From Candidatus Latescibacterota bacterium (GTDB lineage: Bacteria > Latescibacterota > UBA2968 > GCA-2709665): a DNA stretch of 64,000 nucleotides. This document shows positions 1 to 64,000 of the stretch, piece by piece. The stretch is from contig CAXXXF010000004.1 of NCBI GenBank assembly GCA_963667175.2, positions 160,001 through 224,000 on the forward strand. Reading direction: 5' to 3'. The translations under genes were made by a program, and so were the position numbers. The notes under the pieces were generated by a model. That model saw nothing but the letters and a program-made list of their open reading frames with translations, searched no databases and was not told where the DNA came from. Position 1 is the stretch's first letter, and the number at the start of each line of letters is the position of its first letter.

Positions 1-514
<514 letters not shown>

Positions 515-630
515 ACTGCTCTTTCTGACCACTGGCCACTGTCCACTATTTACTGCTCCTGGTAATACCCTTTTCGCTTGACAGGATGTATCTCTTTGAC
601 GTATTTTTTTATACAGATCGGAGGCACGCC

Positions 631-882
631 ATGAATGGGAAAATCTTCAACGTAGACAATATGCGATTGGTACTTTTGCTATTGGCCATCTGGGGTCTGA
701 TATGGAACTTTTCCTCCGGAATCAATCAAAGAATAGACAGATTGGAAGATAAGATAGGCAGATTGGAAGATAAGATGGAAACGAAATTTGATGCCGTTGA
801 CAGGAAATTAGAAAGAATAGATGCACGCCTGGACTCCTTCGGGGAACGCATCGCCGCAAACGAAGCAAGACTCAAAGAATAA
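631..882 (+). CDS. Small membrane-anchored coiled-coil protein (83 aa)
   Basis: GGAGG RBS before ATG 631. Hydrophobic segment LVLLLLAIWGLIW, then heptads IDRLEDK-IGRLEDK. AT-rich. Confidence 0.7.
   Translation: MNGKIFNVDNMRLVLLLLAIWGLIWNFSSGINQRIDRLEDKIGRLEDKMETKFDAVDRKLERIDARLDSFGERIAANEARLKE
733..774 (+). repeat. 2 x 21-bp tandem repeat encoding coiled-coil heptads
   Basis: ATAGACAGATTGGAAGATAAG followed by ATAGGCAGATTGGAAGATAAG. Confidence 0.9.
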
Positions 883-1088
883 AAATCCAAGACTATTGAT
901 AACGTCGTCAACGGCCTGCCAGCAAAACACATTGGCAGGTTTTGTTATTCCCCCTCCGTTTCCCCGTAATCCTTGCCTCCATCCATCCATTTTCTTAAAA
1001 TAGCAGACACGGACCGTTCGCTCAGGAGGTCAAACGGCGCGTGGATTTCGGACCGTTTTCTTGCTTTTTCCGGTAACAGGAGATTTCG

Positions 1089-2372
1089 ATGCAGACCGAT
1101 TTCGCGTTCGAGATGGGAACGTCGAATCTGCGATTCGGGCCCGGCGCCACCCGGGAAGTGGGTATGGACCTGTCCGAACTTGGAATCAGGCGGGCGATGC
1201 TGCTGACGGACCCCAACCTGGTGGACCTGCCCCCGGTGCGGACGGCGGTGGACGCACTGAAGCGCGAGCGCGTCGACTATGCGCTCTACGATCGGGTCCG
1301 CGTCGAGCCGACGGACGTGTCATTTCAGCATGCGATCGACTTTGCATTGGACGGAAATTTCGATGCCTTTGTCGCGGTGGGCGGGGGCTCCTCGATCGAT
1401 ACGGCAAAGGCCGCGAATCTGTATTCCACCTATCCCGACGATTTCTACGCGTACGTAAACGCGCCCATTGGAAGCGGCAAGCCGGTCCCCGGGGAGCTCA
1501 AGCCGCTGATCGCGATTCCGACGACCGCGGGAACGGGCAGCGAGACCACGGGAGTCACGATATTCGACGTCTCCGAAAAACACGTCAAAACCGGTATCGC
1601 GCACCGCCGTTTGAAGCCGACGCTGGGCATCGTGGATCCGGAGAACACGCGTACGATGCCGCCGGTTGTTGCGGCGTCCACGGGCCTGGACGTGCTGTGC
1701 CACGCACTCGAGTCGTATACGGCGATTCCGTACGATCAGCGACCGCTTCCCGAACGGCCGATTCTGCGGCCCGCGTACCAGGGCACAAATCCCATCAGCG
1801 ACATGTGGGCGGTCAGGGCCATCGAACTGGTCGCGGAAAACATCGTGCGGGCCGTGGCGGATCCGGACGACGACGAGGCGCGGTCGAATATGATTCTTGC
1901 GTCGAGTATGGCGGGGATGGGGTTCGGAAACGCGGGCGTTCATCTGCCCCACGGGATGTCCTATCCCGTGTCCGGGATGGTGAGAAACTACAAGCCCGAG
2001 GGCATGGTGAGCGATCATCCCATCGTGCCTCACGGGATGTCGGTCTTCCTGAACGCCCCGGCGGCTTTTCGGTTTACCGGACCGGCCTGCCCCGACCGCC
2101 ATCTGAAAGCTGCGGAATTGCTGGGCGGCGACGTATCCTCGGTCACGAATCCCGAGACCGAGGCAGGCGAGCTTCTGGCAGACCGCATTGTCGCGCTGAT
2201 GAAGCGCCTTGAAATGCCGAATGGACTTTCGGCGATCGGTTTTACGGAAGCGGACGTGCCGGCGCTGGTCGAGGGTACGCTTCCACAGCACCGCGTGACG
2301 AAGCTGTCGCCGAGGCCCGCTGGCAGAGAGGACCTGGCGGCGCTGTTCTCGGACTCTCTGACGGAGTGGTAG
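1089..2372 (+). CDS. Hydroxyacid-oxoacid transhydrogenase (iron-containing ADH family, ADHFE1/HOT-like)
   Basis: GGGSSIDTAK, PTTAGTGSETTG, GLDVLCHALESY, GNAGVHLPHGMSYPV, PHG; C-terminal LPQHRVTKLSPR typical of HOT. Confidence 0.9.
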   Translation: MQTDFAFEMGTSNLRFGPGATREVGMDLSELGIRRAMLLTDPNLVDLPPVRTAVDALKRERVDYALYDRVRVEPTDVSFQHAIDFALDGNFDAFVAVGGGSSIDTAKAANLYSTYPDDFYAYVNAPIGSGKPVPGELKPLIAIPTTAGTGSETTGVTIFDVSEKHVKTGIAHRRLKPTLGIVDPENTRTMPPVVAASTGLDVLCHALESYTAIPYDQRPLPERPILRPAYQGTNPISDMWAVRAIELVAENIVRAVADPDDDEARSNMILASSMAGMGFGNAGVHLPHGMSYPVSGMVRNYKPEGMVSDHPIVPHGMSVFLNAPAAFRFTGPACPDRHLKAAELLGGDVSSVTNPETEAGELLADRIVALMKRLEMPNGLSAIGFTEADVPALVEGTLPQHRVTKLSPRPAGREDLAALFSDSLTEW

Positions 2373-2388
2373 CACACAAGGAACTCCA

Positions 2389-3453
2389 ATGCCTACAACG
2401 GGATCACGAAGGTCGCAGGACGGTACCATTGAGCGGCCGGCCACATCTGCCGCCGATCATCTGCCACCGTTCCCCGAAGGATGGTACCTGGTCACAACCC
2501 GGCAGACCCTCCTTCGAGAGAAACTGATCGAGAAAACCTGGATGGGCGAGGAAATCGTCGCATGGTGCGACGAGGAAGGACGGATTTGCGTGGCCGACTC
2601 CATCTGCCCGCACCTGGGCTCTTCCCTGGGACCGGAGGTCGGCGGCAAGGTACGCGGGGGACGCCTTGTCTGTCCGTTTCACGGCTTCGAATTCGATACC
2701 ACCGGTCAATGCATTGCGACGCCGTACGCTCCGGCCGCAAAGGCCGCCAGACTGCAGATCTACGAAACCAGAGAAATCTTCGGCATGGTCTTCGCCTGGT
2801 TCGGGAGCGGCGGCCGCCCTTCGCACTGGGATCTTCCGGATGAACCGTCCGCCGGCGCCGAGTGGAGTGAATTGGGATTCCGTCGACTCCGCTTTCGCGG
2901 CCATCCCCAGGAAACGGCTGAGAACTCCGTCGACGTGGGACACCTGCGCTACGTTCACGGATACGACAACGTAAATCCGGTTGGTTCGGTAACGGTGGAC
3001 GGCGCCTACCTCAGGAGTCGTTTCGACTTCAGAAGCGTTCGCAGAGTCCTGGGTGTAAGGGTCTTCGAGTACGAAGTCTCGGCTGTCGCCCACATCCACG
3101 GACTGGGCTACTCTTTCGTCGAGATCCACGAGAAAACCATCGATATGCTCGCGAGATTGTGGGTCCTTCCGACACCGGTTGACGGCGACGTCATCGATCT
3201 CGTTCTGGCCGCCCAGCTGAGGGAATTACGTAAACCCCGACGGTTCGTCTCGGGCCTTAGGTTCCTGCCCTTGACGTTGCGGAACAAACTGATGAACCAC
3301 GTTCTTCTGTCACAGCAGAAACAGGACGTGCTGCAGGACGTGGCGATCTGGGAAAAGAAACGGCACCGGTCGCCCCCCAGGCTGTGCCGTTCCGACGGCC
3401 CCATCGGCGCCTACCGCCGCTACTGCCGGCAGTTTTATCCCGGCGGTTGTTAG
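2389..3453 (+). CDS. Rieske [2Fe-2S] oxygenase, KshA/Neverland (sterol 9-hydroxylase / 7-desaturase)-like
   Basis: Rieske ligands CPH...CPFHG, mononuclear-iron motif ENSVDVGHLRYVH, QDVAIWEKK and DGPIGAYRRYCRQFY tail. Confidence 0.85.
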   Translation: MPTTGSRRSQDGTIERPATSAADHLPPFPEGWYLVTTRQTLLREKLIEKTWMGEEIVAWCDEEGRICVADSICPHLGSSLGPEVGGKVRGGRLVCPFHGFEFDTTGQCIATPYAPAAKAARLQIYETREIFGMVFAWFGSGGRPSHWDLPDEPSAGAEWSELGFRRLRFRGHPQETAENSVDVGHLRYVHGYDNVNPVGSVTVDGAYLRSRFDFRSVRRVLGVRVFEYEVSAVAHIHGLGYSFVEIHEKTIDMLARLWVLPTPVDGDVIDLVLAAQLRELRKPRRFVSGLRFLPLTLRNKLMNHVLLSQQKQDVLQDVAIWEKKRHRSPPRLCRSDGPIGAYRRYCRQFYPGGC

Positions 3454-3476
3454 CTATTAGCGGTTAGCTTTCAGCC
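3450..3476. repeat. Short degenerate heptamer repeat between convergent genes
   Basis: TTAGCTA TTAGCGG TTAGCTT TCAGCC. Confidence 0.45.
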
Positions 3477-3664
3477 AGAGGCAGAAACGTTAAAGACACC
3501 GACCCACCCACCGCAGCGCAAACTGTCATTTGGTGCGAAGAACTGTTTCTTCTGCTGCTCAGCGAAGCATCGGTAAAATTTCATGGCTCTTCATTTGTCA
3601 ACGTTCATCCCGTACCCGCGATTCTTCGCATGAATCCCGGCATTTCAACGGTTTTCCGTCGCCT

Positions 3665-5029
3665 TCAGCCCCTCGCCTTCCTGAATCCCCAGCCATACAT
3701 GATACCCCCGTAGTAGTTGAACCACCGTTTTGCCTCTGAATCGTCGAAGGGGTAATCCGCTCCGATCTGTATTGCAGTCGCGAGCCCGCTCACAAAGCAC
3801 GTCTCCTGGCTGTTGACCAGCGTATGGGCGCCGCAGTGCCAGGTCCGTTTCCTGCCCTGGATGAAGCGGAACAACGGAACGATCCATGCAACGTGGCGCA
3901 CATCGTGGACAATGTGCTGAAACCACCACCTGCCGATGATCTCTCGTTCATCAATCCGGCTGATCGGGTTGTAGGTCACCAGACAGGGCCTGTCGGACCG
4001 GTTCGCCCACGGTTGCTGGTTGTGCATGATATACGTGATTTCATAGTTGTCCGGTCTGGCGCCGTATTGTTCGATGTGATTGCTCCGCGTTGTGAGGGGT
4101 TTCACCTCGTTATCCGGAAGGACTGTGGCATCGGAGTGGACGATCGTATGGTTGTGGAGTTCGCTCTCGTATCGTATTGAGGAAAGAATATAGCGCTCCA
4201 GCATCGAGGGTCTGTTGAGCATCATCAGTGTCTGGTTCGCATTGCATGCGAAAATCACGTCGTCAAACGTCTCCTTAACACCGTTCTCGTCCTCGACCAC
4301 AACCTGGGACGACCCGCGGAACACCTTCCGGACAGGACGGTTAACGTGAATCCTGTCCCGGAAGCCGGCGGCCAGGTTCTCGTAGATGCGTCGCGTTCCC
4401 TGATCCCACGTCTGCATGGGCGTGGCGGTCTCGATATTGAAGAAATCGAGATATCTCGAGAAGAGCGCCGCAGGCATATCGAACACATTGGTCGCCATCA
4501 GGAAGTTGACGAACATGGGCTTCAGTACCTTATACCTGAAGTCCCCGGAAAACCCGGCAAAGTTCAGGACCGTCTCCATGCTGACGTAATTGAACGGATT
4601 GAGGGCATTCAGGAACGTTGACCGGGAGCGAGTCAGCCTGCCAAACCCATGCAGTCGCGTCAGAAGCCGCTGGAACTTTGCAATCTCGAATTGCAGTTCG
4701 TCTCTGATGTCGGAGTCGAAATCGTGCGCATAGGTGCCGCCGCGGTACTTCACGCTGTAATTGAATCTGGTATCGATCAGATCGATGCCGAACGACTCCA
4801 TCAGCAGCAGGATGTGCCGATATACCGATGGAATACAGGCAGTGACGGAAATGTCGAAGGGAATGGCGGCGCCGTCATCCTGCGGCATATCGACAGTGAT
4901 CGCATTCCCGCCGATCCGGTCCTCAGCCTCGAAAAGCCGGAAATCGAACCGGTCCGGGTGGTGATGCAGCGCCCACGCGGCCCCCAGACCCGATATGCCT
5001 CCGCCGACGATGGCGATGCGCCGTGGCAT
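3665..5029 (-). CDS. FAD-dependent oxidoreductase (COG2907 type, usually linked to cfa-like lipid methyltransferases)
   Basis: IAIVGGGISGL, EAEDRIGGNA, YNPISRID, IQGRKRTWHCGAH...ETCFVSGL. Confidence 0.85.
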   Translation of the reverse strand: MPRRIAIVGGGISGLGAAWALHHHPDRFDFRLFEAEDRIGGNAITVDMPQDDGAAIPFDISVTACIPSVYRHILLLMESFGIDLIDTRFNYSVKYRGGTYAHDFDSDIRDELQFEIAKFQRLLTRLHGFGRLTRSRSTFLNALNPFNYVSMETVLNFAGFSGDFRYKVLKPMFVNFLMATNVFDMPAALFSRYLDFFNIETATPMQTWDQGTRRIYENLAAGFRDRIHVNRPVRKVFRGSSQVVVEDENGVKETFDDVIFACNANQTLMMLNRPSMLERYILSSIRYESELHNHTIVHSDATVLPDNEVKPLTTRSNHIEQYGARPDNYEITYIMHNQQPWANRSDRPCLVTYNPISRIDEREIIGRWWFQHIVHDVRHVAWIVPLFRFIQGRKRTWHCGAHTLVNSQETCFVSGLATAIQIGADYPFDDSEAKRWFNYYGGIMYGWGFRKARG

Positions 5030-5042
5030 TGTCCTTTCTCCC

Positions 5043-5265
5043 TCAGGCGGGCAGGTCAGTGTCGAAGGTGAAGTGGGCGGGGAAGGAGGTTTTCGCCGCT
5101 ACCAAGCCGGCGACGGCGCAGTTCAAATGCCAGCCGGGCACACATTGTCGAAATAGCCGGTCGCCTCGTTGAGAAGCATCAGGATGAGCTCGTCGACGAG
5201 GCAGCAGGCTCCCCTCGGGGAAGCGCTTTCCGCCCGGGCGTCAATCTCTCTGCCGTGTCAGTCAT
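5043..5265 (-). pseudogene. Internally deleted remnant of a GPP34-P450 paralogue
   Basis: With frameshifts it reads LVDELILMLLNEATGYF..VPGWHLNCAVAG, matching the N-terminus of 6667-8736. It is joined directly to AHFTFDTDLPA*, which resembles that protein's C-terminal AHYFTIEVSPA. Confidence 0.8.
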
Positions 5266-5545
5266 CAGCCTTCTCCTCCCTGCGTTTGGACCGGGGACGC
5301 GCCGGGCCCGGAATGGCCGCGTGAAGCCCTCGGACGCAAGTGGACGGCGAAGAGAGCGGGAACGACCATCATCGGTACGGTGGTGACAAAGAGAATGCCG
5401 CAACCGAGCGATGCGGCAAAGGTAATCAGGGACTGGGCCTGAATGGCGTCGTTCGAGGATGAGGAGCGTGAAGCCGAGGAAGGTGGTCACGGAAGTGAGC
5501 ATGATCGAACGAAAACGCCCCTTGGCGTCCTCGATGATCGCAGAG
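5265..5545 (-). pseudogene. C-terminal remnant of an RND permease paralogue
   Basis: AIIEDAKGRFRSIMLTSVTTFLGFTLLILER / AIQAQSLITFAASLGCGIL, near-identical to the end of 12650-15823, with one frameshift. Confidence 0.9.
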
Positions 5546-5588
5546 TTCCCCGGGGATGAGGTTCCCGCGCGAATTCGCGTCAGGCGGA

Positions 5589-6629
5589 CTAAAGAGGCTT
5601 ACGAGCCAGGAAACAGTACAGGGGCGTAAAGATACCCGCCTTGCCGCCCGAGATATAAGCCTCCGCAGTCCGGTCCAGGAGTCGGACGACTTCCGCAGAG
5701 CCCTTCGGAAAAAGCCGCAGTACTTCAGCCAGCTTCGATCCTGCGATGACCGCTTTGCGGCCCCACGGAAGCCTGCGCATGGCGTTCCCCAACGTCCCAT
5801 GGCGACTCTCCATGGGTTGATACCAAGGTATGGAGGGTCCAGGTCCTTCCTGAACGTCCCTGTCCATCGCTTCCATCACGTGGAATCCCGCGGCTTCGAG
5901 CGCGTGGTTGACTTCTCCGAAGGTCGCGACGTCCTTCAGCGCAATGCCGCGCATGAAATCCCGCTTGATGACCCGGTGCCGGTCGTCCTTCGGATTGAAC
6001 TGGTCCGTCAGACACATTTCCTGACCCCAGAACAGGGCCCCGGGTTTTAGCACGCGGTATACCTCCTCGAAGGCTCGTTGCTTGTCCGGCGCATGGCACG
6101 TTGACTCGATGGCATAACCCCGATCGAAGGTGTCGTCCTCGATTGTGCTCATGTCCATGAAGCTGCACGTCTCGAAATCGACCATGTGTTCGAGCCCCGA
6201 CTCGGCGATCAACCTCTTCGCCTTTTTCAACTGAATCTCACTGATGTTGATTCCCACGACCTTGACACCAGCCTCACGGACAACGCGGAGCATGGGGGCG
6301 CCGACTCCACAACCAACGTCGACCACCGTCATACCCTGTTGCAGGTCCAACTTGGAGATCATCACCCGCTGATGCCGGACGATGGACTCCTCCAGACTCT
6401 GATGAGGCGTAAGGGGCGCGAAGTGCAGGGACTCGGCCCAGCCCCACACCATTAACCCGCTGCAAAGGTCGTAATAGTTTTTCACTGTTTCAGTGTGATC
6501 GTACCCGGCCGCGCCAGCGGGTTCCGGCGCCGACCGCTCGAGCCAGCCGTCGAAGTGTCGCACTCGATGCGCGACGCTCGATCCCCGGAACGCTTCTCTC
6601 AGATCTCTCGACAGTTTGCCCAGGCGCAT
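5589..6629 (-). CDS. Sterol 24-C-methyltransferase (SMT/ERG6)-like SAM-dependent methyltransferase
   Basis: YYDL...WGWAESLHFAP (SMT region I), VDVGCGVGAP, YAIESTCHAP, YRVLKPG, C-terminal GGKAGIFTPLYCFLARKP. Confidence 0.88.
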   Translation of the reverse strand: MRLGKLSRDLREAFRGSSVAHRVRHFDGWLERSAPEPAGAAGYDHTETVKNYYDLCSGLMVWGWAESLHFAPLTPHQSLEESIVRHQRVMISKLDLQQGMTVVDVGCGVGAPMLRVVREAGVKVVGINISEIQLKKAKRLIAESGLEHMVDFETCSFMDMSTIEDDTFDRGYAIESTCHAPDKQRAFEEVYRVLKPGALFWGQEMCLTDQFNPKDDRHRVIKRDFMRGIALKDVATFGEVNHALEAAGFHVMEAMDRDVQEGPGPSIPWYQPMESRHGTLGNAMRRLPWGRKAVIAGSKLAEVLRLFPKGSAEVVRLLDRTAEAYISGGKAGIFTPLYCFLARKPL

Positions 6630-6666
6630 TTGGTGGTTCCCAATGGCTCCACAAAGAGTTATCTCG

Positions 6667-8736
6667 TCATATGGACAGTTCCCGTCTCTGCTCGGCGATG
6701 CGGAACTTCAGCTTCTTGCTCGGTTTCAGCGACGGAAACGGACTGAAACGGAGCTTGTACTTCGCCGGCGACACCTCAATCGTAAAGTAGTGCGCCAGCA
6801 TCAGCAAATTGGCCGCCAGGTGCAACTCCATCCACCGGGCGCCGAGACACGTGTGCGTGCCCAGCCCGTACGGGGCGTACCCGGGACTGCGATGCTCATG
6901 GCGCGGGGCCAGGTAGCGGTCAATGTCGAACTTGCAGGGGTCGGGAAAGACTTCGCTCATGTAATGTGTGGCGGTCATGGCGACGTGGATCCGCGCCCCC
7001 ACGGGCAGCTCGTAGTCCTCGACCACGCAAGTATTCATCACGTTCCGCATGGACATGGAGACGATTGGGTACATGCGCAGACACTCCATGAGGAAGCGGT
7101 GCGTCACGTCGATGTTGGCTGGGGTGAAATCCTCTCTCTCGGGGTCGCCCTTCGCGAACAGGGCATCTGCTTCGGCCCGGATTCTGGCGTAGAGGTCGGG
7201 CTGCGACGCCATGGCATAGACTACGAGGCTGAACGTATCGCCTAGGTACACGCTGGCAATCAAGGCCGCGGAAAAGGCGAAGAGCAGGTTGGACTCCGGA
7301 AGAAACTGCGGGTCCCTCGCGTGCAGGCTGAGGTAATCGTCCACGAGGTCCCGCGGGCTGTCCGCCCGTTGGGCGGGGGTATGGATACCCTGGATCCGCT
7401 GCATCAATGTGTCCAGGGCTTTCGCCCGGCGTCTCATGCCCGGGGTGTTCAGCGCGAATCGGGGCAGGAGCTTGGCGATGTGCACGCTGAGGGCACGTTC
7501 CTTGTAGGCCATCAGGTCGCCCATGAGGTCCTGGGTATCGACGCTGAGGAACAGTGGCGAGAGCTGGGCGTTCACCATCTCCCGGCACATGGACGTGGCG
7601 CGGTAGGAGTCCCCAACCGTCAAGCTGGCCATGTACTCACGTCCATGATTGTAGAGCTGGTCCAGCTGCCCTCCCAGCCTCCCGGCGGAAAAGGCCGGCG
7701 ACAAGAACTTGCGAAGCCGGAAATGATCGGCGCCGTCCAGGGCGGGCAGGACGCCGGACGCGCCGTAGACCTTCTCGAAGTCGCTGAAGTAGTCCCTGAC
7801 TCTCAGGTACATTCGCCCGCGCTTGTGCACCCAGCGGTTTGTCTCGAGTCCGGCCAAGAAGATCATGGGCTCCGAAAAGGGAGGACGGATCTGGAACACC
7901 GGACCGTACTCCTCCGCCAGGCTCCCGAAGAGGGCGTTCAGATTGCCGTCTCGAACGTGCGGGTTCATCAGCAGTTTGGGTAGCGAAACCGTCGGAATCT
8001 TCCTGGTAAGGGGTGGACGTTGAAGGGCCGGGCCGGTGAGGTTCTGAGAGACCGCAGCGGCCAGGGAGCGGCCGATCGGAGTCAAATTGCAGATGAATTC
8101 GATGCGCTCCTCCGCCTCGTCGTCGAGTTGGTAGATGAGTCGAAAGACATCGCACGTATTGACGAGACCGATGACGAGGACGTCCCGCGGATGGGGGATC
8201 TCATTCTCGAAGATCGCGCGGCTGATCCGCGATTTTATGAACTCACCGGGTGTGGCTTCCTCGGAACTGCCCACCACTCTCGTCCAGGCGCCGCCGCGAG
8301 CCAGCGTCCAGAACTCGCCGTCGTGGTACTCCAGAATCTTCAGGTCGACCAGGTGGTCCAGGGTCCAGTCGATGACGGACTCCGCGCGGGAGGCGAGACG
8401 TTCTACCCAGTACTGAGCGTTGTGTTGAACCGGCTCCTCCGCGATTTCCTTCAGGCTGGTGTCGAGGATGGAGTTGCCCGTTTCCGTCGGATCCACGAGG
8501 AAGAGCGACTCTATGTCCGTGTCGATCCGCGACAGGAGGGAGAGTTCCGCCAGTACGGCGCCGGCTACGGCACAGTTCAGATGCCAGCCGGGTACCTGAT
8601 GAAAATACCCGTTCTCCTCGTTGAGGAGCATCAGGATGAGCTCATCGTGCAAACACAGCGTCTCGGTCGCCCGATCCTCGTTCTTGACAGCCATCGGCCT
8701 TCGCCTCCCGTCAAAATCTCGGTCCCGCAAAGCCAT
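6667..8736 (-). CDS. Cytochrome P450 fused to an N-terminal GPP34 (GOLPH3-like) domain
   Basis: N-terminus LHDELILMLLNEENG...AVAGAVLAELSLLSRI is GPP34-like. P450 motifs ECLR, FDIDRY and YAPYGLGTHTCLG (heme Cys). Confidence 0.88.
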   Translation of the reverse strand: MALRDRDFDGRRRPMAVKNEDRATETLCLHDELILMLLNEENGYFHQVPGWHLNCAVAGAVLAELSLLSRIDTDIESLFLVDPTETGNSILDTSLKEIAEEPVQHNAQYWVERLASRAESVIDWTLDHLVDLKILEYHDGEFWTLARGGAWTRVVGSSEEATPGEFIKSRISRAIFENEIPHPRDVLVIGLVNTCDVFRLIYQLDDEAEERIEFICNLTPIGRSLAAAVSQNLTGPALQRPPLTRKIPTVSLPKLLMNPHVRDGNLNALFGSLAEEYGPVFQIRPPFSEPMIFLAGLETNRWVHKRGRMYLRVRDYFSDFEKVYGASGVLPALDGADHFRLRKFLSPAFSAGRLGGQLDQLYNHGREYMASLTVGDSYRATSMCREMVNAQLSPLFLSVDTQDLMGDLMAYKERALSVHIAKLLPRFALNTPGMRRRAKALDTLMQRIQGIHTPAQRADSPRDLVDDYLSLHARDPQFLPESNLLFAFSAALIASVYLGDTFSLVVYAMASQPDLYARIRAEADALFAKGDPEREDFTPANIDVTHRFLMECLRMYPIVSMSMRNVMNTCVVEDYELPVGARIHVAMTATHYMSEVFPDPCKFDIDRYLAPRHEHRSPGYAPYGLGTHTCLGARWMELHLAANLLMLAHYFTIEVSPAKYKLRFSPFPSLKPSKKLKFRIAEQRRELSI

Positions 8737-8818
8737 TTACCGTTGATGCGCCTCTAACAAATATAACGATCATCGTTGATGGGGCAAGTCTTAATCGTAA
8801 CAAAAACAATGTCAAAGG

Positions 8819-8845
8819 CGGGCAACCACAAGGGTTGTCCCTACA
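8819..8845. repeat. GTAG-type REP-like palindrome
   Basis: GGGCAACC-ACAAG-GGTTGTCC followed by CTAC (GTAG on the minus strand). Confidence 0.65.
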
Positions 8846-8871
8846 AATTGCGACACTTGCGCGGATTTCGC

Positions 8872-8997
8872 TCAATCCCGCACGGGAACCAGATGCAGAC
8901 GGATGGCGTAGCGTGCGGGCACGACCATCAGCAGAATTGACGTGGCGATGACGATGCCGAAACCGAGCGACGCCGCGAAGGGGACGAGGAACTGCGC
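8872..8997 (-). pseudogene. Second C-terminal remnant of an RND permease paralogue
   Basis: Reads AQFLVPFAASLGFGIVIATSILLMVVPARYAIRLHLVPVRD*, compared with AQFLIPFAASLGCGILLTTAILMMIIPALYAIRLRLVRVR* in the intact gene. Confidence 0.88.
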
Positions 8998-9029
8998 AGG
9001 ATGACGCCGACAACATCCTCATGCGCCTG

Positions 9030-9202
9030 CGTCGGCCTTCCTCGTCGCGCCAGGCGACGATGTCCTCCCCCAGCCAGGTCTTATCGATCAACTGCTTCCG
9101 GAGAAGGGAATCCCGGGTTGCGACGAAATACCGCCCCTCGGGGAATGCCGGCAGCTCATCCATTCGATTCAAGGCAGGCAGTTGGGAGCTCTTGGTTTGC
9201 AT
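9030..9202 (-). pseudogene. N-terminal remnant of a Rieske oxygenase paralogue
   Basis: LPAFPEGRYFVATRDSLLRKQLIDKTWLGEDIVAWRDEEGR matches LPPFPEGWYLVTTRQTLLREKLIEKTWMGEEIVAWCDEEGR of 2389-3453, and stops before the Rieske ligands. Confidence 0.88.
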
Positions 9203-9348
9203 GTCGGAGATCCTGTCTCAAGCCCGCATATCCTGTCAGGGACATGCGAGTCCCTTTGTGAATACCCCAACGGCAAGTCCGGCGGAAATGACCATGAGAT
9301 TACCTATTCGATAGAGGGGTTGGAGAAGTCGAGACATGAGCATTATAT

Positions 9349-9672
9349 TCAATTCTTGTGGCGAATGGCCTTTAAGCCTGCCTTTGCAATCGCGAAACCT
9401 CCTCCTAATGCACCCGCTATAGGAGTTGGTATTCCCGCTAGAACACCCAGTGCAAATCCTTTGGCAAGTGCTGAACCAGTATCCTCTTCAGCCGTGGGTT
9501 TTTGCACGAGGAATACACCAATTCCCGTAAATGCAAAGGCGATTAAACAAATGAGCGGAGTTGCCAGGCCGAACGATATGGCGTTAGCTCCAAAAAACGC
9601 ACCATCTACGGCAATCAAAAGCACCCCACTAAGCCAGTGGATCTCGCGTCTATTGTCTCTACCGTCGTTCAT
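9349..9672 (-). CDS. Small hydrophobic membrane protein, function unknown
   Basis: AGGAGG RBS, three Gly/Ala-rich hydrophobic segments, lower GC than neighbours. Confidence 0.7.
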   Translation of the reverse strand: MNDGRDNRREIHWLSGVLLIAVDGAFFGANAISFGLATPLICLIAFAFTGIGVFLVQKPTAEEDTGSALAKGFALGVLAGIPTPIAGALGGGFAIAKAGLKAIRHKN

Positions 9673-9690
9673 AGTTCCTCCTGTGTGGTG

Positions 9691-9826
9691 TCATCTCGGT
9701 TCGAGACGATCGATGCGCCCTTCCTGGAAGTCCACTTCCAGCCAAGGGTCGGCCGTGTCGCGGCGGAACTGGTAGAGTTGGGCGAGCATCTGAGCGGCTA
9801 CCTCCTGCAAGTCGGGGTCGTCATTC
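9691..9826 (-). pseudogene. Possible C-terminal remnant of a sulfatase-like gene truncated by the IS
   Basis: DDPDLQEVAAQMLAQLYQFRRDTADPWL resembles sulfatase C-termini (DDP...L...W...T.DPW). Confidence 0.4.
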
Positions 9827-9828
9827 CG

Positions 9829-10087
9829 ATCGCCAGGAACTGGCGTGGCCAGCCTCTGGTCAGTCTGGCCACGGCGGTCAACCTGATCGGGCGGACGACC
9901 ACGAACCAGGGGCTTCGGGTGCGGGCGGAAATCGACAAGCGATCCTATCCCAAGGGCGTGGTCGTCAAGGACGAGCAAATGGAGCGGATCGATCTCTCGC
10001 CCCATGAGTTTCACGGGGACTGAAACTACACGATCCGCCCCGCATCGGCCCGCCGTAGTGAATCATCTGATTCGTGACAATGCCTTA
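9829..10087 (+). mobile_element. ISAzo13-family transposase 3' remnant with probable right end
   Basis: NWRGQPLVSLATAVNLIGRTTTNQGLRVRAEIDKRSYPKGVVVKDEQM...HEFHGD*NYTIRP, where TGA replaces the conserved Trp. Confidence 0.85.
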
Positions 10088-10215
10088 CCCTGCCCCTTGG
10101 GTGTGTTCGGCGCCTTGACAAGAGGGCCAAAAGGCGCCTCATTGCAGACTATGTTCGTATAGCGGGCATCGCGGCTCTGATGACCGTCACGGCGCGAACC
10201 GCACGGAGGAGAACC

Positions 10216-11238
10216 ATGCGCCTGCCATTTCGGAGGTTGTCCGCCCTTCTCCGCGCCGGGACCACCCCGGCGCCGACGAGCATCCGGTTCCGGAACGACT
10301 GGAAATGGGAGGGACCGGCCGCGCCGCTGCTGATGGCGCTCGACCGCGGCTGGTACGCCGAGGCCGGCCTCGACGTCGCCGTGGACACCGGAATGGGCTC
10401 GCGGGAGGCGATCCCTCGGGTGGCCCACGGCGGCAACTGGCACCTGGGCTCCGCGGACATCAACTCGCTCATCAAGTTCCGGGACCGGAACCCCGACCTC
10501 CGCCCCACCGCCGTCATGATGGTCTACAACGAGCCGCCGTTCGCGATCATCGGCCGCAAGTCGCTGGGCGTGACCGCGCCGAAGGACCTGGAAGGCAAGA
10601 TTCTCGGCGCCGCGGCGTCGGACGGCGCCTTCGCGCAGTGGAACACGTTCGCGAGGGCGAACGGCATCGACGCCTCCAACGTGACCATCGAGATCATCGG
10701 CTACCCGGTGCGCGACGCCAGTCTCGCGGCGTGCGACATGCTCGCGGCCGGCAGGGTGGACGCCGTCGCCGGCTACTCGTTCTCGTCGCTCCTCTACCTG
10801 AAGGCGAGAGGCGTGAGCGACGAGGACATCTCGCTCATCCGCATGGTCGAGCACGGCCTGGACCTCTACGGCAACGTCATCATCGTCAATCCGGAGTTCG
10901 CGCAGGCCAACCCGGAGGCGGTGCGAGCGTTCGTGGCGGTCACGGTGCGCGGGTACCTGGAGACCGCGAAGGACCCGAAAGGCGCGGTCAAGCACGTGCT
11001 GAACCACAACGACACGGTGCGCGAGGAGGTGGAGCTGGAGCGGATCGAGATGGCGCTCATGCAGAACATCATCACCGACGAGGTGCGCGCGAACGGGTTC
11101 GGTGCGGTCGACATGGAGCGCCTGGAGCGATCGATCGACCAGATCGCGGAAACCTACGGGTTCACCAACCGGCCGGAGGCCGCCGACGTGTTCGACCCGC
11201 AGTATCTGCCGCCGAAGGCGGAACGAATGGCGCCTTGA
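10216..11238 (+). CDS. NMT1/THI5-family ABC transporter substrate-binding protein (orphan, signal peptide degenerate)
   Basis: DWKWEGPAAP...GWYAEAGLDV, ADINSLI, PKDLEGK, GLDLYGN; GGAGGAG RBS before ATG 10216. Confidence 0.85.
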   Translation: MRLPFRRLSALLRAGTTPAPTSIRFRNDWKWEGPAAPLLMALDRGWYAEAGLDVAVDTGMGSREAIPRVAHGGNWHLGSADINSLIKFRDRNPDLRPTAVMMVYNEPPFAIIGRKSLGVTAPKDLEGKILGAAASDGAFAQWNTFARANGIDASNVTIEIIGYPVRDASLAACDMLAAGRVDAVAGYSFSSLLYLKARGVSDEDISLIRMVEHGLDLYGNVIIVNPEFAQANPEAVRAFVAVTVRGYLETAKDPKGAVKHVLNHNDTVREEVELERIEMALMQNIITDEVRANGFGAVDMERLERSIDQIAETYGFTNRPEAADVFDPQYLPPKAERMAP

Positions 11239-11249
11239 GGACATTAGCC

Positions 11250-12407
11250 ATGGAGCCGTCCCCATCAGCGTATGCCGAAGGGTATGCCAGGGCGCGTCGT
11301 CACGATCAGGCGGCGGCCGACAACTACGTCAGGCACACCACCATCGGCGACCCCATGCTCGACCCGATCATGGAAGAGCTCTCTTCGCTGTCTCCCGCCG
11401 TTATGCACCAATTCATCTGGGCGGGCATCGAGCAGCAGCATGACGTTCTGCGCAAGGCGCCGCAGGTGCTGCGCGACTTCTTCCAGGCTCTCGACGAGCC
11501 TCCTCCCTGGGTCGATCACGATACCTTTCGTCCTGGGGTTCGCGCCTTCCACGAAAACGTGGACCTCATGCTCGTCGCGTTCGTCACGGGGGTGCTGATC
11601 GAGGGCTTTTCCACGCTAATCGCCAAGTCCTTCAACATCACCGGGCGAACGGCCAGGACCAAGAGGCGCCTCCAGCAGAACAACCGCCAGTTGATGGACG
11701 TATTCTATCCCGGCGGCCTGCAGCGGGAGAACGACGGATGGAAGTTGTCCACGCGCGTTCGCTTCGTCCATGCTCGAATCAGGGCATTGCTGAGCAAGTT
11801 CGAGGAGTGGGATTACGGAGCCTGGGGTACGCCGATCAGCGCAGCCCACCTCGGGCTCGCCATCTCCATCTTTTCCCAGCGCCTGCTGGAATACGCGCTA
11901 CGGGTCGGCGGACGCTTCACCGAGGAAGAAAAGGAGAGCGTGCTCGGTGTCTGGCGCTACAGCGGCTATCTCATGGGGATCCCCGAAACCATCCTCTACA
12001 CCACCGGCGCCGAGGCCAAGAAAATCTACGAGGTCGGATTCATGTGCGAGCCGCCGCCGGACGCCGATTCGATCGCCGTGGCGAACGGGTTGATCCGGGC
12101 CATCCCGTCGGTTGCGGAGGTGACGGACCCGGCCGAAATAAAGAGCGTGACCAATTTGGCCTACCGACTGTCGAGAGCCCTCATCGGAAACCGGCTCGCC
12201 GACCAGTTCGAGTATCCGAATACGCCCGTCATCGGGATGTTGTTCTTCTTCCGGATGAAGCAACGCATTCTGCGAATGCTGAAGGGCGGGAAATCGGTGA
12301 GACTGGACAATTTTTCCCAGCTTCTCCAGATCTCCGCGTATGACGATTACGGGTTGGCCTACGAGCTGCCCGACCACGCAAAGCACTCCATGTCGAGTCG
12401 GTGGTGA
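11250..12407 (+). CDS. Lcp / MpaB (DUF2236, rubber-oxygenase-like) heme oxygenase
   Basis: GDPMLDP, EPPPWVD, RRLQQN, RVRFVHARIRALL (heme His), WGTPIS, WRYSGYLMGIPE. The real start is ATG 11250. Confidence 0.82.
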   Translation: MEPSPSAYAEGYARARRHDQAAADNYVRHTTIGDPMLDPIMEELSSLSPAVMHQFIWAGIEQQHDVLRKAPQVLRDFFQALDEPPPWVDHDTFRPGVRAFHENVDLMLVAFVTGVLIEGFSTLIAKSFNITGRTARTKRRLQQNNRQLMDVFYPGGLQRENDGWKLSTRVRFVHARIRALLSKFEEWDYGAWGTPISAAHLGLAISIFSQRLLEYALRVGGRFTEEEKESVLGVWRYSGYLMGIPETILYTTGAEAKKIYEVGFMCEPPPDADSIAVANGLIRAIPSVAEVTDPAEIKSVTNLAYRLSRALIGNRLADQFEYPNTPVIGMLFFFRMKQRILRMLKGGKSVRLDNFSQLLQISAYDDYGLAYELPDHAKHSMSSRW

Positions 12408-12649
12408 GGGTCACAACGATGATTTCTCCCGACCGCTACAGCGCCGCCCTTCACGTCTACAAACTTCGGCCGAGTAGTGGTGCATGCTCATGACGCCCAC
12501 CATCTCTTCGCCAGTCTCGAGGAGCCTGGCGACCCGGGTGAGAGCGCCCGGCCCCATCAGGTCCGTTTCCTGACGAGGGGGTCCCGGCATCCTCTCGAAT
12601 CCGCTCTGCGGACGTGACCTGCCGCACGTCCGAAAGGCGTTCGTTTGCG

Positions 12650-15600
12650 TTACCGGACACGAACCAGGCGCAAACGGATCGCGTAAAGCGCAGGAATGAT
12701 CATCATGAGTATAGCCGTCGTCAATAGAATGCCGCAGCCCAGCGATGCGGCAAATGGGATCAGGAACTGGGCCTGGATTGCGCGTTCGAGGATGAGGGGC
12801 GTGAAGCCGAGAAAGGTTGTCACGGAAGTGAGCATGATCGGACGAAAGCGGCCTTTGGCGCCCTCGATGATCGCGGTTCGCGCCGGGGCCCCGTCCCTGA
12901 GTTTCTGATCGATGAAGGTGATCATGACCAGGGAATCGTTCACGACCACCCCGCTCAGACCGAAGATGCCCATGAAGGATACCGCGCTCAAGGCCACGCC
13001 CAGGACCCAGTGACCCAGGATCACCCCGATGAACCCGAAGGGGATGACGGCCATGATGACGAAGGGTTTGGTATAGGAGCGGAGGGGGATGGCGAGGAGC
13101 GCGAAGATCATGATCAGGGCGATGGCGAACCCGCGGTACAGGGCATCCAGGGACTCGAGCTGCTGTTGCTGCTCCCCTCCGAAGCTGTACGTCAGGTCAG
13201 GGTTCCCGGCGGTCAGGTCCGCGAGGATCGAATTGGCCAGGACGTCGTTGGCTTCGTTGCCGGAAATCACCGAAGCATCGACGTCCGCCGAGACCGTGAC
13301 GACGCGCTGACCGTCCTTCCGTCGAATGGCCGGCGCCGACATTTCCGATCTCATCTCGGCGACGCTGGTTATCGGAACCTCGGCCCCGTTCGGCGTGCGG
13401 ATCAGATACCCTTCGATATCCGTGATGGCGTTCCTCTCGTCGGCGGGCAGCCGCACGTAGGCGCGTACCTCTTCCCGGCCGCGCTGCACCCGGACCGCCT
13501 CCACGCCGAAGAACGCGGCGCGCGCCTGCCCGGCTAACTCGTCGAGCGTGAGGCCCAGAGTCCGCGCTTCCGGCCGCAGCTCGAACTGTACTTCCGGGAT
13601 GCCCGGGGTATGATCCGAACGGATGTCATAGACGCCTCCCACTTCGCGGAGACCGTCGACTACGGAATTCGCAATCCGGGCGAGGCGCTCCGGGTCCGGA
13701 TGAGTCAGCACGGCTTCGACCGGATTGCCCAGGTCGAAGACCTCGCTGCTGAAGGTGATGCCGCGCGCGTAGGGCAGCACACCCACCTCCTCCCGCCATG
13801 CCTGCACGACCTCTCCGGTGGAGATCTGTCTTTGCTGCGCGCCCAGGAGCTTGAATTCGATGGTGGCGATATTGGCTTGCGGATTGAGGGTGGGGGACGG
13901 ATTGAGCCCCCCCTCGAGTCTCGATCCCTGTCCGACGGTCACCGTTACGCCCGTCAACAGCGGTGGCGCATCCTCGGGCCTGGCGCGCGAAAGTCGTTCG
14001 ATGACCCGGCGCCCCGCCGCCTCAAGTTCCCGGGCCACTTCATAGGTCCTCGAGGCGGTGGTCCCGTCGGGCATCTCCAATTTAACCGTCGCAAAGTCGC
14101 CTTCCCCCTCGTCGGCCAACGTGGTCGGGACGATTCCCGCCGGGATCAGGGAAATACTCAGCACGAGCATTCCCACGGCCCCCGCTATCGTCACAGCGGG
14201 CTGGTCCGTCGCGAATTGCAGCGCCCGGTCCAGGGGGCCTTGCACGAACCTGTTCAGCAGCGCGTTTACACGGCCCTGGATGCGGGTGAAGAACCGGTCG
14301 AAGGCATTTTTCGGCTTCCATTTCGGTCCGGGCAGGTGGGAAAGGTGGTTCGGCAAGATCAGCACCGATTCGATCAGTGAAACCAGCAGGATGGCGATCA
14401 TGATGATCGGTAGCGCTCGCCAGACCTCGCCGATGCCGCCGGGAATGAACAGCAACGGGACGAAGGCCACCACCGATGTGAGCACCGCGAACGTCAACGG
14501 CACCTTGATCCGGCGTACGCCGCGGATCGCGGCCGTCAACCCGGGTGTTCCACGACTGCGTTCGTATTGAATGTGCTCGGCCACGACGATGGCATCGTCG
14601 ACGATGACCCCAATGGCGAGGACAAAGGAGAAAAGGCTGATGGTGTTGATCGCCACGCCGAATACCATCATGGCGGCCAGGGCGCCGATACCCGAAACGG
14701 CGAGCCCCACGGCAACCCACAGCGCAAGCCGGATCTCCAGGAACAGACTGAGCGCGATCAGCACCAGCAACAGGCCCAAGATTCCGTTCTTGAGGAGAAG
14801 ACCAACGCGTTCCTCGTAGATTTCGGAATCGTCATTCCACAGGGTGACGCCCACGCCGTCCGGCAATGCCGGGATCACCTCGCTCGCCAGGTGCTCGCGG
14901 ACGGTCGTGGCGACGTCCATCACCTGTTCGCCTTCCGCCCGGTACACCTCCACGAAGACGGCGGGCCGGTTCTGATGCCGCACGATCAGGTCGGCTTCCT
15001 GGAAACCGTCGCGGACCTTGGCGATATCCCCGAGGCGCAGGACGGTGCCGTCACGGCCGCTGAGAAGGACGATCTCCTCGAAGTCCTGCTGATCGTAGTT
15101 CTGGCCGAGGGTCCGGACGCGCACCTGGGACTCCCGGGTATTGATACTTCCGGCGGACAAGTCCAGGGAACTGCGTCGAACCGTGTTCGCGACGTCGTTG
15201 AGCGTAAGTCCGAGGGCTCTCAACCGATGAAGCGGAACTTCGATGGAGATTTCGTAATTCCTGACGCCGCTGACAGCCACCTGGGACACGGAAGGAAGCG
15301 TCTTGAGTTCGTCCTCGATCTGGTTCGCCAGTTCCTTCAGCGAGCGCTCGGCCACGTCCCCGTAAACAATGAGCCGCATCATACTCTGGCGATTGTTCAT
15401 CTCCCAGAACAGAGGGCGTTCGGCGCCGCCAGGGAACGTCTGTATACGATTGACCGCAGACTCGATATCGTCCACCGCCCGGGCCATGTCCGTATCGTAA
15501 TCCATCTGAACCCGCACGGAGGCCATGCCGGGCGCCGCTACGGACTTGACCGCTTTCACGTTATCCAACCCGCTGACCTGATCTTCGATCTTGACGATGA

Positions 15601-15823
15601 TTGACTCCTCGATCTCCTCCGGCGTAGCGCCGGGATAGGCCATCGAGACTTCGACGTGATAGAAGGCGGTCGTCGGCCACGCCTGCCGCTCCAGGCCGGT
15701 CAGCGACACCAGCCCGAAAGCGACAATGGCGCACATCAGCAGATTGGCGGCCACCCTGTTGCTCGCCATGTAGGCGATCGGGCCGGGAGGTTCTTTATGG
15801 GTATTGCCGTTATCGGTACTCAT
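12650..15823 (-). CDS. RND efflux permease (AcrB family)
   Basis: YPGATPEEIE, IGVIVDDAIVVAEHI, GVVVNDSLVM, RFRPIMLTSVTT. Confidence 0.95.
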   Translation of the reverse strand: MSTDNGNTHKEPPGPIAYMASNRVAANLLMCAIVAFGLVSLTGLERQAWPTTAFYHVEVSMAYPGATPEEIEESIIVKIEDQVSGLDNVKAVKSVAAPGMASVRVQMDYDTDMARAVDDIESAVNRIQTFPGGAERPLFWEMNNRQSMMRLIVYGDVAERSLKELANQIEDELKTLPSVSQVAVSGVRNYEISIEVPLHRLRALGLTLNDVANTVRRSSLDLSAGSINTRESQVRVRTLGQNYDQQDFEEIVLLSGRDGTVLRLGDIAKVRDGFQEADLIVRHQNRPAVFVEVYRAEGEQVMDVATTVREHLASEVIPALPDGVGVTLWNDDSEIYEERVGLLLKNGILGLLLVLIALSLFLEIRLALWVAVGLAVSGIGALAAMMVFGVAINTISLFSFVLAIGVIVDDAIVVAEHIQYERSRGTPGLTAAIRGVRRIKVPLTFAVLTSVVAFVPLLFIPGGIGEVWRALPIIMIAILLVSLIESVLILPNHLSHLPGPKWKPKNAFDRFFTRIQGRVNALLNRFVQGPLDRALQFATDQPAVTIAGAVGMLVLSISLIPAGIVPTTLADEGEGDFATVKLEMPDGTTASRTYEVARELEAAGRRVIERLSRARPEDAPPLLTGVTVTVGQGSRLEGGLNPSPTLNPQANIATIEFKLLGAQQRQISTGEVVQAWREEVGVLPYARGITFSSEVFDLGNPVEAVLTHPDPERLARIANSVVDGLREVGGVYDIRSDHTPGIPEVQFELRPEARTLGLTLDELAGQARAAFFGVEAVRVQRGREEVRAYVRLPADERNAITDIEGYLIRTPNGAEVPITSVAEMRSEMSAPAIRRKDGQRVVTVSADVDASVISGNEANDVLANSILADLTAGNPDLTYSFGGEQQQQLESLDALYRGFAIALIMIFALLAIPLRSYTKPFVIMAVIPFGFIGVILGHWVLGVALSAVSFMGIFGLSGVVVNDSLVMITFIDQKLRDGAPARTAIIEGAKGRFRPIMLTSVTTFLGFTPLILERAIQAQFLIPFAASLGCGILLTTAILMMIIPALYAIRLRLVRVR

Positions 15824-15833
15824 GTATCCGTAC

Positions 15834-17045
15834 TCATGGGGTCTGGTCGACTTCCGTCTGGACACGCATGCCTTCGGTGGCAAATAAGATCCCGCCGGTG
15901 ATTACCGCCAGACCGTGTTCCAATGAACCCGTCACGAACACTTCATCGTCGGCACGCTGCAATACGCGAACCGGAACGAGCTTCACAACGCCGGCTTTCA
16001 CCATCCAGACCTCGTTGCCCGGTTTCAGCGAGGCCCGCGGCATCTTGAAATAGCTGTCCAAAACAAGCCCTTCTATCTCCACCTCGACGAATTCGCCCAC
16101 CAGAAGCGGTGGATTGCCGCCGGGACCGGCGTTCCCGTCCGACGGGTCGCCTGCCGTAAGCGGATCCGGTACGCGGACGATGACGTCGATGGTGCGCGTC
16201 TGCTCGTCGAGGGATGCCTCGGCCCGATCCACGTAACCCTGCCAGGCGTACCTCACGTCGCCGTACCGGGCGGTCACCCTGGCCGGGACGTCACGTTTGC
16301 CGTCTCCTGCCTTCAGGTCCCAGAGTCCAGGGATCATCGCGGCATCGGAATCGGACAGAGGCACGACCACCTCCACCGCGTCGGCAGCGAACAGCCGGCC
16401 CACGGGCTGGCCGGGGCTCACGACCTGCCCGACGTCGACGGATTCATCGCGGACAAGGCCGTCGAAAGGCGCGGTTATCCGGGTCCTTGAAAGGGCAAGC
16501 CTGGCATCGTCGAGCCTGGCCTCGTCGCGGCTCAGCGCGGCCCGTGCCGCGTTCAACTGAGGTTCCCTGAGCGTGAGAGGATTCGCATCGGACGGAGGCG
16601 TCTCATCTCCGTGCGGCGCGGCGTAGCGTTCGTACTGCGAGCGTGCGATGGATGCCTGCTCCTGCTCCCTTAGAAAAGCAACCCGGCTCGCCGCGACAGT
16701 GGCCTCCGCTTCCTGCACCCGAAACTGGTAATGGACCTCTTCGATGCGGAAAACCGTCTGGCCCGCCCTGACCCTTCCTCCACTCTTGAATCCCGGATCC
16801 ACCCAGACAACCCTGCCTCCCACCTGGGGGACGACAGCGACCTCCGCGCTTGGCCTCACCGTGCCGGATCCGAAAATCGGAATGGATCCGGACCCGGATG
16901 AAACCGGACCGGTTTGCACGAAGGGCGCCTGGGCGGCCTGTTCGGTCCGGGTGGGTTCGGGCGCCAGTGAAATCAACAGCGCAGCCAGCGCCACGGAGAC
17001 CACGACAATCGCGCCGGCAGCAAAAGCACTCGATTTGCGGGACAT
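15834..17045 (-). CDS. RND periplasmic adaptor (membrane fusion protein)
   Basis: N-terminal TM, PQVGGRV, RTRITAPFDGLV, LLVGEFVEVEI. Confidence 0.93.
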   Translation of the reverse strand: MSRKSSAFAAGAIVVVSVALAALLISLAPEPTRTEQAAQAPFVQTGPVSSGSGSIPIFGSGTVRPSAEVAVVPQVGGRVVWVDPGFKSGGRVRAGQTVFRIEEVHYQFRVQEAEATVAASRVAFLREQEQASIARSQYERYAAPHGDETPPSDANPLTLREPQLNAARAALSRDEARLDDARLALSRTRITAPFDGLVRDESVDVGQVVSPGQPVGRLFAADAVEVVVPLSDSDAAMIPGLWDLKAGDGKRDVPARVTARYGDVRYAWQGYVDRAEASLDEQTRTIDVIVRVPDPLTAGDPSDGNAGPGGNPPLLVGEFVEVEIEGLVLDSYFKMPRASLKPGNEVWMVKAGVVKLVPVRVLQRADDEVFVTGSLEHGLAVITGGILFATEGMRVQTEVDQTP

Positions 17046-17052
17046 GTAAGAT

Positions 17053-18582
17053 CTACTCCGTTGGAGGTCGGGAGATTCCTTGGGTCGGCAGATCCTGCCC
17101 GAGGAACTCGGGGGTTCCAGGGGTCCACGCGCCTCCCAGCGCACGATGAAGCGCAAGGCGGGCAAGACCCAGGTCGCGCTCCGCCGCGGCAAGCAATGAT
17201 TCCGCGGCCAGCCCGGTCTGCGTTGCCGTCAGGAGCGCCTCATAGTCAACCACACCCGATAGATACCGTTGCTCCTGCAATTCTGTTTCCGCATGCGCCG
17301 TATTCGACAGCGAGGCCAGCAGCGAATGGCGACGGCGGCTGGCGGCCAGCCCCGAAAGGGCGGCTTCAATCTCGTTGGCGGCGCTAACCACGGATCTTCC
17401 GTAGGCCGCGACCGCTGCTTTCAATCTCGCCCGTGCAAGCGCAACGTTGCCGCGCAGCCGGGCGCCCTGGAATACGGGTCCGAGCAGATTCATGCTCAGG
17501 TTCCGGAACCATTGTTCCGGGTTGAACCACTCACTCGATTCCGTGCTCTGCAGCCCGATGGAACCGTGCAGGGACAGTCTTGGCGCCAGGTCCGCGCGAC
17601 GCGCGCCAACCTGATACCGGGCCCCGTCCATCCGCTGCTTTGCCGCGATCACGTCGGGGCGCTGCGTCAGAAGACGGGTCGGGATGCCCGGTGGAACCGG
17701 TTCCAGGGCGCTGGTCTGCGTCAGGGAATCGGGCAGAATGTGCGCAAGATCCGCCTGGTGATCTCCCAGAAGCACGCGGAGCCGCCCCTCCGCGTCGGCC
17801 AGCAGAGCTTCGATCTGCGGCAGTTCCGCCTGGGCGTTGCGCGCTTCCTGCCGCGCCCTGTGGAGGCCGCTCAAATCAATCAATCCGCGGTCGTAACGAG
17901 ACCGGGCCAGCGCCTCCCGTTGCTGGTGGATCTCTGCGATTTCGCCAGCCAATCTCCTCTGGTGGCGCAGGTTGACAATTTCAAGGTAGGTCCGCACGGT
18001 CTCGGACAACACGCCCATTCGAGCCGTCAGATAGTCAGCCTCCGAAGCCAGGCGTTCGGCGGCGGCGGCGAGACCGTCGTTCCGGTTCCGGCCCCAGAAG
18101 TCCACTTCGTAGGCGAATTCCACGGCAGCGGTGTACGTCGTAAGTCCGAGTCGATCGGGGAGGACGATTCCGGACGCGCCGCCCGCTCCCGAACCCAGCC
18201 CCAACTCGTCCAGCTGCGCGCCGATACCCGCGTTGGTGGGCGCGTCGAATTCGCTGACGCCGGCCGACGGCTGAAGGGTTGGAAACAACGGCGCCCTGGC
18301 GATGCGCGCGCGCGCCCTGGCCTGATCGACCCGTGCCACCGCGCCGGCCAGGTCGAAGTTGGATGCCAGAACTCCTTCGATAACCCGGTTGAGGGCCGGG
18401 TCGGCGAACGCCTTCCACCACTCGCGCCGTTCGATCGAACCGGCAACGTCACCTCCGGCGGACCCATCGGTGAGCTTCGCCACCGGGTCGGAAACGGTAG
18501 GCGTCGAGCGCGGCGCCAGGGCGCAGGCGGAAACGAGAAAACCGACAATGGCCGGCGTCAGCCCTTTTCGCGAAATAGACAT
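17053..18582 (-). CDS. TolC/NodT-family outer-membrane efflux lipoprotein
   Basis: Lipobox VSAC, WWKAFADPAL, YEVDFWGR, RPDVIAA, LHRALGGAW. Confidence 0.93.
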   Translation of the reverse strand: MSISRKGLTPAIVGFLVSACALAPRSTPTVSDPVAKLTDGSAGGDVAGSIERREWWKAFADPALNRVIEGVLASNFDLAGAVARVDQARARARIARAPLFPTLQPSAGVSEFDAPTNAGIGAQLDELGLGSGAGGASGIVLPDRLGLTTYTAAVEFAYEVDFWGRNRNDGLAAAAERLASEADYLTARMGVLSETVRTYLEIVNLRHQRRLAGEIAEIHQQREALARSRYDRGLIDLSGLHRARQEARNAQAELPQIEALLADAEGRLRVLLGDHQADLAHILPDSLTQTSALEPVPPGIPTRLLTQRPDVIAAKQRMDGARYQVGARRADLAPRLSLHGSIGLQSTESSEWFNPEQWFRNLSMNLLGPVFQGARLRGNVALARARLKAAVAAYGRSVVSAANEIEAALSGLAASRRRHSLLASLSNTAHAETELQEQRYLSGVVDYEALLTATQTGLAAESLLAAAERDLGLARLALHRALGGAWTPGTPEFLGQDLPTQGISRPPTE

Positions 18583-18885
18583 GTCGATCGGACGGGATCA
18601 TTCGACCCGGCGCCCCGAAAAGCGCCGCGCCGAAATCGGTCGATTATCTGCGTTTCGTGATTACACCGACCGGGTGCGTACGGTGCGCGGTTATGCAACT
18701 CTCCATACGAAAATATACGCGTCTTGTCAAACTAAAAATGGATTTTCGGGTCCCGCGGACGGCCTGTGAAGTCGGCGCCAGTGAGTTGCATTCGGTCATT
18801 TAATCGTTGCGTCTGAAGGCCTCTATCCATACCTTGCCGGGCCGGTCGTCCATATTTCGACATTCCCGCCGGAGGGACCGACGTC

Positions 18886-20847
18886 TTGGAAGCCAAACTG
18901 ATCTGGTTGCTGATCTTCGTGGGTCTGTACTGGGCCTATTGTCTTTTCTGGGGGTTTCGGGGCGCCCTTCGGTCGCGAACGTCCGCGGACTATTTCGTGG
19001 CCGGTCGGAGTATCGGCATCTGGGTTTTCGTGCTCGCGGCCACGGCCACCAGTTTTTCGGGCTGGACCTTTGTGGGTCACCCCGGCCTGATTCTGGAAGC
19101 GGGCCTTCCCTATGCGTTCGCGTCCTTCTATGCGCTGACGATTCCGTTCACGGGCGTGCTGTTCCTCAGGCGGCAATGGCTCATCGGCCGGGCTTTTCAG
19201 CATATCACGCCCGGCGAGATGTATTCCCACTACTATGGCGGCGATACGATCCGGCTGCTGACCGTGCTCGTGGCATTTCTATTCAGCGTGCCGTACCTGG
19301 GCGTCCAGCTTCGGGCGTCGGGGTTCCTGTTCAACGTGCTCTCCGACAACTTGCTGAGCGTGGAAGTGGGGATGTTCGCCCTTTCCGCCATCGTGATGAT
19401 CTACGTCGCTGCCGGAGGCCTGCGTTCGGTGGCGTACGTGGATTGCGCACAGTGCATTCTCCTTGCGCTGGGCATCGTCGCGCTGGGTATCGTCGCGATT
19501 CAGTTTTCCGGCGGATGGACGGCGTTTACGGAGGGCGTGGGAAACCTCGTTCGCCAGGACCTGGCTTCGGGAAAGGGGTTGACGCCCGACGGCCATTCCC
19601 ACTACGTGGCGTTACCCGGCTCAATACAGATGGTATCCGAGGGCTCAACGGCCGTCGGCGGCGTCTGGACGGGCATGATGTGTATGACCTATATGTTTGC
19701 GTTGATGGGCATTCAGTCGTCGCCCGCGTTTTCGATGTGGGCGTTTTCGAACCGTACCAGTGAACCCTTCCGCTGGCAGCAGGTCGTGGCCTCATCGGTG
19801 ATCATCGGGATCATCCTCTTCACGTTTACGATTTTCCAGGGACTGGGTGGTAACGTGCTGCTGGCCAACGGGGTCTTCGACGAGGTCAGCCGGCCGGAAC
19901 TGGTGCCCCAGTTGATAAACCTTCTGGCGGACAACCACCCGTGGCTGGTGGGTTTGCTGGCTGTATGCGCGCTGGGCGCCATGCAGAGCACCGGGGCGGC
20001 CTATATGTCCACGTTCAGCGGGATGGTGACCCGGGACCTTTACAGGCGTTACGTATCGCCCGACGCATCCGACAAAACGCAGAAGCTCTACGGCCGCATT
20101 TTTGTCATCGTCGTGACGCTCGCGGCGCTGATCGTGGCGGCCAGGTCGACGCAGGCCATCGTGATGCTCGGCGGGCTCGCCGTGGCCTACGGTTTTCAGA
20201 TGTATCCGGCGCTCATGGGACTTTGCTATTTCCGCTTCTTCACGCGCAAAGGCGTCGTCTGGGGGCTGGTCGCAGGACTGGCTGCCGTCACGCTGACCGA
20301 CCGCACGGTCAGTGAGGTGCTGCCCGCAATGATGGGATTCCTGAAGCTGTTCCTGCCGGACCGCATCGCCGTTACGGTCAGCGACACCCCCTGGGGCGCG
20401 TACCCGTTAACGATTCACAGTGCGGGCTGGGGGATCTTCTTCAACCTGCTGGTCGCGGGCCTGATTTCCTACCTTCGACCGGAAACCGGGGCGGCCCGTG
20501 ACAAGAAAGAGAACCACCACCGCTTCGTGCAGGCCGTTTCGGGAATCTCGCAGGAACGGCGCAGGCGCGTGCCGTTGGCCTGGCTGCTCACGGCAGCCTG
20601 GTTCCTCGTCGGTTTCGGGCCCTTTGCCGTGGTCGGCAATACGCTGTTCGGCGACCCCAACCTTCCCGCGACGTGGGGACCCTTCGGACTGCCATCCCTT
20701 TGGGTGTGGCAGCTGTTGATGCTGGCGTTCGGGATCTTCGTCATGTGGTACCTGGCGTTTTACGTGGGGCTTTCCAGGCCCGTTCCGCTCGAGAACGTCG
20801 AGGAGGCGCGGAAGGCGTACCTTACGGAGACGGATGACGGGGACTGA
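18886..20847 (+). CDS. Sodium:solute symporter (SSS family)
   Basis: DYFVAGRSIG, ATSFSGWTFVGHPG, GGLRSVAYVD, AMQST; many TM helices. Confidence 0.93.
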   Translation: MEAKLIWLLIFVGLYWAYCLFWGFRGALRSRTSADYFVAGRSIGIWVFVLAATATSFSGWTFVGHPGLILEAGLPYAFASFYALTIPFTGVLFLRRQWLIGRAFQHITPGEMYSHYYGGDTIRLLTVLVAFLFSVPYLGVQLRASGFLFNVLSDNLLSVEVGMFALSAIVMIYVAAGGLRSVAYVDCAQCILLALGIVALGIVAIQFSGGWTAFTEGVGNLVRQDLASGKGLTPDGHSHYVALPGSIQMVSEGSTAVGGVWTGMMCMTYMFALMGIQSSPAFSMWAFSNRTSEPFRWQQVVASSVIIGIILFTFTIFQGLGGNVLLANGVFDEVSRPELVPQLINLLADNHPWLVGLLAVCALGAMQSTGAAYMSTFSGMVTRDLYRRYVSPDASDKTQKLYGRIFVIVVTLAALIVAARSTQAIVMLGGLAVAYGFQMYPALMGLCYFRFFTRKGVVWGLVAGLAAVTLTDRTVSEVLPAMMGFLKLFLPDRIAVTVSDTPWGAYPLTIHSAGWGIFFNLLVAGLISYLRPETGAARDKKENHHRFVQAVSGISQERRRRVPLAWLLTAAWFLVGFGPFAVVGNTLFGDPNLPATWGPFGLPSLWVWQLLMLAFGIFVMWYLAFYVGLSRPVPLENVEEARKAYLTETDDGD

Positions 20848-20879
20848 TCCGCGCCGCAGCCTTTCAGTTGCCGCCGGCA

Positions 20880-23207
20880 TCACCGCGTCAACACCGGGCC
20901 TCGCTCGTCCTCCCAATCCATACGCACGCGGTCCCGCCCGCCGTCGGCATGGTCGATGCTGACGGTCCATACGTTCGCGCGCCGAGTGGTTTTTGCGGTG
21001 ACGCCGGCGGTGACGCGGTCCGCGCCGAACGGGTAGATCACGTATCCCGTCCGGAACGGCAGCCGGCTCCGTCTCTTGTAGACGGCCACGGGCGCCGGGA
21101 CGTCCTGTCCGTCGATGGCGAGCCAGCCCTGAACCGGGTCGTTGCGGCCGCAAATCAGCCGCGGCGTCATCCTGGATAGAGGTAGGAGTTCCAGGTTGGG
21201 CGCGTCCATGCGCCCGGTCCGGACGGCGCCGGTGTCCGGGTCGATGAGCAGGCGGAAGGGCATGAAGTGGAAGAACGCCTCGTACCTGTGGCTGCCTTCG
21301 CCGGTCAGTTCGTCGAAGACGATGAAATAATCCGGTTTGACGAAAAGCACGGCGCGGCGGTGCCGGACCGGCGAATCCAGGTCCGCGTAGGGCGCGTCGT
21401 AGCTTGCCATGGCGACGTCGCTTCGGTCATCCGAACGCCAGACGGTTGAACCGCGGGCCGATTCGGTCCATTGCTCGACGGTCTGATTGCGGCCCCTAGC
21501 CTGCGCGCGGCCGTCCACCAGGACGGTGTTGTGCGCCTGTGTGGTGGTGTAAAAACGGGTCCACGGGTTGGTGTAGTACGACGTGATGCCGGGGTCCACG
21601 ATATATGGCGTGCCGTGGGCATAGACTTCGAAGCTGAGTTTGTCCTCGTGCTGGTGCCAGCGGCCGTAGGGCCCTCCATCGAAGAAAAGATACCGGGCGT
21701 TCTCATCCCAACCGCTGCGCATGACGAAATATCCCGAGTCCCGCAGGGCGATCGAGTTGTCGTCGGGCGGGGCGCCCTCGCGGCCTTCGGCGCCCACCCA
21801 CACGGCGGCCGGATTGTCCAGGACGCGTCCCGGATGCGCGAGAGAATCACCGTACTTCGAATCCATGCTGCCGGCGTCGGAAACGGAGGGACGGGTGAAG
21901 TCCGGCCGGGTGATGGCCACGCACCAGTCGAACATGGATCGAATGCCGGCCTCCAGTTCGGGGTCGAGCGGATGGTTGAATTTTCGCGCCACCTGATACG
22001 ATTCCAGGAACCATGTGGCAATGCTCATCTGGTAACCCGGCGTGAGTTCGTAGGAGGCCCCGTCGGCCATCACCTGCACGCGCATGTCGTCCAGCAGCCG
22101 GCGATATCCCGCTTCCCGCCAGTCCGCGGCGTCTCTGAACTCCGGGAACGCGCAGCCCAGCGCCCCGATGGTCCGCGCCTCGGCAATGGTCTTGTTCGAG
22201 GGCGGGAAGGACTGGAATTTCAGCAGATAGACCTGGTGTTCGTAAATCGACTTGAGCAGACCGAGGATCGTGGCGTCGCCTGTTTCCGGGCACGCGCAGA
22301 GGACCCGGAAGACGTCCACGAGCGTACTGAAGGGACGAATGGCCACCACCAGCGAATGGCCCCACGGGTACCCGCCGGCGCGGACGCCATAGGGTACCGG
22401 GCACCGCCGCAGCCAGTCCTTGATGTACCTCTCGATGCCCGTTGCGTATTTCGCCTGTCCGGTTTCCCAGTACGCGTCAATTGCCGGCCTGAGGAACAGA
22501 AGATAGTGGATGGCCAGGGTCCATTCGATGTAGCCGGTGGGATTGGCCTCCCAGTCGATCTCCGCCGACCAGTCCTGTCCCAGGACCCGGCCTTCCAGCA
22601 CCCGGTCGGCCTGATCGGGATCGGTATTCGGCGCCCGTTCGCTCGGAACCAGCTCCCGGTCGAAGCCGCTGGATCGGAAATACCTCGCAACTTCGGGCAA
22701 AGCGGCTGCGTCCGGCGCGCCCTTCAGGAATTCCAGGCCGCGGTGGTCCGGATTCAGCGCCGCGATCAACTGTTCGTCCGTCATCCTCGGGCCGGGCCTG
22801 ACCTTCCGTTCCACCAGGCGAACGTTTCGAAACCGGCTGCCCCGTGGTCCATCCACGGTTACCGAGCGCATCTGCCCCCATCCGGACGGAATTCCCTGTG
22901 TATAGAAACACTCCGCGGGAAACCGGAGTTCCCGCCAGCCCTCCCAGACGTTGCCGCCGCGCGGTGAGACGATGGCGAGGAACTGATAGCCGTCGTCCTC
23001 GCTCATGCCCTCCGTGCGATGACCCGACGTCAGCCCGCACCGGATCTGCCCGTTCGCGCCGGACGGGAGATACACGTCGGCGCGGATTTCATTCACGCCG
23101 CGCAGGTCCTCCGCATCCACCGGCTGGTCGACATGCCCTTCGTGCTCGGACTCGACAAGCACCTGTTCCCCGATACCCGTGTCGTCATGGAATTGAGTAA
23201 GGTCCAT
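20880..23207 (-). CDS. Heparinase II/III-family polysaccharide lyase
   Basis: DGASYELTPGYQ, SGYFVMRSGW, HQHEDKLSF, VDPG, AHNTVLVDG. Likely start MDLTQF at 23207. Confidence 0.88.
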   Translation of the reverse strand: MDLTQFHDDTGIGEQVLVESEHEGHVDQPVDAEDLRGVNEIRADVYLPSGANGQIRCGLTSGHRTEGMSEDDGYQFLAIVSPRGGNVWEGWRELRFPAECFYTQGIPSGWGQMRSVTVDGPRGSRFRNVRLVERKVRPGPRMTDEQLIAALNPDHRGLEFLKGAPDAAALPEVARYFRSSGFDRELVPSERAPNTDPDQADRVLEGRVLGQDWSAEIDWEANPTGYIEWTLAIHYLLFLRPAIDAYWETGQAKYATGIERYIKDWLRRCPVPYGVRAGGYPWGHSLVVAIRPFSTLVDVFRVLCACPETGDATILGLLKSIYEHQVYLLKFQSFPPSNKTIAEARTIGALGCAFPEFRDAADWREAGYRRLLDDMRVQVMADGASYELTPGYQMSIATWFLESYQVARKFNHPLDPELEAGIRSMFDWCVAITRPDFTRPSVSDAGSMDSKYGDSLAHPGRVLDNPAAVWVGAEGREGAPPDDNSIALRDSGYFVMRSGWDENARYLFFDGGPYGRWHQHEDKLSFEVYAHGTPYIVDPGITSYYTNPWTRFYTTTQAHNTVLVDGRAQARGRNQTVEQWTESARGSTVWRSDDRSDVAMASYDAPYADLDSPVRHRRAVLFVKPDYFIVFDELTGEGSHRYEAFFHFMPFRLLIDPDTGAVRTGRMDAPNLELLPLSRMTPRLICGRNDPVQGWLAIDGQDVPAPVAVYKRRSRLPFRTGYVIYPFGADRVTAGVTAKTTRRANVWTVSIDHADGGRDRVRMDWEDERGPVLTR

Positions 23208-23291
23208 AGATGGCAGCCCTTTTCGTTTTCGGAATTGAGTTCTGTGCGCCCGCACACTGGCTGGTGGAGCCGTTGAGAAAGCGTATGTGAA

Positions 23292-23316
23292 GGTGGGGCG
23301 GACATTCCTGTCTGCC
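23292..23316. repeat. REP-like palindrome
   Basis: GGTGG-GGCGGACA-TTCC-TGTCTGCC. Confidence 0.6.
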
Positions 23317-23516
23317 GTCGTTCTCATTGTCCTTCTTCCCGAATTCCGACGGGCGAAGTGCTGCGTCTCCTTCCATCGCCTCGCGTTAAATTTACCCCGA
23401 TCCCAAACCAGTGAAAAGGTCAATTTCGTACGAACTATAGCAGGTAATCTGCTGTTTCACGAAACGGACCCCGCGACAGTCGCAAATTGCCGCTATGCTC
23501 CGGCGATACCCCGACC

Positions 23517-23545
23517 GTAGGGGCAGGTTTCAAACCTGCCCCTAC
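23517..23545. repeat. Perfect GTAG-type REP palindrome
   Basis: GTAGGGGCAGGTTT-C-AAACCTGCCCCTAC (14-bp arms). Confidence 0.8.
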
Positions 23546-23815
23546 CTCGCCGTGTCCTCTCGTGCCGCCCGGTCGACAAACCCGGCTTGAACGCAGGGGT
23601 TGACATCAGCACCAGCGAGGGTACATTCTGATTGTACCTGGATTGTCATCGCGCGTCAGGTTTAACACGATGTTCGACTCTGTCTAACGAGATTTGCCTT
23701 CAACGCTTTGATCCGGAAGAGTGAGCATTTGCCCTGCGCTTTGCTTTTTCCCGCGCCTGGTTTTGATCCTGGTTTCTAATCCTGCATTAGGTCTTGGTTC
23801 TGCTCTTGATTTATA

Positions 23816-23853
23816 ATCCTGCTTCATCCTGTTCATCCTGCAAATCCTGATCC
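23816..23853. repeat. ATCCTG short-unit repeat upstream of hemB
   Basis: ATCCTGCTTC ATCCTGTTC ATCCTGCAA ATCCTG. Confidence 0.6.
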
Positions 23854-23875
23854 GTAGTTGAATTAAAGAGGCTCT

Positions 23876-24868
23876 ATGGATCTCACCTTTCGGCCCCGGC
23901 GGTTGAGGCGTACGGAACCCATTCGGACGCTCGTTCGGGAAACCGTATTGAACGTCGGGGACCTGATCTATCCCATGTTCGTAACGGAAGGCGCCAATGT
24001 GCGCGAACCCATTGACTCGATGCCCGGTCAGTTCCGGTTTTCGGTCGACGAACTCGTCCGGGAGTGCGAGAAGGTGTCCGGTCTAGGGATCTGCGGCGTG
24101 AACCTGTTCGGTTATTCGGAGGAGAAGGACGAGCGCGCCTCAATGGCGTACGATCCGGACGGCCTGATCCAGCGCGCGGTCCGGGCGCTGAAGGCGGCGC
24201 TTCCCGACCTGTGCGTGCAGACCGACGTGGCGCTGGATCCCTATACCACGCACGGACATGACGGCGTGCTGATCGACGGCGAGATCGCCAACGACGAGAG
24301 CGTCGGGGTGTTGTGCCAAATGGCGCTGTCTCACGCCGAGGCTGGCGTGGACTGGGTCACGCCGTCGGATATGATGGACGGCCGTGTCGGCGCCATCCGG
24401 GTGGCGCTGGACGACCACGGATTCACCAACGTCGGCATCATGGCCTATTCCGCCAAGTATGCATCCTGCTTCTACGGCCCGTTCCGTGGCGCGCTCAAGT
24501 CCGCGCCGGTGAAGGCGCGCGGTGTGCCGATGGACAAGAAAACCTACCAGATGGACCCCGCCAATATTCGGGAAGCGATGAAGGAGATCGCGCTGGATAT
24601 CGAGGAAGGGGCTGACGTGGTGATGGTGAAACCCGCCCTCCCTTACCTCGACGTCATCGCAAGGGCGAAGGACACCTTCGACGCGCCGATTGCGGCGTAC
24701 AACGTGTCCGGCGAATACGGGATGGTCCTGGCGGCCGCGGAGCGCGGATGGGTGGATAAGGAGCGGGCGATGGTGGAGACCCTGACGTCCATCAAACGGG
24801 CGGGCGCGGAACTGATCCTGACCTACTTTGCCGTCGATATGGCGCAGTTGTTGAGGGAAGAAACGTAG
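23876..24868 (+). CDS. hemB: Porphobilinogen synthase (ALA dehydratase), Asp-rich non-zinc type
   Basis: RPRRLR, DVALDPYTTHGHDG, PSDMMDGR, FYGPFR, YQMDP, MVKP, AYNVSGEY. Confidence 0.97.
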   Translation: MDLTFRPRRLRRTEPIRTLVRETVLNVGDLIYPMFVTEGANVREPIDSMPGQFRFSVDELVRECEKVSGLGICGVNLFGYSEEKDERASMAYDPDGLIQRAVRALKAALPDLCVQTDVALDPYTTHGHDGVLIDGEIANDESVGVLCQMALSHAEAGVDWVTPSDMMDGRVGAIRVALDDHGFTNVGIMAYSAKYASCFYGPFRGALKSAPVKARGVPMDKKTYQMDPANIREAMKEIALDIEEGADVVMVKPALPYLDVIARAKDTFDAPIAAYNVSGEYGMVLAAAERGWVDKERAMVETLTSIKRAGAELILTYFAVDMAQLLREET

Positions 24869-24989
24869 CGGCATTATCGGATGCAGCGCGTCCGATAACA
24901 GTCCGAAGAAGTAGAATTCGCTTGACAGGGCATCCGAAATTCGATATCGTTGACCGGTCATTCACTGTTCGGTTTGAAAGGAAAAGGCG

Positions 24990-25067
24990 ATGGCGGCGCG
25001 CGGTATCCATAGCGGATGCTGGTGGCGGCACGACTTCAATCGTGCCGGCCGGCTGACTGCGTGCTGA
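24990..25067 (+). CDS. Trp leader peptide MAARGIHSGCWWRHDFNRAGRLTAC (not in the ORF track)
   Basis: AAAGGAAAAGG before ATG 24990. Tandem TGG TGG at 25020-25025 (WWR). Lies directly upstream of a terminator and trpS. Confidence 0.85.
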   Translation: MAARGIHSGCWWRHDFNRAGRLTAC

Positions 25068-25096
25068 ACTTGAGATTCGAATTGAATCAATCAACG

Positions 25097-25129
25097 TCCC
25101 TGCCGGTCCACGGCGGGGATTTTTGTTTT
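25097..25129 (+). terminator. Attenuator terminator before trpS
   Basis: TCCCTGCCG-GTCCA-CGGCGGGGA followed by TTTTTGTTTT. Confidence 0.85.
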
Positions 25130-25142
25130 GGAGGAAAACGCG

Positions 25143-26219
25143 ATGGACAATCGGAAACGGATTCTGACGGGAGACCGTCCCACGGGGCGGATGCACCTGG
25201 GGCATTACGTGGGCTCATTGAAGAACCGGGTCCGGCTGCAGGACGAATACGAGTGTTTTTTCCTTGTGGCTGACCTGCACATGCTCACGACCCGGCCGCA
25301 GAAGGAACACATCCATGCCCTTCGTGAAAACGTGCGCGAGATGCTGCTGGACTATCTGGCGGTGGGAATCGATCCGTCCAGGTCGACCATTTATCTGCAG
25401 TCGGCCATCCACGCCGTCTACGAGATGGATCTCTTTTTCGAGATGCTGGTGACCCTGCCGAGAGTCGCCCGGCTGCCCAGCATCAAGGATATGGCGCGCG
25501 CTGCCAGGCTGGACGACGAGGCGATTCCGTTCGGGCTTGTCGGATACCCGATCCTTCAGGCCGCGGACATATTGACCCCCAGGGCGCACCTGGTTCCCGT
25601 GGGAAAGGACAACCTGGCGCACGTGGAGGTGACCCGGGAAATCGCCCGGCGGTTCAACAGCTATTACGGAGACGTCTTCCCGATTCCGGACGCGCTGATC
25701 GGCGAGGTCCCCGTTCTCGTGGGTACGGACGGCCAGGCGAAAATGAGCAAGAGCCTGGACAATGCGATCTTTCTCTCCGACGACGCGCAGACCGTAAAGA
25801 AGAAGGTGCGCGGGATGTTTACCGATCCCAACCGCGTGCGTGCGGATATTCCCGGAAGGGTGGAAGGGAATCCGGTCTTCATTTACCACGACGCGTTCAA
25901 CCCGGATCGGGATGAGGTGGAGGACCTGAAGACGAGGTACCGCGCCGGGATGGTTGGCGACGTGGAGGTGAAGGAAAAGCTGACCCGGGCGCTGAACGGT
26001 TTTCTGGACCCGATCCGTGAGCGCCGGGCACGTTACGAAGCGGATTCCGGGTACGTGGAAAAAGTGTTGTACGAGGGCACGCGGCGCGTCCAGGTCGTGG
26101 CCGATGAAACGCTGAAGGCAATGAAAAAGGCGATGGGGCTCACGGGCGTCTGGAACCGGATATCCCGGAAAGCCCGGGATCGGATGCGCAGGGACGAACA
26201 GAGGGACTCGGGATCGTGA
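25143..26219 (+). CDS. trpS: Tryptophanyl-tRNA synthetase
   Basis: [13 protein letters not shown] (HIGH), [22 protein letters not shown], complete anticodon-binding domain. Confidence 0.97.
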
Positions 26220-26227
26220 GAATATCC

Positions 26228-26476
26228 ATGGCACAACGTTCGGGCATTTTGTCCGGGAACGCGTCGATTCCCCTTCACCGCTGGTGGCTCGGGGCAACAG
26301 GAGCCGTGCGTCCGCCTCCGGATGATCTGTGCCTGAAGGACTGGCGATGGCCGCGGTTCACCTGGAGGTGGATCGCGGCTTTTTTTGTACAGCAATCTGA
26401 ATCTCCAAACGCGGCGCCCGGGCGCCGGCCCGTTTTCCGACAAGATACACTTGAAAATAAGGAGTTCTCAAAATGA
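26228..26476 (+). promoter_or_regulatory. Second Trp-rich leader ORF (82 aa, 6 Trp) spanning an intrinsic terminator
   Basis: HRWWL at 26282-26287, then WRW twice. Its stop overlaps the start of the next gene (ATGA). Confidence 0.65.
26350..26386 (+). terminator. Terminator/attenuator hairpin before the TrpRS paralogue
   Basis: GCCGCGGTTCACC-TGGA-GGTGGATCGCGGC followed by T7. Confidence 0.88.
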
Positions 26477-27282
26477 AACGTCCGATTGTTCTGGCCGGTA
26501 TCCGGCCAACGGAAAAAATGAACCTGGGACACTTGATCGGGTTCCTGAAACAGATGCTTGACCGGAAGGTGGAAGCCAGGCGCTTTTTCATGATCGCCGA
26601 CTACCATGCGTTAGTTCTGGATCGGAAACATCCGCGTGAAATCGAGCGTAGTGTTCGTCATCTTGTCATGGATCTTCTGGCGACGGGTTTCGATCCTGAG
26701 CGAAGTGTCTGTTTTCTGCAGTCGCAGGTTCCGCAACTCGCGGAGTTGGCGATGATTCTTGAACTTTCGATACGGCTGCCGACCCCCGCGAGCTTCCCGG
26801 AGGCGAAACGGAAGCCGACCCTGGGTTTTCCGGTCTTCCAACCGGCGGACGTGCTGCTGTTCCGGCCCGATTTCGTGACTGCGGGACCCGGCCAGCGGAT
26901 GCGCTCGAATCTGTGCCGGGAAACAGCGCGTCGATTCAATCGCAAATTCGGGACGGTCTTTCCGCTGCCCGGGTTCGAGCAAAGCGCACAGGCGAATGGA
27001 ACCCGCGGAATTACCGGAATACGCGTGGGTCACTCAAATGCGGTTGGGATTGCGGATGCCGACGGGAATGTTCGGACGAGGACGAATGGAGAGGCGCGGG
27101 CGACGCGGAAGGACGCCGAACACGAGGCGTTTCGGATCGCGGAGACACAGCTGGAGGACAGACGAAGCCTGGTCGGCGACGTCCTGCGTCTGGGGGGATC
27201 GGAGGCAAGGATCGAGGGCCAGCGGACGCTGGAGGAGGTGAAGAAAGCCGTGGGGCTGCGGTATGGAAGTCTATTGGGATAG
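26473..27282 (+). CDS. Degenerate, shortened TrpRS paralogue (269 aa)
   Basis: AGIRPTEKMNLGH, IADYHAL, GFDPERS, QSQVP, FPVFQPADVLL and RETARRFN..FG.VFPLP are TrpRS-like. KMSKS is absent and most of the anticodon domain is missing. AAGGAG RBS and an open frame. Confidence 0.85.
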   Translation: MKRPIVLAGIRPTEKMNLGHLIGFLKQMLDRKVEARRFFMIADYHALVLDRKHPREIERSVRHLVMDLLATGFDPERSVCFLQSQVPQLAELAMILELSIRLPTPASFPEAKRKPTLGFPVFQPADVLLFRPDFVTAGPGQRMRSNLCRETARRFNRKFGTVFPLPGFEQSAQANGTRGITGIRVGHSNAVGIADADGNVRTRTNGEARATRKDAEHEAFRIAETQLEDRRSLVGDVLRLGGSEARIEGQRTLEEVKKAVGLRYGSLLG

Positions 27283-27292
27283 CGACGGGGTC

Positions 27293-28210
27293 TCACCGAC
27301 CGACTCGCTCGCGGTTGGCGGCCTCGAACAGGCCGGCGGCGAGCGCTTCCAGGCGCCCGCGCCATGCCAGTTTCTCGAGCCATCCGGCGGGAGCGCCCGA
27401 CATGCCCCACAGCGCGCCGGCGAGCTGTCCGGTGACGGCGGCCACCGTGTCGGCGTCATCGGCGAGATTGGCGGCCAGAATAAGAGCCTGCTCAATCGAC
27501 TCCGACCTGTCCACGCACCACAGCGCCGCCTCAAGCGTGTGCACGACGTATCCCGACGAGGAAATGGCCTCGCGCTCCCTGCCGCGCCACGACCCCGCGG
27601 CCACCCCGGCGATCCGGGCGTCGCCGCTCCACTCTCTGGCTCGCAGGACGGTTTTCTTCGACGCGCCGGCGATCGCCTCGCTCAGCAGTTCGGCATAGAA
27701 CGCGCAGGCCTCCACCGCCTGCGCGGCGCCGTGCGTGGCGCGGCTCTGCAAGCGGGCGGCCTCAGTCGCCCCCGCCCCGTCGTGCCACCATCGGATCGCC
27801 ACCGGCGAGAGCCGCATGAGCGAACCGTTTCCGGCGTTGCGCGGATCGGCGCTGCCGCTCAACGGCGCCCCGGTTTCGCTGAATGCCCGGAGCGCCCGCT
27901 CCGTGGTCGTTCCGACGTCGAAACACGTGCCGGTGACCGAGTTGTGTCCTTCCTTATACCACCGGAGGAACCGATTCATCAGGTCGCGCACGTCGAGCCG
28001 GCCTCGCTCAAGCAGCGATTCCGCGAGACAGAGGGCCATGCTCGTGTCGTCAGTCCACTCACCCGGGTCCAGGCCGAACGGGCCCCCGCCCACCAGATCG
28101 GTAACCGGCGGCCTTGTGTCCCTACCGGCAAACTCCAGCGTCGTGCCGAGCGCGTCGCCGAGCGCCAGCACAACCAGCGCCCCTTTCGCGCGATCCAACG
28201 CCGCCGTCAT
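27293..28210 (-). CDS. ADP-ribosylglycohydrolase (DraG/ARH family)
   Basis: GDALG, WTDDTSMAL, AGNGSLMR, ATHG, DADTVAAVTGQLAGA. Confidence 0.93.
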   Translation of the reverse strand: MTAALDRAKGALVVLALGDALGTTLEFAGRDTRPPVTDLVGGGPFGLDPGEWTDDTSMALCLAESLLERGRLDVRDLMNRFLRWYKEGHNSVTGTCFDVGTTTERALRAFSETGAPLSGSADPRNAGNGSLMRLSPVAIRWWHDGAGATEAARLQSRATHGAAQAVEACAFYAELLSEAIAGASKKTVLRAREWSGDARIAGVAAGSWRGREREAISSSGYVVHTLEAALWCVDRSESIEQALILAANLADDADTVAAVTGQLAGALWGMSGAPAGWLEKLAWRGRLEALAAGLFEAANRERVGR

Positions 28211-28485
28211 GTCGCGAACGGACGCCCCACCGTCACACCACTTTCGCGAATTGTTGCCTGATGGCCGGTTTCCAGGCATATTCCCAATAAGGGCAGAAAG
28301 CCCGTAACACCTCGGTCTGGCATTTTTCTTGACACTTCAATAATTAGATCCTAAGGCGGCTTCGCTATGCTCAGCCGCAACCAAAGAGGGTGGTCGTGAA
28401 GAGGCAGGTTGTTTTGTGGTATGCAAAACGGCGTTCGTCCTTTATGATGGTGGTCCCGACCGCCATCAATCCAAGGAGGAACGCC

Positions 28486-30099
28486 GTGAAAGACTTCGTG
28501 GACCAATATAATAAAAAAATCAGTGGCGTGGTATCGTGTTTTGATCGGGTTCTGTTCAAAGGGCACCTGCCGCTGGGATTTGGCAATGCGATGGAGCGGT
28601 TCATGGGTAATCAGGGATTTTTGTTGAAGGACTTCAAGCGTTTTGTGACGACGCATTCCAAAACGATCCATGCGCACGCGGAGGCGGTGGCGAGCAGGTA
28701 CGAGCGCCCGTTCCTCTATCTCGACCGCAACACCGTCAGGAAAGAGGAGGAAGCGCGACGCATCGCCCAACAAGATGGGATCACCCGCGGCCTGGTCTGT
28801 GTGTTCCGCGCCGTGGAGGGCTGTCAGAGTTTCAAGCTGGTTCCAGGGAAAGGAAGGCCTCGCCTGCGCAACGCCCGGCGGAAGTGCCTGTGCTACTACT
28901 TCTACTATATCGACCGTGACTTCGGGTTGCTGCATATCCGCATCCAGCCTGCCTGCGCCGGATGCTCGGCAGGCAGGTCCTGGTTCCCTCTGGTGGTGCA
29001 GGTCTGTCTCAATGGCCACGAATACCTGGCGCGCAAGCTCGATAAAAACGGCATTGCGTATGAAAAAGCAGACAACGCGTTTCTATGGATCGACGACGTG
29101 GCCCGGGCGCAACGGTTTGCCGATCGTTTTGTCGAGAAAAATTGGCCGCGCATTCTCTCGGGTCTTGCCCGCAGGGTCAACCCCCTGCTCAAAGACCTGC
29201 TTTCGGAGATGGACTATTACTGGGTCGTTGACCAGGCTGAGTTCGCCACCGACGTGATGTTCACAAGCCCCCGTGCCCTGAAGGTGCTGTATGAAAATCT
29301 GCTCAGACATACGGTGCTGTGCTTCTCTCCCCAGGACATCCTGACCTTCCTGGGCCTGCCTGCCGAGCATAGCCCGGCCTGTCTGCCGACAAGGCAGGCG
29401 CAGGCAGGACGCAAACTCCACGGCAACTTTCAGGGCGAAGTCCTCACGGACTTCAAAAACAAACGCCACCCCGGCGCACGGGTCAAACATCGGATGTGTG
29501 AGAACTGGATGAAAATGTACGACAAACACGGGCGCGTACTACGCATAGAGACAGTGATCAACCATCCAAGGCAGTTCAAGGTCCGCCGCCAGGGCATACG
29601 GCAAGGACAACGCGTGATGGGCTGGTATCCCATGGCCAAAGGCGTGGCCAACCTCTACCGCTATCGGGAAATCTCATTGAAGGCCAACCAACACTATCTT
29701 CAGGCGCTGGCAGCAGCACCGGACACCGAGAAGAGCCGTCACAGCCTCACCGCACTTTCCCGACCGCGCAGGCACAAGGGGCGTACCTATCGGGGCTTCA
29801 ATCCCGCCGACACCCACGACCTCGACCTCTTCACCGCCGTCTTGAGAGGCGAACACGCCCTGATGGGCTTCCGCAACCAGGACATCCGAAAACACCTCTT
29901 CAAGCAACCCAGATCCCTCGACCAGCGCCGACGGCAGGCCAACGCCGTCAGCCGACTCCTCAAACGCCTACACGTCCGAGGCCTGATTGCTAAAATCCCT
30001 CGCTCCAGAAGATGGCGCGTCACACAGGCCGGACACGTCACCCTCGCGACTTCACTGACACTATACCACAAGCACACAAACGCTATCCAAGCAGCATGA
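28486..30099 (+). CDS. Putative transposase/replication-initiator-like protein with C-terminal winged helix
   Basis: GGAGG RBS and GTG 28486. Motifs SGVVSCFDRVLFKG, YYFY, LNGHEYL, KMYDK..VLRIETVIN and a wHTH (RLLKRLHVRGLIAKIPRSRRWRVT). Confidence 0.75.
   Translation: MKDFVDQYNKKISGVVSCFDRVLFKGHLPLGFGNAMERFMGNQGFLLKDFKRFVTTHSKTIHAHAEAVASRYERPFLYLDRNTVRKEEEARRIAQQDGITRGLVCVFRAVEGCQSFKLVPGKGRPRLRNARRKCLCYYFYYIDRDFGLLHIRIQPACAGCSAGRSWFPLVVQVCLNGHEYLARKLDKNGIAYEKADNAFLWIDDVARAQRFADRFVEKNWPRILSGLARRVNPLLKDLLSEMDYYWVVDQAEFATDVMFTSPRALKVLYENLLRHTVLCFSPQDILTFLGLPAEHSPACLPTRQAQAGRKLHGNFQGEVLTDFKNKRHPGARVKHRMCENWMKMYDKHGRVLRIETVINHPRQFKVRRQGIRQGQRVMGWYPMAKGVANLYRYREISLKANQHYLQALAAAPDTEKSRHSLTALSRPRRHKGRTYRGFNPADTHDLDLFTAVLRGEHALMGFRNQDIRKHLFKQPRSLDQRRRQANAVSRLLKRLHVRGLIAKIPRSRRWRVTQAGHVTLATSLTLYHKHTNAIQAA
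28948..28977. repeat. 30-bp in-frame palindromic insertion (adds PACAGCSAGR)
   Basis: CCTGCCTGC-GCCGGATGCTCG-GCAGGCAGG between codons IRIQ and SWFP. Confidence 0.88.
29355..29408. repeat. 54-bp in-frame nested palindromic insertion (33 bp plus inner 21 bp at 29378-29398)
   Basis: CCTGCCTGCCGAGCATAGCCCGG[CCTGTCTGCCGACAAGGCAGG]CGCAGGCAGG. Removing it restores FLGRKLHG. Confidence 0.88.
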
Positions 30100-30153
30100 C
30101 TGAACTTCTACGCATTTTGCGTTGAAGTCTGACTGTAAGACTCTAATTCAGAA

Positions 30154-30915
30154 TTGGTGTTGACACTTCCCAATGACTTGATAAATGGAAGATGGATATC
30201 TAAAGACACACATTACACAGTAACAGCATCAGGCGGCATTGGTGATATTTCATGGGAATCTGAGGCACTCAACAATATTAGCGGCTCACTTATCCTTAGT
30301 GGTAGTGGCGATAGCCGTACGGTAAGGTTTGATCCGCCAGCGGCTCCAAAGACGAGAAGTGGAAAATTGGCATATAGCATCACTATAAAATCCGATCCTG
30401 AATTGGATGCAACAGAAAATCTAAGACAGGACCACCTTTCTGTATTGCGGCAACAGTACCACGACGTAGGTATACGGGTTCCGGGTCGGATAAGTAACTG
30501 GTTCTCTGGTGGAAGCATCAAGATTCAGACCAAACTTGAGAGTAACTATCGGAAACTCTTACAGATCTACACCAGATGGGCAAGAAAGAGAAATTGCTCT
30601 GTTACTTCGGTGGGTTTACGTAAGCACAATTCCACAAGAACTCCTCGCCACAATGCCAATTTACCACGTCGCTATAATGCTGCGAAAGAAAGCCTTCATC
30701 AGTATGGTTGTGCCTATGACTTAGGACCCATCACGGACCTAGGTGGGAACAGAGGCTATGCTGATGAACAAAACATGATTATGAAAATTTGGACAGACAG
30801 CCTGCGTCTCGGGAGCCCCAACGGCTATACCTATAAAAAGGGCAATACAGTGCATATTCAGGTTTATCGTTACAGCCACGGAAGTAATTCCATTACACGT
30901 CAAATTCCCAGATAA
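30154..30915 (+). CDS. Protein with C-terminal peptidase M15-like domain, probably 5'-truncated
   Basis: RTPRHNA...SLHQYGCAYDL...VHIQ (HxxxxxxD...H). No clear RBS, starts at the IS end, low GC. Confidence 0.6.
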   Translation: MVLTLPNDLINGRWISKDTHYTVTASGGIGDISWESEALNNISGSLILSGSGDSRTVRFDPPAAPKTRSGKLAYSITIKSDPELDATENLRQDHLSVLRQQYHDVGIRVPGRISNWFSGGSIKIQTKLESNYRKLLQIYTRWARKRNCSVTSVGLRKHNSTRTPRHNANLPRRYNAAKESLHQYGCAYDLGPITDLGGNRGYADEQNMIMKIWTDSLRLGSPNGYTYKKGNTVHIQVYRYSHGSNSITRQIPR

Positions 30916-30928
30916 AAGGAGATACGTA

Positions 30929-31957
30929 ATGAAGCTCTTGACCTTTCTTCTCACCCTGGGCTTGTTTGTTCAAGAACCTTTCGCAGAGGTAAGAACCTTT
31001 AGTTCGTCAGAATTGAAGGGTATTCGCAAAGCGTTTTTGGAAGTTGGTCAGAATGGAACTGAACGGTTGATTGGCTTTTGGAAGTACCAACACACATACG
31101 ATATTGGTGGCGGCATTATTGTGCTGAATATTGTAAACAATCAACTCGTTAAGGTCTGGGAAGACAATTCTACTTTGTCCTTTGTAATGGATTGGGGATT
31201 TGCTGATATAAACGGAGACGATAGATTTGATTTTGCAGTGGCGGGATCCGGTACTGTAAACCAGGATTTTCGCTACTTTATCGCGCTCTATTTGAGCGTT
31301 GGAGAAAATCGGTATCAGAAGCGATTATTTCCACAATCTGACCTTTTACATCACGTCGCTCTGGGCGACATAGACGGTGACCGACAAACTGAAATTTTAT
31401 TTACAGAACAGTTTGATTCCCATCCGGATGTCGAGCATTGCACCTGGCCTGAAATACGATTAAAAATTGGCAGATGGATTAATGGAAATTTACAAATTGA
31501 AGAAACAGAAATTACATTAGGCGTGGGTGATGATTGGAATCAATGGCTTCTTGGAGATGTTGATAATGATGGAAAGGATGAGGCAATTCTCCATCAATAT
31601 GACACTTCAAATGAGTTTGGTAATGATCTCCCAGGATTAGGTCGTTCAGTTTTGATTTATGATCTTGATGAGGGAACAACCCCTACCCATATAATTCAAA
31701 GACCTGGTGTCACAGACACCATACCGGTTCTCTCGGTTAATGAAAGGGGACAAATTCTCGAATTCAAGAAGGGAGACATCCGACCTACAATCATTAATCT
31801 TGATGGCGGACTATCCAAAATTGCGATCGCGGAAATACCCGAAGTAAATTACACGCAATGGTCGCCGGTACAGATAACTTCGAACTTGATTCTCAGTGAA
31901 CCTGTCGATGGCAATGGTACGGATCGCCAAATTACAATTTACGATCATGTTGATTAA
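30929..31957 (+). CDS. Secreted FG-GAP/VCBS-repeat protein
   Basis: AAGGAG RBS, signal peptide MKLLTFLLTLGLFV, repeats ADINGDDRFDF, GDIDGDRQTEI and GDVDNDGKDEA. Confidence 0.85.
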   Translation: MKLLTFLLTLGLFVQEPFAEVRTFSSSELKGIRKAFLEVGQNGTERLIGFWKYQHTYDIGGGIIVLNIVNNQLVKVWEDNSTLSFVMDWGFADINGDDRFDFAVAGSGTVNQDFRYFIALYLSVGENRYQKRLFPQSDLLHHVALGDIDGDRQTEILFTEQFDSHPDVEHCTWPEIRLKIGRWINGNLQIEETEITLGVGDDWNQWLLGDVDNDGKDEAILHQYDTSNEFGNDLPGLGRSVLIYDLDEGTTPTHIIQRPGVTDTIPVLSVNERGQILEFKKGDIRPTIINLDGGLSKIAIAEIPEVNYTQWSPVQITSNLILSEPVDGNGTDRQITIYDHVD

Positions 31958-31983
31958 GCCTTGCCGAGATGCCAGACAGATAA

Positions 31984-32019
31984 GCCGACCGGACAATGAA
32001 TCGTCCAGTCGGTTTTTTA
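31984..32019 (+). terminator. Intrinsic terminator
   Basis: GCCGACCGGAC...GTCCAGTCGGT followed by a T run. Confidence 0.7.
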
Positions 32020-32133
32020 TTGTCACCTGTATACTTTATTACACGAGGGGTACAAAGGAGATAAGTTACCTATACGTCGGCACCCGCATTGGGGGTGCAA
32101 GGGAGAGTGGGGTAACGAGGTATTGCAGGCGCC

Positions 32134-32263
32134 ATCGGGTAGAGAGGAACATTTCGGTCCCTTTCCTCCCACACCACCGTACGTTTCGGGTCCGTATGCG
32201 GCGGTTCAAGGCAAGCCCATCCGGGCATTGGTGATCCTGAGCGAGGTCGGCGACCGACCGCAC
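32134..32263 (-). mobile_element. Group IIC intron fragment (domains V-VI)
   Basis: Minus strand GAACCGCCGCATACGGACCCGAAACGTACGGTGGTGTGGGAGG...CTCTACCCGAT, the class-C-style short DV and 3' end. Confidence 0.8.
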
Positions 32264-32292
32264 CCCCTCTTTGTTTCGGTCTACTACCCTTC

Positions 32293-35250
32293 TCAGAACC
32301 TCATGCTGACCTGGCTGAAGACGAGGCGGCCCACCTCCGGGGCCCCGATGAACGACTGGTAGCGCGTATTCAGGAGATTGCTCGCGTCGAGATGTATAGC
32401 GATATCTCTTTCAACCGGCAGTTTGTAATTCAGCTTCATGTCAACCACCGTATTGGCGTCCACGTTGCCCACGTACACTCCAGACTGCATGGGAAAGGAA
32501 TCGGTGAAGCGCAGGGCGCCGCCCACCGACAGCCCCAGCCGCGCGAAGTCATACGTCGCACCCAGCTTGAACTTGTGACGGGGCGAGTTCAGTGCGACGT
32601 CGCCAACCCCCGGTACCTTTGCGTATTTGAGGTTTTTAAAGAAATTCTCGTTCACGTATGAATAATTGCCGGTCAGCCGCCATTGCGCCGTCGGAAAGTA
32701 GGCCAGGCTGAGGTCCAGCCCCCGTATGGTGATATCTTCATAGTTGCGGTAGGTCAACACCATCGCGTAGGGATCTGACGCCTGTTCCGGCGACACCGTG
32801 CCGTATGGAATCGCCGCCGCCCCGGCCACGAAGATGGAGGTCAGTTCGTCCACCGGCGAACCGTTCCCGTTGCCCTCCAGGAGTCCCGGTACCTGCACGT
32901 TGTCAACCAGCTGGATTCCGGCGGCGAGCACCGCATTGGACGGATCGGACAGCGCCTGTTCGAATCCTCGAGCCAGCGCCTCGGCGAGACTCTCCGGATC
33001 GAGAAAGACGTTTGGGGTTTCCACCGAAACCGAGCCCACGTAATTTTGGATCCTGGACTGATACAGGTCCGCGGCCACGATGAGCTTGTCGGCCAGGACG
33101 CCCTTGTAGCCGAATTCGATCGTCCTGGTAATCGCGGACTGAATCCGCGGAACGTCGTAGGCCGTAACCGGCGTGGCGCCGTCCGACTCAACGAAAAAGA
33201 AGGGCTGCAGATTGTCGTCCGGCTCTTCGCCAAGCGGCGGCGTTGCGATATTCAGCCGGCCCATGACGTTGCGGAGACCGGTCAGTTGCTCGGGAACGAT
33301 ACCGGGAAAGGCCTCAGCCAGTCCGTTCGCGACGGCCCGGGCTTCATCGGCGCCCATGCCCTGTTCGATCAGGATGCCTACGGCCATCTCCTTTACGGTC
33401 GGCAACAACTGCTCCAGCACCACCTCCCTGCCGATACCCCACATCACGTTGGTGAAAACCGGGTCGTCCAGGCGAAGATACTGGTCGGCCGGAAGGCCTG
33501 CCACCGTGGCAAATGGAGAGCGGAACAGGGGCCGGCCTCCTTCCCTCCGGAACGTGAAGCCGTAACCGTCGTCCTGGTAATTTCCCTGGGTCCAGAGGTC
33601 TATGGCGTCGAGCGTCAGGCCGCGCGACGTGAACATCGGCCCGAAGAGTCCGCTGAACCCGAAAGGGTCCCGGGTCGCCAGCAGATCGAGGTAGAGGTTG
33701 TTCGACGTGGGTGTGGTGAACGCCCGATTATAGGTCAGACGCCAGGTCTGGGTGGGCTCCGGCTTGAACACCACCGCGGCGCGGGGCGAAAATTCCGGGT
33801 CCGCGAGGCGGCTGTGATAGTCGTAGCGCAGGGCAAGCACGAGGTCGAGCATCCTGGAAAGGGAGGTTTCACTCTGCAGGTAGACTCCGAACTCGTTCAG
33901 GTCGTCGTCATCCTCGTTTCTGCCCATCACGGTTTCTTCTGTATCCGGCCGCGTCAACAGTGCGTCCAGTCCGTAGGTGAATCGCTGGCGTTTGCCCAGT
34001 TTCGACAGATGTTGCGCCTGGAATACCGTGAGGGAGGACAGGTCGACCACGGGATCGCCGGTGCGCAGCAGGAAGGTGCCGCCCGAATCGGTCCAGTTGC
34101 GGAACGCCTGGACAAACCAGTCGCCGTACAGCACGCGCATCTGGACGTAGTTGTACTGCCAGTCTCTCGTTTGCGAGGCCCCCACGCCAGTCAGCCCCAC
34201 CAGGTCCGCCCGGTTGTGCCCGGCGGAAAAAATGGCGGTGAAGTTGTCCGACTTGCGCCAGTCCAGACGCGCTTCCAGACCCAGGTTGTTGGTATCGGGG
34301 TTGCGCGTCGGAAGCGGCGGAAGGTTCAGGCCCGCGGCGATTTCTTCCTGCCTTCGTTCTCTGGCTCGCACCTCCTCCGGATCGACGTAATCCCACTCGA
34401 TCCCGGAATAGTACCGGGCGGAAACCTTATAGCCTACCCTGTCCCCGACCGTACCCGCGTGACGGATCGCGGTCTGACGCAGGCTGCGCTCTCCCAGGCC
34501 GAAATGCAGGCTCGTACCCTGCGACGTCAAGGGAGAGTGGGTAATGATGTGCATGACCCCATCCGCGCTGTTGGGTCCGTACAGCGCCGATCCCGGGCCG
34601 AGGACCACCTCGATTCGTTCCACGTCGTCGCTGGTAATGGGAATGAAATTGGGAGCGTTGACCCGCACGGACGGCACCCGGGCAACCCGATTGTCCGTCA
34701 TCATAAGCAACGTGCCGGTGAATACGCTGTTGAAGCCGCGCACAACGATGCTGCTGTTGGCCAGCCCGGTCTTCGCGAAATCAACCGACGGCAGGTCCTT
34801 TACGTGGTCGGCGACGTTCATCGAGGGGTTGCTGCGGATATCGGCGGACTCGACCACCGAAACGGAAGCGGGAGCGTCCAGGATCTTTTCACGTCGGCGG
34901 GAAGCGGAAACCACGCTCTGCTCCAGAAGAATGACCTGCTCCCTGAGCATCACGTTGAGAACGGTGGACCGCTCAGACTGTACGGCGACGTTGTCACGAA
35001 CCTCCGACCTGTACCCGATGAACGTGATCTCGATCCGGTAATTCCCCGCAGGTACGGCAATTCGAAACCGCCCGTCATCGCCGGCAGCCGCTACGGTTCG
35101 CTCCGGAAGATTCGAACCCTGAACAGAGATATAGGCGCCGGGCAGGGCCTCGCCGCCTTCCGCTTTGATCGACCCCTCGATATAGCCGTCGGGCTGGGCC
35201 AAAACGGTCCCGCACCCCAGCACCAGCCAACAAAGCAAAAACACGCGCAC
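32293..35250 (-). CDS. TonB-dependent outer-membrane receptor with N-terminal carboxypeptidase-regulatory-like domain
   Basis: Signal peptide, VVSASRR, IERIEV-like VERIEVVLGPGSALYG, NLLNTRY, terminal Phe. Confidence 0.95.
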   Translation of the reverse strand: MRVFLLCWLVLGCGTVLAQPDGYIEGSIKAEGGEALPGAYISVQGSNLPERTVAAAGDDGRFRIAVPAGNYRIEITFIGYRSEVRDNVAVQSERSTVLNVMLREQVILLEQSVVSASRRREKILDAPASVSVVESADIRSNPSMNVADHVKDLPSVDFAKTGLANSSIVVRGFNSVFTGTLLMMTDNRVARVPSVRVNAPNFIPITSDDVERIEVVLGPGSALYGPNSADGVMHIITHSPLTSQGTSLHFGLGERSLRQTAIRHAGTVGDRVGYKVSARYYSGIEWDYVDPEEVRARERRQEEIAAGLNLPPLPTRNPDTNNLGLEARLDWRKSDNFTAIFSAGHNRADLVGLTGVGASQTRDWQYNYVQMRVLYGDWFVQAFRNWTDSGGTFLLRTGDPVVDLSSLTVFQAQHLSKLGKRQRFTYGLDALLTRPDTEETVMGRNEDDDDLNEFGVYLQSETSLSRMLDLVLALRYDYHSRLADPEFSPRAAVVFKPEPTQTWRLTYNRAFTTPTSNNLYLDLLATRDPFGFSGLFGPMFTSRGLTLDAIDLWTQGNYQDDGYGFTFRREGGRPLFRSPFATVAGLPADQYLRLDDPVFTNVMWGIGREVVLEQLLPTVKEMAVGILIEQGMGADEARAVANGLAEAFPGIVPEQLTGLRNVMGRLNIATPPLGEEPDDNLQPFFFVESDGATPVTAYDVPRIQSAITRTIEFGYKGVLADKLIVAADLYQSRIQNYVGSVSVETPNVFLDPESLAEALARGFEQALSDPSNAVLAAGIQLVDNVQVPGLLEGNGNGSPVDELTSIFVAGAAAIPYGTVSPEQASDPYAMVLTYRNYEDITIRGLDLSLAYFPTAQWRLTGNYSYVNENFFKNLKYAKVPGVGDVALNSPRHKFKLGATYDFARLGLSVGGALRFTDSFPMQSGVYVGNVDANTVVDMKLNYKLPVERDIAIHLDASNLLNTRYQSFIGAPEVGRLVFSQVSMRF

Positions 35251-35691
35251 CGTCTTTCCCCCTCAAGCGATCAGGGTCCGGCCCTGAAATGGCGGATTGA
35301 AATGCAAACGCATCCTGAACGTTCTGACCGTCCGCAGGCCTGTCCGGGACATTAGCCGTTGCCCCGACGCGCCAATCACCGTAAATTCGGAGCGTAGACG
35401 TCGAATACGAACCTCTACCAGCGGACTACCCGAGGAGCCGAACGACCCGGATGTTTGCCTCAGGCCATTGTCCAATTGTCGATTTTTGTTATATATTTTT
35501 AAAGGTATATTGGAAGAACCGGTCTTGTCAACTTTTGTATTGCTGCATTTGAAGCGCGAACCGGTCTACACCTACCGTTTGCGGATCGGCAAATACACCC
35601 GTGGGGCGGAGACGAGACGCCCCAAGACGCGGGCAAATATGCGTATCGCCGGCTGGAACAACTCGAGAAAACCCGCGCGCCGTCCACTTCG

Positions 35692-35991
35692 GTGACACTG
35701 TCCGTGGGGGCCACCCGGGTAAAATGCCTGAATGCCGATGACTTTTGTCTGCTTGTAGACCGGGCGCCTTACGACGACGTCATCACGAAATTTGAATACG
35801 ATGCAGGATATCATCATACATTAAAGGTAAGCAAAATTGGCGATGGCCGCCACGTATTGGATGAAACCGTCGCGAAGACCGGGCAATTGAATACCGTCGG
35901 ATATACGCGCTTGCGTAGCTCCATGACGCCGAGCGGCGTGTCTCTGTCGGGGACGGGACGCTGGAGGTTTCATAACAGGAGAAGGACATAA
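35692..35991 (+). pseudogene. Degenerate DUF4377-like fragment
   Basis: TLSVGATRVKC...CLLVD...YDDVITKFEYDAGYHHTLKV resembles the DUF4377 pattern (C..CL....FY..IEGF.YE.GY...L.V). Confidence 0.4.
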
Positions 35992-38900
35992 TGGTCGCAT
36001 ATGGGCAAGTTGAATCTTCGGGCAACCTGAACGACGACCGCGCGAAATCCGGTTCCTCGCAGCCGATAGCGATCGTGGGTATGGCGTGTCGATTCCCCGG
36101 GGCGCCGGACGTCGCTTCATTCTGGCAATTGCTCGAAGCCGGCGAAAACGCCGTCAGCGAGGGGGTACCGGGGTCCGGCGACGGGCGCATAGGAGAGCTT
36201 TTCCCCGACGCCGATATTCAGAGCGAGGCCTGCCGGTTCGGCGCTTACCTCGACAGGATCGATCTGTTTGACGCTGCGTTCTTTCGCATTTCGCCGGTTG
36301 AGGCGCAATTGCTCGACCCGCAGCAGCGGTTGATGCTGGAAACGAGTTGGAAGGCGATCGAGGACGCGGGGATGGATCCGGATCGGCTGAAGGGCAGCCG
36401 GACCGGCGTCTACGCGGGAATCAGCAATCACGATTACCGCAGCCTGATCCTGGGTGGGACCGAAATTACCGAGCCGGCGGCAAGCCTCTATGCCGTCAGC
36501 GGCACTTCCTTCAATACAGCCATCGGACGGGTCGCCTTCGCGCTGGGACTCGAGGGGCCGGCGATGGCGCTGGACACCGCCTGCTCGTCATCGCTGGTGG
36601 CGATCCATCAGGCGGTGTCGGGCCTGCAGCGCGGCGAAGCGGACCTCGCGCTCTCCGGAGGGGTTCACCTGATCGTATCGGGGCGGCTGTCGGAACTGCG
36701 CGGGAAGGCGGGAATGTTGGCGCCCGACGGACAGTGCAAGACGTTCGACGCCGCCGCGAACGGGTACGTGCGGGGTGAAGGCTGTGGAATCGTGGTCCTG
36801 AAGCGGCTCCGCGAGGCGGAGGCGGACGGCGACCGGATCTGGGGCGTAATCCGCGGTTCGGCGGTCAACCAGGATGGCGCCAGCCCGGGGTTGACCGTAC
36901 CGAACGGCGCCTCACAGGAGCGCGTCATCGGGGAGGCGTTGTCAGATGCGGGGCTTACGCCATCGGAAGTGGATTATCTGGAGGCGCACGGGACGGGGAC
37001 GACGGTGGGCGACCCCATCGAGTTGGAGGCTGCCGCGGCCGCTTATGGCAACGGTCGCGCGGCGGACCGGCCCCTCTTGATCGGTTCGGTGAAGACGAAC
37101 ATCGGCCATCTTGAGCCTGCGGCCGGCGTTGCGGCGCTGATCAAGGTCGCGCTGGCAATGAAGCACGGCGTGATTCCCAGACACCTGAACTTCCGCGAGC
37201 CGAATCCGGCGTTGGACTGGGACAGGATGCCTCTGCGGGTGACGGCGGAACAGACAGCCTGGCCGCGCCGTCCCGAGCGGCTCCCGACGGCCGGGATCAG
37301 TGGTTTCGGCTGGTCGGGCACGAACGCACACCTGGTGGTGGAAGCGTACCATACCGAGGCGGAAGGGCAGGCTGGCGCTGAACGTCGCCAGTGGCCATCG
37401 GGAACCCGAATGCGGGTCGCCGTTACGCTTCCCGGCCAGACTGCGGGACCGGCGACGGGAACGGAAACTCCGGCTGACCGGGAAGCGCGCTTCCTGCCGC
37501 TTTCCGCGAAGTCCAATGAGGCGCTTCGAGGCCTGGCCGGGCGGTACCTGGACTGGCTGAACGAGCGCGCAGCCGAGCCTGGAGACGCGGACGAGGCACA
37601 GACCATGCTTGCCGACATGGCGTGGACGGCCGGCGTGGGCCGGAGCCACTTCACGCATCGGAAAGGCATCGTCTTCGAAGACGTTCCGTCTCTGCGCGAG
37701 GAGCTCCGTGCGCTCGCCGACTCCGGCGCGGCGAACGACGCGCCGGCGCCCTCCCGGGTTGCCTTCCTGTACACGGGTCAGGGCAGCCATTGGGTGGGTA
37801 TGGGCGAGAAGCTGTACGAGACGGAGCCCGTGTTTCGAGCGGTACTCGACCGCTGCGACGCGGTGATGAGGAAGGAACGGGGCGGCTCGCTGCTGGACGT
37901 GATGTTCGGCCGTTCAGGAGATCTTTCCAACCAGGCGTGGACGCAGGCGGCGATTTTTTCTTTAGAGTGCGCACTGACGGCGCTGTGGTCCAGCCTGGGT
38001 GTTCGCCCTCACGTTGTGCTCGGGCACAGTTTTGGCGAACACGCCGCCGCGCAGGCGGCGGGGGTGTTCGAACTGGAGGAGGGCGTACGTTTTGCCTCGG
38101 CAAGGGGCGAGCTCACGGCTGCGCTGCCGCAAGGCGGGGCCATGGCCGCGGTCTTCGCCGACGTACCGCAGGTCGAGACGGCTATCGATGAACTGAACGC
38201 CGCGTCCGACGGGATGGGACTGTGCATCGCGGCGTACAACGGCGCGCATCAGGTCGTGAGCGGCCTCGAAAACGACGTTACGGAGATCTCGGAGCGCTTC
38301 CTTGCCCGGGATGTCCGGGTCAACCGTCTCGCCACGGGAAACGCCTTCCACAGTCCCATGGTGGATCCGATGTTGGACGGTTTGGAGAACGTGGTCGCGA
38401 ATCTGGATATCGCGTCCCCTTCGCTCACGCTCGTCAGCAACGTGACGGGCAGGGTGCTGGAATCGGATGAACGGATGGACGGCGCATACTGGCGCCGCCA
38501 CTCACGCGAGCCAGTGGCATTCAGTCGGAGCATGGAGACCCTGGCGCGCCTCGGCGTCGATCTGATCATTGAAGTCGGGCCCCATTCGGTGCTGGGATCG
38601 ATGGCGACCATGGCCTGGCCGGACGCGGCGGGGAGCGCCCCGCCGCCGATTGCGCTTTCGAGCCAGTTGCGCCCCTCGAGCAGGGTGTCGCATGCGGAGG
38701 CCGACCGCGCCTTTGCAGCGGCCGCCGCAAGGGCTTACGAATCGGGACTGTCGATTTCCTTTTCCGGCCTGTTCGCCGGCGAGGAGCGGCGCCGGATCTC
38801 GTTACCGGGCTATCCGTTCCAGCGCAAGAGCCACTGGGTGAAAGCAACCAGGCGGCGGCCCGGCGCCGGTCACCCATTGCTTGGCAGCCGGCATGAATCC

Positions 38901-41900
38901 GCCAGCGGGGAGGTCGCGTTCGATACGGAGGTGTTTCCCTCGGACCCGGCCTGGCTGGAGGACCACCGGGTGTTCGACCGGCTCGTGGCGCCGGGCGCGC
39001 TCTACGGGGCCATGGCGGTATCGGCTACCTTCTCGGACGGCGACGGAACGGACGCGCTGGAGGACGTTCAACTCCACAACCCGTTGATCTTCGCGGATGA
39101 GGACGACGGCGACGGGGCCGGTGAACGGGGCAGGAAAATGCAGGTCCTGATCGACGACTCCGGCGATGCGCAACGAATTCGAATACTGAGCAGGGGAGAC
39201 TCCGGAGACGATTGGACGCTTCACGCGGAGGGCCGGCTGTCGCCCGACGCCGGCGGTCCGCGTGCGGAGGCGCCGCCCGATCTGGAGGGACTCAAAACCG
39301 GCCTGTCACCGCAGGACGTGCCCGCCATCTACCGGGCCAAGGCCGGGGTAGGGATCGACCATGGGCCGTCGTTCCGCACACTGGAAGCGGTCTGGTCCGG
39401 GGCGGGCGAGGCGTTTGGCGAGGTGGCGCTGCCGGCTGGAATCGACCCCGGTGGGATCGAAATCCATCCGCTCCTGCTCGACGGTTGTTTCCAGGTTATG
39501 GCAGCGGCGCGCGAACCGGCGGGGACCTGGGAAGGGGTCACCTATCTGCCGTTCGGATGGGAACGGCTCTGGCTCGCGGGGCCGCTCCCGGAGCGGGTTG
39601 TCTGCCACGCGCGCATGTCCGCAGACTCGCGCACCCCGTCGCCGGATACGGAGTCCGAGCCGCCGGAGGTCCTTACCGGAGACCTCCGGATCTACGACCC
39701 GAGCGGTACCCTGCTGTGCGAGTTGGATGGATACACGGTGAAGCGGGCGACCCGTGAGGCGCTGCTCTCGGCCGTGGAAGGACTTGACGAACTCCTGTAC
39801 GAGGTGGTGTGGCGGGACGGTGTCCTCTCGCCTGGAATGCCGTCCGCCGATTTTCTGCCAGGCCCTTCGTCAGTGGCGCCCCGCTCGAAGCCATTCTCAC
39901 GGTACCTGGCCGCGGAAGGCGTCGTCGTCGAAGACGAGGCCGCCCTGCAAGCCGACCTGGAGCGGTTGTCGTGGGCTTACGCGCTTTCGGCCCTGGAAAA
40001 GCTGGGTTGGCAGCGCAGGACGGGCGCCGACGTGGACCCGGACAGCCTGCGGCAGGACCTGGAGGTTCTGCCGGAACACTCCCGGCTGTTCCGCCGGATC
40101 CTCGAAATACTGGCCAGATCGGGCGTGCTGGAGGCGGCGGGCGAGGGCTTCGTGGTGGCGGTCGGGGCGGAAGATGCGTTGCCGGAAGAGTTGCCGCATG
40201 ACTCCGATGAGCACGCGACCGCCATGAACGGACGTTACCCGCACGGCACGAATGAGATCGGGCTCATCAGGCGATGCGCCGGGGCCCTCGCGGAGGTGCT
40301 GCGCGGCCGCGAGGATCCGCTGTCGCTGTTGTTTGGCGACGCGGAACCGCAGGCTGCCGATCTCTACCGCAGGGCGCAGGTGTGGCGAGCGGCGAATCGG
40401 ATGCTGGGAGAGGTGGTGCAGACCCTCGCGGCCGGGCTGCCGGAAGGGCGGCGGCTCCGGGTGCTCGAGGTCGGCGCGGGCATCGGGTCGGCGACCGAGT
40501 GCGTCCTGCCCGGGCTGCCGGCCGGGCGGTTCAATTATACCTACACCGACATCTCCGCGGGCTTCTTCGCCGACGCGGAAGCTCGTTTCGACCAGGCGGA
40601 TGCGCCCATGGAATACCGCGTCCTCGATATTGAGAAGGAGCCGGCGGCTCAGGGCTATGAGGCCCACGCGTATGACCTGGTAATTGCCGCCAACGTGCTG
40701 CACGCGACGCAGTATCTCGACGAGACACTGGGACACTGCCGGGAGCTTCTGGCGCCGTCGGGACAGCTTGTGGCGCTGGAGAACCAGCGCGGCAGAGACT
40801 GGATGGACCTGATATTCGGACAACTGGACGGCTGGTGGCGATTCGCCGATCGGTACCGTTCGGACCACGCCCTGGCGGGGCCGGACGTGTGGCGGCGAGC
40901 GCTCGGCGACGCGGGTTTCGGCGAGGTCGAGATCCTTGGCGTTGACGAGTCCGAGTCGGCCGGGTTGCCCGACCGGGGCGTGATCGTGGCGCAGGGACCG
41001 GCGGAGGTCCTCCTCCCGCCGGCCGCATGGGTTCTCGCAGGGGACCGGGGCGGCGTCGCGACGGAACTGGCGGCCCAGCTCGCAGCGCGGAACCAGACGG
41101 TTGTGCTGGCGGGCGCGGAATCGACGGAAACGGCGGGACCCGGCCACGGAGCGAACGGCGTCGTCAGAAGCGCCGTGGAGATGGAACGGCGTGAGTCGTG
41201 GCGGACCCTTCTGGAGGAACTGCCCGGCGACGCGCCCCTCGGCGGTATCGTGCATCTTACGGCGCTGGACGGTCACGGGGCGGCGGCGTCCACGGAGGAA
41301 ATGGGAGAGGATGCAAGACGAGCGGCGGCCAGCGCGCTGGCGCTGACGCAGGGTGTGATCGATGCCGACCTGACCCCCACGAAAGGAGTGTGGTACGTCA
41401 CCCGGGGCGCGCAGGTCCTGGAGCGGGAGCGCGCGGGGCAGCTTGGCGGAGCGACGTTGTGGGGTTTCGGCAGGGTGGTGGCCAGGGAAGCGGCGCACCT
41501 GAATCCGAAGATGATCGATCTCGATCCCGAGGCGGCGGGATTGCCGGCCGACTTCACGGAAGAACTGCTGTTTCCCGACCCGGATACGCAAATCGCGTAT
41601 CGGACCGGTCGCCGCCAGGTGGCCCGCCTGGTTCGTACCGCGGGGCGCCTCGCACTGCCGGAGGGTTCCGACTGGCTGTTGGCCCCCTCCGTAGGCGGCA
41701 CGCTCCAGGAGCTCCAGGTCCAGCCGTTGCCGGCGCGTTCCCTGGAGCCAGGGGAAGTTCGCGTCGCGGTCGAAGCTCGCGGGCTGAACTTCCTCGACGT
41801 GTTCCGGGGCATGGGCCTGGTCGGTGAAGGCCTGATGGGCGAGGAGATGTGCGGCCGGATCGTAGAGGTCGGTTCCGGAACCTCAACGGTCTCCGCCGGC

Positions 41901-44900
41901 GACCGTGTGGTCGGCCTGGCATTCGGCACATTCGGACCGGAAGTGGTGACGAGGGAGGAACTGGTGGCGCTCACGCCCGCGGGGATTCCGGTCGCAGCCC
42001 TCGCCACAATGCCCACCGTGTTCGTGACCACCGCGTTGTCTTTCGAAATTGCAGACCTGAAGGCGGGCGAGCGGGTACTGATCCACGCCGCCGCGGGTGG
42101 CGTGGGGCTCGCGGCCGTCCAATTGGCGAAGGCCGCCGGCGCGGAGATATTCGCCACCGCGAGCGCGTCCAAGCAGGCGTATCTCCGATCGCTCGGCGTG
42201 ACGCACGTTTTCGACAGCCGCACGACGAACTTCGGCGGGGAGATCCTGGAGGTCACGGACGGCGCGGGTGTGGACGTGGTGCTGAACAGCCTTACCGGTG
42301 AGGGTTTCATCAAGGCGAGTCTGTCCTGCCTCAGGCACGGCGGTCGATTCGTGGAGCTTGCAAGGCGCGATATTCTGAGCGAGGAGGAAATGGCCGCAGC
42401 GCGTCCGGACGTCGCATACGCCATCCTGGAGCTGGACGTCCTCAAGAAGCAGGATCCGGCGCGGCCTGGAGCGGCGCTCCGGAACGTAATGGAGCGGCTG
42501 GGGGCGGGAGAACTGAAGCCCCTGATTCACAGCCGGTGGCCGCTGGCCGAGGCCGGAGCCGCGATGGAGTTCATGCGCGACGCCAGGCACATTGGGAAGA
42601 TCGTACTGACCGGGCCATCGCTCGTTGATGGCCGGCTGCGTCAGGACCGGACCTACCTGGTGACCGGAGGCCTGGGTGGAATCGGGTGCGCCCTGGCCGG
42701 CTGGCTGGCGGAGCGGGGTGCGGGGGCCATCGTATTGAACGGCCGGCGGGCGCCGGACCCGGAAGCCGAGGAAACGATCACAGCGCTCCGGGAACGCGGC
42801 GTTACGGTGCGGGTGGAGTTGGCCGACGTGACGGATGCCCACGCGGTGGACGCAATGTTCGAGCGGATCAAGGGGGAACTGCCGCCGCTTGGAGGCGTAA
42901 TCCACAGCGTGGGTGTGCTGTCGGATGCTTCGCTTGCGAATCAGAGCTGGGAGCGGTTCGAGCACGTTCTCCGCCCGAAGGTCCTTGGCGCCTGGCATCT
43001 GCACCGGTCTACCGCCGACTGCGAACTGGACCTCTTCGTCCTGTTCTCGAGCGTGGCCGGGATTCTGGGCAATCCGGGCCAGGCGAACCACGCGGCGGCC
43101 AACACGTTCCTCGATCAACTCGCCGCCCACCGGCGCGCGCTTGGGCTTCCCGGCCAGGCCATCGCCTGGGGCGCCTGGTCCGGACTCGGCGAGGCCGAGG
43201 AGCAGCGGGAGCGGATTGCCCGCAGGCGCGAGGCGGCCGGAACCGGCTGGTTCAGCCCGGAACAAGGCCTCAGGGTGTTCGACCGGCTGCTGCGCGAAGA
43301 TCCCACGACTTCGGTCGTTCTGGCGGCGGACTGGTCCGTGTTTGGTGAGGCCATCGAGGGCCGCCCGTCCCTGTTCGAAGACCTGCTGCCAGCGGCCGAG
43401 GATGCTTCCGCGGACGCTCCAGACACGTCGGAAGACCTGCTTTCCACGCTGGAAGTCACGCCGGCGGCGGGGCGCGAAGAATTGCTCGTATCCTTCCTGC
43501 AGCAGGAAGTTCAAGCCGTGTTGAGGCTGCCGGCGGCGCCCGCGCCCGCGGTGGGCTTCTTCGATCTGGGGATCGACTCGCTGATGGCGGTGGAACTCCG
43601 GAACCGGCTGAATCGGGCTTTTGCCGGGAATTACGTAGCGCCCAACACCCTGGTATTCGACTACCCGGACATCGCCAGCCTCGCCGGACACCTTGTCGGG
43701 GAACTGGGTGAGATCGAGAGCGCGCCAGCGCCTGTCCCTGAGCCGCAACCTGAGCCTGAGCGCGCGCCGACCTCTCCACGCGAGGGAAACGGCGTCGCAA
43801 TCGTCGGTATGGCGTGCAGATTCCCGGGCGCTTCAAACGTCATGGAATTCTGGAAGCAACTGGAAGCCGGCGCGAACGCGCTGACGGACGGACGATGGAA
43901 TTCCGGAACCACGGGCAGCTGCCCCGAAGAACTCACCGGTGAATTCAGAGCGTATCGCAGCGGCGGATTTGTGGATGGGATCGATCGGTTTGACGCGCGT
44001 TTCTTCCGGATTGCGCCCATCGAGGCGCGCACGATGGACCCTCAGCAGAGAATGCTGCTGGAGACGAGTTGGCAGGCACTCGAGGATGCCGGCATCGATC
44101 CTGGCGGATTGAGGGGAAGCCGTACAGGGGTATATGCCGGCATCGCCGCCAGCGAATACAGGGACCTGATGGCCTCCGGCAACCACGATATCAGTTACCT
44201 GGGTACCTCGGCCAGCATGACCGTCGGACGAGTCGCCTTCGTGCTGGGTCTGGAGGGCCCGGCGATACCCGTGGAGTTGAACTGTGCTTCGTCGCTGGTG
44301 GCCTTGCACCAGGCTGTGACGGGATTGCGGGAGGGCGAAGTCGACCTCGCCCTGGTTGGCGGCGTGAACGCGGTCCTGTCGCCGAGGTTGACCAGAGAGA
44401 TGGCGGAATTGGGGATGTTGTCGCCGGAGGGGCAGTGTAAAGCCTTCGATGGTTCCGCGAACGGCTTCGTTCGGGGCGACGGTTGCGGGATGGTCGTCCT
44501 GAAGCGGCTGGCGGATGCGGAAGCGGACGGCGACCGCATCTGGGGCGTGATCCGAGGCTCGGCTGTCAATCAGAACGGCGCTGCGGCCGGCCCGACCGTT
44601 CCGAACGGTCCCGCGCAGGAACGCCTGATCGAGGCGGCGCTGGCAAGAGCAGGCATCGCCCCGTCTGACGTGGACTACCTGGAGACCCACGGCGCCGGAT
44701 CCGCCATGGGCGATTCCATTGAGTTGCAGGCAGCGGCGGCGGTGTACGGCCGGGAACGCGAAGCGGACCGTCCTCTGCTGATCGGTTCCGTGAAGACCAA
44801 CGTCGGGCACCTGGAGACGGTTGCCGGGATTGCCGGCCTGATCAAGACGGTGCTGGCGATGAAGCATGGGATGATTCCCAGGCATTTGCACTTCCGGGAT

Positions 44901-46277
44901 CCCAACCCGAACCTGGATTGGAGCCAGCTCCCTGTACGCGTGACATCCGAGGCAACGGGCTGGCCCCATCGCCCCGACAGACCGTCCAGGGCGGGAGTTA
45001 GCGCATTCGGGATATCGGGATCGAATGCCCACGTGGTCGTGGAGGGATATGGAAAACCGGCCGTCGGCAGTCCGGAATCGGGACTCCTTTCTGCCGGGTC
45101 CGCTCAACAGGTATCCATTTCGTTGCCGGAGACGGTCGCGGACCTGCCGCTGCCGGAGGATGGGCAGTTGCAGAAGCGGGAGGCCCGGTTCCTGCCCTTA
45201 TCCGGGAAGGCCGAAGGAGCGATCCGGGAGCTTGCGGCGCGCTACGCGGCCTGGTTGGACGAACATGATGGGGAGACGTCTTCCCACGCAGCTCAAGCGG
45301 ACATGCTCGCCGACATGGCCTGGACCGCAGGGGTGGGCAGGAGTCATTTCGCCTACAGGGCGGGTGTGGCTTTCAACGACGTCGCGTCGTTGCGTGAAGG
45401 ATTGAAGACAGTGGCGGAGGAGGAGGAAGGGTTGGTACCCGTGAAGGCCACGAAGGTGGCGTTCGCCTACGCCGGGAAGGACAGTCACCAGGCAGGCATG
45501 GGCCGTTCGCTGTACGAAACGGAACCCGTCGTACGTGCGATTCTGGATCGCTGCAACGAGGTTTTTCGCGAAATGCGAGGCGCCTCGCTGTTGGAGGTCA
45601 TGTTCAGGCCCGCGGAATCAGACGGCGCCGTACAGGACCCTGCCTGGCAGCAGCCGGCGATCTACACGTTGCATTGCGCGCTTACGGAATTGTGGTCCAG
45701 TGTGGGTATCCGACCGAACGTGGTCGTTGGACGTGACCTTGGAGAACTCGCGGCAGCCAGGGCGGCGGGGATATTCAGTCTGGAGGAGGGATTGCGAATT
45801 GCGGCTTCCCTGGGCGGGGAAGCGCCTTTGGAGAAAATCGCGGCTGCGCATCCGTCGATCGACGTGATAAGCGGCGCCACGGGGCGTTCTGTCGAACCGG
45901 ACGACGCCCTCGAGGGCGAGTACTGGCGCCGCAAGGCGAACGAACCGGCGAGACTGGACCGTTGTTTCGAAACCCTGGTCGAAACCGGGGTCAACGTCGT
46001 GATCGAGATCGGGCCGGATGCTGTAACCGGCGCCGATTCAGCAGGGGCGTGGCCGAAGTCCGCGAATGGCGGGGAGGCGCCGGTTGTGCTTTCCAGCATG
46101 CCGCGGCCATCCGGTGACGATGCGGGGGCGTGCTGCGACCGATTTATCGAGACGGTCGCGGGCGCTTACGAGACGGGGCTGGCGATTTCCTTCGAGGGCC
46201 TTTTCGCGGGAGAAAACCGGCGACGCATTGCCCTGCCGCTCTACCCCTTCCAGCGCAGGCGCCACTGGTTCCAATGA
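35991..46277 (+). CDS. supA: SupA-type type I PKS: KS-AT-DH-MT-ER-KR-ACP-KS-AT(inactive)
   Basis: KS DTACSSS/HGTGT, AT GHSFG/NAFHS, DH HRVFDRLVAP, MT LEVGAGIG, ER IHAAAGGVG, KR GGLGGIG, ACP GIDSL, KS2 LNCASS, AT2 GRDLG. Architecture matches sponge-symbiont SupA. Confidence 0.92.
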   Translation: MVAYGQVESSGNLNDDRAKSGSSQPIAIVGMACRFPGAPDVASFWQLLEAGENAVSEGVPGSGDGRIGELFPDADIQSEACRFGAYLDRIDLFDAAFFRISPVEAQLLDPQQRLMLETSWKAIEDAGMDPDRLKGSRTGVYAGISNHDYRSLILGGTEITEPAASLYAVSGTSFNTAIGRVAFALGLEGPAMALDTACSSSLVAIHQAVSGLQRGEADLALSGGVHLIVSGRLSELRGKAGMLAPDGQCKTFDAAANGYVRGEGCGIVVLKRLREAEADGDRIWGVIRGSAVNQDGASPGLTVPNGASQERVIGEALSDAGLTPSEVDYLEAHGTGTTVGDPIELEAAAAAYGNGRAADRPLLIGSVKTNIGHLEPAAGVAALIKVALAMKHGVIPRHLNFREPNPALDWDRMPLRVTAEQTAWPRRPERLPTAGISGFGWSGTNAHLVVEAYHTEAEGQAGAERRQWPSGTRMRVAVTLPGQTAGPATGTETPADREARFLPLSAKSNEALRGLAGRYLDWLNERAAEPGDADEAQTMLADMAWTAGVGRSHFTHRKGIVFEDVPSLREELRALADSGAANDAPAPSRVAFLYTGQGSHWVGMGEKLYETEPVFRAVLDRCDAVMRKERGGSLLDVMFGRSGDLSNQAWTQAAIFSLECALTALWSSLGVRPHVVLGHSFGEHAAAQAAGVFELEEGVRFASARGELTAALPQGGAMAAVFADVPQVETAIDELNAASDGMGLCIAAYNGAHQVVSGLENDVTEISERFLARDVRVNRLATGNAFHSPMVDPMLDGLENVVANLDIASPSLTLVSNVTGRVLESDERMDGAYWRRHSREPVAFSRSMETLARLGVDLIIEVGPHSVLGSMATMAWPDAAGSAPPPIALSSQLRPSSRVSHAEADRAFAAAAARAYESGLSISFSGLFAGEERRRISLPGYPFQRKSHWVKATRRRPGAGHPLLGSRHESASGEVAFDTEVFPSDPAWLEDHRVFDRLVAPGALYGAMAVSATFSDGDGTDALEDVQLHNPLIFADEDDGDGAGERGRKMQVLIDDSGDAQRIRILSRGDSGDDWTLHAEGRLSPDAGGPRAEAPPDLEGLKTGLSPQDVPAIYRAKAGVGIDHGPSFRTLEAVWSGAGEAFGEVALPAGIDPGGIEIHPLLLDGCFQVMAAAREPAGTWEGVTYLPFGWERLWLAGPLPERVVCHARMSADSRTPSPDTESEPPEVLTGDLRIYDPSGTLLCELDGYTVKRATREALLSAVEGLDELLYEVVWRDGVLSPGMPSADFLPGPSSVAPRSKPFSRYLAAEGVVVEDEAALQADLERLSWAYALSALEKLGWQRRTGADVDPDSLRQDLEVLPEHSRLFRRILEILARSGVLEAAGEGFVVAVGAEDALPEELPHDSDEHATAMNGRYPHGTNEIGLIRRCAGALAEVLRGREDPLSLLFGDAEPQAADLYRRAQVWRAANRMLGEVVQTLAAGLPEGRRLRVLEVGAGIGSATECVLPGLPAGRFNYTYTDISAGFFADAEARFDQADAPMEYRVLDIEKEPAAQGYEAHAYDLVIAANVLHATQYLDETLGHCRELLAPSGQLVALENQRGRDWMDLIFGQLDGWWRFADRYRSDHALAGPDVWRRALGDAGFGEVEILGVDESESAGLPDRGVIVAQGPAEVLLPPAAWVLAGDRGGVATELAAQLAARNQTVVLAGAESTETAGPGHGANGVVRSAVEMERRESWRTLLEELPGDAPLGGIVHLTALDGHGAAASTEEMGEDARRAAASALALTQGVIDADLTPTKGVWYVTRGAQVLERERAGQLGGATLWGFGRVVAREAAHLNPKMIDLDPEAAGLPADFTEELLFPDPDTQIAYRTGRRQVARLVRTAGRLALPEGSDWLLAPSVGGTLQELQVQPLPARSLEPGEVRVAVEARGLNFLDVFRGMGLVGEGLMGEEMCGRIVEVGSGTSTVSAGDRVVGLAFGTFGPEVVTREELVALTPAGIPVAALATMPTVFVTTALSFEIADLKAGERVLIHAAAGGVGLAAVQLAKAAGAEIFATASASKQAYLRSLGVTHVFDSRTTNFGGEILEVTDGAGVDVVLNSLTGEGFIKASLSCLRHGGRFVELARRDILSEEEMAAARPDVAYAILELDVLKKQDPARPGAALRNVMERLGAGELKPLIHSRWPLAEAGAAMEFMRDARHIGKIVLTGPSLVDGRLRQDRTYLVTGGLGGIGCALAGWLAERGAGAIVLNGRRAPDPEAEETITALRERGVTVRVELADVTDAHAVDAMFERIKGELPPLGGVIHSVGVLSDASLANQSWERFEHVLRPKVLGAWHLHRSTADCELDLFVLFSSVAGILGNPGQANHAAANTFLDQLAAHRRALGLPGQAIAWGAWSGLGEAEEQRERIARRREAAGTGWFSPEQGLRVFDRLLREDPTTSVVLAADWSVFGEAIEGRPSLFEDLLPAAEDASADAPDTSEDLLSTLEVTPAAGREELLVSFLQQEVQAVLRLPAAPAPAVGFFDLGIDSLMAVELRNRLNRAFAGNYVAPNTLVFDYPDIASLAGHLVGELGEIESAPAPVPEPQPEPERAPTSPREGNGVAIVGMACRFPGASNVMEFWKQLEAGANALTDGRWNSGTTGSCPEELTGEFRAYRSGGFVDGIDRFDARFFRIAPIEARTMDPQQRMLLETSWQALEDAGIDPGGLRGSRTGVYAGIAASEYRDLMASGNHDISYLGTSASMTVGRVAFVLGLEGPAIPVELNCASSLVALHQAVTGLREGEVDLALVGGVNAVLSPRLTREMAELGMLSPEGQCKAFDGSANGFVRGDGCGMVVLKRLADAEADGDRIWGVIRGSAVNQNGAAAGPTVPNGPAQERLIEAALARAGIAPSDVDYLETHGAGSAMGDSIELQAAAAVYGREREADRPLLIGSVKTNVGHLETVAGIAGLIKTVLAMKHGMIPRHLHFRDPNPNLDWSQLPVRVTSEATGWPHRPDRPSRAGVSAFGISGSNAHVVVEGYGKPAVGSPESGLLSAGSAQQVSISLPETVADLPLPEDGQLQKREARFLPLSGKAEGAIRELAARYAAWLDEHDGETSSHAAQADMLADMAWTAGVGRSHFAYRAGVAFNDVASLREGLKTVAEEEEGLVPVKATKVAFAYAGKDSHQAGMGRSLYETEPVVRAILDRCNEVFREMRGASLLEVMFRPAESDGAVQDPAWQQPAIYTLHCALTELWSSVGIRPNVVVGRDLGELAAARAAGIFSLEEGLRIAASLGGEAPLEKIAAAHPSIDVISGATGRSVEPDDALEGEYWRRKANEPARLDRCFETLVETGVNVVIEIGPDAVTGADSAGAWPKSANGGEAPVVLSSMPRPSGDDAGACCDRFIETVAGAYETGLAISFEGLFAGENRRRIALPLYPFQRRRHWFQ

Positions 46278-46440
46278 TTGGGTCGGCAGCACCGGACGGT
46301 CCGGAACATCGTTCCGGCTGCGCTGCGGGATTTTTGTTGTTCATTCTTCTGACCCAAAAAAACGAATTGACTTGACATCAGATGATCGCTATCTTATGGG
46401 TCCGTTCAAACCATTTACCTAAAACGAAAGGATCGTGGCA

Positions 46441-46683
46441 ATGGCGTCAACTGAAGATCGTATCAGGAGTCTCATCGCGGACAATCTCGAAGTGGATGGG
46501 CAGCCGATCGCGCTGCCGGATGATTTGAACGTCAGCCTTTTGGAGGCCGGTATCTCGTCCGTGGATCTCGTCGCGTTCGCGAAACTGGTCTCGCAGGAAT
46601 TCGACGTCAAGTTTACTCTTGAAGACTGCGCGAACATCAACAGCGTGCGGGAACTGGTCAATCGCCTGGACGCCGCCGGGTGA
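46441..46683 (+). CDS. Stand-alone acyl carrier protein
   Basis: Small acidic protein with LLEAGISSVDLV, directly after the PKS. Confidence 0.85.
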   Translation: MASTEDRIRSLIADNLEVDGQPIALPDDLNVSLLEAGISSVDLVAFAKLVSQEFDVKFTLEDCANINSVRELVNRLDAAG

Positions 46684-46721
46684 GACGGTTTCTTCAAGGA
46701 GAACGTTCACAGCTCAAGGAC

Positions 46722-46748
46722 TGGCCCCGGATTCCAATCCGGGGCCAC
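46722..46748. terminator. Hairpin after the ACP gene
   Basis: TGGCCCCGGATT-CC-AATCCGGGGCCA, no U tract. Confidence 0.5.
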
Positions 46749-46832
46749 ATTGAATTTAAGGGAAATCCAGACGGCGCCGGCAGATCATGTTCTGCTGCGA
46801 TGTTTTAATTTTTCTCTGGGAAGATCTCGTAT

Positions 46833-47744
46833 TTGACCACGCACCCGGAAACTGTATGGGAAATCCCTGATCCGCAGTCCACGATCGACGTCCCCGTGGA
46901 TGGCGAAACCCGCATCACCTTGCGGCGGCATGGAAATCCCGAGGGTCCACGTCTCGTACTGAGTCATGGCAATGGTCTCGCAATCGATCTCTATTTTCCG
47001 TTCTGGTCTTTGCTTCTGGATGATTTCGACCTGATTGTCTACGACCTGAGGAACCATGGCTGGAACGCGGTGAGTTCTCTTCACGAGCATAGCGTTCCCA
47101 CGTTTGTCAATGACCACGACCGAATTCTGGAAGCAATCGACCTGCACTTCGGGAAGAAACCGAAAATGGGCGTATTTCATTCTGTTTCGGCCCTGATCGC
47201 GTTACTCTCGCCCGCCAGGGGCGCTGGATTCGGCGCCTGCGTTCTGTTCGATCCCCCGTTGTGCCGGCACGGCGACAGTTACGAAGAATTCGACGCCGTG
47301 GCTGAACGGGTGGCAGCAATGACCCGGAGGCGCGCGAATCGCTTCGAGACGCGGCAGGAATTTTCGGAGGTTCTTCCCTACCTGCCTACGTTTCAGCGCG
47401 TGGTGCCGGGTGTTTTCGAGCTTGTCGCAAGAACGACACTTCGCAAATCCGAAAACGGGCAGGTCTACGAACTTCGGTGCCCCCGTGAATACGAAGCACA
47501 GATCGTCGACTATGCAGCCACGTTTGCCGTGCTGGTGGACTTTCCGAAATTCCAGTGCCCGATAAAGGTCATTGGCGCCGATCCTACGTTACCCTATTCA
47601 TATCTGCCGACGCTCGACCTCAGCGACATCGTCACCGTCGACTACGATTTCCTACCTGAAACGACCCACCTCCTGCAATTGGAACAGCCCGCGGAGTGCG
47701 TCGAGGCGATGAGGGAATTCCTCGACAATCATTCGCTCATCTGA
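46833..47744 (+). CDS. Alpha/beta hydrolase (sup-cluster associated)
   Basis: SHGNG, YDLRNHG, nucleophile elbow FHSVSA, THLLQLEQP. Confidence 0.88.
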   Translation: MTTHPETVWEIPDPQSTIDVPVDGETRITLRRHGNPEGPRLVLSHGNGLAIDLYFPFWSLLLDDFDLIVYDLRNHGWNAVSSLHEHSVPTFVNDHDRILEAIDLHFGKKPKMGVFHSVSALIALLSPARGAGFGACVLFDPPLCRHGDSYEEFDAVAERVAAMTRRRANRFETRQEFSEVLPYLPTFQRVVPGVFELVARTTLRKSENGQVYELRCPREYEAQIVDYAATFAVLVDFPKFQCPIKVIGADPTLPYSYLPTLDLSDIVTVDYDFLPETTHLLQLEQPAECVEAMREFLDNHSLI

Positions 47745-47889
47745 TTCCATGGCGTTCCGCATTCGCCCCGCTTGCACGACTTGCCTGCCGTTGTTGTTCG
47801 TTGCCGGCTTCCTCGTTTGCTCGCCTGCTTCCTCGATAGCGCGGGAAAGGGTCGAAGACTGCGAGAAGTCGCGGGAGACGCCGCAATGA

Positions 47890-48594
47890 GTGCCTGAATG
47901 GGAGCGGATTGTGAAACTGATCGTTACGAACGACGACGGCATTGAAGCGGACGGCATAAATGCGCTGGTTGGACTGGCGTCTCGGTGGGGTGAGGTCGTC
48001 GTTGTCGCGCCCGCGGCGCCGCAGTCCGGCGTTGGACACCGATTGACAACCGACAGACCCATTCGTGTGGATAGACAGACTGAAGACCGGTTCAGAGTAT
48101 GGGGTACGCCCGCCGACTGTGCGCGCCTGGCCCTGAGCCAGCTGGCGTCCGACGCAGACTGGTTGCTCTCAGGCATCAACAACGGAAGCAATCTTGGCGT
48201 GGACGTCTACGATTCCGGGACCGTAGCCGCCGCCCGGGAAGCGGCGATTCTCGGATACAAAGCCATCGCCCTGTCACAATATAGAGCGAAAGACCGGTCC
48301 ATAGACTGGCCGCTTGCAGCGGACCGGCTCCGGCCCCTTCTTGAGAGAGTACTTAGCCGAACGCTCCAAGCGGGGTGTTTTCTCAACGTGAATCTGCCCC
48401 ACCCTGAACACGAAAGGGTGGGTCTGGAAACCCGATCGACTCCCGTCGACAAGAGCCCCCAGGCCATCTCGTTCAAGCGAAGCGGCAGCGATTATCACTA
48501 TACCGGCGTCTATCAGGAGCGCCCGAGACAACACGGAAGCGACGTTGACGCCTGTTTCAATGGCCGCATTTCGCTTTCCAGGATCCCCATTTGA
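47890..48594 (+). CDS. surE: 5'/3'-nucleotidase SurE
   Basis: VTNDDGI, VAPAAPQSG, GTPADC, SGINNGSNLG, SGTVAAARE, LNVNLP. Confidence 0.95.
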   Translation: MPEWERIVKLIVTNDDGIEADGINALVGLASRWGEVVVVAPAAPQSGVGHRLTTDRPIRVDRQTEDRFRVWGTPADCARLALSQLASDADWLLSGINNGSNLGVDVYDSGTVAAAREAAILGYKAIALSQYRAKDRSIDWPLAADRLRPLLERVLSRTLQAGCFLNVNLPHPEHERVGLETRSTPVDKSPQAISFKRSGSDYHYTGVYQERPRQHGSDVDACFNGRISLSRIPI

Positions 48595-48705
48595 ATATAC
48601 GTGACCACGGTCCCGCCCTGAAACCGACCGGGCGGGCGCAGCCGCGCTGCTGGAGGAATACCGGGCGCATTTCGACCCATAAAGGGGTTCGGTCCTTTTA
48701 CTCAC

Positions 48706-50439
48706 TCACGTGGGGGCCACCCGCACGGTGACGATATCCATGCCGTGGTATTTCTGGTGCCGGACCGAAGAAGCGTAATGGCGTAACATCCGGAACGACA
48801 ATTCGCTTTCATCCAGGGTTTGCGTCTGTTCGTCGAGATACGCGAGACGATCTCCCAGGTTCTCTTCGTCGAAGACCGCTACGAATTCCATTTCTACGGC
48901 CTCTCCCTCCGCGCGCGCGACGATAATCAGGCGCGGCGCCTCATCCTCATGAGACGGGTTCTCCGGCTCCAGTAGACTCGCCAGCGTCTCCTCGCCCGCG
49001 GACCGCAACCGCCTCGTCGTGGCGGCGTCCCATCCCATCCCGTCTGCAACCTCTCTCAGAAACGCGTCGATACGGGGAAGATCCGAAATGTCCAGCCGGG
49101 CTTCCAGGCGCCGGCGACGCGGACCGGTCAGTTCAAGGAACACGGTCAATGCGATCGCCGCGGCCGTGCCAACCGTTATCCCGTTGCCGAGCAGCACGCC
49201 CCAGGGTCTCCCCAACAGGTCCTCGAGGATGTTGTTGCCTTGCATACCGAGTCCGATGGAGAACGCCAGCCCGACCACGATGGCCTTCCGGGCGTCGAGG
49301 CCCGCACGCGATAGGGTCTGGATCCCCTCCACGAAGAGCATGCCGATGGCAACCAACAGGAACCCCCCCATGACGGGGCTGGGAATCACCAGCAGGAGAC
49401 CCGTTACTTTGGGAAAGAAAGCCAGCACCACGAGAAGGCACCCCACGGCATATCCGGCGCCGCGAGCGGCAACTCCGGTAAGATTGATAAGGGACACGGT
49501 GGACGACGAATAGGAGGTCGTGGGCGGTGTCCCGGCAACGCCCGAAAGCAGAATGCCAACCGCATTGGCATAGGTTGAGCCCTGGATCAGCCGGAAATCC
49601 GTCGCCCGGGTCAGGCGGCGCGATACCTGTTGTACGACCATCCCGTCGCCGATTCCTTTGATCGCCTGTACGAGGGTAACGATAAGAAACATCGCCAGAA
49701 GCGCCCAGAATCCTCCGGTCGGCATCAGAGCCAATCCGGGAAACCCGCTGTGGGGAACGCCTACCCACGGCGCCCCAATCAGCCGATCGAATTCGTAAAG
49801 CCCGAGCGGAGCAGCGGAGGCGCAGCCCGCCGCGATTCCAATTAACAGCGACCAGGGCCGCCAGGCTGCGGATCCCCGCAACATCAATACCGTGGATACC
49901 GCCAGGGTAACGGCCGCCACGGTCGGGCCGGCAGCCGCAGATGCCCCCTCGGGTACCTCTTTCAACCGGTCGAACGCGATGGGAAGGATCATCGCGGCAA
50001 TCAGCATCAGTACCGTGCCGGAAACGACTGGCGTAATGATGCGCCGCAGTTGCGGAAGCCACGTCGCGACAGCGAGGTAGAAGAGTGACGAAAGGACGAT
50101 CAGGCTTGCGAGCGTGGCCGCTCCGCCCGCTTCGATGGCCAGGACCGAGACCGCGATGAAGTTGGGCGAAGCGCCCATGATCAGCACGTGACCGCCGCCT
50201 AGCCGCCCGATCCTCGCCGCCTGCAGCACGGTGGCCAACCCGCTGATAATGAGCGCCGCGAAGACGGCCCACGAAAGGTAACGATCGTCCTGGCCGGCGG
50301 CAACGGCGGTGACGGCCACGATCAGTACCGTCGGCGCAAGCCCGATGATGATTCCCTGTATCCCGACGCCAATCGCCTCAGGGAAACGGCATGGCTCGTC
50401 CGGTTCGTAGCGGATTCTGTCGCTTTTACTGTCTGCCAC
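48706..50439 (-). CDS. NCS2 (xanthine/uracil) permease with a C-terminal HATPase-like (RsbW-fold) domain
   Basis: ISGLATVLQ, LRRIITPVVSG, AFFPKV...IPSPVMGG; soluble tail DLPRIDAFL..GW....RLRSAGEETLASL...SFRMLRHYASSVRHQ. Confidence 0.82.
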   Translation of the reverse strand: MADSKSDRIRYEPDEPCRFPEAIGVGIQGIIIGLAPTVLIVAVTAVAAGQDDRYLSWAVFAALIISGLATVLQAARIGRLGGGHVLIMGASPNFIAVSVLAIEAGGAATLASLIVLSSLFYLAVATWLPQLRRIITPVVSGTVLMLIAAMILPIAFDRLKEVPEGASAAAGPTVAAVTLAVSTVLMLRGSAAWRPWSLLIGIAAGCASAAPLGLYEFDRLIGAPWVGVPHSGFPGLALMPTGGFWALLAMFLIVTLVQAIKGIGDGMVVQQVSRRLTRATDFRLIQGSTYANAVGILLSGVAGTPPTTSYSSSTVSLINLTGVAARGAGYAVGCLLVVLAFFPKVTGLLLVIPSPVMGGFLLVAIGMLFVEGIQTLSRAGLDARKAIVVGLAFSIGLGMQGNNILEDLLGRPWGVLLGNGITVGTAAAIALTVFLELTGPRRRRLEARLDISDLPRIDAFLREVADGMGWDAATTRRLRSAGEETLASLLEPENPSHEDEAPRLIIVARAEGEAVEMEFVAVFDEENLGDRLAYLDEQTQTLDESELSFRMLRHYASSVRHQKYHGMDIVTVRVAPT

Positions 50440-50778
50440 TCAGAGGTATCTCCGGCTTAATCTTCGGGCGCAATTCCCGCAATGCCTGGCGCCGCGCTTG
50501 CGAGCGATCGTGCTCGTCAAGAATATTGAAATCTCGTGAACAAATCAACCGGCGATCGTGTCCTTCCCGAAAACGCAAAAGCCCTTTTGGTATTCCGTAC
50601 GGGACGCCGGCGCGGCGACCGCTTATGCGTTCGTGTTCCACGCTTGATCCGGAATAAAAAAGGGCTTCTTCGAATGCAAAGACAGCTTTTCGCCACCTCG
50701 GGACTCAACGCCCCCGGGTGGTGGATGTATCAAGGCTCCCCGATCGGTTCCTCACATCCTGCGAGATCGGAAACGAGC

Positions 50779-51063
50779 TTATTGACGCTTGTCGACGACC
50801 TCACCGAGCTTCTCTTCGGCAAGGTTGAACATCCCCTCCAGGTACTGCTTGCGCAACAGGTTCAACTCCGCAACCCGCTGCCACAGGACCTCCTCAATCG
50901 AGGCGACTGCTTCCTTGCGCACCTCGGAGGGGAGAGTATCGTCGATTTGGAACTCGTACTTCTCAATCGTAAATTCAGCGATATCCGATATGTTATCGCC
51001 AATGATTTCCATATCGACAGCGCTTCTCATCGATCCGATTTTTTCCTCATCCGTGTTCATCAT
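50779..51063 (-). CDS. Small acidic helical hypothetical protein
   Basis: GGAG RBS, coherent 94-aa ORF downstream of the STAS gene. Confidence 0.7.
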   Translation of the reverse strand: MMNTDEEKIGSMRSAVDMEIIGDNISDIAEFTIEKYEFQIDDTLPSEVRKEAVASIEEVLWQRVAELNLLRKQYLEGMFNLAEEKLGEVVDKRQ

Positions 51064-51129
51064 GGCAACTCCGATATGGTTGGCCGGTCGGCTGTTCCGC
51101 GGCAGAATGGAAAATCTGCAAGCAACAAC

Positions 51130-51495
51130 TCAACTGCTACCGTACGCTGCTATGGCCTCGGTCTGTGACTCGTAAATGTCGATGATTTGATCGAAACCGC
51201 TCATGGTGATCACTTTACGGACCCGTTCCGTAAGTGCGCAGACCCCGAACTGCTTGCCCGGGTCCTTGAATTTCCGGGAAATGATGATTCCGAGGCGAAG
51301 CCCCGCGCTGCTGATATAGGATACCTGTTCGAAGTCCAGAAGCAATGCGTTGTCTTCCGGGCCGATTCCGGACTCGATGACACGCTGAACTTCCTGCGCA
51401 TTGCTGCCGTCGATACGACCCGCCAGGATCGCGATCAGGATTCCGTCTTTCCGATCCCATTTGACATCCACGTCCATCTGAACCCGCCTCCGCAC
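51130..51495 (-). CDS. STAS-domain anti-sigma-factor antagonist
   Basis: LAGRIDGSNA, LDFEQVSYISSAGLR, SGFDQII. The start may be at 51477. Confidence 0.93.
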   Translation of the reverse strand: MRRRVQMDVDVKWDRKDGILIAILAGRIDGSNAQEVQRVIESGIGPEDNALLLDFEQVSYISSAGLRLGIIISRKFKDPGKQFGVCALTERVRKVITMSGFDQIIDIYESQTEAIAAYGSS

Positions 51496-51734
51496 AGTGG
51501 CATCAATTCAATCTCGCGAATGTCAAATGAGTGACCCCGGTATCTATTAATTATTATAAGGAAAATGGACGGTTTAACAAGCCCGCGAACCGGAAAACCG
51601 CGTGAAACAGCCCGGATGGACTTTATCAACGGGCTGTCAGGGTTGGGTGCTCTGATTCAGAAATCGGGCAATTCGTTCCCGGTTAGCGGTAAGGCTTGTT
51701 AACGCCCTGGCTTCCCGCCTGAGACTTGCTTATA

Positions 51735-52403
51735 TCACGCTGCAGTGAACGCCAAGAATGCGTGATGTAATGCTATCGGTGAAGCTCCCTTGCGCGGATG
51801 GCAACTTCCCCACGCCCACGACTCGAGGATTAAGTCTGACGGTTTCAAGTTCTCATTGGTACGTGATTTGCGGTTCAATATCCTGTTAATGCCGGTGACC
51901 GCCACGTGCTCGTCGCCAGCGAGCAGGTACCCGACCATGAACCCCGTGGAGTGATTGCCGGAGTACTTGCCGGTCCGGAAGCGGTCGATGCCTTCAGCGA
52001 CGTACTCACGGCAGAGGTAGCCGCTGTTGCCGTCGATACGCTTGCATTCAATAATCGCGTGGGGATCGTGTTCGCCGAATCGCAGAAAAATCTCGATTGA
52101 TAGAATCGGGATGTCGGTTCTGCCATCCGGCACAAGCATATCAGGACGGGACCGGGATTCAGTTCCGGGTAGTACAGCCATTTTCTTGCCCCACCGCATC
52201 CCTTTGAGTCCCAGAGCTCGTCGCATTCCATCCCGTAGCCGTTCCGTGATTTCGACTTCGCCGGCTTTCGCATTGACGTCCCGCGACTGTGACGCAAACT
52301 CCCAGCCGACTTCAACCGTTCGCAAGATCGCCGTGGCAATATCAGGTCCGAGATTGATAAACCGGCGGCCGGCCGTCGTTGTAACATCAAACGGCAACTT
52401 CAT
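51735..52403 (-). CDS. Putative PD-(D/E)xK nuclease coupled to the MTase
   Basis: EVEIT...PGTE...GRTDI...IIECKRI, YVAEGIDRF. Start overlaps the MTase stop. Confidence 0.65.
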   Translation of the reverse strand: MKLPFDVTTTAGRRFINLGPDIATAILRTVEVGWEFASQSRDVNAKAGEVEITERLRDGMRRALGLKGMRWGKKMAVLPGTESRSRPDMLVPDGRTDIPILSIEIFLRFGEHDPHAIIECKRIDGNSGYLCREYVAEGIDRFRTGKYSGNHSTGFMVGYLLAGDEHVAVTGINRILNRKSRTNENLKPSDLILESWAWGSCHPRKGASPIALHHAFLAFTAA

Positions 52404-55345
52404 TCGGCGATCCCAGAGAAGCTCTCGACGATGACCGAGTCCGCGTCTTCCAATGCCGACACGCCCATCCAGTGTCGAAGGGCGGCAGGCTTAATGATCA
52501 CAACCTCATTGTGGCCATGCACCCGAAGTTCGCGCTGACCAATCAGAGAGTTTGCAAGCGGGACCTCCAGGCGTTCGCCGATCCTGTCAAGAACATCCCT
52601 CAAGTTTCCGTCTGGTGCTACGACATCCAACCGAGAAGGTCTCGTAATGCGGGAGCGCTCATCAAGAACGAAGCGAACGACTCGAAGTGGCGCACGTTCG
52701 GGAAGTTCGAAGACTTCCGCGCGCATACAGCGTTGATTCGCTGCTGAAAGCCAGGCCTCCACCACCGTTTGAAACGTACGTGCATAGACAGAAATGTCAC
52801 GAACTTCGGCGGCTTTCACTGAAGCATTCCTGCCAGCCTGCCAATGCCAACTGGCACGGAACAGACCGTCACGCGCAACAATGCTATCAGTCTCGTCCAA
52901 CCCGTACAGCTCGAATACAGCCTCATCGAGCAATTCCCACTCCGCGGGGGACGGGGAACCATCTTGAAATTTCTGCGCAAGCTCCGTCAACCGAACGCCA
53001 ACGTTGGAATATAGGGCCTTTTCAAGATCGGGAATCGGCATGCGTTCGATATCCCGGCACTTGATCCTTCGCATCCACAATCCAAAAGAGGAAGCGGTCA
53101 TTAGAAAGAACCAAGACGCCAGCGACGAACTAAGAATTGCAGCGAGCAGGTGGGCGGTTTTTTCCCCGGCGAATGGTAGCGCTGCGCCAAAGAATGAGTC
53201 GGTGAAGACAATATCTCTACCTGCAACTGCAACAACAGGGCGAGGGGCTCCTATCATGAACTCTTTAATAAGCAACAGAGGTGCGCGATAAATATCGCGA
53301 TTGCGCGGCCATTGCGCAGTTGCACTGTCAAAGGATGCCAAATCCTTCGGGACAGAGAATTGTCGAAGGTCCTTGACGGTCAAGAGTGGGAGTCCCCGAA
53401 GAAACCGGCAGTCGCGGCTTCGATTCCCAACAGTAAGCCCCGTGTGTAGCCCTGTATCGAACTTGGTGAGTTGTCGATCAAATGTCGGATAACTTTCTCT
53501 CAGCCTGTTCAACAACGACAGATCCCTCCGAAAACCAACAAACGCGGCCTTTAGAATCTCTGGTGTTCGCTTCCAATCACTCATTTGAAGCGTTATGATA
53601 TCACTACGTGCGATCTCGAATGTATGGCTTTTTGCTCCTGCGGGCGACCACGGCACTTGAACAGCGGTAATCGTGTCTCGTCGCAATTTACGGTGCCTTG
53701 CGAAAAGTACAACTGCTGGCATTCTGCTTTTTGGAAACAGCCAATCAGCGTGATTCGACAGATTAACCAGCGTCACTGATGATAGTTTTTCGACTAGTTG
53801 AAGCGAAGCAGCTACTCCCGTCGTACTCTGACTGAAGAATTGGACAGCACTCAGAATCAGACCAAATCGGGTTTTCTCGGAGGCAAAATCCATTGCTCGA
53901 TGTACGAAGTCCAGACTTTCCCCACGAGGCGCGAGTGCATTCCTCGGGCTACTTCGGAGACGGCGTCCCGCGGTGCCAGATTCGCCTCGATAGCTCCAGG
54001 GCGGATTTCCAACGATGACGTCGAATTTCTTCGGTACACCCCGTTCTGTCATCGCAAGCCGTCCGGAAGGCGTAGTTTCGACGTGGTATGCGTCGGCGAC
54101 GATTAACGTCTTGCCGATGAGCGGTTCGAACTTCAAAGCATTTGGTGGCTGTGGGTCTGGATCAAGCTCCAACGCCGCCAAGTAAAGACTGAACGCAGCA
54201 ACACGCACCGCGGATTCGTTCACGTCGACGCCGTAGATCTGTTGATGCAATATGGAACGGACTAATTCGCGACTTCGGTCGCCGCCATTCGATTGGAGAT
54301 CTACTAGCCTCCGAAGGGATTCGACTAGGAAGACGCCCGAACCACAAGTCAGGTCGATCACGGTTTCCTTTCCCGTGAGTCCTTCCATGACCTCGTCCAG
54401 AACCAAGGAAACAAGCGGTAGCCGCGTATAGAAAATATCGAATCCGGTATTGCTGTAGGGCGTCGATGGATCAGAGTGCGCGAACTGCTCGTAGATGGAA
54501 CTGATTAATTCTACCGGTATCACGTCGAACTGGTAAGGGAAAAGCGTGGTTTGTCCCGACTCCGGGTCCACGGCTTCGAGGAAGTCCGCGATTCTACAGA
54601 GATGCCTAAGTCCTGGCGCGATTGACTGCTCCAACGGAAACATGTCGCCGTTGAATATCTCTCGAAGCCAGTCGAACAACTGCTCTGTGGCAGCGGGGAC
54701 ACGCAGGATTTCGGGTAGGGTGCCGTGGCCATAATCACGTTCGAGGATTTGCTCCGTTACGATCTTCCGATCAATAAGGTACTGCGTGAATATCGACCTG
54801 CCAATCAGACCCTGTGCGCTCGAATAGTCTAGCCCTGCATCCACGAGGTCTTGTTCAAGCGCGGCAAGATCGGAAAGAAGCTGTTGATCCACGCTCGTTT
54901 TGCGATCCACAGCGCCCGCCTGTTGCCAGAACTGCCCCGTTTCCATAACTAGGCGGCCGGCGAAGGCATCGAGTCTGTCCAACTCACTAGCGATCAGTTC
55001 GAATGTATCCAACAGGTACGCCGCAGCATCCTCGGTCTCTCGGGGACGACCGAAACCGTTGTATAGATCTATTCTTTGCGGTGAAACCACCCATAACAAC
55101 GGGGCGAAACCCTGGTTCCAGATCTCCTGACGCCACCGTTCCACCTGTTCATTAGATGGGTCTTCCTGTTCAAGCTTGAAGTAGACGGTGAGCGCTGAGT
55201 CGCTGCACCATAAGGCATCAGGTTCAAACTCCCGGGCCTGGCACCTGGTACGGGCGTCGTCCTCCAGGTAAACGCCATGTGCTGGTTCACCATTCTCCAG
55301 ATAGCCAGTGGCTTCAAGCACCTGCCTTAAGGATTGAGCGATCAT
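52400..55345 (-). CDS. Large N6-adenine DNA methyltransferase (type IIG/HsdM-like)
   Basis: IPVELISSIYEQF, FYT, DLTCGSGVFL (motif I), GNPPW (motif IV), C-terminal TRD-like region. Confidence 0.9.
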   Translation of the reverse strand: MIAQSLRQVLEATGYLENGEPAHGVYLEDDARTRCQAREFEPDALWCSDSALTVYFKLEQEDPSNEQVERWRQEIWNQGFAPLLWVVSPQRIDLYNGFGRPRETEDAAAYLLDTFELIASELDRLDAFAGRLVMETGQFWQQAGAVDRKTSVDQQLLSDLAALEQDLVDAGLDYSSAQGLIGRSIFTQYLIDRKIVTEQILERDYGHGTLPEILRVPAATEQLFDWLREIFNGDMFPLEQSIAPGLRHLCRIADFLEAVDPESGQTTLFPYQFDVIPVELISSIYEQFAHSDPSTPYSNTGFDIFYTRLPLVSLVLDEVMEGLTGKETVIDLTCGSGVFLVESLRRLVDLQSNGGDRSRELVRSILHQQIYGVDVNESAVRVAAFSLYLAALELDPDPQPPNALKFEPLIGKTLIVADAYHVETTPSGRLAMTERGVPKKFDVIVGNPPWSYRGESGTAGRRLRSSPRNALAPRGESLDFVHRAMDFASEKTRFGLILSAVQFFSQSTTGVAASLQLVEKLSSVTLVNLSNHADWLFPKSRMPAVVLFARHRKLRRDTITAVQVPWSPAGAKSHTFEIARSDIITLQMSDWKRTPEILKAAFVGFRRDLSLLNRLRESYPTFDRQLTKFDTGLHTGLTVGNRSRDCRFLRGLPLLTVKDLRQFSVPKDLASFDSATAQWPRNRDIYRAPLLLIKEFMIGAPRPVVAVAGRDIVFTDSFFGAALPFAGEKTAHLLAAILSSSLASWFFLMTASSFGLWMRRIKCRDIERMPIPDLEKALYSNVGVRLTELAQKFQDGSPSPAEWELLDEAVFELYGLDETDSIVARDGLFRASWHWQAGRNASVKAAEVRDISVYARTFQTVVEAWLSAANQRCMRAEVFELPERAPLRVVRFVLDERSRITRPSRLDVVAPDGNLRDVLDRIGERLEVPLANSLIGQRELRVHGHNEVVIIKPAALRHWMGVSALEDADSVIVESFSGIAE

Positions 55346-55523
55346 CTCCGTTACCTCGCAGAAACAAAAACCCCATTGAGACGGTGTTTTCCATATTATA
55401 GCCACAATGGGGTTGACGTTCAACAAAATCCGCAATTATAGCGTCTTTACGTCAGATTCGGAACATTACACCGCCGACTAAAATGCGGTAAGGAATGACG
55501 TTAGACGCCAATTCCGGGTGCGA

Positions 55524-55778
55524 TTAATCAGGATCATCACCGCCTATCCGATCGATTGGGATTGGCTCGCGGGAAGGTATGTTCAGTTCCACGCCACCCA
55601 TTGGCGCGAATCGATCATGTATAGCGCTTGCGAGATTGGCAGGTGGCGGGTATACGGTTAGCGCTGCACGCAGAATCGCCCGCGCTTCCTCCTCAATGGA
55701 ATGGCCATGCTCGGCCGCCCGCATGCGGAGACGCTGCGCTAAATCATCGCCGATGTCTTGTATCTTTATACTGCCCAT
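55524..55778 (-). CDS. FitA/StbC-like ribbon-helix-helix antitoxin (orphan)
   Basis: MGSIKIQDIGDDLAQRLRMRAAEHGHSIEEEARAILRAAL...IHDRFAPMGGVEL. Confidence 0.85.
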   Translation of the reverse strand: MGSIKIQDIGDDLAQRLRMRAAEHGHSIEEEARAILRAALTVYPPPANLASAIHDRFAPMGGVELNIPSREPIPIDRIGGDDPD

Positions 55779-55945
55779 CTTCTCTATCTCCGATTCATAG
55801 TAAATTCGCATTTCCGCCCGAATGTGTGTGCGGTTCCATTTGCGCGGCAACGCCCGAAGCTACCCCGCCGTCAACTCGTGACTTACTTCCCCCTGCACAA
55901 TTCGGCAGTTGACAGCGCACCTGGAGCCCTTAGCCTTGATCTCAT

Positions 55946-56695
55946 TCAATATCGCCCGTGCTCATTTCCCGATGGCGAGCGGTTGAGTTCTTCCCGATGA
56001 TAGCGCCAGGTTGGCATGAACCTGTCCATCAGTTTCCAAAAACGATCGTTGTGACGGCGCTCGATCAGGTGGACCATCTCATGCACAACGACGTACTCAA
56101 GGCAGGATGCCGGTTTCTTTGCCAGCTCGAGACTCAGCCAGATTCGGCGGGCCTGGGGATTGCAAGTCCCCCAACGGGTCTTCATCTTTCTGATCCGCGC
56201 TTCGTTGACCCGCACCCCCATTTCGGGCTCCCATTTTGCAATGATCCCCGGAAGCAAATCACGGAGTTGGCGTCGATACCATCGATCCAGTACGGCCTCC
56301 CTATTATGCCTGTCTGCGCCCGGCCGAACGCGCATCGCTATGGTCGTATTGTTAAGGAGGCGGACCTCAGGCGGGGTGTCCCGTTCCGTCACCTCGAGCC
56401 GGTAGCGTCGGCCCTCGAAAAAATGACTCTCGCCCGTTATGAATTCCCGCTCGGACTGGCGGTATTGCCGCTGAAATCTCGCCTCCTGCAGACGAATCCA
56501 TTCAAGACGGGAAGTGACGGCAACTCGCACGTCGTCTTTATCGAGACGACGCGGCGCGGACACCCTTACGCGACCGTTCGGCGGGTAGACTCTTATGTAC
56601 AGGTTCTTGACGTCCTTGTGCACGACGTCCACTGCGGTTCCTCGTACCTCAATGGTGTAATTTTTCAGCCTATTCTTCACTTTCCACCGTCGCAA
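55946..56695 (-). CDS. YgjP/DUF45 (M48-like) metal hydrolase, copy 2
   Basis: MKTRWGTC, YVVVHEMVHL, HNDRFW. Confidence 0.9.
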   Translation of the reverse strand: MRRWKVKNRLKNYTIEVRGTAVDVVHKDVKNLYIRVYPPNGRVRVSAPRRLDKDDVRVAVTSRLEWIRLQEARFQRQYRQSEREFITGESHFFEGRRYRLEVTERDTPPEVRLLNNTTIAMRVRPGADRHNREAVLDRWYRRQLRDLLPGIIAKWEPEMGVRVNEARIRKMKTRWGTCNPQARRIWLSLELAKKPASCLEYVVVHEMVHLIERRHNDRFWKLMDRFMPTWRYHREELNRSPSGNEHGRY

Positions 56696-56785
56696 TCTCG
56701 ACTGAATCGGCGCACGAGGTTCTCATTGTTACCAGATTGGGACTTGATAGCATTGCGGACTTTCAGTCCCCGCCGCCACCGGACG
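56677..56785 (-). pseudogene. Degenerate duplicate of the hsdR 3' end
   Basis: VRNAIKSQSGNNENLVRR compared with VRNAIRSQLGDNEGLVYR at the end of hsdR. Confidence 0.7.
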
Positions 56786-56969
56786 AACTATCCCTGACAC
56801 AGCTCGGCGACCATCGCCGCATTCTCGCCAAGCTGATCGCCGAATTTCTGGTACATCCCCACCAGAAGAATATCGATGGGTTTGATATTATCGAGCGTAA
56901 AGTCAAACTCTGTGCGAATTCAACTTTTGGAGCTGACAGCGCGCTTGGGGCCTCAATCCTTTATTTCGT

Positions 56970-57704
56970 TCAATACTGCCAGTCCGCATGCGCCAGTGGC
57001 GATCGATTGAGTTCGTCCCGATGATAGCGCCAAGTTGGCATGAACCTGTCCATCAGCGACCGAAAACGATCGTTGTGACGACGCTCAATCAAGTGAACCA
57101 TTTCATGGAGAACGACAAAGTCTAGGCAGGATGACGGTTTCTTTGCCAACTCGAGATTCAGCCAGATTCGGCGGGCATCCGGGTTGCAGGTACCCCATCG
57201 AGTCTTCATCTTTCTGATACGAGCTTCATTGACGTGCACACCCAATTCAGGCTCCCACTTCGCGATGAGACCCGGTAGACGATCTCGGAGTTGCTGGCGG
57301 TACCATCGATCCATCACGGCTTCTCTGGTATTCCGGTCGGCCCTCGGTCGTACGCACATTCCCATTGTCGTGTTATTGATGAGACAAACCGAAGGTTGTC
57401 CGTCACATTCCGTAACATCGAGTCGGTAGCGCCTTCCCTCGAAGTAATGGCTTTCACCAGTGACGAATTCCCGTTGGGACTGCCGATTTTGCTTCTCGAA
57501 TTTCGACTGATGGCGACGAATCCATCCCAGCCGAGAAACAACAGCCATCCGCACCGCGTCATCATCAAGACTGAGCGGAGCGGCCACTCTAACCCTGCCG
57601 TTCGGTGGGTAGACCCCAATATGGAGGTTCTTGATGTCCTTGTGGACCACATCGACCGCAGTCCCTTGTACATCAATGCTGTAAGTTTTCCACTCAGTAT
57701 TCAC
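56970..57704 (-). CDS. YgjP/DUF45 (M48-like) metal hydrolase, copy 1
   Basis: Same motifs (HEMVH). Overlaps the hsdR stop, the usual position in type I RM loci. Confidence 0.92.
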   Translation of the reverse strand: MNTEWKTYSIDVQGTAVDVVHKDIKNLHIGVYPPNGRVRVAAPLSLDDDAVRMAVVSRLGWIRRHQSKFEKQNRQSQREFVTGESHYFEGRRYRLDVTECDGQPSVCLINNTTMGMCVRPRADRNTREAVMDRWYRQQLRDRLPGLIAKWEPELGVHVNEARIRKMKTRWGTCNPDARRIWLNLELAKKPSSCLDFVVLHEMVHLIERRHNDRFRSLMDRFMPTWRYHRDELNRSPLAHADWQY

Positions 57705-60700
57705 TCTGCGCCTTTACAATCTCAAATATTCGGTACACCAGGCCCTCATTGTCGCCGAGTTGCGACCTTATAGCGTTGCGGACCTCCCGTTCCTTGAATT
57801 TGTTTCCACGCCAGTCCGCTTTCTTGACGCTACGAATGGCGTGATCAACCGCGACAGCCTTTGCGGAAAGTTCATCCGCGGAAAACTCCATCCCGGTGTC
57901 GGCATAGGGTTTGTCTTGCCCAAGTGCGGCACCCTGTAAGTTATCGAATAGAGACCTGAGCGTGTTGGTGTCGATTTCCGACGGATATGACGTCTCGGAT
58001 TCAGGGCTGCTGACTTTTTTGGCCAAGTCAATAATTCTCGCAAGGTACATCTTGTAGTCGAGGCTTTCCTGCTTACGCTGAAGGATCAGGGCGTCCAACA
58101 ACTCAGACATCTTGCCGTAATATTTAGGGTTGACCGGGGTCTCGTCGATGATGAGACGGCGGACGTTATTCTCTATCGTCTCGGCCGTCGCCTCCTGATC
58201 ACTGCGAATACCATCTGGAAGTGCATCTAACGCCTTATCGCCTCGTTTGACGATTAGCTGTACAAGTGTCAGATCGTCAAACGTCGAGAGTCTTTCACTT
58301 TCCTCGGCGCGGATGTAGGTGTCGAGAAGGTGCCGCATGGCCGGCTCATACATCTTCAGGTCAATGTAGTCGCCACTCGCGAGTTTGACCTCCTTGCGGA
58401 CATTCTCGTAGTGATCCACTTCTATTTTTATTTCCTGCGCCTCGGCATCACTGTAACCTGCCTCATGCATTTCGTTGGCCAGGTTGGCGTAAGCTCGCAA
58501 AAGCGCCGCAGTCCGCCTATAGAGGGCTAGACGCCGTGGCTCAGTTTCCTTGAGACCCTTGATACTTCCACCATCCGTCCCGCAGAAGAAACGCCGATAT
58601 GACGCAGAGTCGCGTGGCAGCGCGACCGGCTCACACAGCGCCCGTATAGCCTCGCGTGTCTCCTCAAGCCGCTCACGCCCCTTCGCGAGCCTGTCCGTCA
58701 GCAACCCCTGCACATCGGCATGGTCGTACCCGCCGAAGGCACCTCCGGTGTAATCCTGAATCGACTGCTCCAACGAACGGAACAGGTCCTTGTAGTCGAC
58801 GATATATCCGTACACTTTGTCCTCACCGTCGAGGCGGTTGACACGGCAGATCGCCTGGAAGAGCCCATGGTCCTGCATGTGTTTGTCGATGTAGAGATAG
58901 GTAGCAGAGGGTGCATCGAAACCGGTCAGGAGCTTATCTACCACGATAAGGAGCTTCATCTGCCCCGGCTCCTTTACGAATCGCTTCTTAACCTCGCGTT
59001 CAAACCGCTCAACCTTGTTCATTGCGGTGTCTTCCGGCTCGTTGAAGTGCACCGCAAGCATCTGTCGGTAGATACCGTACCGGCGTAGCCTCTCGGTAAG
59101 CCCTTCGCCGGTCTCCTCACCCTTGATGTCCCCGGGCGCTGGCTTGTAGGATGTGACGATGGCGCACTTACCCGCCAAATCAGTCTGCTGAAACATCTCA
59201 AAAAAGCGGCACGCAGAGTCGATGCTGCCAGAGACCAGCAGGGCGTTGCCCTTACCGCTCTTAAGTCGGTCGCATATCTCCATGTCTAGCTGAATGTCGG
59301 CGACGATTTTCTCCAAGCGATCCCGTGAACTTAACACTCTCCGCATGGTGCCCCAACGCTGTTTAAGTTGGGCCTTCGCTACGTCAGTCAATCCTTTGGT
59401 CTTGACTTCGAACCACTGATCTATCTTGTCCTGAGAGGTAATATTCTGGTCGATGTCACGTGCTTCGTAACGCAAGTCCAGCACCACGCCATCGCGCACC
59501 GCTTCGTCGTACTTATAGGTGTGGATGTAGGTTCCGAAGGTCTCGATGCTGCGGCGCTTATCTGCCTTGAGCAATGGGGTTCCGGTAAAGCCAATGAGCA
59601 TAGCGCCTGGTAAAATTGCCCTCATTGCCTCGTGAAGTTTTCCGGACTGGGTGCGGTGACATTCGTCCACGAAAACGAAAATCTCGCCCTTGGGACGGAA
59701 ATCACCGGGTAGATTCTTCTTGATCTCCTCGACGTAGGCCTCGATTTCTCTTTCGCTGATATCGTCGGTTGTACCGAACTTGTGGATAAGGGAGCCGATC
59801 AGCCACTCGTCGGGTCTGTTAAGTACCTGCACGAGATCAGCTCCACTTTTCGTCCGGTAGATGTCCTCGCTGACACCCTTGAAAACAGCCTCAATTTGCT
59901 CGTCCAACTCCGTGCGATCCGTTATGAGAAGGACCCTTGCGTCGGTGACGTTCTCGCGAATCCATTTCGCAAGCCAGACCATCGTCAGGCTCTTGCCACT
60001 CCCTTGCGTGTGCCAGATGATGCCACCCTCCCGGCTTTTCACTCGGACTTGGGCAGCCCGCGCACCGAAGTATTGGTTGTGGCGGCAAGTCTTCTTTACC
60101 CCAGCGTCAAAGACGACGAAGTCATGTATTATCTCAAGTAATCGCTCTTTGCTGCAGAGTTGACTCAGCTCGCGCAATAAAGGATTGTCGCCGGCAGCCG
60201 GGTTGGCGTTCGCTTCCTTCCAGTGCAGCCAGTATTTTTCAGGTGTCTCGATTACACCGTAACGCAACCCCTCGGTATCATTGCCCGCCATCACGAGTTG
60301 CACGGTGGTGAAAAAGGGGCGGATGAACTCCTTTTTCTGGTTGTCAAGGTTTTGACGAATGCCCTCGGTCACAGAAACCGTCGAGCGCTTCAGTTCCAGG
60401 ATCCCGAGAGCGATCCCATTGACGTATAGCACAATGTCCGGACGTTTGCTGTTCGTCGCTGAGATTGTAACCTCTTCGGCGATTGCAAAGTCGTTATTGC
60501 CAGGATTCTCCCAGTCCATCAGCCAGACAGTGACATTCGGTTCGCCGACGTCCGGTCGGACCTTCACTCCGTAACGGAGCAGGCTGTATACCTCGCGGTT
60601 TGCTTCGTATAGTGTCTTGCTGCCGCCGAGTGCTGATGCTTTGTCCAGTTCGCGCAGAACCTTGTTTACGACATTGTCGGCGTAACCATTGCGCTTCAGC

Positions 60701-60855
60701 CAATCGGTGAGCAGCCTTTTCTCAACATTACCGTTATCGGCGCGATCCTGCCAGTGGCCGAGATTGGAGTACCCTAGCGAATCCCGCAAGAAAGAAATCA
60801 CCCGTCGCTGTGTGCGAAATTCGTTTTGACCGATTGTGTTCATGTACGTTCGCAA
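57694..60855 (-). CDS. hsdR: Type I restriction endonuclease subunit R
   Basis: RPDIVLYVNG...ELK, WHTQGSGKS, DECHR, GFTGTP, LLTGFDAP, QAICRVNR. Confidence 0.97.
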   Translation of the reverse strand: MRTYMNTIGQNEFRTQRRVISFLRDSLGYSNLGHWQDRADNGNVEKRLLTDWLKRNGYADNVVNKVLRELDKASALGGSKTLYEANREVYSLLRYGVKVRPDVGEPNVTVWLMDWENPGNNDFAIAEEVTISATNSKRPDIVLYVNGIALGILELKRSTVSVTEGIRQNLDNQKKEFIRPFFTTVQLVMAGNDTEGLRYGVIETPEKYWLHWKEANANPAAGDNPLLRELSQLCSKERLLEIIHDFVVFDAGVKKTCRHNQYFGARAAQVRVKSREGGIIWHTQGSGKSLTMVWLAKWIRENVTDARVLLITDRTELDEQIEAVFKGVSEDIYRTKSGADLVQVLNRPDEWLIGSLIHKFGTTDDISEREIEAYVEEIKKNLPGDFRPKGEIFVFVDECHRTQSGKLHEAMRAILPGAMLIGFTGTPLLKADKRRSIETFGTYIHTYKYDEAVRDGVVLDLRYEARDIDQNITSQDKIDQWFEVKTKGLTDVAKAQLKQRWGTMRRVLSSRDRLEKIVADIQLDMEICDRLKSGKGNALLVSGSIDSACRFFEMFQQTDLAGKCAIVTSYKPAPGDIKGEETGEGLTERLRRYGIYRQMLAVHFNEPEDTAMNKVERFEREVKKRFVKEPGQMKLLIVVDKLLTGFDAPSATYLYIDKHMQDHGLFQAICRVNRLDGEDKVYGYIVDYKDLFRSLEQSIQDYTGGAFGGYDHADVQGLLTDRLAKGRERLEETREAIRALCEPVALPRDSASYRRFFCGTDGGSIKGLKETEPRRLALYRRTAALLRAYANLANEMHEAGYSDAEAQEIKIEVDHYENVRKEVKLASGDYIDLKMYEPAMRHLLDTYIRAEESERLSTFDDLTLVQLIVKRGDKALDALPDGIRSDQEATAETIENNVRRLIIDETPVNPKYYGKMSELLDALILQRKQESLDYKMYLARIIDLAKKVSSPESETSYPSEIDTNTLRSLFDNLQGAALGQDKPYADTGMEFSADELSAKAVAVDHAIRSVKKADWRGNKFKEREVRNAIRSQLGDNEGLVYRIFEIVKAQSEY

Positions 60856-60918
60856 TTTAGTAACTCGGGCCAGTTCACAACTCGGAGAAAGACATTGGCC
60901 GCATTCGATGAGTTGGCC

Positions 60919-61419
60919 TCAATCGTCCATCAGGTCTGGACATACAAACACCACGTGAATCCCATTTTTTTGAAGTGTTGCGCGGTGGTGCCACCAATCT
61001 GTATCAGATGCGTTTAACAACTCCGGACTAGAATGGCTAGCCAACGCTACAGCCACGAACTTTCGATCATCCCAATCGAAAGTATCGAGATCTGGGTCAT
61101 TGGGAAACTCCTCGAAGCCACGGTCTCGGTGAGGCTTTACTGTGATTTTCCGGCAATGCTGGTCGTTAGCTTGGTTTTTCCAAAGCCACAGGAAGAAATA
61201 GTCCCCGAGACCAGGCTCCCCTGAAGGGTTGAGGTTTCTTCGGTATTCGTCAATAATCAGATTCTCGTCGTCAAGAAGAAGCCGAAACCCTCCGTTCTGG
61301 ATCATACTTAATGTTTCTCTACACTTAAATATGCAACTCCGATTGAAGTCTTGGTAATTATGATTTGCAACTACGGCGACATTGGTATCCATGATTATCT
61401 CAGGTTTCTTCGAATTCAC
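60919..61419 (-). CDS. PIN-like domain protein
   Basis: IMDTNVAVVAN...IIDEY...DWDDRKFVAVA...SDTDW, the acidic PIN pattern. Confidence 0.75.
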   Translation of the reverse strand: MNSKKPEIIMDTNVAVVANHNYQDFNRSCIFKCRETLSMIQNGGFRLLLDDENLIIDEYRRNLNPSGEPGLGDYFFLWLWKNQANDQHCRKITVKPHRDRGFEEFPNDPDLDTFDWDDRKFVAVALASHSSPELLNASDTDWWHHRATLQKNGIHVVFVCPDLMDD

Positions 61420-61430
61420 TCGAGATACCC

Positions 61431-62786
61431 CTACCTATTCTGTAAGGCCTCGCTCATGGCGGCAATTTCACCGAACTGATCCCCAAAGAACCCTTTAGGC
61501 CAATTGGAAATATTCCCGAATTTGTCAAGCTCGAGCTGGCTAATGTTTGAGGCACCCTGGTCGTTCATTGAACAGAAATAAAGGCTAACGTCATCCTTGT
61601 TGATCTTTCCTTCTGCGATTCGACGTTGAAGTCTAAGCAATAGATGTTCGCTATGGCTTTCGAACAAGACCTGTACATTCCGCTGCTGCCAAGCGTCAAT
61701 AAATACATCAGCAAGGCCCGCTTGTACAGAAGGATGCAAGTGAATCTCTGGCTGCTCCAATATGATCTTGGACTTACGTGGAACATAGAAACAAAGCACC
61801 AATACGGGAAGTATCTGGGAAACTCCGAAGCCGATGTCAGTGAGGAGAACCTCAGCTGAATTGGGTGACTTACGGACCCTTACTTCGAATAAGCGTCTCC
61901 CTTTAGTCAATGCCACTACGCGAAAATCGTATATCAATCCGAGACGCATAAGCCATTGCGCGATATATCTTTCGAAACTTAGAGGTCGTCGTCGATGGCT
62001 AATCCTTCTTCCACGTTCGCGAGACGATAGGATTGCGTCTACCGCAAATTCGCCTGCCTGGCCCATATCGCGAGGTTGTGCACCAGATCGTGCGTAGATC
62101 CGAGACGGATAGGCACGCAGAGGTCCGAGATAAAAGAGACTCCTTAAGGACAATTCCAATGCGTATTGAAGGCTGTACATTATGGCCGGGTCTTTGAAGA
62201 ACTCAGGAAGCCAATATCTAAACTCGTGAAATTTAACCGAACGAACTAGCCTATCGTCATCCCTCACACGGTGAGACCTATCCCTTCCGGCACCACGTAC
62301 AAACAGATCGTGTTCCTTCTTTCCCGGTACTCGCACCAAACCAAACCGTCTTCCGCGGACAGTATATGCCATTTTTTTTACTAGTGGCGACTTCCCAGAA
62401 CCGACATTCTCCTCTGTGACATCGACATCAAATCCAATTTCGTCACCTGGCGTTGGAGGTTGGGTGTTAATCGTATCGTCAAATGGCAGCTCAATCTCTG
62501 AGTTCCAGCCGAGCGAAAGTCTAATACTTTGCTTTGTGTCATGCTGGTGGACCACGCTTTCAAAGTCACCTAGGTTCACAGGGGATTTTTCATCGCCGAA
62601 GTGAAATACAATTCCCGGGTCTGAAGAGTCGACCGTTTGTTTCATTAACAGCAAAGCTTGAAAAAGGCTGGTCTTGCCAGAACTATTGGTACCAAAAAAA
62701 CCTGTGATAGGCTTAAACGTAATGTCCCCTGTATCTTTCCAGGATTTAAAATTCTCCAAACGTAGCCGTGTCAACATTTGGGGCAC
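61431..62786 (-). CDS. ABC/AAA_21-type ATPase with C-terminal DUF3696
   Basis: LENFKSW, GTNSSGKT, GFGVSQILP, EQPEIHLHP, ESHSEH, WPKGFF. Confidence 0.92.
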   Translation of the reverse strand: MPQMLTRLRLENFKSWKDTGDITFKPITGFFGTNSSGKTSLFQALLLMKQTVDSSDPGIVFHFGDEKSPVNLGDFESVVHQHDTKQSIRLSLGWNSEIELPFDDTINTQPPTPGDEIGFDVDVTEENVGSGKSPLVKKMAYTVRGRRFGLVRVPGKKEHDLFVRGAGRDRSHRVRDDDRLVRSVKFHEFRYWLPEFFKDPAIMYSLQYALELSLRSLFYLGPLRAYPSRIYARSGAQPRDMGQAGEFAVDAILSSRERGRRISHRRRPLSFERYIAQWLMRLGLIYDFRVVALTKGRRLFEVRVRKSPNSAEVLLTDIGFGVSQILPVLVLCFYVPRKSKIILEQPEIHLHPSVQAGLADVFIDAWQQRNVQVLFESHSEHLLLRLQRRIAEGKINKDDVSLYFCSMNDQGASNISQLELDKFGNISNWPKGFFGDQFGEIAAMSEALQNR

Positions 62787-62995
62787 CTCCTCAGCGAGTA
62801 CCTAACTGTAAGACGTCAATTTAGCAATCCCAGGAGGCTCGGATCATTTCGTTCGTCAAAATTCATCTTATCTCCGTTTACGTCCGGCTTACTTCGAGAA
62901 TCGTCGACCAGAAAAGTCAAATCTCAGTTCCTTTTGCGGCCAAATTCCTGAAAAAACTGCCGAGATATTTCAATTCAACGTTAATTCCTGCGTTT

Positions 62996-63499
62996 CTAAC
63001 GATTCTCGGATTCCCTCTCAATGATACTTGCAAGCTGATCTTGTCTCCAGGGTACGACATTAATATTGTTGTCGATTATTGCCTTAGGAAGTCGTCGTGG
63101 AGGAGTGTTTCCTTTGTGCATAGCGACGACGGCTTTCCCAATTTCAATGCTCTCTCTTATCTCCCAGTCGACCCATTTGCTACTTACGGTATTTTCAGAC
63201 ACATAGACAACAGTTACAGAAGATTGGCGAATGCGTTCCCTAATACCGCGCCTAATATAGTCGGCTACCTCACTGTCGAACGGTTTTCTCAGTGACCAAT
63301 CATTGAAATTTATGTTGCTGTCTTGGTTCCTCGCCTGAGCACGCAGCAAATTAACCTCATTGAGATCATCCGATGAAAAGCTAATAAACACATTGCGTTT
63401 GTGCTCGTCGACACGATCCTTAAGGGACCGTCTGACACGCTGCTCGAGTGACTCCAGTTCGTTTGGGTCTAATCCTCTACCACTGCCTATGCCGCCCAT
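62996..63499 (-). CDS. TIR-like (DUF1863/MTH538, ThsB-like) protein with N-terminal GGIGSG
   Basis: NVFISF, DWS, IRERIRQSSVTVV, SKWVDWEI (catalytic Glu). Confidence 0.9.
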   Translation of the reverse strand: MGGIGSGRGLDPNELESLEQRVRRSLKDRVDEHKRNVFISFSSDDLNEVNLLRAQARNQDSNINFNDWSLRKPFDSEVADYIRRGIRERIRQSSVTVVYVSENTVSSKWVDWEIRESIEIGKAVVAMHKGNTPPRRLPKAIIDNNINVVPWRQDQLASIIERESENR

Positions 63500-63501
63500 T
63501 T

Positions 63502-64000
63502 CTATCTCCTTTTTTCAGCATTATCGATCTCAATACAAGCGATACAAACCCCGCAAGGATCTTTACCACCAGCGTGACACGAATAGGTTTGTGTGATCCC
63601 TCGTTTGCTGGCCAAAAGCAAGACATCTCGCTTTGACAATTCCAGTAAAGGCGCAAGGACAAGAATGCGGCTCCCCATCGCAATCTCGATCATCCTTTCA
63701 CATTCATCCAAGAAGTGTTTCGTCTGGTCTGGGAAGATGTGATCAGCGGGATTGAGTAGACCGAGCGCGATGCTATTTGCCTGAACATCAATTGCATGAG
63801 CCGCACCTGCCAAGACAAATAGGAGATTGCGGCCCGGCAAAAAAGCATCCTCATTTATGCGCAAATTACAGTTTGTGAGACCACTCGAGATCGTCTTTCC
63901 AAACCCAGACACGTCCATGTACGTAGCAGGTGGTAGACCAAATTGTGAGTGAAGGCGCTCGCAGGCCTCCCATTCCTCGCGTACGGCAAGTTGGCCATAG
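63502..64000 (-). CDS. QueC-like protein (Cap9/QatC type), 5' end outside the window
   Basis: Frame open to the window edge, reading YGQLAVREEW...FLPGRNLLF...FPD...SK.D...TYSCH..PCGVCIAC. Confidence 0.9.
   Translation of the reverse strand, partial: YGQLAVREEWEACERLHSQFGLPPATYMDVSGFGKTISSGLTNCNLRINEDAFLPGRNLLFVLAGAAHAIDVQANSIALGLLNPADHIFPDQTKHFLDECERMIEIAMGSRILVLAPLLELSKRDVLLLASKRGITQTYSCHAGGKDPCGVCIACIEIDNAEKRR

Follow-up and report, generated by a model that had tools for sequence, protein, structure and literature searches.

Why would a bacterium keep, directly behind an intact tryptophanyl-tRNA synthetase (TrpRS) gene, a second TrpRS-like reading frame in which the signatures for ATP and tRNA binding have decayed? 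The question is raised by a 269-codon gene in a 64,000-nt stretch of Candidatus Latescibacterota bacterium DNA (contig CAXXXF010000004.1, positions 160,001 to 224,000; hereafter the window). An initial annotation, made from the letters alone, had read its product as a non-catalytic heterodimer partner of TrpS or a Trp-sensing protein rather than a decaying copy. The window gene is a maintained pseudo-synthetase rather than a recent wreck and, on balance, we favor the reading that it is a real, maintained gene of an old second TrpRS lineage whose product acts by binding.

A TrpRS core without its anticodon-binding domain

The open frame with a good ribosome-binding site and the tandem arrangement with an intact trpS both hold up (Table 1), and the GGAG and ATG are kept in the leaders of all six orthologous paralogues. 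PF00579 (tRNA-synt_1b) is the sole Pfam match of the 269-aa protein at E up to 0.01 (75.2 bits, E 7e-21, gathering threshold 21.1); membership among the cyclodipeptide synthases was rejected on the same search. Residues 3-165 match profile positions 5-181 of 292, so the latter half of the family profile has no counterpart in the protein. The protein is 30% identical to the product of the neighboring trpS (81/268, E 4e-36 by BLASTP), and the best Foldseek matches of its AlphaFold2 (AF2) model (pLDDT 73.9) are all TrpRS (probability 1.00, TM 0.67-0.77). The best PDB match by sequence is 2G36 (E 5.8e-28), which is also the best by fold (TM 0.73). The score against TIGR00233, the NCBIfam tryptophan-tRNA ligase equivalog (EC 6.1.1.2), is 120.3 and lies below the cut-off of 176.75, compared with 311.8 for the neighboring trpS and 278.4 for P0008, a full-length second copy. 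The housekeeping trpS, which ends 253 nt 5' of the pseudo-synthetase ATG, has intact HIGH and KMSKS motifs and a full C-terminal domain, and matches PF00579 with 262.1 bits over profile positions 5-291 of 292.

Table 1. Features of the trpS/pseudo-synthetase locus (window coordinates)
Feature	Position	Strand	Remarks
Housekeeping trpS, 358 aa	25143..26219	+	ATG at 25143 fits the orthologues' N-terminus; mechanical ORF starts at TTG 25128
Structured non-coding element	26275..26388	+	Between trpS and paralogue; highly conserved
Shine-Dalgarno AAGGAG	26459..26464	+	8 nt 5' of the pseudo-synthetase ATG
TrpRS-derived pseudo-synthetase CDS	26473..27282	+	269 aa, ATG start; Pfam, BLASTP, AF2, Foldseek
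Degenerate HIGH (NLGH, residues 17-20)	26521..26532	+	Alignment
First CP1 helix (QSQVPQLAELAMILELS, residues 83-99)	26719..26769	+	Best-conserved block; core of predicted dimer interface
Shrunken CP1 loop (residues 104-118)	26782..26826	+	Deletion of about 10 residues, private to the window copy
Asp126, indole-binding Asp of the specificity helix (PADVLL)	26848..26850	+	Alignment
GPGQ (residues 138-141), then RMRSN	26884..26910	+	Asp of GxDQ lost
KMSKS-loop remnant and start of C-terminal domain (residues 171-215)	26983..27117	+	Degenerate, predicted disordered
C-terminal helical hairpin (residues 216-269)	27118..27279	+	Most constrained part; counterpart of E. coli helix 299-334

In the account of E. 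coli TrpRS drawn from the available part of PMC12135181, the aminoacylation domain is made up of residues 1-85, 140-183, and 299-334, connective peptide CP1 (86-139) is the dimer interface, the C-terminal domain (184-298) holds the anticodon loop (Arg222-Ser227), and the tRNA is bound across the two subunits. Aligned to this scheme, the window protein consists of the aminoacylation-domain core, CP1, and the C-terminal helix, without a functional C-terminal anticodon-binding domain. About 55-60 residues of that domain are missing, in line with the Pfam boundary and with the initial annotation, which had the anticodon-binding helices largely deleted. The C-terminal helix is retained, as had been said (AF2 helices 207-227 and 231-260, pLDDT 90-97), but it is not a remnant of the anticodon domain, since its E. 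coli counterpart belongs to the aminoacylation domain; the short proteins are thus clean domain excisions. What is kept in this family is the Rossmann aminoacylation core, the CP1 dimerization insert, and the C-terminal helix, while the anticodon-binding domain is lost.

The dimer-interface region had also been described as remaining, which is true in part. The pattern QSQVPQL.EL..I. of the first CP1 helix is shared by every second-copy form, and the main TrpS has a different one, but the window copy alone is short by about 10 residues, deleted just before LGFPVFQPADVLL in the alignment. At this loop the contigs of relatives have 94 letters and the window 64, and none of 20 listed sequencing runs is near-identical to the window. 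The AF2 pLDDT falls below 50 at loop residues 113-117. E. coli TrpRS meets the tRNA acceptor stem in the corresponding region; Tyr100, Arg106, Glu119, and Ile121 make such contacts according to PMC12135181.

The motifs NLGH, GPGQ, IRVGHS, and PADVLL with Asp126 were all found as first described. At the HIGH site, HLGH is invariant in the alignment of 19 main TrpS and five full-length second copies, whereas the six orthologues of the paralogue read NLGH, ILRH, NLGH, ILGH, HRGH, and HQRD. The Gly of the preceding P-x-G is Glu14 in the window copy and Glu in four of the six. For the proposed loss of the ATP determinants, NLGH by itself would be no proof, and the drift of HIGH among orthologues is the stronger evidence. 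GPGQ...SNL is found in the window copy and three other orthologues; the remaining two have xPDQ...VEQ. Motif alignment, rather than structural mapping, places Asn146 (RSNLCRE) at the position of the Glu that reads G73; in E. coli TrpRS this discriminator base is read by Glu155 and Gln152, according to PMC12135181. IRVGHS (residues 183-188, positions 27019-27036) replaces KMSKS, both Lys are gone, and AF2 pLDDT is below 50 across residues 174-212. With HIGH, GxDQ, KMSKS, the G73-reading Glu, and the acceptor-touching CP1 loop all decayed, the sequence indicates that the protein cannot plausibly activate Trp or charge tRNA.

Descent from an old second TrpRS lineage

An origin as a tandem duplicate of the adjacent trpS is ruled out by the tree and by lineage-specific motifs. 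In a quick maximum-likelihood tree of 47 rows, supported by SH-aLRT only, a second-copy clade (23 rows) and a main-TrpS clade (19 rows) each receive 100% SH-aLRT, with long branches leaving the placement of G038 and P0040 unsure. The window protein groups, on long branches, with the other short forms of its own family. The signatures of the CP1 helix and C-terminal helix are common to the window protein and the clade of full-length, 332-aa second copies and are not shared by trpS. The pseudo-synthetase descends from this old second TrpRS lineage, not from the adjacent trpS.

Full-length members of the lineage bear a Cys4 motif of the Fe-S type; C-x20 or x24-C-x6-C-x2-C occurs in the same region in 22 of 113 fetched relatives. 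The section of PMC2954223 available gives the TrpRS motif as C-x(21-24)-C-x6-C-x2-C and states that only one copy has it in organisms with multiple TrpRS. In the window protein (P0001) the motif is absent, its region being deleted, and the protein does not fall in the [4Fe-4S] type. The closest solved relatives are second TrpRS copies, Deinococcus radiodurans TrpRS II (2A4M, 1YI8) and the Thermotoga maritima [4Fe-4S] TrpRS (2G36), matched by P0008 at E 4e-89 (2A4M) and 1e-80 (2G36). These enzymes are full-length and active, whereas neither the Cys4 region nor KMSKS nor the anticodon domain remains in the window protein. The partner of D. radiodurans TrpRS II is nitric-oxide synthase. Such a partner was sought here and rejected: PF02898 was found in none of 41 genomes searched, with the B. 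subtilis and D. radiodurans controls matching.

Within the family, the branching of the paralogues tracks genera g4, g5, and g1, so the truncated state is at least as old as the family's common ancestor. A separate trpS tree left out G004, G015, G019, and G020. When the protein alone was used to search for related loci, the 10 that came back were distant TrpRS loci in candidate-phyla genomes (L042-L051); none of them is in the family, and they were set aside.

In the sister family, at least three distinct in-frame deletions have removed the anticodon-binding domain within the same lineage. Genus g6 holds seven full-length and nine short copies, the latter with three different junctions. Its short forms evolve as slowly as the full-length copies (dN/dS about 0.11-0.19): 248-aa pairs show 0.111 (15 pairs), a value that may include some divergence older than the deletion, and 332-aa pairs of the same clade 0.098 (10 pairs); two 245-aa forms give 0.17-0.19 and a comparable full-full pair 0.187. 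The 245/248-aa forms retain HLGH in four of five aligned copies (HLEH in G023), xDQ in all five (GPDQ in four, GQDQ in G034), and the Trp pocket. Six complete 248-aa copies share one DNA junction, and an AU test on the flanking codons rejects their monophyly (p 0.0087); recombination or spread of an allele is likelier than recurrent deletion as the source of the shared junction. Annotation is a pitfall here, in that truncated TrpRS-like proteins can be labeled as trpS: the 248-aa P0019 passes the TIGR00233 cut-off (195.6 vs 176.75), and the 236-aa P0039 bears the source name tryptophanyl-tRNA synthetase.

Loss, selection, and expression

Of the 15 genomes of the genus, six carry an orthologue, and orthologues also occur in two other genera of the family. 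Within the genus they always lie just downstream of trpS, and all nine carriers of family f1 (G000, G003, G007, G009, G010, G012, G017, G018, G021) have the paralogue about 650 bp downstream of trpS and in the same orientation. The tandem placement is weak evidence of function, as it may reflect one ancestral arrangement. The remaining nine genomes of the genus lack the paralogue and show at least three gap lengths at this site: trpS is separated from the next gene, for an ADP-ribosylglycohydrolase, by 60 bp in three genomes, by 132 bp in G013, and by 248 bp in G011. A tblastn search for a remnant, covering all nine genus non-carriers, gave no second TrpRS-like match (E up to 10 at five loci, one of them outside the genus; E up to 1e-3 at eight, three of them outside). 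What survives at these loci is only the upstream non-coding element, in G011 and G013. Such frequent loss marks the protein as a dispensable accessory.

The same pattern would suit a slowly decaying relic, a functionless frame left over once the second TrpRS no longer had a role, on which constraint acts only against a misfolded or toxic product and for which deletion is the usual endpoint. Consistent with such a relic, the catalytic motifs, CP1 loop, and middle region drift freely, GC3 is 0.667 against 0.79-0.82 in the neighboring genes, the window copy carries its extra private CP1 deletion, and no conserved functional patch stands out. We nevertheless regard a relic as unlikely, given how the coding sequence has evolved. 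Over 15 orthologue pairs the paralogue has a dN/dS of 0.28-0.46 (NG86); in the four pairs bootstrapped, the intervals span about 0.22-0.61 and none of the 1000 replicates per pair reached 1. The constraint is sustained at dS > 1 between the two orthologue groups, and the terminal branch of the window copy itself has a pN/pS of about 0.40. All indels among the six orthologues are multiples of 3, and neither these nor the short forms of three other genera contain stops or frameshifts. The age of the truncated state also argues against a relic.

Constraint on the paralogue is several-fold weaker than on trpS (dN/dS 0.05-0.09 by NG86, 0.015-0.057 by YN00) and is uneven along the protein. The C-terminal hairpin gives 0.07-0.29, a further point against a relic, and residues 171-215 give 0.22-2.4, so that the middle region looks as if it evolves neutrally. 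Purifying selection on the gene is thus moderate, and it bears most heavily on the C-terminal helix and the first CP1 helix. The initial annotation had counted three things against its own reading: missing syntenic homologues, a dN/dS near 1, and, as a sign of recent decay, an intact second trpS at this position in relatives. Syntenic orthologues exist, and the dN/dS values lie clearly below 1 in the bootstrap. On the third point the picture is divided: intact 332-aa members do occur in the sister family, beside the same GNAT neighbor, but the domain loss is not recent; it is ancient and has happened repeatedly.

Between trpS and the paralogue lies a structured element that is near-invariant in all six paralogue-bearing genomes and also kept in G011. 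Of its 43 predicted pairs, three show compensatory change, and it ends in a hairpin resembling an intrinsic terminator (26349-26380; 14-pair stem, nine GC pairs, T7 tail). The element either belongs to trpS, as a 3' UTR carrying the terminator, or serves the paralogue as a leader; given the terminator-like hairpin, expression of the paralogue would require read-through or another promoter. A T-box or other known RNA leader was rejected, as an Rfam search at E up to 1 over 24700-27500 returned one irrelevant sub-threshold match inside trpS. A sequencing-run search listed 20 runs, none with half of the query words and one recorded as RNA; four of them (X20, X1, X9, X3) were compared with the window. 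A 659-nt contig from the RNA library covers 26824-27400, only the 3' half of the gene, in a relative about 89% identical. Because nearly all of the listed differences in this contig are shared with a DNA contig of the same sample (X9), it may stem from carried-over DNA or from antisense transcription that runs through from the convergent gene.

Possible modes of action

If the protein acts by binding, the contact would be made by the dimer surface it has kept from TrpRS, and the partner would be either a second copy of itself (homodimer) or TrpS (heterodimer). The heterodimer had been proposed in the initial annotation, and a structure model speaks for it, with an ipSAE of 0.78 vs 0.00 for the best of three controls (the ipSAE mark is reached by 58 of 80 solved complexes and two of 110 mismatched pairs). 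At least 90% of contacts are common to the three runs, and the partner pLDDT is 66. The predicted interface is centered on CP1 residues 87-99 and the C-terminus, with the lowest-error contacts at residues 87-98, and also includes residues 231-239 and 260-269. However, the result may show only a likeness to solved TrpRS homodimers, and invariant residues are not enriched in the predicted interface (19/52 vs 75/173 elsewhere in the ordered protein, Fisher p 0.43), so conservation singles out no heterodimer surface. The conserved blocks are mostly motifs of the fold core, with no functional site standing out. The CP1 helix of the paralogue matches its own lineage and not TrpS, which favors a homodimer and weakens the case for the heterodimer; judged by sequence, a homodimer looks at least as likely.

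Because TrpRS binds tRNA across its subunits, with the anticodon read on one and charging done on the other, a mixed TrpS:paralogue dimer could not charge tRNA, in either orientation. Through such a dimer the paralogue might be a negative modulator of TrpS, a tentative proposal that is more probably wrong than right. Generalized to the order, it would make the cores that lack the C-terminal domain "anti-synthetase" subunits, a functional class of a new kind, entering the TrpS dimer by the conserved CP1 and C-terminal surface, which we consider speculative and rather unlikely. If true, these proteins would form a protein-level brake on the supply of Trp-tRNA, and the repeated removal of the anticodon domain in frame would reflect adaptation and not decay.

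Several known systems bear on a binding role. HisZ, a bacterial HisRS-like paralogue without catalysis, is the regulatory subunit of ATP phosphoribosyltransferase. It has a defined partner, HisG, and has kept ligand sensing, whereas in the window protein the pocket is not conserved and only TrpS is suggested as a partner. Trypanosomatid TyrRS is a class Ic pseudo-dimer, an asymmetric pair with one catalytically dead half; the dead half keeps anticodon binding, and the fused pair is active. PMC9437257 lists this double-length enzyme under the name "two fused TyrRSs." In the window's case the two chains are not joined and the dead one has no anticodon domain, so a mixed dimer, unlike the trypanosomatid enzyme, would be inactive. 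The closest "works like" analogue for the heterodimer is SLIMP, described in PMC9437257 as a non-aminoacylating synthetase paralogue that selection maintains and that pairs with the canonical enzyme as a heterodimer. SLIMP is a mitochondrial class II protein of eukaryotes and still binds tRNA, whereas the window protein has lost the tRNA-binding parts and its heterodimer is a model only. With HisZ and SLIMP it shares synthetase descent with loss of catalysis and retention under purifying selection.

A binder of Trp or a Trp analogue, using the pocket without catalysis as a sensor or as a decoy that sequesters a TrpRS-directed inhibitor, is improbable. Of the specificity helix, Gln123 is invariant in all six orthologues and Asp126 is kept in five, both being present in the window copy. 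The available portion of bioRxiv 10.64898/2026.03.23.713518 has the indole-N read by Met129 and Asp132 in B. stearothermophilus TrpRS, and that of PMC9437257 describes second TrpRS copies that confer indolmycin resistance. Nevertheless, Asp126 is Ala in G007 and Tyr in the short form of G021, from another genus, and other pocket positions vary among the six orthologues (H, H, D, Q, L, L at the His43 equivalent; F, Y, S, Y, D, Y at the Tyr before the helix). The private deletion disturbs the part of the pocket shared with CP1, and the locus neighbors (hemB, trpS, and the ADP-ribosylglycohydrolase gene) include no evident biosynthetic or resistance genes. Of the original description, then, the non-catalytic protein with its decayed motifs stands, whereas the Trp-sensing role has poor support.

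As a basic protein (pI 10.3, net charge +12; pI 9.5-10.2 in three close orthologues), the core might instead be RNA-binding and sit on tRNA-Trp's acceptor arm or on the conserved structured element directly upstream of the gene. In E. coli TrpRS, Arg158 contacts the A1 phosphate according to PMC12135181, and the corresponding Arg is kept in ...CRE.... We hold such a role to be quite improbable: the charge is not conserved (pI 7.8 in two other orthologues, 5.7-8.3 in short forms from other genera), the anticodon domain, the Glu that reads G73, and the CP1 loop that touches the acceptor stem have all been lost or have shrunk, and the upstream element is kept in G011 without the paralogue. That the protein is still a catalytic synthetase passing Trp to a non-tRNA acceptor, in the manner of GluQRS/YadB or an amino-acid:carrier-protein ligase, is barely tenable: GluQRS/YadB and EpmA/PoxA do resemble it as cores without an anticodon-binding domain (PMC9437257, in its available text), but they are enzymes with an intact activation site, whereas here HIGH drifts, the GxDQ Asp is Gly in four of the six orthologues of the window's clade, both KMSKS Lys are gone from a loop predicted to be disordered, and the TIGR00233 score is below the cut-off. 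The 245/248-aa forms of the sister genus suit this idea better.

In the His, Ser, Lys, Glu, and other systems, synthetase paralogues are known that have lost catalysis and taken on new roles. The excerpted text of a 2022 review (PMC9437257) lists none derived from TrpRS, and no account of a truncated TrpRS-like protein from bacteria turned up in full-text literature searches. The engineered TrpRS catalytic-domain and Urzyme constructs of the Carter laboratory are likewise cores without the anticodon-binding domain, and the sister-genus 245/248-aa forms are their natural analogues; a bacterial TrpRS urzyme is mentioned in the available part of PMC12135181. The engineered constructs keep the ATP signatures, whereas the natural short forms lack KMSKS and the window's clade lacks HIGH as well.

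These genomes thus offer a natural series that runs from a full-length, Fe-S-type second TrpRS through anticodon-domain-less cores with ATP signatures to fully degenerate cores, with selection measurable at each step. The natural cores can be compared with the engineered catalytic-domain and Urzyme constructs. The series lets one ask what a class Ic core is kept for once charging is lost, and test whether obligate-dimer synthetases are regulated by dead subunits.

The Open Reading Frame and Its Degenerate Motifs

Downstream of the housekeeping trpS lies an open reading frame that the initial annotation read as a non-catalytic TrpRS paralogue, a heterodimer partner or Trp sensor rather than a decaying copy. 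The frame, its ribosome-binding site (AAGGAG, 8 nt 5′ of the ATG), and the named motifs (NLGH, GPGQ, IRVGHS, PADVLL, and a conserved C-terminal helix) are all located in the sequence as described. PF00579 is the sole Pfam family matched (75.2 bits, residues 3−165); the match covers profile positions 5−181 of 292, and the annotated deletion of most of the anticodon-binding helices holds, with the C-terminal domain excised. The protein is 30% identical to the upstream trpS product (BLASTP, E 4e-36), and the two genes account for two of the three PF00579 genes in the genome, the other being on contig 15. In an AlphaFold2 model from an alignment of 65 rows (mean pLDDT 73.9) we see a Rossmann core, disorder at residues 174−212, and two confident C-terminal helices; the top Foldseek matches are all TrpRS (2g36, TM 0.73). 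The GC3 of the gene, 0.667, is well under the values for its neighbors hemB, trpS, and the ADP-ribosylglycohydrolase gene (0.79−0.82). Its product is highly basic (pI 10.3, net +12), a trait common only to its three closest orthologues.

Features of the locus (window coordinates)
Feature	Position	Strand	Description
Structured non-coding element	26275-26388		~110 nt, between trpS and the paralogue; ends in a strong terminator-like hairpin
Pseudo-synthetase CDS	26473..27282	+	ATG start, 269 aa
CP1 gap	26782-26826		~30 nt (10 codons) absent from the window's copy alone, in comparison with runs from relatives only
569-aa ORF	28390-30099	+	two genes 3′ of the paralogue; Pfam gives no hit at E ≤0.01

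Alignment bears out the proposed loss of ATP and tRNA determinants. Among the six orthologues the HIGH position drifts (NLGH, ILRH, ILGH, HRGH, HQRD), the Asp of GxDQ has become Gly in four, and the Glu reading G73 has become Asn in four; neither Lys of KMSKS is left in the window's clade. The CP1 loop, whose E. coli counterpart touches the acceptor stem, has been shortened independently in G000 (the window's genome), G017, G018/G021, and G038. Of the parts annotated as retained, the indole Asp (5/6 orthologues, the remaining pocket positions being variable), the first CP1 helix, and the C-terminal helix are kept along with the fold core, but the CP1 loop is not intact. The TIGR00233 score of 120.3 bits falls under the cut-off of 176.75, and the genome encodes a single tRNA-Trp(CCA) among 53 tRNAs. 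The paralogue is a synthetase-derived pseudoenzyme. A dead SerRS paralogue, SLIMP, heterodimerises with SerRS; in the available portion of the review describing it, TrpRS II and indolmycin-resistant TrpRS1 are classed as duplicates, and no TrpRS-like protein acting outside aminoacylation is named (PMC9437257). Our full-text literature searches turned up no account of a TrpRS-like protein in truncated form from bacteria.

Lineage, Synteny, and the Upstream Element

A word-indexed search retrieved 113 relatives, which sort into close orthologues (276−308 aa, 68−77% identical), forms of 282−288 aa (46−47%), short forms of 234−248 aa, and a full-length clade of 332 aa that is 37−41% identical across the entire query and retains HLGH, GPDQ, and KMGKS. 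For one close relative, identical in sequence to the G003 protein, the NCBI name is hypothetical protein, with a Gemmatimonadota bacterium as source. In a library of 1.84 billion representatives, E 1e-30 is reached by just 7 proteins; thus, the degenerate family is narrow. A 47-row maximum-likelihood tree (a quick search, with branch support by SH-aLRT alone) separates a main-TrpS clade (19 rows) from a second-copy clade (23 rows) at 100% each and places the paralogue in the latter; the short forms of its own family, f1, cluster together on long branches, with the genera ordered g4, g5, g1. Judged from its sequence, the paralogue is not a copy of the neighboring trpS and is a member of a second TrpRS lineage; the two-clade tree speaks against origin by duplication of the adjacent gene. 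In full-length second copies, the anticodon-binding region bears C-x20 or x24-C-x6-C-x2-C (22/113 fetched proteins; carriers lie among P0008−P0035, P0041, P0048, and P0094, within the full-length second-copy clade), and no such Cys occur in housekeeping TrpS from these genomes. The arrangement is that reported for the T. maritima [4Fe-4S] TrpRS, and the available portion of that paper limits the motif to one copy in organisms with several TrpRS genes (PMC2954223). Among solved structures, D. radiodurans TrpRS II is the nearest in sequence to the full-length copy P0008 (E 4e-89).

Our search for the gene covered 41 genomes from the order, among them the window's own. The paralogue occurs in 6/15 genomes of its genus, g1 (G000, G003, G007, G009, G010, G012), always ∼650 bp 3′ of trpS on the same strand, and it also adjoins trpS in G017 (g4), G018, and G021 (both g5), so that homologues with conserved synteny were found in nine f1 genomes; the search did not detect it in any of the four g2 and g3 genomes. 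At the g3 locus L041 (G016), the sole TrpRS found is a 344-aa protein, 33% identical to the window's TrpS, which clusters with ordinary bacterial TrpRS outside the main-TrpS clade of f1; this tree position suggests that the housekeeping enzyme may have been replaced in g3. In the sister family, f2, a second copy is present at a distance from trpS in 16/16 g6 genomes and the single g7 genome, and G038 (g9) has a degenerate 222-aa form. An intact second trpS at this position in relatives, which the initial annotation held to speak for recent decay, is partly matched by the full-length g6 copies; the truncation, however, is ancient and repeated. A convergent GNAT acetyltransferase gene sits beside the second copy in G030, G027, G036, G017, and G018 and therefore links the f1 and f2 loci by position; in the window's genome, the GNAT homologue is ∼49 kb from the paralogue. 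The nine g1 non-carriers have the order hemB-trpS-ADP-ribosylglycohydrolase, and the gap after trpS, 60 bp long in three of them, measures 132 bp for G013 and 248 bp for G011; these last two retain the non-coding element that elsewhere precedes the paralogue. Carriers are scattered in a trpS nucleotide tree, which is built from one gene, has several weakly supported nodes, and leaves out G004. The simplest reading is that the paralogue was ancestral in g1 and was then deleted several separate times.

The element is nearly invariant across genomes with synonymous divergence of 0.3−1 and persists in G011. It folds into a long stem, in which GCUGGUGG pairs with CCNCCGG, plus an inner hairpin; a search of Rfam gave no match. 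It could be a 3′UTR-derived small RNA or an attenuator. The terminator-like hairpin and T-run lie inside it, ahead of the paralogue, and read-through or a separate promoter is therefore needed. Public sequencing runs cover relatives only: a DNA contig ∼89% identical spans the entire locus, and an RNA-library contig from the same sample covers just 26824−27400, which does not amount to evidence of transcription.

Selection and the Modeled Dimer

Pairwise dN/dS (NG86, 15 pairs) is 0.28−0.46 for the paralogue (dS 0.23−1.3) versus 0.05−0.09 for trpS from the same genomes. The proposed maintenance of the frame is thus upheld, as the values are well short of 1 and codon bootstraps of four pairs gave intervals of ∼0.22−0.61 with 0/1000 replicates ≥1 in each. 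Along the terminal branch leading to the window, pN/pS counted by parsimony is 0.40 for the paralogue and 0.06 for trpS. Constraint is strongest in the C-terminal 54 residues (0.07−0.29), followed by the N-terminal core (0.22−0.47); residues 171−215 give 0.2−2.4 over few codons. Every indel among the six orthologues is in frame, including a ∼10-residue deletion (window's copy only), a 3-residue deletion (G009), and a 29-residue insertion (G007). The corresponding CP1 stretch has 94 letters in contigs of relatives (public runs X1 and X3) versus 64 in the window; these runs are not near-identical to the window, and the shorter stretch could also reflect assembly.

In TrpRS, an obligate dimer, the bound tRNA spans both subunits (available text of PMC12135181), and apo E. 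coli TrpRS undergoes monomer−dimer exchange (available text of PMC10201369). The annotated heterodimer with TrpS is favored by a complex model with ipSAE of 0.78 versus 0.00 for the best of three controls (a mark reached by 58/80 solved complexes and 2/110 mismatched pairs), contact agreement of at least 90% between runs, and partner pLDDT of 66. The modeled interface comprises CP1 residues 87−99 and the C-terminus. Because TrpRS homodimers are already solved, the model reflects likeness, not binding. The CP1 helix resembles its own lineage and not TrpS, and conservation at the modeled interface residues is no higher than elsewhere in the protein (19/52 versus 75/173); both argue against a specialised heterodimer. 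A mixed dimer, if formed, would not charge tRNA in either orientation, since tRNA binding would cross subunits. Overall, the proposal stands in part: the paralogue is maintained and non-catalytic by sequence, and it may act as a heterodimer partner or, less probably, in Trp sensing.

Excision of the Anticodon-Binding Domain in Relatives

Seven genomes carry the g6 second copy (loci L010−L026) at full length (330−332 aa), and nine carry short forms that lack the anticodon domain, with three different in-frame junctions. The 248-aa type, found in seven genomes (one clipped by a contig end), has one DNA-identical junction; G022 and G034 carry 245-aa forms with two further junctions, neither derivable from the other. 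Taken with the g4, g5, g9, and g1 forms, the short state requires at least three changes on well-supported branches of the quick tree. In the available text of PMC12135181, the E. coli aminoacylation domain comprises residues 1−85, 140−183, and 299−334, CP1 (86−139) supplies the dimer interface and also contributes to the Trp pocket, and the C-terminal domain (184−298) bears the anticodon-reading loop. By these limits, the deletions excise the C-terminal domain plus KMSKS, and the last helix is retained in every short form because it belongs to the aminoacylation domain. P0019, a domain-less 248-aa form, scores 195.6 bits against TIGR00233, over the cut-off, so such forms would be automatically annotated as tryptophan-tRNA ligase; the truncated P0039 (236 aa) is labeled tryptophanyl-tRNA synthetase at source.

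The g6 short forms are under unrelaxed selection, with dN/dS as low as that of full-length copies: 0.111 for 248-aa pairs (15 pairs, part of whose divergence may be older than the deletion) versus 0.098 for 332-aa pairs from that clade (10 pairs), and 0.17−0.19 for the two 245-aa forms against their full-length sister versus 0.187 for a pair of full-length copies. The six complete 248-aa copies do not form a monophyletic group by the AU test (p 0.0087), and recombination among alleles is therefore likely; the shared DNA junction without monophyly suggests that the 248-aa deletion allele may spread in this way. We consider the excision of the anticodon domain in relatives, both recurrent and selected, to be the most interesting aspect of this family.

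Follow-up and report, generated by a model that had tools for sequence, protein, structure and literature searches.

It was only in 2025 that protein deazaguanylation was demonstrated, both for the CD-NTases of CBASS and for QatB, the latter being modified by QatC. In type IV CBASS, the modified CD-NTase peptide reads GGSGGSFGSGFDPR and the corresponding motif is M(G/S)G(G/S)GG, and helix alpha1 of the CdnD enzyme docks on both Cap9 and Cap10, according to the available sections of the underlying preprint (Wassarman et al., bioRxiv 10.1101/2025.04.06.647259). The same sections assign Cap10 residue D73 to nucleobase recognition and H226/D248 to a catalytic pair, residues that either abolish CBASS defence when mutated or form this pair (bioRxiv 10.1101/2025.04.06.647259). 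Cap9 proteins are about 185 aa long and are characterized by the motifs LxSGGxDS, Y/FxQx5E, RN, an aromatic-x-D nucleobase site, P-x5-K and four Zn cysteines, as listed in an excerpt of PMC13329287.

A second group of related systems belongs to Thoeris. As far as the accessible passages of a 2025 Thoeris preprint go, type VII Thoeris consists of ThsB and the SLATT effector ThsH with canonical cADPR as signal, and small ThsB-type TIR proteins with SLATT or TPR-S partners are the signal producers in types VII and VIII. These passages (6G and S10B) also contain the genomic prediction of Thoeris operons with Cap9, Cap10 and Cap11 as ancillary genes, together with one AlphaFold3 example that reached an ipTM of 0.79 with Cap10 and 0.62 with Cap9. 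Our literature search with QueC/Thoeris and SLATT/QueC/TGT returned no further report of a TIR version, and PMC13376578 cites Thoeris only in its references. Since the 2025 preprint already predicted such an arrangement from genomes, the cassette described here is a further example of the predicted kind. Its gene content and order, its conserved motifs and the link between the glycine tip of the TIR protein and adjacency to a QueC-like gene are established in the present study.

Gene arrangement and genomic setting

The analysed window, a stretch of 64,000 nucleotides from Candidatus Latescibacterota bacterium (contig CAXXXF010000004.1, positions 160,001 to 224,000), ends within an operon and includes the TIR gene and the last 165 codons of the QueC-like gene (Table 1). 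When the rest of the contig is included, five co-directional minus-strand genes are found, which encode a SLATT two-transmembrane (2TM) effector, a TGT-like, an OGG-like and a QueC-like protein and finally the TIR protein, with tight or overlapping spacing among all five. A preliminary description of the window had recognized the QueC-like and TIR genes as a pair; both genes were confirmed, but they represent only two of the five operon genes. The reported distance of 2 nt between them is correct, because the stop codon TAG (63504-63502) is followed by AA (63501-63500) and the TIR start codon ATG at 63499, with an AGGAG Shine-Dalgarno sequence a few bases 5' of the latter. It is also true that a ThsA-type effector is absent downstream of the TIR gene; instead, the SLATT effector gene is located upstream past the window end, together with the TGT-like and OGG-like genes. 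Reading the upstream sequence for a CD-NTase, a TGT or hsdM/S, as had been proposed, revealed the TGT-like gene as well as hsdM and hsdS, and no match to the CD-NTase family was obtained among the five cassette proteins.

The whole cassette is situated inside a split type I restriction-modification (R-M) locus with hsdM and hsdS upstream and hsdR downstream. The position upstream of hsdR in a defence island had been noted before and stands, but the separate two-gene candidate system HEC-03B/HEC-03A intervenes between the two. The neighbouring ATPase matches HEC-03B (1.5e-129) and, among 39 related loci, accompanies the cassette in just 2; on these grounds its interpretation as part of a QatABCD system was rejected. 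Families of the QatA ATPase, QatB or the TatD-like QatD were not found among the cassette proteins, and further Dpd-type genes were not seen in the cassette. The scan of the cassette for promoters and terminators gave 7 and 5 sites, respectively, which is no excess over shuffled sequences (7.9 and 6.7). The search for sequencing runs listed no RNA run; four runs of one study contain a small part (0.17) of the words.

Table 1. Features of the cassette and its surroundings. Positions refer to the window unless L002 is given; L002 corresponds to G000:C4:216000-235999, and the window position equals the L002 position + 55999.
Feature	Position	Strand	Remarks
hsdR	57694-60855		downstream of TIR
HEC-03B/HEC-03A, separate two-gene candidate system	60919-62786		between hsdR and TIR
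ThsB-type TIR gene	62996..63499	(-)	167 aa; ORF call, Pfam, PADLOC, model, Foldseek
E113 codon in WVDWEIRES, conserved TIR active-site Glu	63161..63163	(-)	alignment
Amphipathic helix, codons 12-28	63416..63466	(-)	AlphaFold2; between tip and TIR core; predicted docking helix for QueC-like and TGT-like proteins
Glycine tip, codons 1-9, M-G-G-I-G-S-G-R-G	63473..63499	(-)	conjugation is predicted at Gly2 once Met is removed
QueC-like (Cap9-like) gene	63502..64000 in window; L002 7503-8099 in full	(-)	198 aa; 98 bases beyond window end
OGG-type HhH-GPD glycosylase-like gene (Cap11-like)	L002 8065-8856, beyond window	(-)	263 aa; Pfam Ogg-HhH 3.2e-22
TGT-like gene (Cap10-like)	L002 8780-9844, beyond window	(-)	354 aa; Pfam TGT 2.2e-11, PADLOC TGT 2.2e-22
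SLATT_3 + SLATT_1 two-transmembrane effector gene	L002 9894-10856, beyond window	(-)	320 aa; Pfam

The TIR protein and its glycine tip

The product of the ORF 62996-63499 starts with MGGIGSGRGLDPNELESLEQ and was assigned to the ThsB family by Pfam (ThsB_TIR, 5.9e-24) and by PADLOC ThsB models (down to 4e-16). In the AlphaFold2 model of the protein (mean pLDDT 74.8), residues 1-10 have pLDDT values below 50; a helix spans residues 12-28, and residues 35-165 form an alpha/beta core. Its best Foldseek matches are the solved bacterial TIR/ThsB chains 8fz9 (1e-9), 8wcf, 6lhy and 9b7d, and SARM1 is also found. E113, which we take to be the catalytic residue of the TIR, is invariant in 28 of 28 relatives, and the solved ThsB chains have a Glu in the same motif at the aligned position. 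Collectively, ORF, model, Foldseek and alignment agree with the previously proposed succession of glycine tip, helix and TIR core with a conserved Glu.

The tip sequence MGGIGSG agrees with the motif of the type IV CBASS CD-NTases, and the pattern (D/E)L..LE..AK of the following helix is conserved among the TIR relatives (alignment A1). Searching the PDB by phmmer with residues 1-36 alone gave only a chance match to triosephosphate isomerase (E = 0.7); hence, homology of the tip-helix handle to the CdnD tail is not demonstrable by sequence search. The TIR protein is predicted to be both the signal-producing enzyme of the cassette and the acceptor of a deazaguanine tag.

The QueC-like protein and its predicted interaction with TIR

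The QueC-like protein matches Pfam QueC with 4.8e-24 when the window-truncated gene is used and with 1e-34 for the full 198-aa gene, and the PADLOC QueC model with 6.1e-28. In single-sequence searches of the PDB, Cap9 (9nto_B, 5.5e-13) and QueC (2pg3, 7.6e-13) are near equal, and a profile built from the TIR-linked QueC-like group scores canonical QueC (6e-25) above Cap9 (2e-20). By BLASTP, it is about as distant from CBASS Cap9 proteins (26-29% identity, 66-80 bits) as from one QueC paralogue of its own genome (29%, 75 bits). The Cap9 motif set is present (L6-S8GGFDS13, Y34-G-Q36...E42, R90-N91, F122-P-D124, P150...K156 and C174/C182/C185/C188) and is invariant or nearly so throughout 28 sequences, strictly in the case of S8, G9, G10, D12, S13, R90, D124 and the four Cys. 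Variants are FPDQ versus the published YxDC and PL versus the published PF. The Y-x-Q-x5-E motif is of the Cap9 type, since its sequence YGQLAVREE has an Ala at the position of the canonical YxQxHxxE His, and a conserved His is not found at this site in the QueC-like alignment A2.

Two QueC paralogues elsewhere in the genome score higher than the cassette gene (204 and 193 bits versus 120), and the cassette contains neither queD nor queE; the only PTPS match (a QueD/PTPS gene) is situated on another contig. The function of a canonical QueC (preQ0 synthase) was therefore rejected on account of the missing His, the lack of queD/queE in the cassette and the two better paralogues. On these grounds, the cassette protein is not the housekeeping queC product.

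Modelling the complex of the QueC-like protein with TIR had also been suggested. The model obtained a score of 0.55 versus 0.00 for the best of 3 controls, with at least 69% of contacts agreeing among runs and a partner pLDDT of at least 74. In the calibration, 58 of 80 solved complexes reached the mark, as did 2 of 110 mismatched pairs; among the scores that reached it at or below 0.60 were only 7 of the 80 solved complexes and both passing mismatches, so that the model weakly suggests binding of TIR by the QueC-like protein. Its score may echo the solved Cap9-CdnD complex.

TGT-like, OGG-like and SLATT proteins

In a profile search of the PDB, the TGT-like protein matches Cap10 best (9ntn_A, 2.2e-15). 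Its residues D114, H241 and D263 align with D73, H226 and D248 of Cap10 and do not vary in any of 23 sequences. The SLATT protein is recognized by Pfam SLATT_3 (1.9e-31), SLATT_1 (1.3e-30) and DUF4231 (1.7e-14), and when 8 upstream ORFs at the effector position of other loci were tested, all 8 proved to encode SLATT/DUF4231 proteins. In some other loci a TPR-S protein or a second TIR is found in place of the SLATT effector, and additional TIR domains occur in some relatives, where they are either part of a fusion with the TGT-like protein or encoded by a second gene. With 26-34% identity, the TIR-linked QueC-like and TGT-like proteins group in clades that are clearly separate from Cap9 and Cap10 of CBASS.

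Conservation among relatives

The first synteny scan yielded 39 loci with a TIR gene, 31 of which have the QueC-like gene directly upstream. The second scan comprised 77 new loci among the best 79 relatives of the TGT-like protein; here QueC is followed by a short ORF (111-197 aa) in 72 loci and by an ORF of CD-NTase size in 0. Gly-Gly is found at positions 2-3 in 77 of 81 distinct QueC-linked TIR proteins; 74 start with MGG when the start codon nearest to the QueC stop is mechanically chosen, and 3 more have M/V-G-G a few codons on. The four proteins without Gly-Gly belong to the loci L015 (MAG), L019 (MGN), L037 and L038. In contrast, the tip occurs in 0 of 7 QueC-less TIR relatives, whose similarity to the window TIR starts at residue 34-35. 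The comparison of QueC-linked with other TIR proteins, as originally proposed, thus came out in favour of a linked tip, and its recurrence among the QueC-linked proteins is far beyond chance. However, the association of tip and linkage rests on few evolutionary events: the tree of 87 TIR cores contains 3 independent contrasts, 2 of them in agreement with the association, none against it and 1 uninformative (sign test p = 0.5), and with this number the test is underpowered.

The QueC-linked TIR loci also contain the TGT-like gene in 78 and the OGG-like gene in 73 of 81 cases, and the gap between the QueC-like and TIR genes is 1-3 nt in most loci. The TIR-linked synteny spans many phyla plus three archaeal lineages, and relatives of the TGT-like protein exist in at least 150 species-level genomes. 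Locus L076 encodes a 111-aa non-TIR protein. On three plasmids, the CD-NTases of type IV CBASS begin with MGGSGG and continue with a helix, in accord with the motif and the modified peptide cited above. When 401 genomes from the order of one Rhizobium genome were searched with the PADLOC TGT model, 4 matched. The TIR version occurs in culturable strains of Rhizobium, Agrobacterium, Methylocapsa and Brachymonas.

Discussion

The cassette shares with type IV CBASS the QueC-like, TGT-like and OGG-like accessory genes (Cap9, Cap10, Cap11) plus a 2TM effector. Further common features are, on the signal-producing enzyme, an M-G-G-(G/S) tip that precedes a predicted docking helix, and the equivalents of the Cap10 residues D73, H226 and D248 as well as the Cap9 SxGxDS motif. 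It differs from type IV CBASS in that a TIR protein with NAD+-derived signals replaces the CD-NTase as predicted signal producer and in that the accessory proteins are only 26-34% identical. Moreover, the gene order is TGT-OGG-QueC-TIR here versus Cap9-Cap10-CD-NTase on the three CBASS plasmids examined, and the OGG-like gene retained in 73 of 81 TIR loci is present in roughly one in three type IV CBASS operons according to the available text of bioRxiv 10.1101/2025.04.06.647259. Membership in type IV CBASS was rejected, as a CD-NTase is lacking and the tip-bearing enzyme is a TIR. With type VII Thoeris the cassette has in common the ThsB-type TIR and the SLATT-domain membrane effector, but it departs from this two-gene system by the three enzyme genes between SLATT and TIR and by the 34-residue N-terminal tip-and-helix module of its TIR. 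As in QatABCD, where QatC modifies QatB, a QueC-family enzyme would serve protein deazaguanylation in phage defence, here predicted from the genes. Unlike QatABCD, the cassette has no QatA-type ATPase or TatD-type QatD, and its QueC-like protein retains canonical and Cap9-type motifs that are lost in QatC, as far as the PMC13329287 excerpt shows. The closest resemblance in gene content is with the Thoeris operons of the 2025 preprint, which combine a ThsB-type TIR and an effector with QueC-like, TGT-like and OGG-like genes; its accessible passages propose the same logic, in which Cap9 and Cap10 bind the TIR as they bind the type IV CBASS CD-NTase. The tip statistics, the QueC-less controls, the conservation of the Cap10 residues and the high OGG retention are contributed beyond these passages by the present analysis.

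We regard it as likely that the cassette is a five-gene Thoeris-type anti-phage signalling operon which makes use of accessory machinery known from type IV CBASS. The claim of the preliminary description that TIR is a substrate of the QueC-like enzyme is supported in silico by the tip conservation, the CBASS-like tip plus helix, the accessory gene set, the Cap10-like residues of the TGT-like protein and the non-housekeeping character of QueC. By analogy, the glycine tip is probably tagged with a 7-deazaguanine base by the neighbouring QueC-like enzyme. In such an operon, removal of Met1 would expose the amine of Gly2, and the QueC-like enzyme would adenylate 7-carboxy-7-deazaguanine supplied by the host queuosine pathway. 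The Gly2 amine could then attack the adenylate to give an N-terminal 7-amido-7-deazaguanine (NDG) tag, with the TIR helix 12-28 docked on the QueC-like enzyme during the reaction. In the TGT-like protein, which might hold or prime the TIR, the NDG-tagged tip would enter the nucleobase pocket (D114, H241, D263). Upon infection, the TIR would be released or transferred and convert NAD+ into a cyclic ADP-ribose-type signal, for which canonical cADPR is the best guess by analogy, because SLATT and TPR-S effectors respond to cADPR in type VII/VIII Thoeris. The signal might trigger membrane assembly of the SLATT protein, which would halt the infected cell, and the OGG-like protein could act as accessory regulator.

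Other interpretations differ in how far they depart from this scheme. In one of them, the TIR tip would indeed be the target of the QueC-like and TGT-like proteins, but with an outcome unlike that in CBASS, either a different adduct or a TIR that depletes NAD+ as effector parallel to SLATT; this appears rather improbable to us. The large distance of their clades from Cap9 and Cap10, the OGG-like gene being kept much more often than in the available account of type IV CBASS operons, and the extra TIR domains of some relatives are in line with such an outcome, whereas the conservation of the residues that bind nucleobase and ATP in the QueC-like protein and the signal-producing role of small ThsB-type TIRs beside SLATT or TPR-S proteins, as given in the 2025 preprint passages, argue for the CBASS-like one. 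Dpd systems use the TGT-like DpdA and QueC. Considering that TGT-family, QueC-family and DNA-glycosylase folds are all nucleic-acid-type enzymes, that they are located within a split type I R-M locus and that the profile of the QueC-like group favours canonical QueC over Cap9, the three genes could form a Dpd-like module for 7-deazaguanine in DNA, with TIR and SLATT as an ordinary type VII Thoeris pair placed around it by chance. We consider this very unlikely, since a chance neighbour would hardly bear the Gly tip in 77 of 81 QueC-linked versus 0 of 7 QueC-less cases or follow QueC within 1-3 nt in most loci, and the identical kind of tip exists on the CD-NTases of true type IV CBASS. Furthermore, SLATT and TIR are not adjacent but flank the three enzymes, the TGT-like protein is closest to Cap10 in the PDB, and other Dpd-type genes are not seen in the cassette.

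An origin of the QueC-like and TGT-like genes from housekeeping queuosine or archaeosine biosynthesis, standing beside TIR by chance, has a practically negligible probability. Their Pfam matches to QueC and TGT do exceed the curated cut-offs, but the higher-scoring paralogues, the lack of queD/queE with the sole PTPS match on another contig, the missing YxQxHxxE His and a TIR synteny kept across many phyla and three archaeal lineages speak against it. Finally, an extension of the signalling operon can be envisaged, although we think it unlikely: the TGT-like protein might still be an active transglycosylase that transfers NDG-TIR to a target, perhaps a nucleic acid, from which the OGG-like glycosylase might cut the TIR off again, resulting in a reversible tether that times the NAD+-derived signal, and the TIR-linked QueC/TGT/OGG set would represent its own large family. 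If this were true, tip plus helix would be a portable handle placed on unrelated enzymes such as CD-NTases, TIRs and the 111-aa protein of L076.

The value of the window itself is modest, as it adds one more clean example, here in a defence island within a split type I R-M locus. The TIR version may be handier for finding the target of the Cap10 reaction, because it is common, present in culturable strains and nearly always keeps the OGG-like gene. If TIR proteins are tagged like the CD-NTases and QatB, deazaguanylation would not be peculiar to CBASS but would serve to control nucleotide-signalling immunity in general.

Organization of the cassette and its surroundings

The window covers positions 160001-224000 of contig C4 and cuts the operon at its end; the missing part was read from a 20-kb stretch of this contig (L002). 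Directly upstream of the full QueC-like gene (198 aa) are located an OGG-like, a TGT-like and a SLATT gene, all co-directional with it and tightly spaced or overlapping. As the preliminary description had reported, the QueC-like stop codon lies 2 bases before the TIR start codon. An AGGAG ribosome site precedes this start codon, and the Pfam matches identify both genes. Upstream DNA had been proposed as the place to look for a CD-NTase, a TGT or hsdM/S; TGT-like, hsdM and hsdS genes are indeed present, and the tip-bearing enzyme is the TIR, not a CD-NTase. The five-gene cassette is a type IV CBASS accessory set (QueC-like gene as Cap9, TGT-like as Cap10, OGG-like as Cap11, and a 2TM effector) with a TIR as the tip-bearing enzyme.

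Locations of genes at the cassette locus and of selected genes in related loci
Feature	Location	Strand	Support
TIR gene (ThsB-type), 167 aa	window 62996-63499	-	Pfam ThsB_TIR 5.9e-24
QueC-like gene, runs off window end	stop TAG 63504-63502	-	Pfam QueC 4.8e-24 (part inside window)
Ogg-HhH glycosylase-like gene, 263 aa	upstream of QueC-like gene, beyond window end	-	3.2e-22
TGT-like gene, 354 aa	beyond window end	-	Pfam 2.2e-11, PADLOC TGT 2.2e-22
SLATT_3 + SLATT_1 two-transmembrane protein, 320 aa	beyond window end	-	1.9e-31 and 1.3e-30
hsdM, unannotated 281-aa ORF, hsdS, KwaA-like ORF + KwaB, DUF6978 + DUF1828 pair	L002 11076-19431, beyond window end		KwaB, PADLOC 4.5e-62; DUF6978 + DUF1828, PDC-M24B 2.2e-18
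HEC-03B/HEC-03A candidate defence pair, between TIR and hsdR	window 60919-62786	-	PADLOC HEC-03B 1.5e-129, HEC-03A 6.7e-33
Tandem pair of genes for YgjP-like metallopeptidases, 249 and 244 aa	window 55946-57704	-	Pfam 1.2e-64, 1.2e-61
Fused TGT-like genes	L131 4566-5969; L030 3149-4663; L018 3116-4651		
111-aa protein after QueC-like gene	L076 6729-7064		

The surroundings represent a defence island within a split type I R-M locus, the intervening defence cargo measuring about 11 kb. Along the strand, hsdM and hsdS are followed by KwaA/KwaB-like genes, the DUF6978/DUF1828 pair, the cassette, the HEC-03B/HEC-03A pair, hsdR and, directly downstream of it, the two YgjP-like genes. The placement of the QueC-TIR pair upstream of hsdR thereby holds, with the HEC-03 pair in between. 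This pair, an AAA_15/AAA_21/DUF3696 ATPase and a 166-aa protein, was found together with the cassette at just 2 of the 39 related loci (L003, L004) and is therefore a separate system. Four more ThsB-type TIR matches are found elsewhere in the genome, on contigs C13, C14, C15 and C18.

The Gly tip of the TIR and its link to QueC

The TIR product begins with MGGIGSGRGLDPNELESLEQ. In its AlphaFold2 model, calculated with 28 relatives as input (mean pLDDT 74.8), residues 1-10 form an unstructured tip and residues 12-28 a helix, which a linker joins to an alpha/beta core (35-165). In Foldseek this core matched solved bacterial TIR and ThsB chains as well as SARM1. Residue E113, within WVDWEIRES, lines up with the Glu that solved ThsB chains have in this motif and is invariant in all 28 TIR relatives, hence the architecture initially described, a Gly-rich start, short helix and TIR fold with its Glu, is borne out.

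The search of species-representative genomes with the TIR yielded 39 loci, and a QueC-like gene is situated immediately 5' of the TIR in 31 of them. A second scan with the TGT-like protein alignment retrieved 150 relatives; the 79 best loci were retained, and 77 of these were new. In 72 of the 77, the QueC-like gene is followed by a short ORF (111-197 aa), never of CD-NTase size; three lack an ORF there (two at contig ends, one without a start codon by our rule) and two lack a QueC-like match. Seven loci were excluded before the tip count, L025, L100 and L113 for want of a start and L064, L076, L077 and L116 for want of a TIR match. After pooling both scans and collapsing identical proteins, 81 distinct QueC-linked and seven QueC-less TIRs were compared.

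When the in-frame TIR start codon nearest to the QueC stop was taken mechanically, 74 of the 81 linked TIRs start with M-G-G; three more (L004, L084, L020) show M/V-G-G a few codons later, giving 77/81, while L015 (MAG), L019 (MGN), L037 and L038 are real exceptions. Tip positions 4-8 are mainly Gly or Ser, matching the motif M(G/S)G(G/S)GG published for type IV CBASS CD-NTases (Wassarman et al., bioRxiv 10.1101/2025.04.06.647259, accessible text). None of the seven QueC-less relatives carries the tip; they resemble the query only from residue 34-35 onwards and have different N-terminal extensions or none. The proposed conservation of the tip in QueC-adjacent TIRs relative to others was thus found. 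A tree was built of 87 TIR cores, without L072 and L114, which the core pattern had missed. QueC linkage changes only three times on it, and the three independent contrasts (two concordant, none discordant, one uninformative) are too few for significance. The TIR cores share only 40-50% identity and originate from three archaeal lineages as well as many bacterial phyla. The evidence from the tip rests chiefly on the near-invariance of Gly-Gly across such divergent cores, to which the 77-versus-0 contrast adds less.

Some exceptional loci deserve mention. L019, which is QueC-linked with a decayed tip and lacks the OGG-like gene, is sister to the QueC-less clade of L027, L034 and L035 (SH-aLRT 98), a placement suggesting that the accessory module was lost step by step. 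In L037 and L038, from Methanothrix-type archaea, QueC-like and TIR genes are adjacent without Gly tip, TGT-like or OGG-like gene, and L037 has two radical-SAM genes upstream of them; the QueC-TIR pair may have a different use here. The 111-aa protein of L076 starts with MIMGGSGGSGG and shows the usual helix pattern but no TIR or other Pfam match; either the gene is truncated or its product is another kind of acceptor.

Helper enzymes and comparison with type IV CBASS

The top PDB match of the TGT-like protein is Cap10 (9ntn_A, profile search, 2.2e-15). The residues needed for CBASS according to the accessible text of Wassarman et al., Cap10 D73 and the catalytic pair H226/D248, align with its D114, H241 and D263, and these three are the same in all 23 relatives compared. 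Some relatives have a further domain fused to the N-terminus of the TGT-like protein, namely TIR_2 in Rhizobium plasmids and L030 and Schlafen AlbA_2 in L018. The Poribacteria loci L013 and L023 both have an in-frame stop codon inside the TGT-like reading frame.

The QueC-like protein retains the pyrophosphate loop (S8, G9, G10, D12, S13), R90-N91, the nucleobase-binding D124 with an aromatic side chain at position 122, and the four Zn cysteines. In its Y-G-Q-x5-E motif the His found in canonical QueC is missing, a variant described for the Cap9 cluster in the available part of a QueC-family survey (PMC13329287). Its identity is 26-29% to three plasmid Cap9 proteins and 29% and 23% to the two QueC paralogues of its own genome, and a profile of the TIR-linked group scores canonical QueC above Cap9, so that overall similarity does not clearly mark it as a Cap9. 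The initial proposal had itself named a grouping with housekeeping queC beside queD/E as an outcome that would count against it. An identity as the housekeeping queC was rejected, because the two paralogues reach 204 and 193 bits with Pfam QueC versus 120 for the cassette protein and because the cassette lacks queD/queE. One of the two paralogues lies in a 510-aa open frame. A PTPS/QueD gene is present on another contig, so that the genome probably encodes the deazaguanine precursor pathway.

A plasmid protein search with the TGT-like protein gave 17 records. Thirteen (Rhizobium 10, Agrobacterium 2, Neorhizobium 1) had at least 80% query coverage and 38-40% identity, and the one plasmid inspected among them encodes a TIR-TGT fusion, an HhH-GPD glycosylase, a '7-cyano-7-deazaguanine synthase' and a small TIR. 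The other four (Bacillus 3, Pseudanabaena 1) were weak matches, and the three of these plasmids that were inspected carry an annotated QueC-type synthase, a hypothetical protein and then a 'CBASS oligonucleotide cyclase'. All three cyclases start with MGGSGG followed by a helix (e.g. ...LSQLEQEKQEQ), closely resembling TIR tips such as MGGSGGGGFRSSDLERLEQKAKQ (L033); this tip-plus-helix handle is thus shared by unrelated signal-producing enzymes. In type IV CBASS the tip-bearing enzyme is the CD-NTase, which adjoins 67% of Cap9-cluster genes (PMC13329287, available part), whereas it is a TIR in the cassette, and the helper enzymes are only distantly related. The OGG-like gene is kept in 73 of 81 TIR loci but in about one third of type IV CBASS operons (Wassarman et al., accessible text). 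That text also reports that Cap9 attaches 7-amido-7-deazaguanine to Gly2 of the CD-NTase, that Cap10 binds the tagged tip, and that both are needed for defence while Cap11 is dispensable.

The TIR as candidate substrate and the likely signal

The modelled complex of QueC-like protein and TIR scored 0.55 versus 0.00 for the best of three controls, which gives weak support. In the calibration, 58 of 80 solved complexes attained the mark, as did 2 of 110 mismatched pairs; with scores at or below 0.60, the range in which our pair falls, only 7 of the 80 attained it, along with both of these mismatches. The runs share at least 69% of contacts, with partner pLDDT of at least 74. This score may reflect likeness only, because a Cap9-CdnD complex has already been solved. 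Modification of the TIR by the QueC-like enzyme, as originally suggested, is the best-supported reading, and we consider it rather likely.

The TGT-like gene is preceded at most related loci by a gene for a SLATT/DUF4231 protein (tblastn, 8/8 tested, two short forms); three loci have a MAP3K_TRAF_bd/TPR-S protein in its place and two a second TIR. According to the accessible part of a 2025 Thoeris preprint, canonical cADPR is the signal to which SLATT effectors (ThsH of type VII) and effectors with TPR repeats (ThsI of type VIII) respond, so this molecule would be the best guess for the TIR product. The same preprint predicts Thoeris operons with Cap9, Cap10 and Cap11 genes and, by AlphaFold3, TIR-Cap10 (ipTM 0.79) and TIR-Cap9 (0.62) contacts. 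No other report of QueC with Thoeris, or of SLATT with QueC and TGT, was found in the literature, and the word TIR is absent from the available text of PMC13329287 by term count.

The cassette is one more example of a system type that a preprint had already predicted from genomes. Our analysis contributes counts of the tip with QueC-less TIRs as controls, shows that the Cap10-type catalytic residues do not vary and that the OGG-like gene is retained at a high rate, and documents how large and widespread the family is, with culturable hosts among its carriers, as well as variants whose TGT-like protein is fused to a TIR or Schlafen-AlbA_2 domain.
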